IMG/VR virus record: IMGVR_UViG_3300034782_000041 | Span: 1-10,406 of that record | Length of the DNA stretch: 10,406 bases | Direction: 5' to 3' (one strand) | DNA from: a virus | In this document: positions 1 through 10,406 of the stretch, one piece after another | Position numbering within the stretch: the first letter of the stretch is position 1 | How the letters are laid out: every line of letters starts with the position of its first letter | Notes under the pieces: generated by a model | Told to the model about the DNA's origin: nothing | Seen by the model: the letters and a program-made list of their open reading frames with translations, nothing else | Databases searched by the model: none | Translations under genes and position numbers: made by a program

Positions 1-12
1 CTATCGCCGACA

Positions 13-297
13 TCATCTCCGCTTTCGACGTACGACGATATCGCTGTCGCCCCACTCAGCGCGTCCCGGAAGGCGTCCCTCATCGTCGAGAAACGCAATC
101 GCTGCACGCGCAGCGTCGTCGTACGCTGCCGGTGAATCAACCGCGCGCGTTAGATGAGCGGGGGGGCCAACCCACATCACCTGGCAGTCACGCTCCGCTC
201 GGTTGGGTGCGATCCGACAAACAGTCGCTTTGTACTGATTGTCCCGATCGACGAACTTGATGTGGATGCTGAGGTTTCCTGACCAACGCCGGGCCAT
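13..297 (-). CDS. Hypothetical protein (94 aa), third gene of a 3-gene minus-strand operon
   Basis: ATG at 297 sits 6 nt downstream of a strong SD (GAGGAGGAGGAG, 304..315 on the minus strand). That SD directly follows the TAA stop (318..320) of the upstream small gene. The longer listed ORF 13..408 needs a TTG start with no SD. Stop is TGA at 13..15. Confidence 0.5.
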   Translation of the reverse strand: MARRWSGNLSIHIKFVDRDNQYKATVCRIAPNRAERDCQVMWVGPPAHLTRAVDSPAAYDDAARAAIAFLDDEGRLPGRAEWGDSDIVVRRKRR

Positions 298-317
298 ACG
301 CTGCTCCTCCTCCTCAG

Positions 318-476
318 TTAGCGCCGACGTCTGCGTCTGCGCGGTTTGGATCCTGACAAGTGCTCTGCCACGCAAGCACGGAACTTCCCTCCAGGGAGGC
401 CTTTGCAAGCTTTGGCGGCCTGCTTCATGTTGTTCTGTGCCTTCTTCTGAGCTGCGGACGATCGCCGTTTTGCCAT
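318..476 (-). CDS. Small highly basic protein (52 aa) with a C-terminal Arg7 tail
   Basis: ATG at 476 is preceded by GAAGGAAGG (SD) with a 9-nt spacer. The SD overlaps the TGA stop (493..495) of the upstream membrane-peptide gene. Sequence MAKRRSSAAQKKAQNN...KPRRRRRRR. Stop TAA at 318..320. Confidence 0.45.
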   Translation of the reverse strand: MAKRRSSAAQKKAQNNMKQAAKACKGLPGGKFRACVAEHLSGSKPRRRRRRR

Positions 477-492
477 GATGGTATACCTTCCT

Positions 493-702
493 TCAGTCAC
501 CAAAGATCGCGTCGGTCAGTTTCCAAACAAAGAGCGCGCCTACGATGAGAGCCGTTCCCACGCCGACGTAGTAAATGGTCTTGCTGACGTCCTTGACCGT
601 GTCTACGCCTGGAATGTCCGACCCGAGCCCACGATCAATGGCCGCCCGACGATACCAGTACGTGGTCGGTTCAGAGGCTCCTACCTGCACCGCAGTAAGC
701 AT
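493..702 (-). CDS. Small membrane protein (69 aa) with one C-terminal TM helix (TIYYVGVGTALIVGALFVWKL)
   Basis: ORF whose stop is coupled to the downstream gene's RBS. There is a clear hydrophobic helix. The SD upstream of ATG 702 is weak. Confidence 0.45.
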   Translation of the reverse strand: MLTAVQVGASEPTTYWYRRAAIDRGLGSDIPGVDTVKDVSKTIYYVGVGTALIVGALFVWKLTDAIFGD

Positions 703-727
703 ACTTGCAACCTATCATTGATTGAGA

Positions 728-1210
728 ATGGGGTCTACTGATAGGCTATTCGTACGCATGAGCTACGTCAAAGATCAACTGGCATTGGCGGCAGCCGAAG
801 GGGAGCCGAAACTTCCTACTTACCGAACTATCGCAGACGTTCTCGAAAAGAAGAACGGATCTGGTATTCGGTTAGCCGGATGGACAGTCGCGCGGACGTT
901 TCTCATCATGCCGGGAATGCTCGCGGTAGGCGTCTCACCTAAGAAGGCGTTTGTCGGATCTATCCTATCGTCCAGCCTGATCAGCATGCTCGCGTTGATT
1001 CGGATCTACAACGCAGGTTTCGCGGAAGATGCCGAACGTTGGGCACGCATGAAGCGCGCGCAGAAGCTCGAACGTTGGGAACGCCGTCAGGCGCCTGCGG
1101 CGTTGGGGAGTGGCTGGGAGAGGCGTCGGCAACGACAAGCAGGCCGCTACGAACAGCATCGCGCGCGGATTCAAGCTCGACACCTACGCAGGCGCCAACA
1201 ACAAAGGTAG
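728..1210 (+). CDS. Membrane protein (2-3 TM segments) with an extremely basic R/Q-rich C-terminal tail; start uncertain (TTG 722, ATG 728 or ATG 758)
   Basis: Hydrophobic segments (FLIMPGMLAVGV; FVGSILSSSLISMLALIRIY). TAG stop at 1208..1210 lies inside the SD of the next gene, indicating coupling. It is divergent from the 493..702 gene. Confidence 0.5.
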   Translation: MGSTDRLFVRMSYVKDQLALAAAEGEPKLPTYRTIADVLEKKNGSGIRLAGWTVARTFLIMPGMLAVGVSPKKAFVGSILSSSLISMLALIRIYNAGFAEDAERWARMKRAQKLERWERRQAPAALGSGWERRRQRQAGRYEQHRARIQARHLRRRQQQR

Positions 1211-1217
1211 GATTGCA

Positions 1218-1502
1218 ATGCCCCGAGGGTTCGGATCTCCACAGCAACTTCACACACGCAAAGCACGTAACGCGTTTCAGGACGCCAACGAGTTTCTGCA
1301 CCGCGCAGCGATGGCGATGATCAAAGGCGATTGCGTTACCGCATTCGACGAACTCAAGCTGGCGGAGAAGTCACGATCTGTCGCTCTCAGTCAGATGCTT
1401 GACTCGGACCTGTCAGCAGCGTCACGGCATCGTTTACAGCAAGGGCTTGACCGCTTTCTGAACGTCGAGAACCGTTTCGTCAAGCGGTGCCTCCGCAAAT
1501 AG
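1218..1502 (+). CDS. Hypothetical protein (94 aa)
   Basis: ATG 1218 is preceded by AAAGGTAGG (SD) with a 6-nt spacer. The listed ORF 1110..1502 shares this frame but would overlap the upstream gene by 100 nt. Stop TAG at 1500..1502. Confidence 0.5.
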   Translation: MPRGFGSPQQLHTRKARNAFQDANEFLHRAAMAMIKGDCVTAFDELKLAEKSRSVALSQMLDSDLSAASRHRLQQGLDRFLNVENRFVKRCLRK

Positions 1503-1506
1503 CACG

Positions 1507-2673
1507 CTAGCGCTGGGTTGGTGACGCAGCAGCGACGACACGTTGTTGTGCAAGCTCAACATACTCAGCGTTCATTTCAACACCTAGAAAGCTTAGCTCC
1601 TCGTATGCGCAAGCTACACCCGTCGTTCCTGAGCCTGTAAACGGGTCGAGCACGACCCCCCCTGGGGGTGTAACCAAACGCGCGAGCCATCGCATCAGCG
1701 CGACAGGTTTGACTGTCGGATGGTTGTTGCTTTGATCGCCGAGTCCAGCATCCCGTTCCTTCTTCGTTGCTTTGGCGCAATAGAAGAAACGTGACACGCC
1801 ACCAACTTGCGTGTCGAGCAGTGCCGCGGACTCTTCATCCAAGACCAGATTTGCCGGCCAGCGACCACCGTCTTTGCCGGCGATTTCAGATCGGTTTGCG
1901 CTTGTCCACCCCGACGCTGACGTTGTCGTCTTGCCGAGTCTACGGACCAATGTCTCGTCTGTAGTAATTCGGCAACCGTCGATGTTGAGTGCGCCTGTAT
2001 GATGCCGAAGAACGTTCTTGGCCACGGTGCCAATCAGAGGTTTACGTATCAATAGGATTGGCTCCCAAGCAGGCTTGAGCGAAGTTCCCCATCCCTCCCA
2101 TTCAGTAGCAGCGCTCGGTTGTTGCTTGGCGACGGCCTTCGCGACATCAAGTGACTTCGGAAAGCCTTGTCCGTAGATCCAGGCAAGGCAGTCTCTGAGT
2201 TCCCAACCTACATCCTCAAGCGCACACGCTAGTCGATGATACGTACGCGTGCCGCCGAACACTACACCGTACGCACCGGGTTTCACAACCCGTAGTACCT
2301 CACGTGCCCACTGTTCGTGCCACGCTTGCATTTGGTTCCAGCGATCATCTGCCTGAGAAAAATCTGGCTCCGCGCAAACGCACGGAGATCCGCCGTGAGA
2401 CAGGTGGCCACACTTGCGGCATCGCAGCTCGTTCCAGCCTCGATTCAACGGCCAGGGCGTTGTACGCTCACCGATACCAGGCTTTGAAGCGCGACCGGCC
2501 CCCGTCGTGTATTCGGGGGCCTTACCACCTAACCGATCCCAATCCTTACCCATGAACTCCAGCCCGTAGGGCGGATCAGTAACCAATGCATCGATGAAAG
2601 GTTGGTTGATCCTACGTAAGACCTCCACACAGTCTCCGTGGATCAGCCGCTGCAATGGCGAGGACATACCCAC
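1507..2673 (-). CDS. DNA methyltransferase, beta-class amino-MTase (N6-adenine or N4-cytosine; Pfam N6_N4_Mtase-like)
   Basis: N-terminal LIHGDCVEVLRRI (motif X-like). DPPY (motif IV) is encoded at 2566..2577. C-terminal VVLDPFTGSGTTGVA (motif I, FxGxG) is at ~1620..1660. The order IV-before-I is the beta-class permutation. Internal VVKPGAYGVVFGG and LLIRKP segments are typical of the family. A Cys cluster C-x2-C-x9-C-x-C (RCRKCGHLSHGGSPCVC) is encoded at ~2374..2421. Start is GTG 2673 or ATG 2667, directly after the stop of the upstream gene. Confidence 0.9.
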   Translation of the reverse strand: MGMSSPLQRLIHGDCVEVLRRINQPFIDALVTDPPYGLEFMGKDWDRLGGKAPEYTTGAGRASKPGIGERTTPWPLNRGWNELRCRKCGHLSHGGSPCVCAEPDFSQADDRWNQMQAWHEQWAREVLRVVKPGAYGVVFGGTRTYHRLACALEDVGWELRDCLAWIYGQGFPKSLDVAKAVAKQQPSAATEWEGWGTSLKPAWEPILLIRKPLIGTVAKNVLRHHTGALNIDGCRITTDETLVRRLGKTTTSASGWTSANRSEIAGKDGGRWPANLVLDEESAALLDTQVGGVSRFFYCAKATKKERDAGLGDQSNNHPTVKPVALMRWLARLVTPPGGVVLDPFTGSGTTGVACAYEELSFLGVEMNAEYVELAQQRVVAAASPTQR

Positions 2674-2958
2674 TCAGATCTGGCCGTTGTGCGTTTTAGC
2701 CCAAAACAGTCGTCTGCACCATGAAGATCTCCAGGCACGCAGCTCGTCGTAGGTGTCGCCCTCATCACTAACTTCTGGATACGGATCGTAACCTAGCTCA
2801 GGCCACTCTCGATCCCACTCATCTAACCGATCCACGAGATCCATGGCAAATAGGCGCAGAAGAGTCGCGTAATCTACCAATGCCTGGCGATCCTCCGCCT
2901 TACTACCTTTCTCAGCCAGCACACGCTCACACAGTGCATCAAATTCACGTGTCCGCAT
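2674..2958 (-). CDS. Small acidic hypothetical protein (94 aa), co-oriented with and immediately upstream of the methyltransferase
   Basis: ATG 2956..2958. TGA stop at 2674..2676 abuts the MTase start (overlapping or a 6-nt gap), implying co-translation. Acidic, Trp-rich sequence with no recognisable motif. Confidence 0.55.
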   Translation of the reverse strand: MRTREFDALCERVLAEKGSKAEDRQALVDYATLLRLFAMDLVDRLDEWDREWPELGYDPYPEVSDEGDTYDELRAWRSSWCRRLFWAKTHNGQI

Positions 2959-3051
2959 GGATTAGGACCCTACCACGCAGAGCTGACAACGCTGTTTGTC
3001 ACACCGTCATGGTACAACCCGCGCATCAACGACTACCAAAGGTGATACACC
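2959..3051. promoter_or_regulatory. Divergent intergenic region (93 bp) containing a near-palindrome TGACAAC-GCT-GTTTGTCA (2984..3001)
   Basis: It lies between the starts of divergent genes (2958 minus, 3052 plus). The inverted repeat is one base away from perfect. -35-like hexamers (CTGACA, TTGTCA) are present. This is an operator/promoter candidate. Confidence 0.4.
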
Positions 3052-3540
3052 ATGGCAACAGCAGTCAGACGAAGAACCCAAGGACAGCCACAGGCGCAGC
3101 CGCAGCCGCAGCCAGCCGCGAAACCAGAATCGACCGGCAAGAAAACGCGCAACGTGCTCACTTGGAAGGAACGTAACCTCAAGCAGGCAACCAGAGCCAT
3201 GCAGTGGCTTGAACGGCTTGACGACGAGCTGGCACGTAGCAGCGTAGAGACAACAGATCCCGGCAGCACGAAGGTCTACCTCCAGGGGATCATCGAGACG
3301 TTGATGTCCACCGCTGACGAGTGGAAACCGGCGCCGAAGACGCGTAGCGCACTCAACGTCGGCGACACAATCACGTTCAAGGATGACACCGCAGTGCAAA
3401 ACTACGGCTTCATCGAAGCGGTTCATGAACGGATAGAGGGTGCTGTCGTGGACAGCGTGTTCGACAAGAACACCGTCATCGTGATGCTGAACGACGGCGA
3501 GAAGACGCTCATTCAGAAGCGTCACCTCCAGCGGTTGTAG
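3052..3540 (+). CDS. Hypothetical protein (162 aa) with an N-terminal basic/PQ-repeat region (QPQAQPQPQP) and a C-terminal small beta-rich domain
   Basis: ATG 3052 is preceded by AAAGGTGAT (SD) with a 5-nt spacer. Protein composition is sensible. The antisense ORF 3007..3576 has R/S/L-rich spurious-looking composition. Confidence 0.6.
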   Translation: MATAVRRRTQGQPQAQPQPQPAAKPESTGKKTRNVLTWKERNLKQATRAMQWLERLDDELARSSVETTDPGSTKVYLQGIIETLMSTADEWKPAPKTRSALNVGDTITFKDDTAVQNYGFIEAVHERIEGAVVDSVFDKNTVIVMLNDGEKTLIQKRHLQRL

Positions 3541-3541
3541 T

Positions 3542-5971
3542 CTAGCTTTCTGGCTGCGGTCGCTCAACCTCCTCAACGTCGATCACGTTCGAGGGCTGTT
3601 GTACCTCGACCTCGACCTCGTCGGTGAGGATCTTCACGCAGTCTACACGATACGGATCAGGCGCTTCGGGAAGGATCACGTCCATGAACTCCGCGAAGCG
3701 TCCCTGCTTGAACAACTCCTCGAAGGCCTGGATCTCGATTCCGTTCGCGCTGACGTAGTTGACGCCCTTCAGGATAGCGTCGATGGCTGCGCTCGGGTCG
3801 AGACCTACGATGTTGCCTTCCTCATCGATCACGCCTTCCTCAGCTAGCTGCGCGATCATTTGAGGATCACCGTTCGCTTCCTGGAAGCGTTCCAGGTTTT
3901 CGAGGAACGTCCGTACGCCAGTCCGTAGCCGCGTTACGGACTCCAAAGCTACGCCGAACCATTCCTCGTCGGTATGGCCTGCACGACGCATTGGGATGAC
4001 CTTCGCAGCCACCGTCTGGCCCGTTTTTGGGTCAGTCACGCCCTCGTCCATGTCGATAGGCGGTTTGGGTGCCGCAGGCTTTCCAGGCCGAGGTCGCGCA
4101 GTCGTTGGTGGCGGCGGCTCAGCACCGCTAAGCCCAGCTGTAGCCGCCGCACCGGGTTGATCTGACTTTCCGTTGCCTTTTCGAGTGGGCCCGGTGTGGC
4201 CGCTGCGCGTAGTGAACTCGGCGTCCTTCTTCGCCTGTGCTTGTTGAGCCGCTGCGGCTGCCGCCGCGGCTTGTGCTTGCATCGCGGCTGCACGAACTTG
4301 CGCTTCGCCCTGCGCCTTCGCGGCAGCAATGCGTGCTTCACTTTGTGCTTGGGCTGCTTTCATTCCGATGTAGCGCTCAGCCATCTCGCCGGCACGGCTC
4401 AGTCCCTGCTCGATGATTCGAGCAGCAGGCGGTTCTGGCGCTCCACCGGTCAGCTGTGCAACCTGTTCGATGGCATTACGCATCGTCCCGAAGATGCCGC
4501 CGAATGTCTCGGTGACGTTCTTCAGCAACATGTCGGTGCCCGAGCTGGAATCGCGGATGATGCCGGCGAGGGCCTGCGGCGTCATCATCATCTGTGCCAT
4601 GCGGTCGCTTGACATCTGCTGCATGCGAGCAATCTCGCGCAGGTTCTCTGCCTGCATGCGCGCCTGTTCCTGCGAGAGCCGCGCATTCTCCTTCATGTAC
4701 TCGACCATCGCATCGGGACGGTTCGCAGTCGCTTCCTTGAGTGCGATCTGCATTCGACCCTCTTGTTCGCGCATCTGCTGTGCAAGCTGTTCTTGCTGTC
4801 GCTGCGACTCCCAGCGTTCCCGTTCGTGTTGCTGCTGAGCTTGCTGGATCCGCGCCTCCTCATGCGCTTTCTGGATCTCCAACTCCAGCGTGCGAAGTCG
4901 GGGATCGTCGGTCGGCTTCTCAGCAATCTTGCCGATCGCCTCTTGCATTACCCGAAATTGCTGCGCGAGCTGATCGCGTTCCCGTTCACGTTCTACGCGC
5001 TGGCGTTCTTCACGTGCGCGACGAACCTCCTCGTTCTCTTTGTCCTTGTTGCCTTCCCCAAGCCGCCGGATTTCGTCTCGCAGCGTCTGCATCTCGCTGG
5101 CATGCTGCTGCTGCGCGCGTTCGAGCGCAGCCTTGTGCTCGATTTCTCGTTGGGCCAGCTCGCGCTGCCTCAGCTCTTCATCTCGACGACGAATCTCCTC
5201 TTGGAAGCGCTGACGCTCTTGCTCACGCTCCTTCTGACGCTCGCGCTCTTCCCGCTCGCGCTCACGCCGCTCATAGTCCCGCTCCCAACGGCGCGACGAT
5301 GAGCCGTTGTTGTCGCCGAAGCCACGCAGCGATGTCGGGTGGTACGGCGCACCGTACGGCGTCCCATACGGCTGAGGGTACGGCGGAGGCCATGCGCCTG
5401 CCGTATTCCAGGGACCCGGTTGTGGCAGCTGAGGGGCCTGCTGAGGGGCCTGCTGTGGCGCTTGTGGGGCCTGCTGCGGTAGTTGGTAGTTCGGGTAGCC
5501 GAACGTTGATGCTGGTGGAGGCCAGTGGGAGTTGCTCATACCAAACGGAACTCCTTGTTGCGAGACCGGTTGCGCAACGGGTGCTTGCTGTGGATTCACG
5601 GGCACACCCGCCGGAAGTGCCTGCGGGCTGAGTTGAGCAGCTGTTGCTTGATTCGGTGGGACCTTCTCAGGATAGGTGCGTGGATCGTAGACGCTCTCCC
5701 ACTTCATTGTCTCGCCGTTGGCATCCGTAACCGAGAAGATGTAGTAGCCGCCACCTGACCACTCGGTGAGGAGCCAGTTTTCCAGCGAGAGCACGTCTTC
5801 GCGCGACCAGTTCGTTCCAGGAGGGGCTCCGTCGCCTTTGCCTGGAATCTCGATGCTCATTGAGGAGGAGCCGCGCTTTTTCTGGACCCGCACGCTGATA
5901 GGTTCTTGCATGCGTTGCAGCTTCGCCTGATCGAATTCGAGGGGAGTCTTGATCCTGGTTGGGGTTGCCAT
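3542..5971 (-). CDS. Large (809 aa) low-complexity multi-domain protein: N-terminal globular domain, P/Q-rich linker, long ER/K-rich charged single-alpha-helix/coiled-coil, poly-Ala helix, G/P linker, C-terminal globular domain with an acidic tail
   Basis: Uninterrupted 2.4-kb ORF. Domains read directly from the translation. The N-terminal domain is aa 1-100, including NWSREDVLSLENWLLTEWSGGGYYIF. QAPQ repeats and PYG repeats span aa 100-215. RERERE/EELRQRE runs span aa 226-460. AQAQAAAAAAAAQQAQA is at aa 540-585. The G/P-rich linker is aa 586-650. The C-terminal domain is aa 660-780. Plus-strand ORFs across this span have typical antisense A/R/P/S composition. The RBS upstream of ATG 5971 is weak. 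Confidence 0.75.
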   Translation of the reverse strand: MATPTRIKTPLEFDQAKLQRMQEPISVRVQKKRGSSSMSIEIPGKGDGAPPGTNWSREDVLSLENWLLTEWSGGGYYIFSVTDANGETMKWESVYDPRTYPEKVPPNQATAAQLSPQALPAGVPVNPQQAPVAQPVSQQGVPFGMSNSHWPPPASTFGYPNYQLPQQAPQAPQQAPQQAPQLPQPGPWNTAGAWPPPYPQPYGTPYGAPYHPTSLRGFGDNNGSSSRRWERDYERREREREERERQKEREQERQRFQEEIRRRDEELRQRELAQREIEHKAALERAQQQHASEMQTLRDEIRRLGEGNKDKENEEVRRAREERQRVERERERDQLAQQFRVMQEAIGKIAEKPTDDPRLRTLELEIQKAHEEARIQQAQQQHERERWESQRQQEQLAQQMREQEGRMQIALKEATANRPDAMVEYMKENARLSQEQARMQAENLREIARMQQMSSDRMAQMMMTPQALAGIIRDSSSGTDMLLKNVTETFGGIFGTMRNAIEQVAQLTGGAPEPPAARIIEQGLSRAGEMAERYIGMKAAQAQSEARIAAAKAQGEAQVRAAAMQAQAAAAAAAAQQAQAKKDAEFTTRSGHTGPTRKGNGKSDQPGAAATAGLSGAEPPPPTTARPRPGKPAAPKPPIDMDEGVTDPKTGQTVAAKVIPMRRAGHTDEEWFGVALESVTRLRTGVRTFLENLERFQEANGDPQMIAQLAEEGVIDEEGNIVGLDPSAAIDAILKGVNYVSANGIEIQAFEELFKQGRFAEFMDVILPEAPDPYRVDCVKILTDEVEVEVQQPSNVIDVEEVERPQPES
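5400..5480. repeat. In-frame tandem ~12-nt repeats (GAGGGGCCTGCT-like) encoding the QAPQ repeats of the 809-aa protein
   Basis: gaggggcctgctgaggggcctgctgtggcgcttgtggggcctgctg is seen directly. Coding low-complexity, on the minus-strand gene. Confidence 0.6.
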
Positions 5972-6096
5972 AGCGTGACGATACGCAGAGTCTTAGTTGT
6001 GTGCAAGAAATTCCCGAGATCGCGTCCGCGATCAAACGCCGAACGGCAACAAATTCGGTTGCTGGGGGTAACCCAGCGTGATACCGATAGTTAACT
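5972..6096. promoter_or_regulatory. Divergent intergenic region (125 bp) with several inverted repeats: GATCGCG-TC-CGCGATC (6018..6033), GCAAC-N7-GTTGC (6046..6062), and a perfect 12-bp palindrome ATAGTTAACTAT (6087..6098) overlapping the ATG of the downstream gene
   Basis: Seen directly in the sequence. It lies between the start of the 809-aa gene (minus) and the start of the 6097 operon (plus). A partial direct repeat AGCGTGA(C)GATAC occurs at 5972..5985 and 6075..6090. Confidence 0.45.
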
Positions 6097-6516
6097 ATGG
6101 CGATTGACAGAATGATTGTTCCGAAGGATCGCGTGTTTGAACGCGGACGTGGTTGTTACAACTGCCGACACTTCGAGAACGGTGAACTCGCGCGCAATCA
6201 TTGGCGTTCCCGTCGGCCGCAAGACGAGATAGCAATCCTCGAACGCACTGGGGGCATCGCCAACCTGGGCACAATCTCACCCAACGATCAACGCTTCCAG
6301 TCACTAAATGACATGGAAAAAGCAGTGATGATGGGGCAGGCCGGAATGTGCATGGTGGGGAAAGTCCAAACAGACTTTGTGCACTTCAAATACCTCTGCG
6401 ACGCCTGGACTGGAAAAGAAGGTGCGTCAGCGGCAACCGAAGGACATCCGCTAGATCCACTACCTGCTGAGCTGAAAGAGATCGCAGAAGCCCGCGCGAA
6501 AAAGCACGAAGACTGA
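6097..6516 (+). CDS. Hypothetical Cys-containing protein (139 aa; GCYNC...CMVGK...C), first gene of a coupled plus-strand operon
   Basis: ORF with sensible composition. Its stop TGA 6514..6516 is followed one base later by the next ATG. No strong SD; the start lies within the AT-rich palindrome. Confidence 0.55.
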   Translation: MAIDRMIVPKDRVFERGRGCYNCRHFENGELARNHWRSRRPQDEIAILERTGGIANLGTISPNDQRFQSLNDMEKAVMMGQAGMCMVGKVQTDFVHFKYLCDAWTGKEGASAATEGHPLDPLPAELKEIAEARAKKHED

Positions 6517-6517
6517 G

Positions 6518-7030
6518 ATGAGTGAGTACACACCCGAGTACGTATTGGCTTCTGCGCTAACGCCGATCCTTTACGGTTTGGTTGCGTCCTCACTCTACTA
6601 TCTCGGCTCCCGAGCCAAGATCACGGAATTTCTCTGGTCACACTATCCACCGGCCTTCGACCGATTCATGATGTGCGCAGCATGTACAGGCTTCTGGTGG
6701 GGTCTTGGCGCAGCATTTGTGATCGGTTGGTGGCACGAGTTGCCATTTTTGTTGTTACCGGGTCGTTACTGGATGACGCCGGTCGTAGTCGCGCTCACTT
6801 CCGTTGTACTCACACCAGTTTTCGGTGCATTACACCTACGTGCACTTGAATATACGAATGCGATGCCCTTGGAGGAGTCCGAATCAACCCCACCAGAGCA
6901 ACCCAAGACGGTCATTAGTCCGTCAGCAGTTCTTCCAGCTGCCGGCAACCATCTTGGACGCCTCGGCGAATCGACCCCACTAGATCAACCCGAGATGGTA
7001 TCGTCGGAACAAGAGGACACTGATGGGTAG
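6518..7030 (+). CDS. Integral membrane protein (170 aa, 3-4 Trp-rich TM helices, acidic Ser/Glu-rich C-terminal tail); possible holin-like protein
   Basis: Hydrophobic segments: VLASALTPILYGLVASSLYYLG, FMMCAACTGFWWGLGAAFVIGWW and WMTPVVVALTSVVLTPVFGAL. Its ATG is coupled to the upstream stop. It overlaps the next gene by 8 nt. Confidence 0.6.
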   Translation: MSEYTPEYVLASALTPILYGLVASSLYYLGSRAKITEFLWSHYPPAFDRFMMCAACTGFWWGLGAAFVIGWWHELPFLLLPGRYWMTPVVVALTSVVLTPVFGALHLRALEYTNAMPLEESESTPPEQPKTVISPSAVLPAAGNHLGRLGESTPLDQPEMVSSEQEDTDG

Positions 7031-7457
7031 ACCACCGAAAAACCCGGACGCGCCATGGTGGCGAACCATCCGTGAGTGCGAGATAAGCATGATCAAGTAT
7101 GCCTTCACACACGCCCGCTCGGTTCGGCAAGCTGCAAAGGGTCTTGGGATATCAAGTCCATACTTGATGAGTAAAGCGAAGCAGTACGGGTGCACGCTTC
7201 CAGGGAAACCAACAACCGAGTCGAGTGAAGGACAAGTGAGCGATCAGGCGCCAAAGAAAACAAGAACACGTAGGAAGACACGTCGCAAGACGCGACGCAA
7301 AACCAATACGCCAAGCGCTTCGATCGACAACGTCGTTCCAATTAGCCGTGTTGACGACGTCGATGGCGAAAACTTCGATGACGACGACTTTGACGGCGAT
7401 AACGACGACTTCGGTGACGACGACTTCGACGACAACACTCCCGATCATGCGTCATGA
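7023..7457 (+). CDS. Fis/NtrC-type helix-turn-helix (HTH_8-like) DNA-binding protein with a (RRKT)3 basic repeat and a poly-Asp/Phe acidic C-terminal tail
   Basis: aa 15-56, IRECEISMIKYAFTHARSVRQAAKGLGISSPYLMSKAKQYG, matches the Fis-family pattern (xxALxxxxGNxSxAAxxLGISRxTLYRKLKKYG). KKTRTRRKTRRKTRRKT is encoded at 7254..7301. DDVDGENFDDDDFDGDNDDFGDDDFDD is encoded at 7353..7433. ATG 7023 overlaps the upstream gene; the stop overlaps the next start (ATGA at 7454). Confidence 0.65.
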   Translation: MGRPPKNPDAPWWRTIRECEISMIKYAFTHARSVRQAAKGLGISSPYLMSKAKQYGCTLPGKPTTESSEGQVSDQAPKKTRTRRKTRRKTRRKTNTPSASIDNVVPISRVDDVDGENFDDDDFDGDNDDFGDDDFDDNTPDHAS

Positions 7458-7807
7458 ATACGTCTACGACTCTGCGTACACCAGCGGTGGGAGTCGTACC
7501 CCCAGGGGGCACCGTTACGGTGACAATCGAGAAAGTCATCACGGCACGAGAAGTTCCCATTGTGCTGACAGCACAACCGCAAACCCTCACGATTCGCGCA
7601 GTGTATCCACACAGCGTCGAAATTGCTAACCTGTCAGCCGCGCCAGTTCCCTACGTCCTACTCATCATCCCCAACGTAGCGCTCAAACTCGTTTCTGTGC
7701 CATGGACACGTGTAGCAGAAGCGCTCAGCTCGCCGGCAGGCCGTTCTGCAATCTTGGAAAAGCTTACACAGCTCTTCTTGGGTGCCGGTCGCCAGCTCGA
7801 CAAATAA
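7454..7807 (+). CDS. Hypothetical T/V-rich (beta-rich) protein (117 aa)
   Basis: ATGA start/stop overlap with the upstream gene. Stop TAA 7805..7807 is followed one base later by the next ATG. The alternative-frame ORF 7348..7629 is a low-complexity artefact. Confidence 0.5.
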   Translation: MNTSTTLRTPAVGVVPPGGTVTVTIEKVITAREVPIVLTAQPQTLTIRAVYPHSVEIANLSAAPVPYVLLIIPNVALKLVSVPWTRVAEALSSPAGRSAILEKLTQLFLGAGRQLDK

Positions 7808-7808
7808 C

Positions 7809-8000
7809 ATGCAAAGGTGCTGTTTCTGCAATAGGTGGTTCAAGTCGCGTCAGGCCGTTCGTGGACATCTTCGCACTTGTGAAGATTACAAGGCGTCGAA
7901 AGCTACCTATGTCTGTCCGGTATGCTCGACCTGCGTGTTGCAAGAAGATCTCCCTGTAGCATGCCCGACCTGCGCTACGATGTTACCTGTCGAACAGTGA
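7809..8000 (+). CDS. Small two-zinc-finger protein (63 aa): classical C2HC finger (C-x2-C-x3-F-x5-V-x2-H-x3-C) plus a CPxC...CPxC zinc ribbon; candidate transcription factor
   Basis: MQRCCFCNRWFKSRQAVRGHLRTC has canonical C2H2-type spacing. YVCPVCSTC...ACPTC is a Cys4 ribbon. ATG 7809 comes right after the upstream stop. The listed ORF start 7782 is a GTG inside the upstream gene with no SD. Confidence 0.55.
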   Translation: MQRCCFCNRWFKSRQAVRGHLRTCEDYKASKATYVCPVCSTCVLQEDLPVACPTCATMLPVEQ

Positions 8001-8070
8001 CTAGCCTTCTGTGAAGCAGTTTGCAATGTCAAAACAAAACCGGTGGAGAGACTGAAGGGTCACTTACTGC

Positions 8071-8907
8071 ATGACACCTAAACAAGTGCAGAAAGCTGCT
8101 GCGTTCAACGCCAGAGAGGCTAAGCAAGGCGACTACACGCAAAAGCATCAAGTACGGCTCATCGAGTTCTGGCAAGAGCATCACGGGCTGCTGGCCGACG
8201 GATGGTGCGGTGCGTTTACGCAAAAGTCGATTGATGGCAGTATTGCAGTAGACTGGAATCAAGACGTGCATGACATCTTGGCCAACGAGGACCAGTACGT
8301 TGACGGGTTGTGGCTTCCCTGGGATGGACCAGAGAAATCCCAGCCGAGAAACTACAAAGAGGCCATCGAGTTCTTTGGTAGGCCTGAGACACACAAAGGA
8401 TCGGATGTTCTCGACAGAGCTTGGTACAAAGCCAACATCGTTGAGTGTCACAAGAAGCTAGGCAATCAGCTTCCAGGTGTGCCAGAGCGGTGGTGGGTGA
8501 AAACGTACCGTCGATGCGAGCCCTACCTACGTGAAGGTCTACGCCGTGCTTCGCTTACATCTCCCTACCGCATTCAACGCTGTGGCGGATTCGTCTTTCG
8601 CCACATCCGCAACGACCCGGACAAAGACCTGTCCATGCACGCGTTCGGTGCTGCAATCGACTTCGATCCTGATTGGAACTACGCATACCAATACAAGCGC
8701 GGCGCCGACGTGCCCAAGGCCTGGTCACCTCAGTGGCTGAGAAAGTGGCCGAAGGGCATCGATGAAAAGTTCGTGCAAGCTATGGCTAGCTGCGGTTGGG
8801 CGTGGGGCTCGGACTGGGATGAGGACGGCCGCACTGACGACCATTTGTGGCAAGACCCGATGCACATGGAATGGATCGCCCGAGACGGCCGCAGTCGTAT
8901 GGTGTAG
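8071..8907 (+). CDS. Endolysin: N-terminal peptidoglycan-binding (PG_binding_1-like) domain plus C-terminal peptidase M15 (VanY / L-Ala-D-Glu peptidase-type zinc peptidase)
   Basis: aa 27-58 VRLIEFWQEHHGLLADGWCGAFTQKSI fits the PG_binding_1 pattern. SMHAFGAAIDFDPD (H190-x6-D197) and DPMHME (H265) form the M15 H-x6-D...H zinc triad. SD-like GAAGGG lies 12 nt upstream of ATG 8071. Confidence 0.85.
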   Translation: MTPKQVQKAAAFNAREAKQGDYTQKHQVRLIEFWQEHHGLLADGWCGAFTQKSIDGSIAVDWNQDVHDILANEDQYVDGLWLPWDGPEKSQPRNYKEAIEFFGRPETHKGSDVLDRAWYKANIVECHKKLGNQLPGVPERWWVKTYRRCEPYLREGLRRASLTSPYRIQRCGGFVFRHIRNDPDKDLSMHAFGAAIDFDPDWNYAYQYKRGADVPKAWSPQWLRKWPKGIDEKFVQAMASCGWAWGSDWDEDGRTDDHLWQDPMHMEWIARDGRSRMV

Positions 8908-8910
8908 TAC

Positions 8911-8937
8911 CTCTACTGTCACACCTATTTAGTAGAG
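8911..8937. promoter_or_regulatory. Inverted repeat CTCTACT-N13-AGTAGAG immediately downstream of the endolysin stop
   Basis: 7-bp arms with a 13-nt loop or spacer. No following T-run, so it is not a canonical intrinsic terminator. Possible operator or weak attenuator. Confidence 0.3.
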
Positions 8938-9016
8938 TCGCTGGATGCCGAAAAGGCCATCTAGCGACCGTGTTGTCCCTGTTCTACCAACGGCACCTAC
9001 CTGGAAGGGCGCAGGC

Positions 9017-9310
9017 ATGGTAGATGCCACCCCAGAAGCCGTGTTTCCCCGAGATCTGCGCATAACGGCCGAGCGCATCATCGATCTCTGCGACCCGATT
9101 TTCGCTGAGAACTCGACCATCGCCGAGGTAGACAAAGCCGTCGATGACATCATTGACGTACTAGCTGAGGCCGTCACACACGAAACCGAGGAGCTGCGTG
9201 ACGCGCTCTATGAGATGTTGCAGAGCCACCGCTACCGGTTTCCTCTCAACGGAAAGTGCCACTGCGCGGCGTGCAGACACGCAGCACTTTTGGTTGAGGG
9301 CGACAACTAG
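9017..9310 (+). CDS. Hypothetical acidic protein (97 aa; alternative start ATG 8945 gives 121 aa) with a C-terminal CHCAACRH motif
   Basis: ATG 9017 is preceded by GGAAGGG with a 7-nt spacer. ATG 8945 has no SD. Stop TAG 9308..9310 is followed 2 nt later by the next ATG. Confidence 0.5.
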   Translation: MVDATPEAVFPRDLRITAERIIDLCDPIFAENSTIAEVDKAVDDIIDVLAEAVTHETEELRDALYEMLQSHRYRFPLNGKCHCAACRHAALLVEGDN

Positions 9311-9312
9311 AG

Positions 9313-9879
9313 ATGTCACACCTTTTCAACATCGTTGAGAATACGATACGTCAAATGATCGTTCCGGTAGGGACACGCATCGAGGTCCCGTCACATGACG
9401 ACGACCCACAAGGGCATCAATGGATTCTCATGGGTATCGCGGTCGTACCGCACCCGAGCTACACGTCGCCGGGCACTGATCGCGACATGCGTACCTTCGG
9501 TGATGTATGCGTCTACTTCGACGACGAGCGAATCCTACACCGACTGAACGCGTATACGTTGATGGATCGTTATTGGGGTAGGTACAACTTGAGTCCCGAG
9601 CTACCCGATCTGACTGCAAAGCTAGAGATGATGCAGCACGCGGCACGGTCGGCACCTAGACTTCTCGACCTCGCACAGGCGATCGAAGCAGCCCGCGACG
9701 CACTAATCTACTACCAACAGGCGGTGACGCCCCTATTTGACAAACCCATCACTGTGCCTGCTGGGCGAACGTTTCGGGTCGTTCAACTGCCGTGCAAAGA
9801 CGATTCCCCTTTCCGTTACAGCAACATTGACGTGGAGCTATTCGTCATTGTCCGACGTCCAGTCAAGCAGCCGGATTGA
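9313..9879 (+). CDS. Hypothetical protein (188 aa)
   Basis: ORF coupled to the upstream stop. Globular-looking composition with no recognisable motif. Confidence 0.55.
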   Translation: MSHLFNIVENTIRQMIVPVGTRIEVPSHDDDPQGHQWILMGIAVVPHPSYTSPGTDRDMRTFGDVCVYFDDERILHRLNAYTLMDRYWGRYNLSPELPDLTAKLEMMQHAARSAPRLLDLAQAIEAARDALIYYQQAVTPLFDKPITVPAGRTFRVVQLPCKDDSPFRYSNIDVELFVIVRRPVKQPD

Positions 9880-9934
9880 CCGTCACGGACAGTTGATCAT
9901 CGCACTCACGCGCTTCTGCGGGTTGCAGAACACG

Positions 9935-10129
9935 ATGATCAGCCTTATAGCAAGTCAGCTGAAACAGCTCAGCAACACGGCACCGCCTGGCGTCGGCAAC
10001 GTCGCATTGGCGCTTGCGGCTGCACAGCGCGACTTGCTGGCATTGATCGCCGAGGAATACGAGGATCTTCCCGCGGAGGCGAAAGCAGCTGCTGTGGACA
10101 TACTAGGAGGAAAAGCGTGGCCGAGATAA
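9935..10129 (+). CDS. Small helical hypothetical protein (64 aa; start uncertain, possibly TTG 9893 or 9923)
   Basis: This frame runs through to TAA 10127..10129, which overlaps the next gene's start region. The upstream part of the listed ORF 9737..10129 overlaps gene 9313..9879 and is rejected. No clear SD. Confidence 0.35.
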   Translation: MISLIASQLKQLSNTAPPGVGNVALALAAAQRDLLALIAEEYEDLPAEAKAAAVDILGGKAWPR

Positions 10130-10406
10130 CGATGAGCCTACCCGAGTACCAAGAGTTGACCTCACAGCGGGATGACGCACGCCGCGAAGCGGCTGAGCTA
10201 CGCGACCAGCTCCGTAAGGCCGAGATGCGTGACCCCGAGGGCCGCATTCCTAATCTCGTGCTAGGCATGGAAGCGGCACTCTCGGTGATCAAGTTCGCCG
10301 TCGGGAACCTAGCCCCCGAGACGGTTCGTGGTTGGCCTTACCCAGACTTGCTCACTTTCGTGGACGCGCTTGAGAAGCTACCCGGCGTAGGTACCGAAAC
10401 CAAAGA
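10117..10406 (+). CDS. Hypothetical protein, 5' partial in window (at least 96 aa), GTG start
   Basis: AGGAGG (10105..10110) sits 6 nt upstream of GTG 10117. The frame stays open to the window end (…MSLPEYQELTSQRDDARREAAELRDQLRKAEMRDPEGR…). It overlaps the upstream gene's stop by 13 nt. It is absent from the ORF track because no stop falls within the window. Confidence 0.5.
   Translation, partial: MAEITMSLPEYQELTSQRDDARREAAELRDQLRKAEMRDPEGRIPNLVLGMEAALSVIKFAVGNLAPETVRGWPYPDLLTFVDALEKLPGVGTETK

Follow-up and report, generated by a model that had tools for sequence, protein, structure and literature searches.

The window analysed here, 10,406 nucleotides of the IMG/VR virus record IMGVR_UViG_3300034782_000041, carries a DNA methyltransferase gene preceded by a gene for a small acidic protein. 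The locus raises the question of whether these two products form a joint modification module, which the initial annotation had offered as one reading, or whether the methylase acts alone, and of what a cysteine cluster behind its catalytic motif may contribute. From the evidence below, the gene product is likely to be a stand-alone (orphan) beta-class methylase of an uncultured phage or phage-like element, next to an independent accessory gene for a 94-aa protein.

Assignment of the methylase

The gene at 1507..2673 on the minus strand encodes a protein of 388 aa, which was assigned to the beta-class DNA amino-methyltransferases from its matches to PF01555 and phrog_67 and from its AF2 model. 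The match to PF01555 (N6_N4_Mtase) was well above the cut-off (E 1.3e-33; 117.2 bits against 26.7). It covered profile positions 1-220 of 221 and spanned aa 27-376, with 26 residues N-terminal to the domain. The phrog_67 match (E 6.7e-69) was confined to phrog positions 125-343 of 743, and the best PADLOC model was MTase_II (Type II MTase; 3.7e-43). When the AF2 model (pLDDT 80.5, pTM 0.80) was compared with solved structures by Foldseek, CcrM (6pbd, E 6.6e-15) and M.BceJIV (8urk, E 1.5e-13) were retrieved with a TM to target of ~0.78.

Motif IV, DPPY (aa 33-36; 2566..2577, minus strand), the predicted catalytic and target-base pocket, was located by alignment to homologues and to CcrM, in which the DPPY segment pairs with the DPPY motif of that enzyme. 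Motif I, FTGSG (aa 345-349; 1627..1641, minus strand), the predicted SAM-binding loop, was placed by the homologue alignment and lies in the region of strongest similarity to CcrM, M1.HpyAVI and M.BceJIV. As motif IV stands before motif I, the motif order is that of the beta class, and the class originally proposed is borne out. An alignment of 67 homologues shows no variation at D33, P34, P35, Y36, L38, F40, M41, G42 and D46, the subfamily signature GLEFMGKxWD follows directly on DPPY, and F345, G347 and G349 of motif I are likewise invariant among the homologues. A Pfam scan for ParB-like or other fused domains, a check that had been proposed for this gene, found PF01555 alone. A ParB-methyltransferase fusion was rejected, PF01555 being the sole domain with just 26 residues ahead of it.

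GTG 2673 and the in-frame ATG 2667, two codons downstream, are the candidate start codons. Public gene callers placed the start later, giving products of 274 aa and 373 aa. The N-terminal IHGDC/DPPY region aligns with CcrM and with gp57 of phage Doom from query residues 2-10 onwards; since the later starts would remove this conserved region, GTG 2673 or ATG 2667 is preferable.

More than 8000 homologues were found, and 1214 phage records carry them. The methylase is thus a member of a very large, already catalogued phage family, and its nearest non-self relative is just 51% identical. Few accessory genes are more common in phages than orphan PF01555 methylases, and the window gene is a divergent representative of them from a lineage not yet cultured. 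Among the named phage and prophage orphan methylases of PHROG 67, those of the Mycobacterium phages Bob3 (gp58), RitaG (gp62), MooMoo (gp65) and LittleE (gp151) are 43-50% identical to it over 88-95% of the length. They share with it DPPYGLEFMGKxWD, ALNIDxCR, GRWPxN, RFF..AKA and HPTVKP...FxGSG, and they too have no paired restriction enzyme. The window methylase is among the shortest members (388 aa against a typical 430-600) and has no counterpart of the additional insert that many relatives show behind motif VIII. Its neighbourhood, unlike that of the mycobacteriophage genes, consists almost wholly of ORFans.

CcrM of Caulobacter and M.BceJIV, both solved beta-class N6-adenine enzymes and also orphans, are the best PDB matches in structure and in sequence. 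The fold and the motif order are common to all three, whereas identity is just 16-19%. CcrM carries a C-terminal domain of ~83 aa; the window methylase stops at aa 388, just past the catalytic domain. Against the CcrM equivalog model NCBIfam NF050803 it scored 76.8 bits, with a cut-off of 830, and the match was limited to the motif I region.

A Cys4 cluster in an enlarged loop behind motif IV

Alignment of the methylase to 6pbd by phmmer paired query residues 8-42 with chain residues 14-48, and query 107-172 with chain 60-131. Between these blocks, from motif IV to helix B, lies a loop expansion of 64 residues (aa 43-106; 2356..2547, minus strand). Its counterpart in CcrM is the tip of loop-2B, where some 11 residues after DPPY stand against 64 with a Cys4 cluster in the window methylase. 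In CcrM, loop-2B inserts into the major groove, and R44 reads the G of the target strand (PMC13092597).

The cluster, C85-x2-C88-x9-C98-x-C100 (CRKCGHLSHGGSPCVC; 2374..2421, minus strand), was delimited on the homologue alignment and is a putative zinc knuckle. Of the 120 best homologues, 103 have these two closely spaced cysteine pairs in register, so that the cluster is not a chance pattern. The spacer between the second and third cysteines is 9 residues long in 71 of 102 homologues and up to 18 in the others, and is frequently rich in Arg/Lys. The cluster is present at the same place in the cultured actinophages RitaG, Bob3, MooMoo and LittleE, whose mycobacteriophage gene products are annotated merely as "DNA methylase", and absent from Doom and Wocket. 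Among methylase copies in bacterial genomes it was found in 6 of 54. Three of these six were examined, and all three adjoin integrases or recombinases. On a rough NJ tree of 176 sequences its distribution is patchy, with 37 Fitch changes. Its lack in Doom, Wocket and most bacterial-genome copies marks it as an optional, patchily spread module.

The initial annotation had called the cluster non-standard for this enzyme family. This holds in so far as it is not part of the PF01555 Pfam model, but not in the wider sense, as the cluster recurs in a large phage/prophage subfamily. By its alignment record, the Cys4 is a common but unstudied optional module of that subfamily. It had also been asked whether ordinary chromosomal enzymes with no partner protein carry the cluster; integrase-flanked chromosomal copies do, so that in spirit this objection applies, although CcrM and Dam themselves lack the cluster.

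In the AF2 model, the loop expansion is poorly defined at aa 50-75 (pLDDT <50), and the Cys4 region at aa 80-100 is modelled with short beta elements at a pLDDT of 84-90. The knuckle is probably zinc-stabilised. It would sit within the enlarged DNA-reading loop behind the catalytic motif, and its probable effect is to make the surface that contacts DNA stiffer or larger. Both zinc binding and DNA contact are read from the predicted model and from the analogy with CcrM. Searches of the PDB by phmmer and Foldseek retrieved no solved beta-class structure that aligns with the Cys4-bearing insert. A literature search retrieved no description of a zinc module in beta-class phage methylases, which is absence of evidence only. 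Since the module is unannotated and in no solved structure, one structural or mutational study would inform thousands of sequences.

Target base and role of the methylase

Using SAM bound at motif I and the DPPY pocket, the enzyme would methylate an exocyclic amino group at a short sequence. The original statement that N6A and N4C specificities are inseparable by sequence alone agrees with the literature, where sequence comparison gives no division between the two groups of enzymes (PMC7544214).

The target is probably adenine N6. N6A enzymes usually have DPPY as motif IV and not SPPY/F. Methylation would label the phage DNA as self and so spare it cleavage by restriction enzymes of the host, and a protective or anti-restriction role is probably the best reading. 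An enzyme that serves phage regulation instead (replication, packaging or timing of expression), or one that modifies cytosine N4, is an unlikely alternative, although one with some support. CcrM and other orphan enzymes of the beta class have regulatory roles, and N4C enzymes are not set apart from N6A ones by their sequences (PMC7544214); in addition, the actinophage homologues sit among replication genes. The window methylase is, however, no CcrM equivalog, given its score far below the NF050803 cut-off and the absence of the CcrM C-terminal domain, and its DPPY motif speaks against N4C.

Gene neighbourhood and the absence of a recognisable restriction partner

The methylase and the 94-aa gene form an apparent two-gene leftward unit between genes on the opposite strand. 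A region of 93 nt (2959..3051) separates this pair from the rightward gene 3052..3540 and, from the gene layout, is the presumed site of divergent promoters. A sigma-70 consensus scan returned nothing in 2959..3051, so the placement of a promoter there follows from the layout. In 1000-3700, searches for promoters, terminators and inverted repeats gave nothing beyond shuffle expectation, and the whole window yielded nothing relevant for Rfam families, tRNAs or tandem repeats. Whole-window megablast against GenBank phage records found no match. The locus was present on 8 contigs of 99.97-100% identity, and hence there is no within-lineage variation for dN/dS or for selection on the 94-aa ORF.

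That no endonuclease-like gene lies close by, as first described, was upheld by profile scans of the window. The search was carried into the flanks, where an endonuclease adjacent to but outside the window had been named as a possible objection, and none was recognisable. In all, Pfam and PADLOC profiles detected no nuclease, REase or defence family, whether inside the window or within ~10 kb of it at each end. The neighbourhood, in keeping with a phage context, comprises Peptidase_M15_4 endolysin-like and HTH genes and otherwise mostly ORFans.

Because nearly all neighbours are ORFans, an unrecognised nuclease stays conceivable, and the methylase could then be part of a restriction-modification system or of a defence system of another kind. 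Hardly any neighbour has a family assignment, and the top PADLOC model is that of a Type II MTase. Against this stand the negative profile scans of both flanks, the position of the cultured-phage homologues in replication modules devoid of REases, and the opposite orientation of the genes that flank the unit. We regard such a system here as highly improbable, the least probable of the readings weighed.

The 94-aa protein as a candidate partner

The gene at 2674..2958 (minus strand) encodes a moderately acidic 94-aa protein, which HMMER relatives place in a small phage family with the motif DxWDxEWPxLGY. The description of this protein as acidic needs some tempering. Its pI is 4.66 and its net charge about -7, but with 21 D/E against 14 K/R it is only moderately so. 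A word-index search recovered the protein itself alone, while the full HMMER scan yielded 16 relatives at 33-62% identity and a profile search 3 more, giving 19. Judged by these relatives, the protein is a member of a real but unnamed phage family and not an ORFan. F6, R35, D46, W48, D49 and Y57 are invariant in the family. The protein itself matched no Pfam, PHROG, PADLOC or NCBIfam family. In particular, no DNA-mimic anti-restriction match (Ocr, ArdA) was found in Pfam, PHROG or PADLOC. A DNA mimic of the Ocr/ArdA type was rejected, since the protein has too low a charge density for one and conserves aromatic residues. A C-protein-like transcriptional controller was rejected as well, for the protein is acidic, has no HTH and matches no family.

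The adjacency of the two genes was confirmed: the TGA of the 94-aa ORF (2674-2676) abuts the methylase GTG at 2673. The 94-aa gene is transcribed together with the methylase gene, and the two are probably translationally coupled. This arrangement underlies the suggestion of a two-component module, in which the 94-aa protein would bind the methylase and modulate or target it, and an isolated two-gene unit hints at a functional link somewhat more than adjacency inside a long gene array does. Abutting or overlapping genes are, however, the rule in these phage arrays, and co-occurrence fails whichever of the two genes is followed. Upstream of 4 close homologues of the methylase lie small genes that bear no relation to the 94-aa gene (no BLAST similarity between the products) and encode proteins of pI 4.6 to 9.8; conversely, none of 6 other genomic contexts examined for the 94-aa family has a PF01555 methyltransferase beside the family member. 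The methylase subfamily does without a partner of this type in thousands of genomes, and the Cys4-bearing homologues, whether in cultured phages or in integrase-flanked chromosomal copies, all lack it. The two-component module is thus not sustained, and we consider it very unlikely. The 94-aa protein would rather be an independent accessory gene product of its own small family, and no subunit or specificity factor.

Weak likeness of the 94-aa family to DNase immunity proteins

A distant relationship to the colicin/pyocin DNase immunity proteins offers a further reading, in which the 94-aa protein would inhibit an HNH-type nuclease and the pair would be a two-pronged anti-nuclease operon: the methylase would mask sites and the 94-aa protein would block an enzyme. 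In the PDB the family profile matched Im9 and ImDes7 best, over two segments in collinear order. Alignment of the family to an Im alignment with hhalign gave a probability of 72.6% (P 3.2e-5, score 31.7) over 68 columns, almost the full length of both families. Null scores were 11.2 for the reversed alignment, 10.7 +/- 2.1 for column shuffles (max 16.8) and 13.8 +/- 2.8 for block shuffles (max 21.6). The pairwise P is not independent, as the Im family had been picked as the top database match, and the Im sequences used were only partly verified against PDB alignments.

In this alignment the invariant F6 and Y57 pair with F15 and Y54 of Im9, W76 with W74, and ELGYDP with DLIYYP. Im9, Im7, Im2, Im8 and ImS2 resemble the 94-aa protein in length (all about 85-95 aa), acidity and predicted helicity, and weak collinear similarity extends over TxxEF, L-x-Y-x-P and a C-terminal W...(N/H)G. 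The 94-aa family differs in having ~12 extra residues (DxxDxWDxEWP) ahead of Y-x-P. In the Im hotspot, the Y-Y-P of helix III, the second Tyr is not conserved in the family and Y-x-P alone is kept. The database-wide E-value of the match is just 0.6-1.5, and a search of 17 family members that admitted E-values as high as 10 gave no match to PF01320. The single-sequence AF2 model was poor (pTM 0.42), with only noise from Foldseek and no fold match. There is no cognate DNase toxin gene near the 94-aa gene, and a literature search found no description of Im-like phage proteins, again absence of evidence only. An immunity-protein ancestry is therefore a possibility we hold at well below even, though ahead of the other alternatives considered.

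We would think it less probable still that both parts hold together, with the Cys4 as a DNA-reading zinc element in the loop-2B equivalent and the 94-aa family as diverged Im9-like inhibitors of HNH nucleases. If they did, the knuckle would define a large phage methylase clade with a recognition mode without precedent among solved beta-class structures, and the two-gene unit would be a joint "mask sites, block nuclease" counter-defence operon.

The gene for the closest relative of the 94-aa protein lies directly upstream of an anti-defence gene of the Acb2/Tad1 type, at a distance of 9 nt, a position in keeping with an anti-nuclease function, and the family adjoins counter-defence genes in 2 of 7 contexts. 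These neighbours, together with the weak DNase-immunity likeness, make the 94-aa family a cheap candidate for an anti-defence screen.

The methylase gene and its family

The methylase ORF lies at 1507-2673 on the minus strand (388 aa), and DPPY (aa 33-36), the following Cys4 stretch CRKCGHLSHGGSPCVC (C85-x2-C88-x9-C98-x-C100) and FTGSG (aa 345-349) were all present exactly as described in the initial annotation. The GTG start at 2673 is directly abutted by the TGA of the ORF at 2674-2958 (minus strand), and an in-frame ATG is located two codons after it. Public gene callers place the start later, yielding products of 274 aa (JGI, locus L001 10628-11452) or 373 aa (Logan, locus L003 1998-3119). 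These calls cost the protein its catalytic DPPY or its conserved N-terminal end, so the public entry P0001 is annotated too short at the N-terminus. Alignments with CcrM and phage Doom gp57 begin at methylase residues 2-10 and take in the conserved IHGDC...DPPY; thus, the start chosen in the initial annotation is the better one.

The methylase was matched by PF01555 N6_N4_Mtase with 117.2 bits (cut-off 26.7; profile positions 1-220 of 221), by PHROG 67 'DNA methyltransferase' (E 6.7e-69) and by the PADLOC Type II MTase model (3.7e-43). More than 8000 proteins of the family fall below 1e-10, the best non-self match being 51% identical, and relatives with 43-50% identity are found in 1214 GenBank phage records, mostly of actinobacteriophages. 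Alignment of 67 close homologues gave the subfamily signature DPPYGLEFMGKxWD, ALNIDGCRI, GRWPAN, RFFYxAKA and HPTVKP...DPFxGSGTT. An AlphaFold2 model built from this alignment (pLDDT 80.5, pTM 0.80) had as its top structural matches the beta-class N6-adenine enzymes CcrM (6pbd, E 6.6e-15) and M.BceJIV (8urk, 9c3u; TM to target ~0.78). Identity as a CcrM orthologue was rejected, as the 76.8 bits of the methylase fall far below the equivalog cut-off (830) and the C-terminal domain of CcrM is missing. Pfam detected no second domain beside PF01555, so the ParB fusion considered earlier is absent. DPPY instead of SPPY/F points toward adenine as the target base. Sequence grouping does not separate N4mC from N6mA enzymes (PMC7544214), in agreement with the earlier statement that the two specificities are inseparable at this level. 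The initial finding correctly describes something ordinary: the methylase adds one more, divergent representative to the orphan phage PF01555 methylases, a group already well known.

Orphan status and surroundings

Pfam, PHROG, PADLOC and NCBIfam were run against the ORFs of the window and, for ~10 kb to each side, against the larger ORFs; a 35-kb contig sharing 99.99% identity with the window supplied the flanks. The only matches were an M15-type peptidase (endolysin-like), a weak HTH, a dual-specificity-phosphatase-like protein and a transglutaminase-core protein. No nuclease or defence family was detected in these scans. 'Orphan' status is thus consistent with everything detectable, with the caveat that nearly all neighbours are ORFans.

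One neighbour is an 809-aa ORFan (3542-5971, minus strand), which had no match in the four profile collections; it carries a repeat region rich in Pro and Gln (QAPQQAPQQAP), then a long stretch rich in Glu, Arg and Gln that is predicted to form a coiled coil, and an Ala-rich stretch. At 5428-5455 lies a short 12-nt tandem repeat. A 144-aa protein (7023-7457, plus strand) matches HTH_50 weakly at its N-terminus (E 1.1e-4, below cut-off); RRKTRRKTRRKT forms a basic repeat in it, and its tail, DDDFDGDNDDFGDDDFDD, is extremely acidic and rich in Asp and Phe. The window differs by a single base from each of six overlapping public contigs that reach beyond 1499-3420; the contig overlap pattern places this base somewhere within 3421-3796.

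The Cys4 cluster

C-x2-C-x(9-18)-C-x-C was found in register in 103 of the 120 best homologues, with a spacer of 9 residues between the second and third Cys in 71 of 102 and an Arg/Lys-rich spacer in many relatives. The cluster, initially regarded as a non-standard feature, is thus real and conserved; it recurs in ordinary phage methylases and is no peculiarity of the window gene. It is present in cultured-phage genes labelled just 'DNA methylase' (RitaG gp62, Bob3 gp58, MooMoo gp65, LittleE gp151) and missing from Doom gp57 and Wocket gp66. Among bacterial copies, taking one genome per species, only 6 of 54 carry it, and the three of these that were examined (L018, L029, L080) are on integrated elements, as integrase/recombinase genes adjoin. 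Mapped onto a rough tree of 176 sequences built by neighbour joining, the module changes between presence and absence at least 37 times, which indicates qualitatively that it is optional and patchily distributed. Within the subfamily the Cys4 cluster is common and uncharacterised.

In the CcrM alignment, methylase residues 8-42 and 107-172 pair with chain residues 14-48 and 60-131; methylase residues 43-106 thus take the place of ~11 residues that make up the tip of loop-2B in CcrM. This loop enters the major groove and parts the strands, and its R44 reads the target-strand guanine (PMC13092597). In the methylase model aa 50-75 are disordered, and aa 80-100, which hold all four Cys, form short beta elements with pLDDT 84-90. 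We infer that the Cys4 cluster is a putative zinc-stabilised knuckle that would enlarge or stiffen the loop in contact with DNA. No solved beta-class structure among the sequence and structure matches aligns with the 43-106 insert, and no description of it was found in the searchable literature; this unstudied putative zinc knuckle in a DNA-reading loop is a point of remaining interest.

The 94-aa upstream protein

The product of the 2674-2958 ORF was initially called acidic, which is correct to a moderate degree only (pI 4.66, 21 D/E against 14 K/R). A word-index search returned only the protein itself. An exhaustive HMMER scan recovered 16 relatives (72-113 aa, 33-62% identity), and a profile search with the family alignment three more. 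F6, R35, D46, W48, D49 and Y57 are invariant in the 17-sequence alignment, and DxWDxEWPxLGY is a common motif. These relatives and invariant positions establish the protein as a member of a genuine small family.

The initial annotation proposed a two-component modification module of this protein with the methylase. All that speaks for it is that the pair, flanked by opposite-strand genes, seems to stand as a separate unit. However, no PF01555 gene was found at six other contexts of the family (L096, L097-099, L100, L101-102, L103, L104; 0.7 kb to ~8 kb of recovered DNA on either side), and the small ORFs just upstream of four close methylase homologues (pI 4.6 to 9.8) show no similarity to the 94-aa protein. 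Moreover, neighbouring genes in these phage arrays usually abut or overlap by four bases. As co-occurrence fails in both directions and abutting genes are usual, the module is not supported.

A different reading, that the 94-aa protein is a nuclease-inhibitor-like accessory protein, appears rather doubtful. The top PDB matches of the family profile were the colicin E9-type DNase immunity proteins Im9 and ImDes7, in two collinear segments, although the E-values of 0.6-1.5 are not significant. The family was also compared, profile to profile, with an alignment of Im9, Im7, Im2, Im8 and pyocin S2 immunity, whose sequences were verified in part, by agreement with the printed PDB-match segments. 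Both families aligned nearly end to end (68 columns, probability 72.6%, score 31.7), with a pairwise P of 3.2e-5 that is not independent because Im was chosen as the top match. The score exceeds those of the reversed alignment (11.2), 70 column shuffles (10.7 +/- 2.1, maximum 16.8) and 70 block shuffles (13.8 +/- 2.8, maximum 21.6). F15 and Y54 of Im9 lie opposite the invariant F6 and Y57, DLIYYP opposite ELGYDP, and W74 opposite W76. Against this reading, no family member matches Pfam PF01320, and the single-sequence model is too poor for fold comparison. Acb2/Tad1 proteins are anti-CBASS and anti-Thoeris sponges. Just 9 nt after the gene of the closest relative (62% identity) comes that of a 75-aa protein with a clear Acb2/Tad1 hairpin domain (E 8.9e-20, L096 449-676). 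This suggests counter-defence gene clusters as the home of this small family, which in 2 of 7 contexts lies directly upstream of a counter-defence-type gene. The weak Im-like resemblance also remains of interest.

A conserved acidic protein of ~131 aa without a Pfam match is encoded just downstream of the family member on two unrelated contigs (L101 3887-4282, L100 926-1324; the two copies share 43% identity).

Methylase homologues in actinobacteriophages

In actinobacteriophages an HNH endonuclease or endonuclease VII gene very often flanks the methylase homologue, as with Doom gp58 (L009 2522-2989), Bob3 gp59 (L106 971-1480), RitaG gp61 (L010 1615-1971), LittleE gp150 (L105 859-1461), MooMoo gp66 (L108 3093-3449) and Wocket gp68 (L107 3130-3540), whereas the upstream slot in the window holds the 94-aa protein with its weak resemblance to immunity proteins of HNH DNases. 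This may be a coincidence or simply replication-module gene order. The annotation of Mycobacterium phage RitaG (L010 1968-3873), like that of many Cheoctovirus relatives, divides the methylase homologue between two genes. RitaG gp62 covers the N-terminal portion and stops short of motif I, which falls in gp64 with the C-terminal portion; ~140 nt and a tiny ORF lie between them, and the pair could represent a split, frameshifted or interrupted gene.

Follow-up and report, generated by a model that had tools for sequence, protein, structure and literature searches.

Architecture and conserved neighbourhood of C0, a modular 809-residue protein of an uncultivated phage lineage

Compactness is the rule among phage proteins, and it may be asked what a phage gains from one made up, over roughly half of its residues, of disordered linker or charged helix. 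Such a protein, C0, is encoded in the window analysed here, a stretch of 10,406 nucleotides from a viral record of IMG/VR (IMGVR_UViG_3300034782_000041). An earlier note on this DNA had described C0 as two globular domains kept apart by a long, rigid helix, in a possible scaffold or tether. The answer depends on whether C0 is a gene, how it is built and which genes accompany it.

Coding status and relatives of C0

3542..5971, minus strand: C0, complete open reading frame of 809 amino acids (ATG at 5971-5969, stop at 3544-3542)

As had been claimed, this is the longest open reading frame in the window (809 codons; the runner-up has 388). An initial search returned 57 homologues, and an exhaustive one with the N-terminal domain as sole query gathered at least 239 clusters (50% identity), in which this domain was found only at the N terminus of proteins of 570-920 aa, and the length of C0 family members ranges from 568 to 920 aa. 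A long frame could also arise by chance in G+C-rich repetitive DNA, with the true genes on the plus strand, where several open reading frames of 138-296 aa do overlap C0; the earlier note had named the plus-strand frames as an alternative. The substitutions speak against it: between C0 and its 75%-identical homologue in locus L001, codon positions 1, 2 and 3 of the minus-strand frame differ 128, 92 and 409 times, with 309 synonymous and 170 non-synonymous codon changes. The same open reading frame was moreover predicted by independent gene callers on five contigs from different samples. The substitution pattern and these independent calls rule out the antisense frames of the plus strand as the real genes. 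Hundreds of full-length homologues keep the order of the domains and, with the N-domain family and the codon-position pattern, refute the reading of C0 as a chance frame, to which we give practically no probability. C0 is a real coding gene, strongly conserved in an uncultivated phage lineage.

The claim that C0 belongs to no recognised family held throughout. Searches of Pfam, PHROGs, NCBIfam and PADLOC with the whole protein and with isolated N, M and C segments were empty, and neither terminal domain matched an entry of these libraries, of the PDB or of BFVD. With the domain profiles A2 and A5 no PDB match fell below E=0.015, and Foldseek found nothing in BFVD. The terminal domains thus gave no match to a known virion protein; such a match was what the earlier note had named as refuting its reading. 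PDB profile matches of the full C0 alignment (Mediator, dynactin, Nup214) were confined to low-complexity sequence and were dismissed as compositional. Tblastn and megablast searches of 50,697 phage records with the window and with C0, C1, C2, C3 and C12 as queries gave no accepted match, a single one at E=0.3 being rejected, and no cultured phage with a C0 homologue was found among these records. A scan of GTDB genomes yielded one scaffold of 5 kb in a Myxococcales MAG, and a common prophage was rejected on this ground. A word-indexed protein search with the C-domain profile recovered only a fragment of the query itself. No description of the family was found in the literature on single-alpha-helix (SAH) domains or condensates in phages. 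What these searches define is an orphan family, and a well-defined one, but not a mechanism.

Folded modules and variable spacers

C0 consists of three folded modules joined by floppy and by highly charged, probably helical spacers, and this modular architecture is conserved. From the N to the C terminus the parts, all on the minus strand, are as follows.

5651..5944, minus strand: N-terminal alpha/beta domain (N), aa ~10-107 (AF2, pLDDT 75)
5306..5650, minus strand: P/Q/G/Y-rich disordered linker, aa 108-222 (composition, conserved P/W columns)
4712..5305, minus strand: E/R/Q-rich region of at least three segments, aa 223-420, predicted from its composition to be helical
4292..4711, minus strand: Met-rich helical middle module (M), aa ~421-560 (family alignment, AF2)
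3983..4291, minus strand: A/Q-rich helix (poly-Ala), then P/G/A-rich disordered linker, aa 561-663 (composition, AF2)
3605..3982, minus strand: C-terminal six-helix acidic domain (C), aa ~664-789 (AF2, alignment A5)
3545..3604, minus strand: acidic C-terminal tail, aa 790-809 (charge)

In the AF2 models, which covered the N and the M+C regions, the N domain has the order alpha-beta-beta-alpha-beta-beta. G73 and G75 are invariant and G74, Y77, D83, W91 and P105 nearly so, in the region of a 'WSGGGYY' loop. The linker that follows is 23.5% P and 16.5% Q and carries a short conserved WPPP motif and scattered conserved prolines. The M module carries the motifs DPMxExMKE, REIARMQ, MMxP, SSGxD and PPAARLIQEG; AF2 models it as helices (pLDDT 45-87), and its sequence has a strong 3.5-residue hydrophobic periodicity over aa 478-512. 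The P/G/A linker has a pLDDT below 50, and within aa 561-663 lies a conserved GLxGA motif. The C-terminal domain is the best-defined part of the model, with pLDDT 92-98 over aa ~665-784, six helices across aa 668-789 and a net charge of about -16; the tail adds -4 in the protein of the window (family median -9). No 19-residue window of C0 reaches a Kyte-Doolittle value of 1.6, and neither a transmembrane segment nor an obvious signal peptide was found. An HMM of the M module matched 168 of the 192 family sequences collected, and N, M and C were present together in 163; the others were mostly short and apparently partial, with a few divergent full-length proteins. The N- and C-terminal globular domains, the P/Q-rich segment and the poly-Ala and G/P linker of the earlier note are therefore all found again. 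Its outline of the composition was sound, but it had lacked the M module (aa ~420-560) and the acidic character of the C-terminal domain and tail.

The charged region had been described as an ER/K single alpha helix of about 230 residues. A charged region is present, probably helical and extended to judge from its sequence, but neither the length nor the continuity nor the lysine content agrees: its 198 residues are 21% E, 20% R, 15% Q and 4% K, the positive charge comes from 40 R and only 8 K, and two breaks with Gly or Pro (RLGEGNKDKEN at aa ~303-313, EKPTDDP at ~351-357) interrupt it. The residues flanking both breaks are conserved across the family. If a SAH is recognised by a density of opposite charges at i/i+3-4 of at least 0.6 per residue, such density combined with low hydrophobicity is confined to windows of 28 residues whose first residue lies at aa ~222-257 or 299-306 (0.61-0.71 pairs per residue, 60-68% charged, 7-18% hydrophobic). 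The corresponding hypercharged stretches, aa ~227-270 and ~299-333, lie between folded modules, as in ER/K SAHs, and the charge pairs (i to i+4) of an E/K/R-dominated stretch of at least 30 residues are there, formed with Arg rather than Lys.

The family alignment, however, sets this most SAH-like part apart. A SAH differs from a coiled coil in having no hydrophobic heptad seam. Among 150 members the columns of aa 227-258 reach an occupancy of only 42% and show no hydrophobic periodicity (p=0.99); most members lack the hypercharged RERERE stretch, a lineage-specific insertion. The conserved core of the region is amphipathic and covers aa ~258-305, whose columns are 91% occupied in the same 150 members and show a weak 3.5-residue periodicity (permutation p=0.04); over aa 258-305, 312-350 and 357-418 this weak periodicity has p=0.04-0.08 in the family profile. 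Conservation of the modules contrasts with the spacer between N and M, which in the 163 full-length members has anything from 167 to 412 residues, a 2.5-fold range; 33 to 249 of these form its charged-helix part. The spacer is not a fixed ruler, because its length varies so widely, and the idea of a rigid spacer of set length is not supported: C0 has breaks and a variable length in place of one continuous helix. From a typical ER/K SAH it differs in its use of Arg, in breaks with conserved flanks, in the absence of the hypercharged part from most members and in a total spacer length that is not conserved.

Gene neighbourhood and control region

Three genes and one control element recur around C0.

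6097..6516, plus strand: C2, soluble protein of 139 aa with four Cys (CxxC...C...C), divergent from C0, constant neighbour
6518..7030, plus strand: C1, small membrane protein with about three predicted transmembrane segments, constant neighbour
758..1210, plus strand: C3, protein of 150 aa, two segments of which are hydrophobic, with a basic tail rich in Arg (synteny, homologues)
6018..6033, no strand assigned: perfect palindrome of 16 bp, GATCGCGTCCGCGATC, in the promoter region of the divergent genes C0 and C2, at 47 bp upstream of the start codon of C0

The conservation of the neighbourhood, which the earlier note had proposed to examine, is evident. Each of the 20 independent loci, down to about 25-30% C0 identity, has C1 and C2 divergent from C0, and in 17 of these 20 C3 follows at 0.1-4.5 kb past the C0 stop; an inserted methylase block parts it from C0 in the window. 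The synteny of the four genes C0-C1-C2-C3 is conserved. C2 gave no family match. C1 has a CxxC motif in its second hydrophobic segment and an acidic tail, and one homologue gave a sub-threshold match to DUF1360 (E=0.03). C3 has at least 299 homologues, none with a name. In most relatives it is about 90-105 aa long, with a conserved N-terminal motif (LPTYRTxAxVLE..GSG..GWT), and one to two of its hydrophobic segments reach the threshold for transmembrane segments, depending on the homologue. The tail of C3 carries +3 to +20 charges, that of C1 is acidic, and the C-terminal domain and tail of C0 together amount to about -20; the charge complementarity between C0 and C3 is suggestive only.

In all loci C0 is on the strand opposite to both flanks, as a lone gene or short unit. 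The palindrome (GATCGC-N4-GCGATC) occurs once in the window, where 0.01 sites are expected, and recurs lineage-wide in intergenic gaps of related phages (10/10 in L002). Inspection by eye found palindromic GATCGC/GCGATC-like repeats upstream of C0 in several loci, and one subgroup has a sigma70-like TTGACA-17-TAGAGT there.

The surroundings within 10 kb on either side are mostly small accessory genes, regulators, anti-defence and nucleotide-metabolism genes, and enzymes; in the window an HTH protein is encoded at 7023-7457. A scaffolding gene would be expected next to that of the major capsid protein or prohead protease; no capsid or protease match was obtained within this distance in any locus, in a scan of some neighbours, nearly all of which are without annotation; among conserved neighbours in related loci PHROGs and Pfam recognised nothing but Transglut_core. 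An M15_4 endolysin-like gene (8071-8907) lies in the C1 operon about 2 kb from C0, and GH25 and PG_binding proteins are encoded in the equivalent operon of L003 and L001, but distance and type of endolysin vary between loci and in several none occurs within 10 kb. In L018 a tailspike-like K1-lyase_C protein is encoded 3-5 kb downstream of C0, and in L002 paralogous 306/630-aa genes with no assigned function follow it. The earlier statement that C0 sits between regulatory genes, outside a structural module, is correct in that no structural module is recognisable, but it missed the constant neighbours C1, C2 and C3 and the endolysin-like gene. The non-structural nature of the neighbourhood is weakly established, because nearly all genes are beyond annotation with PHROGs or Pfam.

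Possible functions of C0

A reading that accommodates these features, and which we put forward tentatively as possible rather than probable, is that C0 is an elongated cytoplasmic adaptor working with C1, C2 and C3. It would be a multivalent protein of a large uncultivated, probably lytic, phage lineage, in which the P/Q/Y linker, the E/R helices and the P/G/A linker give reach and flexibility but no set length. Together with its constant companions C1 (three transmembrane segments), C2 (four Cys) and C3 (two transmembrane segments and a basic cytoplasmic tail), it would link a small inner-membrane complex to a second partner in the cytoplasm. C1, C2 and C3 would then be physical partners of C0, and C0 would act in the cytoplasm during infection, not in the virion. 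Consistent with an adaptor, the N, M and C modules are conserved (163/192) while the spacers vary, and the WPPP and GLxGA motifs lie inside linkers; the four-gene synteny is conserved; C1 and C3 are predicted membrane proteins and C0 itself has no hydrophobic segment; C0, a lone or short unit on the strand opposite to its flanks with a palindrome upstream, would be transcribed apart; and the genes around it are not recognisable capsid or tail genes. Against it, a conserved order of phage genes can reflect mere inheritance of modules, and the K1-lyase_C gene of one locus is only 3-5 kb away. Without its fixed spacing, the generic scaffold or tether suggested earlier may still be the most economical reading of C0.

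Other systems of similar outline were compared. TolA and TonB also have a long charged helical and/or Pro-rich spacer that ends in a small globular C-terminal domain, and the small multi-pass membrane proteins encoded next to C0 formally recall TolQ/R or ExbB/D. However, C0 has no N-terminal transmembrane anchor or obvious signal peptide, possesses an additional N domain and a middle module, and its C-terminal domain falls outside the TolA_C/TonB_C family; neither C0 nor C1 matched the TolA, TonB, ExbB or MotA families in Pfam. ZipA and the polar hubs of the PopZ and HubP/FimV type are multivalent tethers or hubs and likewise combine a charged region, a P/Q-rich linker and a terminal interaction domain. 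No similarity of sequence or fold between them and C0 was detected; the C-terminal domain of ZipA is alpha/beta whereas that of C0 is all-alpha, and C0 has no membrane anchor.

C0 might instead be a virion or assembly protein, of scaffolding, internal/ejection or tape-measure type, whose long helices line or fill the capsid or tail as these are assembled. The gene belongs to the core of the lineage, and its product resembles scaffolds and tape measures in its length, high charge and largely helical make-up; its length varies in the family as in tape-measure families, and the tailspike-like gene of L018 and the paralogous genes of L002 lie downstream of it. A tape-measure gene, however, lies co-oriented in a tail module after a tail-assembly chaperone pair and before distal-tail or baseplate genes, whereas C0 stands on the opposite strand to both flanks with its own control region, among C1-C3, regulators and enzymes, and no tail-chaperone, distal-tail, capsid or protease gene was recognised beside it. 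The protein has no membrane segment of the tape-measure kind and no hydrophobic or Gly-rich segments; about 115 and 60 of its residues are Pro-rich disordered linker; and in place of the basic C-terminal coat-binding helix-turn-helix of P22 type there is an acidic six-helix domain with an acidic tail. PHROGs and Pfam gave no tape-measure or scaffold match and the fold searches no virion protein, so that we regard a role in the virion as rather unlikely.

Two further explanations take up single features of the locus. C3 and/or C1 could be holin- or antiholin-like, with C0, whose gene lies between theirs and upstream of the endolysin operon, as a cytoplasmic factor that regulates or assists the timing of lysis. 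In size, hydrophobic segments and basic tail C3 fits a class II holin, and C1, small and with several membrane passes, shares an operon with the M15_4 gene; GH25 and PG_binding genes stand in the equivalent operon of L003 and L001. Neither C1 nor C3 matched a holin family, though, adjacency to an endolysin gene is variable, and conservation of the N-terminal motif in C3 goes far beyond what is usual in holins; we know of no lysis regulator resembling a modular protein of 800 residues. A role of C0 in lysis is on balance unlikely, but with an endolysin-like gene nearby in several loci, C1 and C3 might serve lysis without any connection to C0. The composition of C0, on the other hand, would suit an organiser of condensates: the linker rich in Tyr, Pro and Gln and the helices rich in Arg would cause phase separation, and a phage 'factory' would gain its clients through the folded modules. 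Of the 115 residues of the linker 12 are aromatic and hardly any are charged; Arg makes up 20% of the region next to it, where R/(R+K) is 0.83 compared with 0.63 in the other proteins of the window, and the Arg-rich composition is kept across the family (median R/(R+K) 0.8). Phase separation during phage development is a very recent finding, reported for SPO1 (PMC13401047). But the argument is purely compositional, a G+C-rich genome favours Arg codons, and the E/R region is net neutral and likely to be helical rather than disordered, which makes a condensate organiser quite improbable.

To return to the adaptor, its most far-reaching form would have C0 and C1-C3 as a membrane-anchored organiser spanning tens of nanometres, possibly forming condensates, that brings one of the steps of infection, be it replication, assembly or lysis, to the inner membrane of the host and is regulated via the lineage-wide palindromic operator. 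This would be an undescribed phage machine conserved across a large uncultivated lineage, and we see only a slim chance that it is correct in full.

A core protein of some 800 residues, conserved in hundreds of clusters and without a relative in the curated libraries, marks a real gap in phage biology. The four-gene module and its palindromic operator offer experimental handles in a lineage that has no cultured member. If C0 does bridge a phage membrane complex to a cytoplasmic target, it would be a spatial organiser of a novel type within bacteria infected by phages, and also a natural extended-helix spacer based on Arg and Glu, distinct from the E/K type of eukaryotes.

Coding status and distribution of the C0 family

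The gene for C0, the protein under study, is an 809-codon ORF with an ATG start (3542-5971, minus strand) and the longest ORF of the window; the second longest encodes a DNA methylase of 388 aa. In a codon-wise comparison with the homologue of the related locus L001 (75% identical), differences at positions 1, 2 and 3 numbered 128, 92 and 409, and 309 codon changes were synonymous versus 170 non-synonymous. Independent pipelines also predicted the exact protein on five contigs that come from different samples; a 35-kb JGI contig is among them. The ORF singled out in the earlier note is therefore real and coding, and the substitution pattern and the independent gene calls exclude an artefact. 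Because C0 is coding, the overlapping plus-strand ORFs, once considered as possible genes in its place, are antisense artefacts of G+C-rich DNA.

A word-indexed search returned 57 full-length homologues with identities of 24-75%, all unnamed. When a profile of the N-terminal domain was run exhaustively over 1.84 billion representatives, 239 clusters matched at E<=0.001, 201 of them at E<=1e-10; in the best 150 of the 239 matches the domain lay at or near the N terminus of proteins of 570-920 aa, or of shorter, apparently partial ones. Twelve IMG/VR viral contigs (30-221 kb) carried the gene. Among the 185,579 species genomes of GTDB it was present on one 5-kb scaffold only, from a Myxococcales MAG; C0 is therefore a phage gene and neither a common prophage gene nor a cellular one. 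The sole organism labels among family members were the MAG bins Tepidisphaeraceae (Planctomycetota) and Myxococcales (P0236, L016); these are weak hints at the host, because short contigs from phages often end up in the wrong bin. Neither for C0 nor for its conserved neighbours could a homologue be detected among the cultured phages in INPHARED.

C0 had no matches in Pfam, PHROGs, NCBIfam and PADLOC and gave no tape-measure or scaffold family signal. Sequence-profile searches of the PDB were negative, as was Foldseek against BFVD (best E 0.35). The earlier note had raised the question of whether the terminal domains resemble known virion proteins; they matched none in the libraries searched. 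C0 thus represents a protein family that has not been described, with a general architecture of a known class.

Domain architecture and the charged region

Regions of C0 by composition
aa 1-107: mixed composition
aa 108-222: P 23.5%, Q 16.5%; nearly without charge; 12 aromatic residues
aa 223-420: E 21%, R 20%, Q 15%, K 4%
aa 421-560: rich in A/Q/M/E/R
aa 561-600: Ala 37%
aa 601-660: rich in P/A/G
aa 661-790: acidic, net charge -16
aa 791-809: acidic tail

AlphaFold2 models built on sub-alignments of the family gave an N-terminal domain (N, aa ~10-107) of the order alpha-beta-beta-alpha-beta-beta (pLDDT 75), a helical middle module (M, aa ~420-560; pLDDT 45-87) and a C-terminal domain (C) with six helices over aa 668-789 (pLDDT 92-98 at aa ~665-784). 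Linkers were below 50. The whole of C0 contains no hydrophobic segment.

The charged region had been described as an ER/K single alpha helix (SAH) of ~230 residues acting as a ruler between globular domains. It is charged and, from its composition, probably helical, and a SAH-like charge pattern with very low hydrophobicity was found at aa ~227-270 and ~299-333 only. However, its basic residues are mainly Arg rather than Lys (40 R versus 8 K), and it is broken by two Gly/Pro-bearing interruptions, RLGEGNKDKEN (~303-313) and EKPTDDP (~351-357), the residues beside both of which are kept across the family. Among 150 aligned members the RERERE stretch (aa 227-258) showed 42% occupancy and no hydrophobic periodicity; aa 258-305 were 91% occupied, with weak 3.5-residue periodicity and a conserved sequence (consensus L..L...E.E..E..H.A.LER ... 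L..E.RR..E).

HMMs for the three modules, run on 192 collected family sequences, found all three in 163. The N-to-M spacer measured 167-412 residues (median 232) with a charged-helix content of 33-249 residues, and the M-to-C spacer 31-133 residues. With spacers this variable, C0 is no ruler of set length.

Gene neighbourhood and upstream control region

C0 was divergent from C2, followed by C1, in each of the 20 independent related loci. In 17 of them C3 lay 0.1-4.5 kb past the stop codon of C0, in most cases on the opposite strand.

Conserved neighbours of C0
C2, 6097-6516: soluble, 4-Cys protein
C1, 6518-7030: ~3 TM segments, CxxC in the second hydrophobic segment, acidic tail
C3, 758-1210: highly conserved N-terminal LPTYRT...GSG..GWT, two hydrophobic segments, Arg-rich tail (+3 to +20)

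C3 had at least 299 homologues, all unnamed; one C1 homologue gave a sub-threshold match to DUF1360 (E=0.03).

A perfect palindrome of 16 bp, GATCGCGTCCGCGATC, lies at 6018-6033 in the 125-bp region between C0 and C2 (one site in the window versus 0.01 expected). Copies of GATCGC-N4-GCGATC numbered 10 in L002, 8 in L004, 5 in L007 and 3 each in L001 and L021, and across phages of the lineage they fell almost only in intergenic gaps. All 10 in L002 were intergenic by JGI gene calls (6287, 8103, 8122, 9963, 12386, 14466, 16818, 19496, 19560 and 21934), and most of them preceded a start codon, on one strand or the other, by 15-40 nt. The motif resembles an operator, or an element associated with promoters, that is shared across the lineage. 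C0 thus has a control region of its own, as part of a putative regulon of the whole lineage, and is not simply read through from a late structural operon.

By eye, a sigma70-like TTGACA-17-TAGAGT is present upstream of C0 in the L002, L004, L007 and L016 subgroup; in the window a weaker TTGCAC-17-TATCGT (within 5972-6010) ends 6 nt before the ATG. A promoter consensus scan found nothing reaching its threshold. The nearness of the TTGCAC-17-TATCGT element to the ATG, together with the lack of a Shine-Dalgarno sequence (read by eye in 5972-6010), would suit an mRNA with little or no leader.

Inserted between C0 and C3 in the window are a methylase block (1507-2673), an ORF of 94 aa and a convergent gene of 162 aa (3052-3540, plus strand) that has a Q/P-rich N-terminus and abuts the C0 stop by 1 nt. 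Gene callers chose the latter over a longer ORF (3007-3576, minus strand), whose AT skew and GC3 suggest that it is spurious. The block 2674-3576 is a recent insertion, since more distant relatives have no counterpart.

Farther along the operon divergent from C0 lie a weak HTH_50 protein (7023-7457, plus strand) and a 278-aa protein with a Peptidase_M15_4 domain (8071-8907, plus strand; E=6.5e-7), a likely endolysin; equivalent operons carry GH25 or PG_binding proteins. The HTH_50 protein has an extremely acidic, Asp/Phe-rich tail, DDDDFDGDNDDFGDDDFDD, coded by 15- and 21-nt tandem repeats (7356-7442). The 121-aa and 188-aa ORFs after the peptidase gene both lack TM segments, so an obvious spanin pair is absent there.

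Besides small genes, the following Pfam-assigned and other products occurred around C0 loci.

Products within +/-10 kb of C0 loci
Regulators (Pfam): GerE, HTH_8, HTH_17, MerR
Pfam: DSPc phosphatase, VWA proteins
Pfam: peptide deformylase, transglutaminase-like proteins
Pfam: dCTP deaminase
L020 20494-20715: Acb2/Tad1-hairpin anti-defence protein (Pfam)
L018 15052-17013: K1-lyase_C tailspike-like protein (Pfam), one locus only
L017 1-825 and 7356-8141: SNF2 helicase (Pfam) and nucleoside deoxyribosyltransferase/DUF7768 protein

Possible roles of C0

We tentatively suggest that C0 is a cytoplasmic, elongated, multivalent adaptor, the most likely of the readings considered but possible rather than probable. 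Its three conserved modules and short conserved linker motifs would bind different partners, with reach supplied by the flexible P/Q linker and the E/R helices; by arithmetic, 198 residues if fully helical and the 115-residue linker if extended could span up to ~30 nm each. C0 would act together with two membrane proteins conserved alongside it, C1 and C3, and with C2, the 4-Cys protein, and its strongly acidic C-domain and tail could plausibly contact the strongly basic C3 tail.

That C0 is instead a virion or assembly protein seems unlikely: the orientation of the gene and its separate control region, the absence of family or fold matches, long linkers rich in Pro and an acidic C-domain all argue against it. 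Within +/-10 kb of C0 loci no gene for a capsid, portal, terminase, tail-tube or chaperone protein could be recognised, which is weak negative evidence because PHROGs and Pfam annotate almost nothing in these genomes. A part in lysis, with C3 or C1 being holin-like, is more doubtful still. Least probable is a condensate-forming organiser, suggested by the Tyr/Pro/Gln plus Arg composition as its one basis; this reading overlaps with the adaptor model.

As an adaptor C0 would resemble several known systems in its way of working. It is like SAH-containing spacers, but its charged region is no single continuous helix of set length; like TolA and TonB, but without a TM anchor or a TolA_C or TonB_C family signal; and like ZipA or hub-type tethers, although it lacks a TM anchor and does not share all their defining features. 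For a phage protein C0 is unusual, and its conservation is deep; the four-gene module together with the putative operator provides concrete features that can be tested.

Follow-up and report, generated by a model that had tools for sequence, protein, structure and literature searches.

A composite operon with a conserved core and a variable accessory slot in an uncultured large-phage lineage

Five small genes, g1 to g5, follow one another on one strand immediately upstream of a lysin gene in IMG/VR virus record IMGVR_UViG_3300034782_000041, of which positions 1 to 10,406 were analysed here (10,406 nucleotides, referred to as the window), and their close spacing raises the question of whether they act as one unit. 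A preliminary description had regarded them as a translationally coupled operon with stoichiometric co-expression of its products, possibly a regulatory or lysis-timing module or else a defence or anti-defence cassette. Here, we show that a rightward operon of an uncultured large-phage lineage begins with the interval 6097-8000, which lies nearest to its promoter. Judged by the comparison of related sequences, the cassette is a composite of the core genes g1 and g2 and the accessory genes g3 to g5 rather than a five-part unit. Core genes throughout the lineage, in fixed order, are the divergently oriented g0, then g1, g2, and, further downstream, gX; a slot of variable content separates g2 from gX (Table 1).

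Table 1. Positions of genes and predicted signals in the window
Feature	Position	Strand	Description
g0	3542..5971	-	809 aa in the window, divergent from g1; 670-826 aa across relatives
g0 promoter (predicted)	5978..6006	-	TTGCAC-N17-TATCGT; -10 ends 6 nt before g0 ATG; one match in the window
AGAAATTC box	6006..6013	+	abuts g0 -35; invariant in four lineages
Palindrome	6018..6033	.	GATCGC-gtcc-GCGATC; between the divergent g0 and g1 promoters; two GATC sites; unique in the window
Second AAATTC	6051-6056		abuts g1 -35
g1 promoter (predicted)	6059..6088	+	TTGCTG 6059-6064, 17-nt spacer, -10-like element within conserved GTGATACCGAT 6078-6088
g1	6097-6516	+	139 aa; stop TGA 6514-6516, then g at 6517
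g2	6518-7030	+	170 aa; ATG at 6518; stop TAG 7028-7030
g3	7023-7457	+	144 aa; ATG 7023, 8-nt overlap with g2; stop TGA 7455-7457
g4	7454-7807	+	117 aa; ATG 7454, ATGA overlap with g3; stop TAA 7805-7807
g5	7809-8000	+	63 aa; c at 7808 between g4 stop and g5 ATG
Lysin (Peptidase_M15_4)	8071..8907	+	Pfam 30.3 bits against a cut-off of 25, residues 185-251
gX	10117..10406	+	helical; GTG start behind AGGAGG; runs past the window end

Read straight from the sequence, the four junctions of g1 to g5 are exactly the 1-nt gaps and overlaps described earlier, and the gene contents also hold, with four cysteines in g1, three hydrophobic segments and six tryptophans in g2, a predicted helix-turn-helix (HTH) in g3, and the ligand patterns of two putative metal sites in g5. 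The gene callers disagree on the starts: the JGI caller places g3 at 7089 and g4 at 7520 and leaves g5 uncalled, whereas the Logan caller uses 7023 and 7454. Upstream of the JGI starts, relatives keep the residues 'APYW..LR..E' (g3) and 'RTPA.G.VPP.GTV' (g4), and a methionine occupies the identical position, directly past the g4 stop, in all four g5 orthologs. The originally proposed starts of g3, g4, and g5 are therefore the best supported. Tight packing is a habit of this genome. According to a hand count in the gene table of L001, a 20.5-kb locus from a 35-kb contig, 8 of 21 same-strand neighbor pairs, the cassette itself excluded, overlap or lie at most 4 nt apart. Thus, the cassette geometry by itself is not special.

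Relatives were obtained by a g2 profile search only, which yielded a comparison set of 35 non-redundant lineages, all metagenomic, the longest contig measuring 244 kb. When g1 or g2 was scanned singly against IMG/VR, nothing was found. Since longest-ORF calling picked shadow ORFs at the GC-rich loci, genes were called there with a GC3 filter. The phage group was seen in groundwater and other environmental metagenomes. Searches of GenBank phages returned no DNA match to the cassette and no protein match to g1, g2, g0, or a divergent g0, and the group thus has no cultured relative in that collection. As the search query, g2 is found in all 35 lineages by construction. g1 is present in all 31 lineages with sequence, g0 precedes g1 in all 25 lineages whose sequence extends far enough, and gX marks the downstream end of the block in each of the 26 lineages with at least 1.4 kb of sequence downstream of g2. 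Wherever sequence is available, these four genes are collinear. The check across relatives did not bear out the five genes as a co-occurring unit: g3 is present in 19/32 lineages, g4 in 14/32 and only in lineages also carrying g3, and g5 in 4/26, all of them in the window's own clade. Six lineages carry unrelated genes between g1 and g2, which means that a fixed stoichiometric coupling, as previously claimed, is not required.

The proposal of a single transcription unit fared better, considering a conserved promoter at g1, the preserved gene order, and a search that turned up no convincing internal terminator. A weak terminator-like hairpin within g2 (6728-6747) was not treated as real, because it sits in coding sequence. 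The pattern TTGnnn-N16-18-TAnnnn, ending 6-9 nt 5' of the g1 start, was found in 10 of the 18 lineages examined, with an estimated chance of 2-3% per sequence. In the window, the -10-like element ends 9 nt before the g1 ATG and its hexamer TACCGA lacks the final T; a sigma-70 scanning tool reported no promoter at its stricter threshold. On the g0 side, the layout TTGCAC-N17-TACCCT-N6/7-ATG is kept in L012, L018, and L009. The -10 elements of these conserved promoters are so near the start codons of g0 and g1 that the leaders should be short or absent, and the g0 mRNA is predicted to be leaderless. The palindrome between the divergent promoters, a candidate operator, is kept in the same three lineages, with single-arm variants. 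The AGAAATTC box occurs in two copies in the window versus 0.21 expected, and its other copy is located within g2 (6626-6633, minus strand).

Shine-Dalgarno motifs are absent upstream of g2, g4, and g5, while g3 is preceded by AGAGGA and gX has its own motif. As the junctions g1-g2, g3-g4, and g4-g5 are the ones devoid of Shine-Dalgarno motifs, their geometry fits translational coupling. On balance, we favor a model in which transcription would proceed from a sigma-70-type promoter with its -10 element 6-9 nt before the g1 ATG, and g2, g4, and g5 would be translated by termination-reinitiation.

The first gene of the operon encodes a soluble protein with homologs in 215 representative clusters. 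Across 127 homologs, the cysteines C20, C23, and C101 of g1 are conserved in 100% and C85 in 99%. An AF2 model of g1 reached a pLDDT of 91.4 (an earlier model from 8 sequences, with a pLDDT of 55, was set aside), and no structural neighbor of the predicted fold was retrieved in fold searches. g1 is a new family. In L044 and in five of the representative clusters, the CxxC motif of g1 is split between N22 and C23 by a class-1 intein equipped with a LAGLIDADG endonuclease, an insertion that points to g1 being a core gene. The intein-bearing g1 of L044 sits in an intact block; the copy in the window is free of an intein. The junctions '...GCWN|C[LV].G[DE][SA]L ... LVHN|C...' are found in P0055, P0061, P0132, P0158, P0160, and L044, and the class-1 assignment is supported by matches to Pfam Intein_splicing (E 1e-7 to 1e-11) and LAGLIDADG_3 (E 1e-12 to 1e-18). 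The reading of g1 as a WhiB-like Fe-S protein was rejected, given a cysteine spacing of C-x2-C-x61-C-x15-C versus C-Xn-C-X2-C-X5-C and no match of the Pfam Whib profile in 11 g1 members at E <= 10.

No protein of the block is better conserved than g2, which has 14 invariant residues and 40-78% identity versus about 30% for g0. Three transmembrane segments are predicted in it; it has an invariant loop, ends in an acidic tail that varies, and carries the invariant motif Y-L..A.IT...W..Y...C.AC.GFW.G. By the positive-inside rule, the conserved basic loop and the CxxC motif would be expected on the cytoplasmic side. Weak similarities were detected to phrog_781, a family of unknown function (E 0.0023), and to DUF2085 in 7 of 16 homologs (best E 0.011); all of these homolog matches to DUF2085 are far below the Pfam threshold, and g2 of the window itself has none. 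A likeness to DUF1360 was discarded after no match to this Pfam family was obtained in 16 members even at E <= 10.

The slot between g2 and gX differs in content by lineage: g3 alone, g3 and g4, g3 to g5 plus the lysin, or other small ORFs are found there, or it is empty. Only five lineages have a peptidoglycan hydrolase in it, and these enzymes come from four unrelated families. The place of the M15_4 lysin is taken by an M23 protein in L009, by a PG_binding_1+3D protein in L012 and L018, and by Amidase_2 in L030. The recurrence of a hydrolase in the slot in five lineages is more than would be expected were the block unrelated to the cell envelope. In the majority of lineages for which downstream sequence is available, no hydrolase gene separates g2 from gX, and in several gX follows g2 directly. 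The supposed connection of the cassette to the lysin is thus not conserved, and we infer that the lysin is interchangeable cargo of the slot and not its functional focus.

These observations bear on a lysis cassette, in which g2 would act as a holin resembling class I, with the hydrolase further downstream as its endolysin, and g1 together with g3 to g5 would set the timing of lysis. The size and predicted topology of g2 (three segments, N-out/C-in, with a charged C-terminal tail) suit this explanation, as does the presence of same-strand hydrolases from four unrelated catalytic families, a mosaicism typical of lysis cassettes. However, apart from the lack of a hydrolase in most lineages, the strong conservation of g2 is unlike that of holins, no holin family in Pfam or PHROGs was matched by g2, which is separated from the M15 lysin downstream by 1 kb and three genes, and the promoter resembles a host-type early promoter. 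We therefore consider a lysis cassette unlikely.

The wider neighborhood was informative for a second alternative. Genes flanking the block are mostly related to DNA metabolism, including a Dda-like helicase, exonuclease V, endonuclease VII, methyltransferases, ThyX, and HerA. Among the families listed for 108 flanking ORFs of six lineages (25 of 38 PHROG families), there was no capsid, portal, or tail family, although structural genes may have escaped this listing, and neither double-jelly-roll nor other virion hallmark genes were detected in the flanks reached. In g0, a conserved N-terminal domain (residues 1 to about 170) is joined through a P/Q-rich linker to a long coiled coil rich in E, R, and Q, and the last 220 or so residues form a conserved C-terminal domain; gX, situated about 2 kb downstream of the cassette in the window, is characterized by the motif 'FAVGNL.PE..RGWP'. 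No Pfam, PHROG, or PDB relative of g0 was found, and searches of PADLOC, NCBIfam, and PDB sequences were negative for g1, g2, g4, g0, and gX.

It is conceivable that g0, g2, gX, and the hydrolase belong to the virion, as internal, ejection, or membrane-associated proteins serving to breach the cell envelope at infection, or that they help to assemble a virion that contains a membrane. Their lineage-wide conservation would be typical of morphogenetic genes. Moreover, virion-associated hydrolases often adjoin ejection proteins, as in the cases of T7 gp16 and PRD1 P7. A HerA/FtsK-type ATPase encoded in the flanks of relatives matches the PHROG 'terminase large subunit' (E 3e-21), and ATPases of this class package DNA in membrane-containing viruses (PMC4267777). 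However, the best PDB relatives of this ATPase are HerA helicases, and its gene is missing from this slot in the window's own genome. Together with the surrounding DNA-metabolism genes, the virion families not detected in the flanks, and promoters of host type rather than late type, this leaves a virion or entry module just as improbable as a lysis cassette.

Among the accessory proteins, g3 carries a probable HTH of Fis/NtrC type near its N-terminus (residues ~16-56), continues with a basic tract (61-100, 13 K+R), contains an NVVP motif, and ends in a poly-acidic tail (101-144, 19 D+E). The window protein scored 22.2 bits against Pfam HTH_50 (E 1e-4), under the cut-off of 27, and precomputed matches of orthologs are to HTH_50 in L018 and HTH_8 in L016. 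In PDB searches, the g3 family profile aligned with the DNA-binding domain of NtrC (E 0.004) and then with ZraR, Fis, and FleQ, each time across one common stretch of 40 residues. In contrast to the C-terminal DNA-binding domains of the Fis/NtrC type (HTH_8, HTH_50), the HTH of g3 is N-terminal and stand-alone and is followed by the basic and poly-acidic low-complexity tails; neither a Fis N-terminal arm nor an AAA+ sigma-54 activator domain was found in the protein, the remainder of which is low-complexity sequence.

g4 is beta-rich, without a match in Pfam, PHROGs, or PDB and without relatives outside the block. g5 combines a putative C2HC finger (C4-x2-C7-x12-H20-x3-C24), invariant in four orthologs, with a C-terminal half resembling a rubredoxin-like zinc ribbon, in which C36, C39, C52, and C55 are invariant. 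The finger matched zf-C2H2_jaz (21.1 bits, cut-off 22.6) and zf-C2H2_4 (20.3 bits, cut-off 27) below threshold, whereas the g5 profile hit a rubredoxin domain in PDB (E 6.6e-5); a match of g5 to the NCBIfam rubrerythrin-like domain (E 0.0098) also fell under its cut-off. The g5 profile retrieved no relative in IMG/VR, and reverse profile scans with g3, g4, and g5 were uninformative or negative.

A membrane protein next to two types of nucleic-acid-binding domain, the real tightness of the junctions, and the conserved palindrome between divergent promoters are what a stoichiometric complex of five subunits could account for, with g2 as a membrane sensor and two transcription factors controlling regulation or lysis timing. 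This proposal of the preliminary description is largely refuted by the presence/absence pattern of g3, g4, and g5, and the interrupted g1-g2 junctions and the genome-wide tight packing also speak against it, which makes it very unlikely.

An accessory defence, anti-defence, or superinfection-exclusion cassette, as small genes of unknown function, one membrane protein, and a nearby DNA methyltransferase might suggest, is highly improbable, because no PADLOC match was obtained at E <= 1 for the ten proteins tested (g1 to g5, the lysin, g7, g8, g0, and a 162-aa ORF), defence and counter-defence genes are typically variable whereas every relative keeps g1 and g2 as syntenic core genes at a fixed position beside g0, and g1 hosts an intein in its functional motif.

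The best explanation of the whole is, in our view, a composite operon with a proposed membrane/metalloprotein role, to which we give about an even chance of being right. Tentatively, g1 might be a soluble protein that binds metal through a Cys4 site and acts where g2 is exposed to the cytoplasm, and both might carry out an essential membrane-associated step jointly, early or midway through infection. Since the core proteins have no relative of known function, we infer the interaction of g1 with g2, the metal, and the timing alike. Somewhat more doubtful is a role of g3 and g5 as accessory DNA-binding proteins, which might either regulate the g0 and g1 promoters via the palindrome or tether and organize phage DNA at the membrane. 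One may speculate further that g0, g1, g2, and gX form an essential metalloprotein machine at the membrane, of a kind not described before and characteristic of a deep uncultured lineage (contigs of 120-244 kb), with g1 as a new metal-binding or redox fold whose importance would have let a homing intein colonize it, and the stretch from g2 to gX as a 'plug-in' slot recruiting DNA-binding proteins and hydrolases; this we regard as possible rather than probable.

As first described, the five-gene cassette is a fairly ordinary, tightly packed phage operon. Beyond it, four families without known relatives, g0, g1, g2, and gX, always occur together and define an uncultured large-phage group. The g1 family comprises about 215 clusters and has four invariant cysteines, a confidently predicted fold without neighbors, and an intein in a key motif, which makes g1 and its proposed membrane partner g2 good targets in the search for a new essential phage function.

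In agreement with the earlier statement that the cassette fits no phage module on record, none of its genes matched a described one, and its likeness to known systems is partial. Inteins are borne by core phage genes such as those of terminase, helicase, polymerase, and ribonucleotide reductase. Like these, the inteins of g1 are class-1, contain LAGLIDADG endonucleases, and reside in the motif that is best conserved in the protein hosting them; unlike other intein-bearing core proteins, g1 falls into no known family, and no structural neighbor was retrieved for its predicted fold. DUF2085 proteins share with g2 a small size, multiple membrane passes, and a CxxC adjoining a transmembrane helix, but the matches are sub-threshold only and DUF2085 is itself a family without known function.

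In the early operon of phi29, the proteins p16.7, p1, and p6 organize DNA at the membrane. That operon is tightly packed as well and encodes, besides a small membrane protein, small proteins of DNA-binding or architectural function. No sequence or fold similarity to the block is known, however, the genomes considered here are far larger, and g1 and g0 have no known phi29 counterpart. Compared to holins of the lambda S/R type, g2 is highly conserved, possesses an invariant CxxC, is not adjacent to the hydrolase, persists mostly without one, and matches no holin family. What the block does share with lambda S/R-type holin-endolysin cassettes is a small multi-pass membrane protein and a hydrolase on one strand and in one transcription unit, with swaps of the hydrolase family, and the g2-gX slot provides a natural example of accessory regulators and lysins swapping into a fixed operon.

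Reading of the window sequence bore out five forward-strand ORFs within 6097-8000, g1 to g5, with the junctions exactly as given in the preliminary description, which took them for one translationally coupled operon. Its start codons are also the best supported, since in relatives the amino acid conservation of g3 and g4 reaches upstream of the JGI starts and the Met directly after the g4 stop is the first residue in all g5 orthologs. Logan calls place g3 and g4 at 7023 and 7454. The public JGI calls cut both genes at internal starts (7089 and 7520) and miss g5 (7809), so the database proteins of this phage are partly wrong, e.g., P0023 (95 aa) for g4. Because the window sequence has no Shine-Dalgarno motif at g4 and g5, and at best a weak one at g2, termination-reinitiation coupling is plausible at g1->g2, g3->g4, and g4->g5; AGAGGA was found at g3 and a perfect AGGAGG at gX, a downstream gene encoding a helical protein. 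Tight packing is not peculiar to the cassette: by hand count from the gene table, 8 of the 21 other same-strand junctions in L001, a 20.5-kb locus out of a 35-kb contig, overlap or are separated by at most 4 nt.

Comparative genomics did not uphold the idea that the five genes co-occur as a unit. Per-gene profiles from locus-derived orthologs were mapped onto all loci of metagenomic relatives, which were merged at 90% g2 identity into 35 lineages, and presence was counted over lineages with enough sequence. Gene order was collinear in every lineage. Located upstream of g2, g1 was present in 31/31 lineages, as were g0 (670 to 826 aa, always divergent from g1) in 25/25 and gX (motif FAVGNL.PE..RGWP) in 26/26. 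g3 was detected in 19/32 lineages, g4 in 14/32, restricted to those also having g3, and g5 in 4/26 (the window, L009, L012, and L018). Of the genes in the "five-gene operon", two therefore belong to a universal core, two are semi-conserved, and one is specific to a clade. In six lineages, other genes split the g1|g2 junction: a peptide deformylase gene overlapping the g2 start by ATGA, HNH-like genes, or small ORFs (L015 and L028). In the window's clade, gX is displaced 2 to 6 kb downstream, with g5, a peptidoglycan hydrolase gene, and further genes between g4 and gX. The operon is shown here to be composite, having g0 | g1-g2 ... gX as its universal core and, besides, a slot of variable content.

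Sister lineages differ in the peptidoglycan hydrolase encoded in one and the same genomic slot: four unrelated families occur there, among which no cross-matches were found. The pattern suggests that lysins have replaced one another at a fixed site, and we infer that the lysin is interchangeable cargo. A lysis cassette in which g2, with its three hydrophobic segments and variable acidic tail, would act as holin with this lysin is unlikely. The invariant g2 motif Y-L..A.IT...W..Y...C.AC.GFW.G extends over a basic loop and into the beginning of the second segment. g2 resembled only DUF2085 and phrog_781, in both cases weakly. In relatives, a HerA/DUF87 ATPase gene, missing from this position in the window's genome, lies between the lysin gene and g7. 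L012 and L018 keep both g7 and g8, and L009 keeps g7 only, after the HerA gene and before gX; neither g7 nor g8 had a family match.

The window was found again at 100% identity on metagenomic contigs of up to 147 kb, and a search of 50,697 deposited phage genomes gave no match at the DNA or protein level. Contigs of relatives reach 244 kb (groundwater metagenome) and include nine IMG/VR viral contigs of 30 to 138 kb; the block also occurs on two MAG contigs, binned as Polyangiales and Actinomycetes. Most flanking genes lack annotation, and the recognizable ones belong to DNA metabolism (Dda-like helicase, exonuclease V, endonuclease VII, methyltransferases, ThyX, a DUF5906 primase-helicase-like protein, SNF2, and the HerA-type ATPase). 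Two pooled flanking ORFs matching a PHROG labelled "terminase large subunit" (E 3e-21) are presumably this ATPase, whose best PDB relatives are HerA helicases. We likewise give little credence to a virion or entry module; no capsid, portal, or tail families were among those listed for the flanking genes.

An exhaustive profile search through 1.84 billion proteins recovered only 215 representative clusters of the g1 family, nearly all of them stand-alone proteins of 120 to 200 aa. C20, C23, C85, and C101 are conserved in 99 to 100% of 127 homologs. Five longer representatives (P0055, P0061, P0132, P0158, and P0160) contain a class-1 intein with a LAGLIDADG homing endonuclease, as does the g1 copy of L044, a 179-kb contig with an intact block; the window's own g1 has none. 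The intein (321 to 345 aa) lies between N22 and C23 inside the invariant CxxC motif ("GCWN|C...LVHN|C"), and C23 is therefore the +1 extein residue. The sites that inteins occupy are conserved functional motifs in essential proteins; this insertion thus identifies g1 as a core protein that is translated and the CxxC as its functional center. One homolog carries a SEC-C-like metal-binding motif (CPCGSGQKYKRCH) inserted in the variable middle region.

In four lineages, the 125-nt g0|g1 spacer is more conserved than the flanking proteins. It contains predicted divergent promoters, and an (A)AAATTC box adjoins each -35 element (AGAAATTC at g0, AAATTC at g1). The layout of the minus-strand promoter predicts a leaderless g0 mRNA. 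TTGnnn-N16-18-TAnnnn ending 6 to 9 nt before the g1 start was present in 10 of 18 lineages examined, with a chance estimate of 2 to 3% per sequence; a stricter sigma-70 scan found no promoter. No convincing terminator was detected in 6097-8000, and a terminator-like hairpin with a T-run within the g2 coding sequence is probably incidental. These elements thus put g1 first, next to the promoter, in a long operon with a predicted host-type promoter, which suggests early or middle expression. Two GATC sites lie within the palindrome between the promoters, a candidate operator, and 3.3 kb away is the gene for an N6/N4 DNA methyltransferase.

Features of the window and of loci (L) from metagenomic relatives
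Feature	Sequence	Position	Strand	Detail
N6/N4 methyltransferase	window	1507-2673	-	Pfam N6_N4_Mtase E 1e-33, phrog_67
g0	window	3542-5971	-	809 aa
g0 promoter, predicted	window	5978-6006	-	TTGCAC-N17-TATCGT-N6-ATG
Palindrome	window	6018-6033		GATCGC-N4-GCGATC, unique, between g0 and g1 promoters
g1 promoter, predicted	window	6059-6064 (TTGCTG)	+	TTGCTG-N17-[GTGATACCGAT]-N9-ATG
g1/g2 junction	window	TGA 6514-6516, ATG 6518	+	TGA, g, ATG
Hairpin in g2	window	6728-6747		encodes GWWHELPFLLL
g2/g3 junction	window	7023-7030	+	8-nt overlap
g3/g4 junction	window	7454-7457	+	ATGA overlap
g4/g5 junction	window	TAA 7805-7807, ATG 7809	+	TAA, c, ATG
M15_4 hydrolase	window	8071-8907
M23 hydrolase	L009	11910-12662
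PG_binding_1+3D hydrolase	L012; L018	12472-13449; 12626-13588
Amidase_2	L030	10845-11648		between g3 and gX
g7; g8	window	8945-9310; 9313-9879		downstream of lysin
gX	window	10117		GTG start, runs past window end
g3 with polyelectrolyte tail	window; L009; L013; L030	7023-7457; 10796-11278; 1537-1968; 10299-10835
Peptide deformylase, g1|g2 insert	L012; L018	10412-11032; 10492-11091
HNH-like, g1|g2 insert	L014; L031	9459-10067; 9519-9995
HerA/DUF87 ATPase	L012; L018; L009; L016; L027	15124-16860; 15658-17415; 13325-15073; 17179-18879; 15314-16987		~560-585 aa, few kb from block
g1 with intein	L044	6563-7975
g1 with SEC-C-like motif	L028	8686-9273

The N-terminus of g3 carries an HTH of Fis/NtrC type (Pfam HTH_50 match sub-threshold), and the family profile of g3 matched the NtrC DNA-binding domain (E 0.004), then ZraR, Fis, and FleQ. 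After the HTH the protein continues with a basic tract and the short motif NVVP and ends in a poly-acidic tail. Such polyelectrolyte tails, a K/R-rich tract and then a long run of D/E that reaches ~60 residues in L030, recur in relatives, and NVVP[LIF] between the two tracts is kept in five lineages. g4 is beta-rich, and no relatives of it were found; g5 combines an invariant C2HC finger with a rubredoxin-like CxxC...CxxC ribbon. g0 consists of a highly conserved N-terminal domain of ~110 aa (W..EWSGGG.Y ... YPEK.PP), a P/Q-rich linker, an E/R/Q coiled coil of ~250 aa, and a conserved C-terminal domain, with neither a family nor a structure match.

We propose that g1 might be a Cys4 metalloprotein working with the membrane protein g2 at the cytoplasmic face, and that g3 and g5 might be accessory DNA-binding proteins, which would regulate the divergent promoters or organize DNA at the membrane. 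The five-part complex put forward earlier from the tight junctions is very improbable for genes so unevenly distributed. A defense or anti-defense cassette, also raised at the outset, can hardly be entertained, none of ten window proteins tested having matched a defense model. Taken as first described, the cassette is a tightly packed phage operon of an ordinary kind whose genes lack annotation, and the domain types of g3, g5, and the lysin are already familiar. The novelty lies in the four-gene core that defines the lineage, above all in the g1 family with its new predicted fold, invariant Cys4, and intein.

Follow-up and report, generated by a model that had tools for sequence, protein, structure and literature searches.

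Tails composed of Asp/Glu repeats, acting as autoinhibitory or nucleic-acid-mimicking elements, are well studied in eukaryotic chromatin proteins, while very few are described in bacteria, for example in RNA polymerase (RNAP) subunit delta and in Gp44 of phage SPO1. In HMGB1 and HMGA2, a C-terminal D/E run binds back electrostatically and autoinhibits binding, and in the presence of decoy sites it can make the search for the target faster (PMC10250230, PMC11773362). The delta subunit (RpoE) of B. subtilis and other Firmicutes carries a K-tract (96-KAKKKKAKK-104) and a tail of net charge −47 (PMC7749165, PMC9674986); the K-tract touches the acidic residues, an interaction on which function depends (PMC9674986, PMC7749165). 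Gp44 has a DNA-binding N-terminal domain of ~55 residues with a disordered, acidic "DNA mimic" region (57% D/E) directly behind it; the protein is anchored on DNA and interacts with RNAP beta/beta′ (PMC8208478).

Here, a phage gene (gene C) was analyzed whose product joins a predicted DNA-binding domain to a basic tract and an acidic Asp/Phe tail. The gene lies in a 10,406-nt stretch of DNA, hereafter the window, corresponding to IMG/VR record IMGVR_UViG_3300034782_000041. By analogy, its closest counterparts are RNAP delta, SPO1 Gp44 and HMGB1. Delta likewise has a small helical N-terminal domain, a K/R tract and a polyanionic disordered tail. It differs in its HARE-HTH-like domain, in being a host RNAP subunit and in not being known as a sequence-specific DNA binder, and no HARE-HTH or delta match was found for gene C in Pfam or NCBIfam. 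The gene C tail of the window is also much shorter than that of delta (net −18 versus −47) and is Asp- and Phe-rich. Gp44 is, like gene C, a phage protein with a DNA-binding domain directly before an acidic disordered region, but its domain is Xis-like, it has neither a basic tract nor the NVV motif, and it carries an extra C-terminal region of ~115 residues; tblastn against 50,697 phage records gave no match indicating similarity between Gp44 and gene C. HMGB1 and HMGA2 share with gene C a basic DNA-binding part and an acidic C-terminal run, but they are eukaryotic, use an HMG box or AT-hooks, and show no homology to it.

Genomic context

Gene C is always found between a membrane protein (gene B) and a small beta-rich protein (gene D), within a conserved four-gene module. 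An earlier interpretation from the letters of the window (the sequence-only reading) had assigned the source element to a phage, which was borne out. The relevant features are as follows.

3542..5971, minus strand: 809-aa low-complexity/coiled-coil protein, divergently transcribed and conserved beside the module
6097..6516, plus strand: gene A, 139 aa, four invariant Cys, no known family
6518..7030, plus strand: gene B, membrane protein carrying the motif CAAC(S/T)GF, which is invariant; 8 nt at the 3′ end are shared with gene C
7011..7017, plus strand: Shine-Dalgarno-like AAGAGGA, read from the sequence, 5 nt before the gene C ATG and within the 3′ end of gene B
7023..7457, plus strand (stop codon included): gene C, 144 aa, with HTH, basic tract, NVV motif and Asp/Phe tail
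7454..7807, plus strand: gene D, beta-rich protein of 117 aa, with a start codon that shares bases with the gene C stop (ATGA)

The protein translated from ORF 7023..7457 (plus strand) reads MGRPPKNPDAPWWRTIRECEISMIKYAFTHARSVRQAAKGLGISSPYLMSKAKQYGCTLPGKPTTESSEGQVSDQAPKKTRTRRKTRRKTRRKTNTPSASIDNVVPISRVDDVDGENFDDDDFDGDNDDFGDDDFDDNTPDHAS. Identical copies were found on three metagenome contigs, the coding sequence being 100% identical in all three. The start codon at 7023 is located 8 nt inside gene B (stop 7028-7030), and the TGA stop shares the ATGA at 7454-7457 with the ATG of gene D. Both overlaps had been pointed out in the sequence-only reading, together with a tightly coupled operon. Gene C is translationally coupled to both neighbours, and this arrangement is conserved in ~40 loci. 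Gene C directly follows gene B in the window and in loci L004-L009; of 52 further loci, 32 show the same order.

Searches of PHROGs, NCBIfam and PADLOC returned nothing meaningful for genes A, B, C and D. Homologues of gene A number at least 193, every one annotated as "hypothetical", and its AF2 model (pLDDT 74) had no structural neighbour in PDB. The Rfam scan of the window gave no matches and the sigma-70 promoter scan around the module found none. In a 196-kb relative, Pfam revealed little about the genes flanking the module, a VWA domain being the only match.

DNA-binding domain

The gene C protein was divided into the following parts.

7023..7199, plus strand: N-terminal arm (GRPPKNPDAPWW), then a predicted Fis/NtrC-type three-helix domain; residues 1-59 (AF2, Foldseek, profiles)
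7254..7304, plus strand: basic tract KKTRTRRKTRRKTRRKT; residues 78-94, 12 of 17 K/R, including three copies of TRRK
7326..7343, plus strand: DNVVPI hydrophobic motif; residues 102-107, between the basic and acidic segments
7353..7445, plus strand: acidic Asp/Phe tail; residues 111-141, predicted disordered

In the AF2 model, helices span residues 11-30, 34-41 and 45-55, with pLDDT 82-97 over residues 1-59 and above 90 for residues 11-60; everything beyond residue 60 is predicted to be disordered. The arm ahead of the first helix is just 10 residues long, basic and conserved.

The domain had been called a canonical HTH_8 (Fis/NtrC type). Family HMMs, a PDB profile search, hhalign and AlphaFold/Foldseek agreed on the type. 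The canonical match was not obtained, since HTH_8 gave no match at E<=1 with the gene C protein itself, whose sole Pfam match was HTH_50 (E 1.1e-4) at 22.2 bits, or 24.8 bits for the isolated domain, both below the curated cut-off of 27; because only this sub-threshold match was reached, the description was overstated. Among 14 relatives, HTH_8 matched 13 at E<=0.1 (best 6.2e-7) and HTH_50 matched 11. Using hmmsearch, the family profile retrieved 2m8g (E 0.0025), 1ntc (NtrC, 0.015) and 1g2h (TyrR, 0.054) from PDB, followed by weaker matches to NifA, FleQ, ZraR and Fis chains. The hhalign comparison with E. coli Fis (E 6.7e-5, probability 64%) covered only Fis residues 47-97. The top Foldseek matches of the model were 2m8g (NtrC-family DNA-binding domain), many Fis chains and TyrR 1g2h, with prob 0.97-1.0 and TM (target) 0.5-0.75, at E-values of only 0.1-1, the domain being so short. 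Together, the profile and model comparisons assign the N-terminal domain to a predicted Fis/NtrC-type fold.

Compared with the Fis/NtrC C-terminal domains (PF02954, PF18024; 2m8g, 1ntc, 1g2h, Fis 1fia/3iv5), gene C has the same long helix followed by an HTH, and the Ala-Ala-x-x-Leu-Gly and the basic positions of the recognition helix align. Unlike in those families, the domain is N-terminal and stand-alone, has a conserved arm of its own (PKRRxxxAPYW) and is followed by a long charged disordered C-terminal region. Fis proper, a protein of ~98 aa, has an N-terminal beta-hairpin arm and helix A ahead of its DNA-binding helices; both elements are absent from the hhalign alignment and the AF2 model. 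Unlike NtrC, the protein lacks an AAA+ sigma-54 activator module: no Pfam match to this interaction domain was found, and the HTH is located at the extreme N-terminus of the 144 aa. The domain is most likely dimeric like its relatives; the AF2 model is a monomer.

Other assignments were considered and rejected. A GcrA-like regulator was discarded, as no Pfam GcrA match was found and the only link was a poor one in BFVD (E 0.046, rmsd 25.7 over disordered parts); that fold search otherwise returned only generic small HTH proteins. A small terminase subunit would need a helical oligomerisation core, which is missing, as the protein is predicted disordered past residue 60; no terminase matches were found among the neighbours of gene C in the window or related loci. 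An excisionase was likewise rejected; the predicted fold is of Fis type and not Xis-like.

Basic tract and acidic tail

The TRRK unit is repeated three times exactly at residues 82-93 (nt 7266-7301), equivalent to the (RRKT)3 at residues 83-94 that had been reported previously. The three units (ACACGTAGGAAG / ACACGTCGCAAG / ACGCGACGCAAA) differ by synonymous changes only, which we count as a sign of probable selection on the repeat. Most relatives carry K/R/P-rich linkers at the equivalent position. Residues N103-V104-V105 are invariant in the subgroup of the window, and "LRVV" is the counterpart in the main clade.

The tail contains 17 Asp, 1 Glu, 4 Phe, 3 Gly and 3 Asn and no K/R, giving a net charge of −18; its AF2 pLDDT is 50-65. 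The DDF periodicity seen earlier was recovered, with Phe at 118, 123, 130 and 135, although "nearly all Asp" somewhat overstates a tail that is 58% acidic (18/31). At the nucleotide level, TRF detected a degenerate 12-nt unit, GACGACGACTTC, in 4.5 copies. The C-terminus of the protein reads FDDNTPDHAS.

Family members and distribution of the tail

A word-indexed homology search with the full gene C protein returned nothing, and an exhaustive phmmer search with residues 1-75 was needed, yielding 13 true homologues among 1.84 billion representatives. The diversity of the family alignment precluded a pattern scan, so the search was made through gene B, the neighbour, by which ~25 further members were recovered. 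The family is unannotated, and its members were found only in uncultivated phages, often large (70-220 kb), from soil, groundwater and sediment. IMG/VR scans with gene C, P0001 and P0015 gave no match. In the GenBank phage collection, no DNA or protein match was found to the window, gene C, gene B or the endolysin-like gene, and the family consensus retrieved only NtrC genes in contaminated records.

Strongly acidic segments (19-79 residues, 67-93% D/E, almost no K/R) occur in 18 of ~39 distinct family members; among the relatives scored, 16 carry acidic tails of 26-79 residues (67-93% D/E). They are always placed after a basic or Pro-Gly-Lys linker and an [LN][RN]VV motif, and the order of HTH, linker and acidic tail is retained over HTH divergence down to ~35% identity. 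The layout is therefore not a one-off low-complexity accident. The net charge of the tail is −26 to about −60 in most relatives, usually in many-fold excess over the charge of the basic linker, with which it does not co-vary across the family. Aromatic residues within the acid runs are found in the window protein, L005, L006, L008, L017, L022, L058 and P0007, and are missing from many family tails. Most of the family tails end in QGN or N.

The tail is universal in one clade, the main one, and absent from the nearest relatives of the window (L004, L062 and L063), where the rest of gene C and the module are kept; several short members (80-91 aa) are also tail-less. Closely related members differ by gain and loss of the tail, which is hypervariable in length and sequence. 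Between the window and L004, identity is 53% for the HTH and 73-81% for genes A, B and D, indicating that gene C evolves faster. The sequence-only reading had proposed that poor conservation or absence in homologues would mark the tail as a strain-specific expansion. This applied in part, because the nearest relatives are tail-less, while recurrence elsewhere in the family spoke for the tail. From this distribution, universal in one clade and missing in the nearest relatives, the tail is a recurrent but dispensable accessory, unnecessary for the core function of gene C.

Candidate operator

6018..6033, no strand assigned: palindrome GATCGCGTCCGCGATC (GATCGC-N4-GCGATC), in the intergenic region between the divergent genes, 64 nt upstream of where gene A starts; candidate operator

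This palindrome is unique in the window, where 0.07 copies are expected at <=1 mismatch; copies with 2 mismatches are at chance level, and none is present in the intergenic region 2959-3051. In total, 36 copies were counted in 326 kb against 0.27-0.86 expected, an over-representation of ~40-130x. It recurs upstream of gene A in 12 related loci (at 80-200 nt) and again immediately after gene D in 8. Of the 17 loci whose gene C belongs to the close clade, 12 have a copy upstream of gene A, compared with 1 of 23 other loci, an association that is confounded by shared ancestry. Exceptions were L028, which has the palindrome upstream of gene A yet no gene C adjoining gene B, and the acidic-tailed loci L005, L008 and L058, which are without it. 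A distance of 10 bp separates the centres of the half-sites; dimeric binding would agree with this spacing but is not proved by it.

The palindrome is put forward as a candidate operator. It contains GATC, which is ~2x over-represented across the genome, and a DNA methyltransferase gene is present in the phage, so the motif could also serve another protein. Identity of the GATC-rich motif with cyanobacterial HIP1 was rejected, GCGATCGC being absent from the window, L001, L004, L005, L006 and L008.

Discussion

The reading put first here, at slightly less than an even chance, is that gene C encodes a phage regulator that binds an operator and has an acidic tail by which its own basic surfaces are masked or a basic partner is contacted. 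The Fis/NtrC-type domain would recognize GATCGC-N4-GCGATC at promoter regions flanking A-B-C-D, and further, non-specific contacts to the backbone or minor groove would come from the K/R-rich tract (TRRK x3). The Asp/Phe tail, a polyanion, would act as a tethered DNA mimic with two states. Off DNA, it would fold back electrostatically on the basic tract and HTH, resulting in less non-specific binding and a sharper target search. On the operator, it would be displaced and free to contact the basic surface of a partner, RNAP being the most plausible candidate. Simple self-masking is probably not the whole explanation, because across the family the tail charge is far beyond what neutralisation needs and does not scale with the basic parts; the charge pattern fits a target in trans better than pure self-masking.

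The same excess of charge bears on an alternative that we consider unlikely, namely a factor for host takeover comparable to RNAP delta or SPO1 Gp44, in which the HTH and basic tract would anchor on DNA largely non-specifically while the tail enters the nucleic-acid channels of host RNAP, inhibiting or redirecting host transcription. The domain order is that of delta and Gp44, the tails of most relatives match the −47 of delta in charge, and the recurring aromatics in the acid runs suggest a protein-binding surface. However, gene C has no sequence or fold kinship to either protein, it has a lysis-type gene next to it in a conserved operon and does not belong to any obvious cluster for early host takeover, orthologues lacking the tail are retained in the same module, and the tail of the window itself is short.

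Quite improbable is the view that the tail is a neutral product of replication slippage and that only the HTH, perhaps with the basic linker, matters. Degenerate tandem units of 12 nt and 15 nt do underlie the tail, and its hypervariability and its absence from the nearest relatives and several short members would be expected of such sequence. Neutrality is, however, difficult to reconcile with a compositional layout, an order and a near-absence of K/R that are kept down to ~35% HTH identity, with universality in the main clade, and with an identical sequence in three independent samples.

About as doubtful is a decoy function, in which the tail mimics DNA and sequesters nucleoid-associated proteins (H-NS, Lsr2, HU, Fis-like) or DNA-targeting defence nucleases, with the HTH concentrating the protein on phage DNA. 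The phage DNA mimics described to date (Ocr, ArdA, Arn) have a folded structure and are not disordered tails. Furthermore, no PADLOC or anti-defence family matches were obtained, and no defence or anti-defence genes were recognized near gene C, although the DNA-mimic-like composition of the tail, the faster evolution of gene C relative to its neighbours and tail gain and loss between close relatives, as expected for arms-race genes, agree with this function. Finally, a tail like that of the SSB C-terminus or T7 gp2.5, recruiting replication or recombination proteins to an HTH-bound DNA site (e.g., as part of an origin-binding protein), is very improbable: the tail in the window (NFDDDDFDGDNDDFGDDDFDD) is similar to acidic/aromatic tails of the DFDDDIPF type and YqaJ/RecT genes occur near the module in L009, but the defining terminal Phe-COOH is missing because the protein ends in NTPDHAS, many family tails are without aromatics, and no replication genes adjoin gene C in the window.

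Returning to the operator-binding regulator, a bolder form of this reading, which we regard as unlikely, would make gene C the first representative of a family of phage HTH regulators that bind sequence-specifically and carry a tethered nucleic-acid-mimicking polyanion in which a short linear motif, [LN][RN]VV, is embedded. Such a protein would resemble a eukaryotic-style factor of the type "DNA-binding domain plus acidic effector region", delivering its tail to RNAP or a host DNA-binding protein at GATCGC-N4-GCGATC operators, possibly in a GATC-methylation-dependent way.

What is new is the occurrence of such a design in a previously undescribed phage HTH family, across many uncultivated phages. 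The natural tail-plus and tail-minus orthologues, together with the candidate operator, offer a compact testable system for a tethered polyanion on a prokaryotic DNA-binding protein. They also give an initial functional entry point to a four-gene phage module that is conserved and in which the other members are without known relatives.

Gene C and its module

The window, which is phage DNA, encodes an M15-type peptidase, and an AP2-HNH endonuclease is encoded just past its right end, as seen on L001, a locus of the same phage. Related loci come from IMG/VR viral contigs 70-221 kb in length; no related cultured phages were found. The features considered here were as follows.

Features of the window (coordinates, strand, description)
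1507-2673, -, DNA methyltransferase, N6/N4 (phrog_67)
3542-5971, -, divergent gene, 809 aa, conserved in relatives
6018-6033, palindrome GATCGCGTCCGCGATC, candidate operator
6097-6516, +, gene A, four invariant Cys
6518-7030, +, gene B, membrane protein with invariant CAAC(S/T)GF motif
Ahead of the gene C start, ribosome-binding site AAGAGGA
7023-7457, +, gene C, starting 8 nt within gene B; its TGA and the ATG of gene D shared as ATGA
7454-7807, +, gene D, small beta-rich protein

The sequence-only reading had proposed a gene C that overlaps both neighbours and encodes a basic tandem repeat and an Asp-rich acidic tail with Phe, and in these respects it was correct. The ORF encodes 144 residues. 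Within the tract KKTRTRRKTRRKTRRKT, TRRK is repeated exactly three times (residues 82-93); the underlying units ACACGTAGGAAG, ACACGTCGCAAG and ACGCGACGCAAA differ at five positions, every one synonymous, a pattern suggesting that the peptide has been under selection and that the repeat is not a fresh duplication. The tail (residues 111-141) contains 17 Asp, 1 Glu and 4 Phe and no Lys or Arg, and is encoded by degenerate tandem units of 12 and 15 nt. Three contigs, each from a different sequencing run, carried identical protein and coding sequences, in surrounding DNA 99.99-100% identical to the window; the tail is therefore neither an assembly artefact nor a length-polymorphic stretch.

Gene C is the third gene of a conserved module, A-B-C-D. 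Using gene B as bait, 52 further loci were recovered. Gene A is present in nearly all of these, gene C directly follows B in 32, and D comes next in most. In a few loci B directly precedes D or an unrelated coiled-coil gene, without C, so gene C is lineage-specific within the module. For A, B and D no known family was found in Pfam, PHROGs, NCBIfam or PADLOC, the model of gene A had no structural neighbour, and all database names of module proteins read 'hypothetical'. In the related locus L004, the gene A homologue (685-2085) is split by an intein that contains a LAGLIDADG homing endonuclease (Intein_splicing, 8e-13; LAGLIDADG_3, 5e-19). Inteins are usually found in proteins that are essential and highly conserved, so gene A, although of no known family or fold, is probably important.

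Further observations were made on the neighbouring genes. At its C-terminus the window's gene B product is extended by about 45 residues (within about 120-170) that are acidic and rich in Pro and Ser; this extension is missing from all aligned homologues. The 809-aa protein has P/Q-rich and E/R/Q coiled-coil low-complexity regions and no family match was found for it; one homologue weakly matched Microvirus pilot-protein H (7.8e-4).

The N-terminal domain

The domain had been called a canonical HTH_8, and this description did not hold: with a limit of E<=1 the window protein did not match Pfam HTH_8, and HTH_50, its sole Pfam match, scored below that model's curated cut-off. The broader claim of Fis-type similarity by HMM survived at family level. 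An exhaustive phmmer search with residues 1-75 against 1.84 billion representatives returned 13 genuine relatives, and HTH_8 was matched by 13 of 14 N-terminal domains (best 6.2e-7), HTH_50 by 11 of 14. The family profile matched the solved DNA-binding domains of 2m8g (an NtrC-family activator), NtrC, TyrR, NifA, FleQ, ZraR and Fis, with Fis residues 47-97 aligned by hhalign. AlphaFold2 predicted three helices (11-30, 34-41 and 45-55) with pLDDT above 90 and disorder throughout past residue 60, and 2m8g and Fis chains held the top Foldseek ranks. Family-level and structural evidence are consistent with a Fis-type assignment, and the profiles and models place the protein within the Fis/NtrC HTH superfamily as a divergent, stand-alone member. 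Unlike in its relatives, the domain is N-terminal and stands alone, with a conserved arm of its own (PKRRxxxAPYW); the protein lacks both the N-terminal region of Fis and the AAA+ module of NtrC-family activators.

The acidic tail across the family

A strongly acidic C-terminal segment was found in 18 of about 39 distinct C proteins (19-79 residues, 67-93% D/E, essentially no K/R), and in 8 of these 18 tails, aromatic residues with acidic flanks recur. All complete members of the main clade (HTH MPKRRDEQAPYWQQLR…) run from HTH through a Pro-Gly-Lys/Arg linker and an LRVV motif to the tail. In the window's subgroup the HTH is followed by a K/R-rich tract, an invariant NVV and a tail whose strength varies: the window and L010 have a strong one, the proteins P0003 and P0012 a weak one, and L004, L062 and L063, the closest relatives by A, B and D, none. 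Tails are short and mixed in a remote subfamily and in some members of 80-91 aa. The concern that the tail might be poorly conserved or absent in homologues was thus justified for its sequence but not for its architecture, which is conserved. Since the tail recurs yet is missing from the closest relatives, it is a recurrent, compositionally constrained, dispensable accessory, the Asp-only, Phe-rich form being a variant of the window's own lineage. C evolves faster than its neighbours (HTH 53% identity between window and L004; A, B and D 73-81%).

The tail-less lineages L004, L062 and L063 also carry a peptide deformylase gene between A and B (2089-2709, 4412-5032 and 4492-5091, respectively). 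At the extreme C-terminus, after the acidic tail, …(Q/T)GN or …N is conserved in L006, L007, L012, L015-L019, L022, L023, L049 and L051; this may be a functional motif, or the ribosome-binding site of gene D may constrain the nucleotides there.

A candidate operator

The palindrome GATCGC-N4-GCGATC occurs once in the window, in the divergent intergenic region. Twelve related loci have it 80-200 nt upstream of gene A. In eight loci it stands directly after gene D, often in two copies, and four have it at the far end of the ~800-aa gene. A second exact copy in the same phage (L001 5896-5911), about 87 nt past the window's right end, overlaps one gene's stop and precedes the next gene (361 aa) or operon by 56 nt. 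Overall, 36 copies were observed in 326 kb against 0.27-0.86 expected. Of 17 loci with a close-clade C, 12 have the palindrome upstream of A, versus 1 of 23 others; these counts are not phylogenetically independent. Half-site centres lie 10 bp apart, a spacing that suits a dimeric HTH protein, and we infer that C binds the palindrome. Reading by another factor is possible, because GATC is about twofold enriched (80 occurrences in the 10.4-kb window; similarly frequent in L001, L004-L006 and L008) and the phage encodes a methyltransferase; with two GATC sites in the candidate operator, methylation-sensitive regulation is conceivable.

Between gene D and the peptidase gene, a small Cys-rich ORF (7782-8000, +; 72 aa) with a zinc-ribbon or C2H2-like pattern is kept in L004 (60% identity over 35 aa); its product might likewise be a candidate for binding the palindrome. 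No sigma-70-type promoter consensus was found at positions 5800-8200 of the window (1.1 expected). An element 'GCCACTCTAAGGGTGCGATAC…GTTGTCAACGCG', conserved upstream of gene A in related loci, is possibly a non-canonical promoter.

Proposed role of the tail

As the best-supported reading, we infer that C is a phage regulator that binds an operator and carries an electrostatic accessory. Extra, non-specific contacts with DNA would come from the basic tract. While C is off target, DNA and the polyanionic tail would compete for its basic surfaces; with C on DNA, the tail would be free for a basic partner. Charges in the window protein are about +7 (HTH), +12 (densest 20 linker residues) and -18 (tail), net -1 overall, a near balance that fits self-masking. 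In most relatives the charge of the tail far exceeds, and is not proportional to, that of the basic parts, so action on a trans target, e.g. RNAP or a host DNA-binding protein, is seriously in play. That the tail is pure slippage junk is unlikely, since order and composition of the region are conserved.

Similar layouts are known. In HMGB1 and HMGA2 the D/E tails are autoinhibitory for binding and make the search for targets faster (PMC10250230, PMC11773362). B. subtilis RNAP delta combines a folded domain, a K-tract with functionally required contacts and a net -47 tail (PMC7749165, PMC9674986), and the SPO1 phage protein Gp44, in which a DNA-binding domain is joined to an acidic region that mimics DNA, binds RNAP beta/beta' (PMC8208478). 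The likeness of C to delta, Gp44 and HMGB1 is one of layout; on fold and sequence it was rejected as a member of their families. No description of the C family was found in the literature searched. The design of HTH, basic tract and acidic tail is unusual for a prokaryotic virus, and conserved, and the family supplies natural tail-plus and tail-minus orthologues together with a testable candidate operator.
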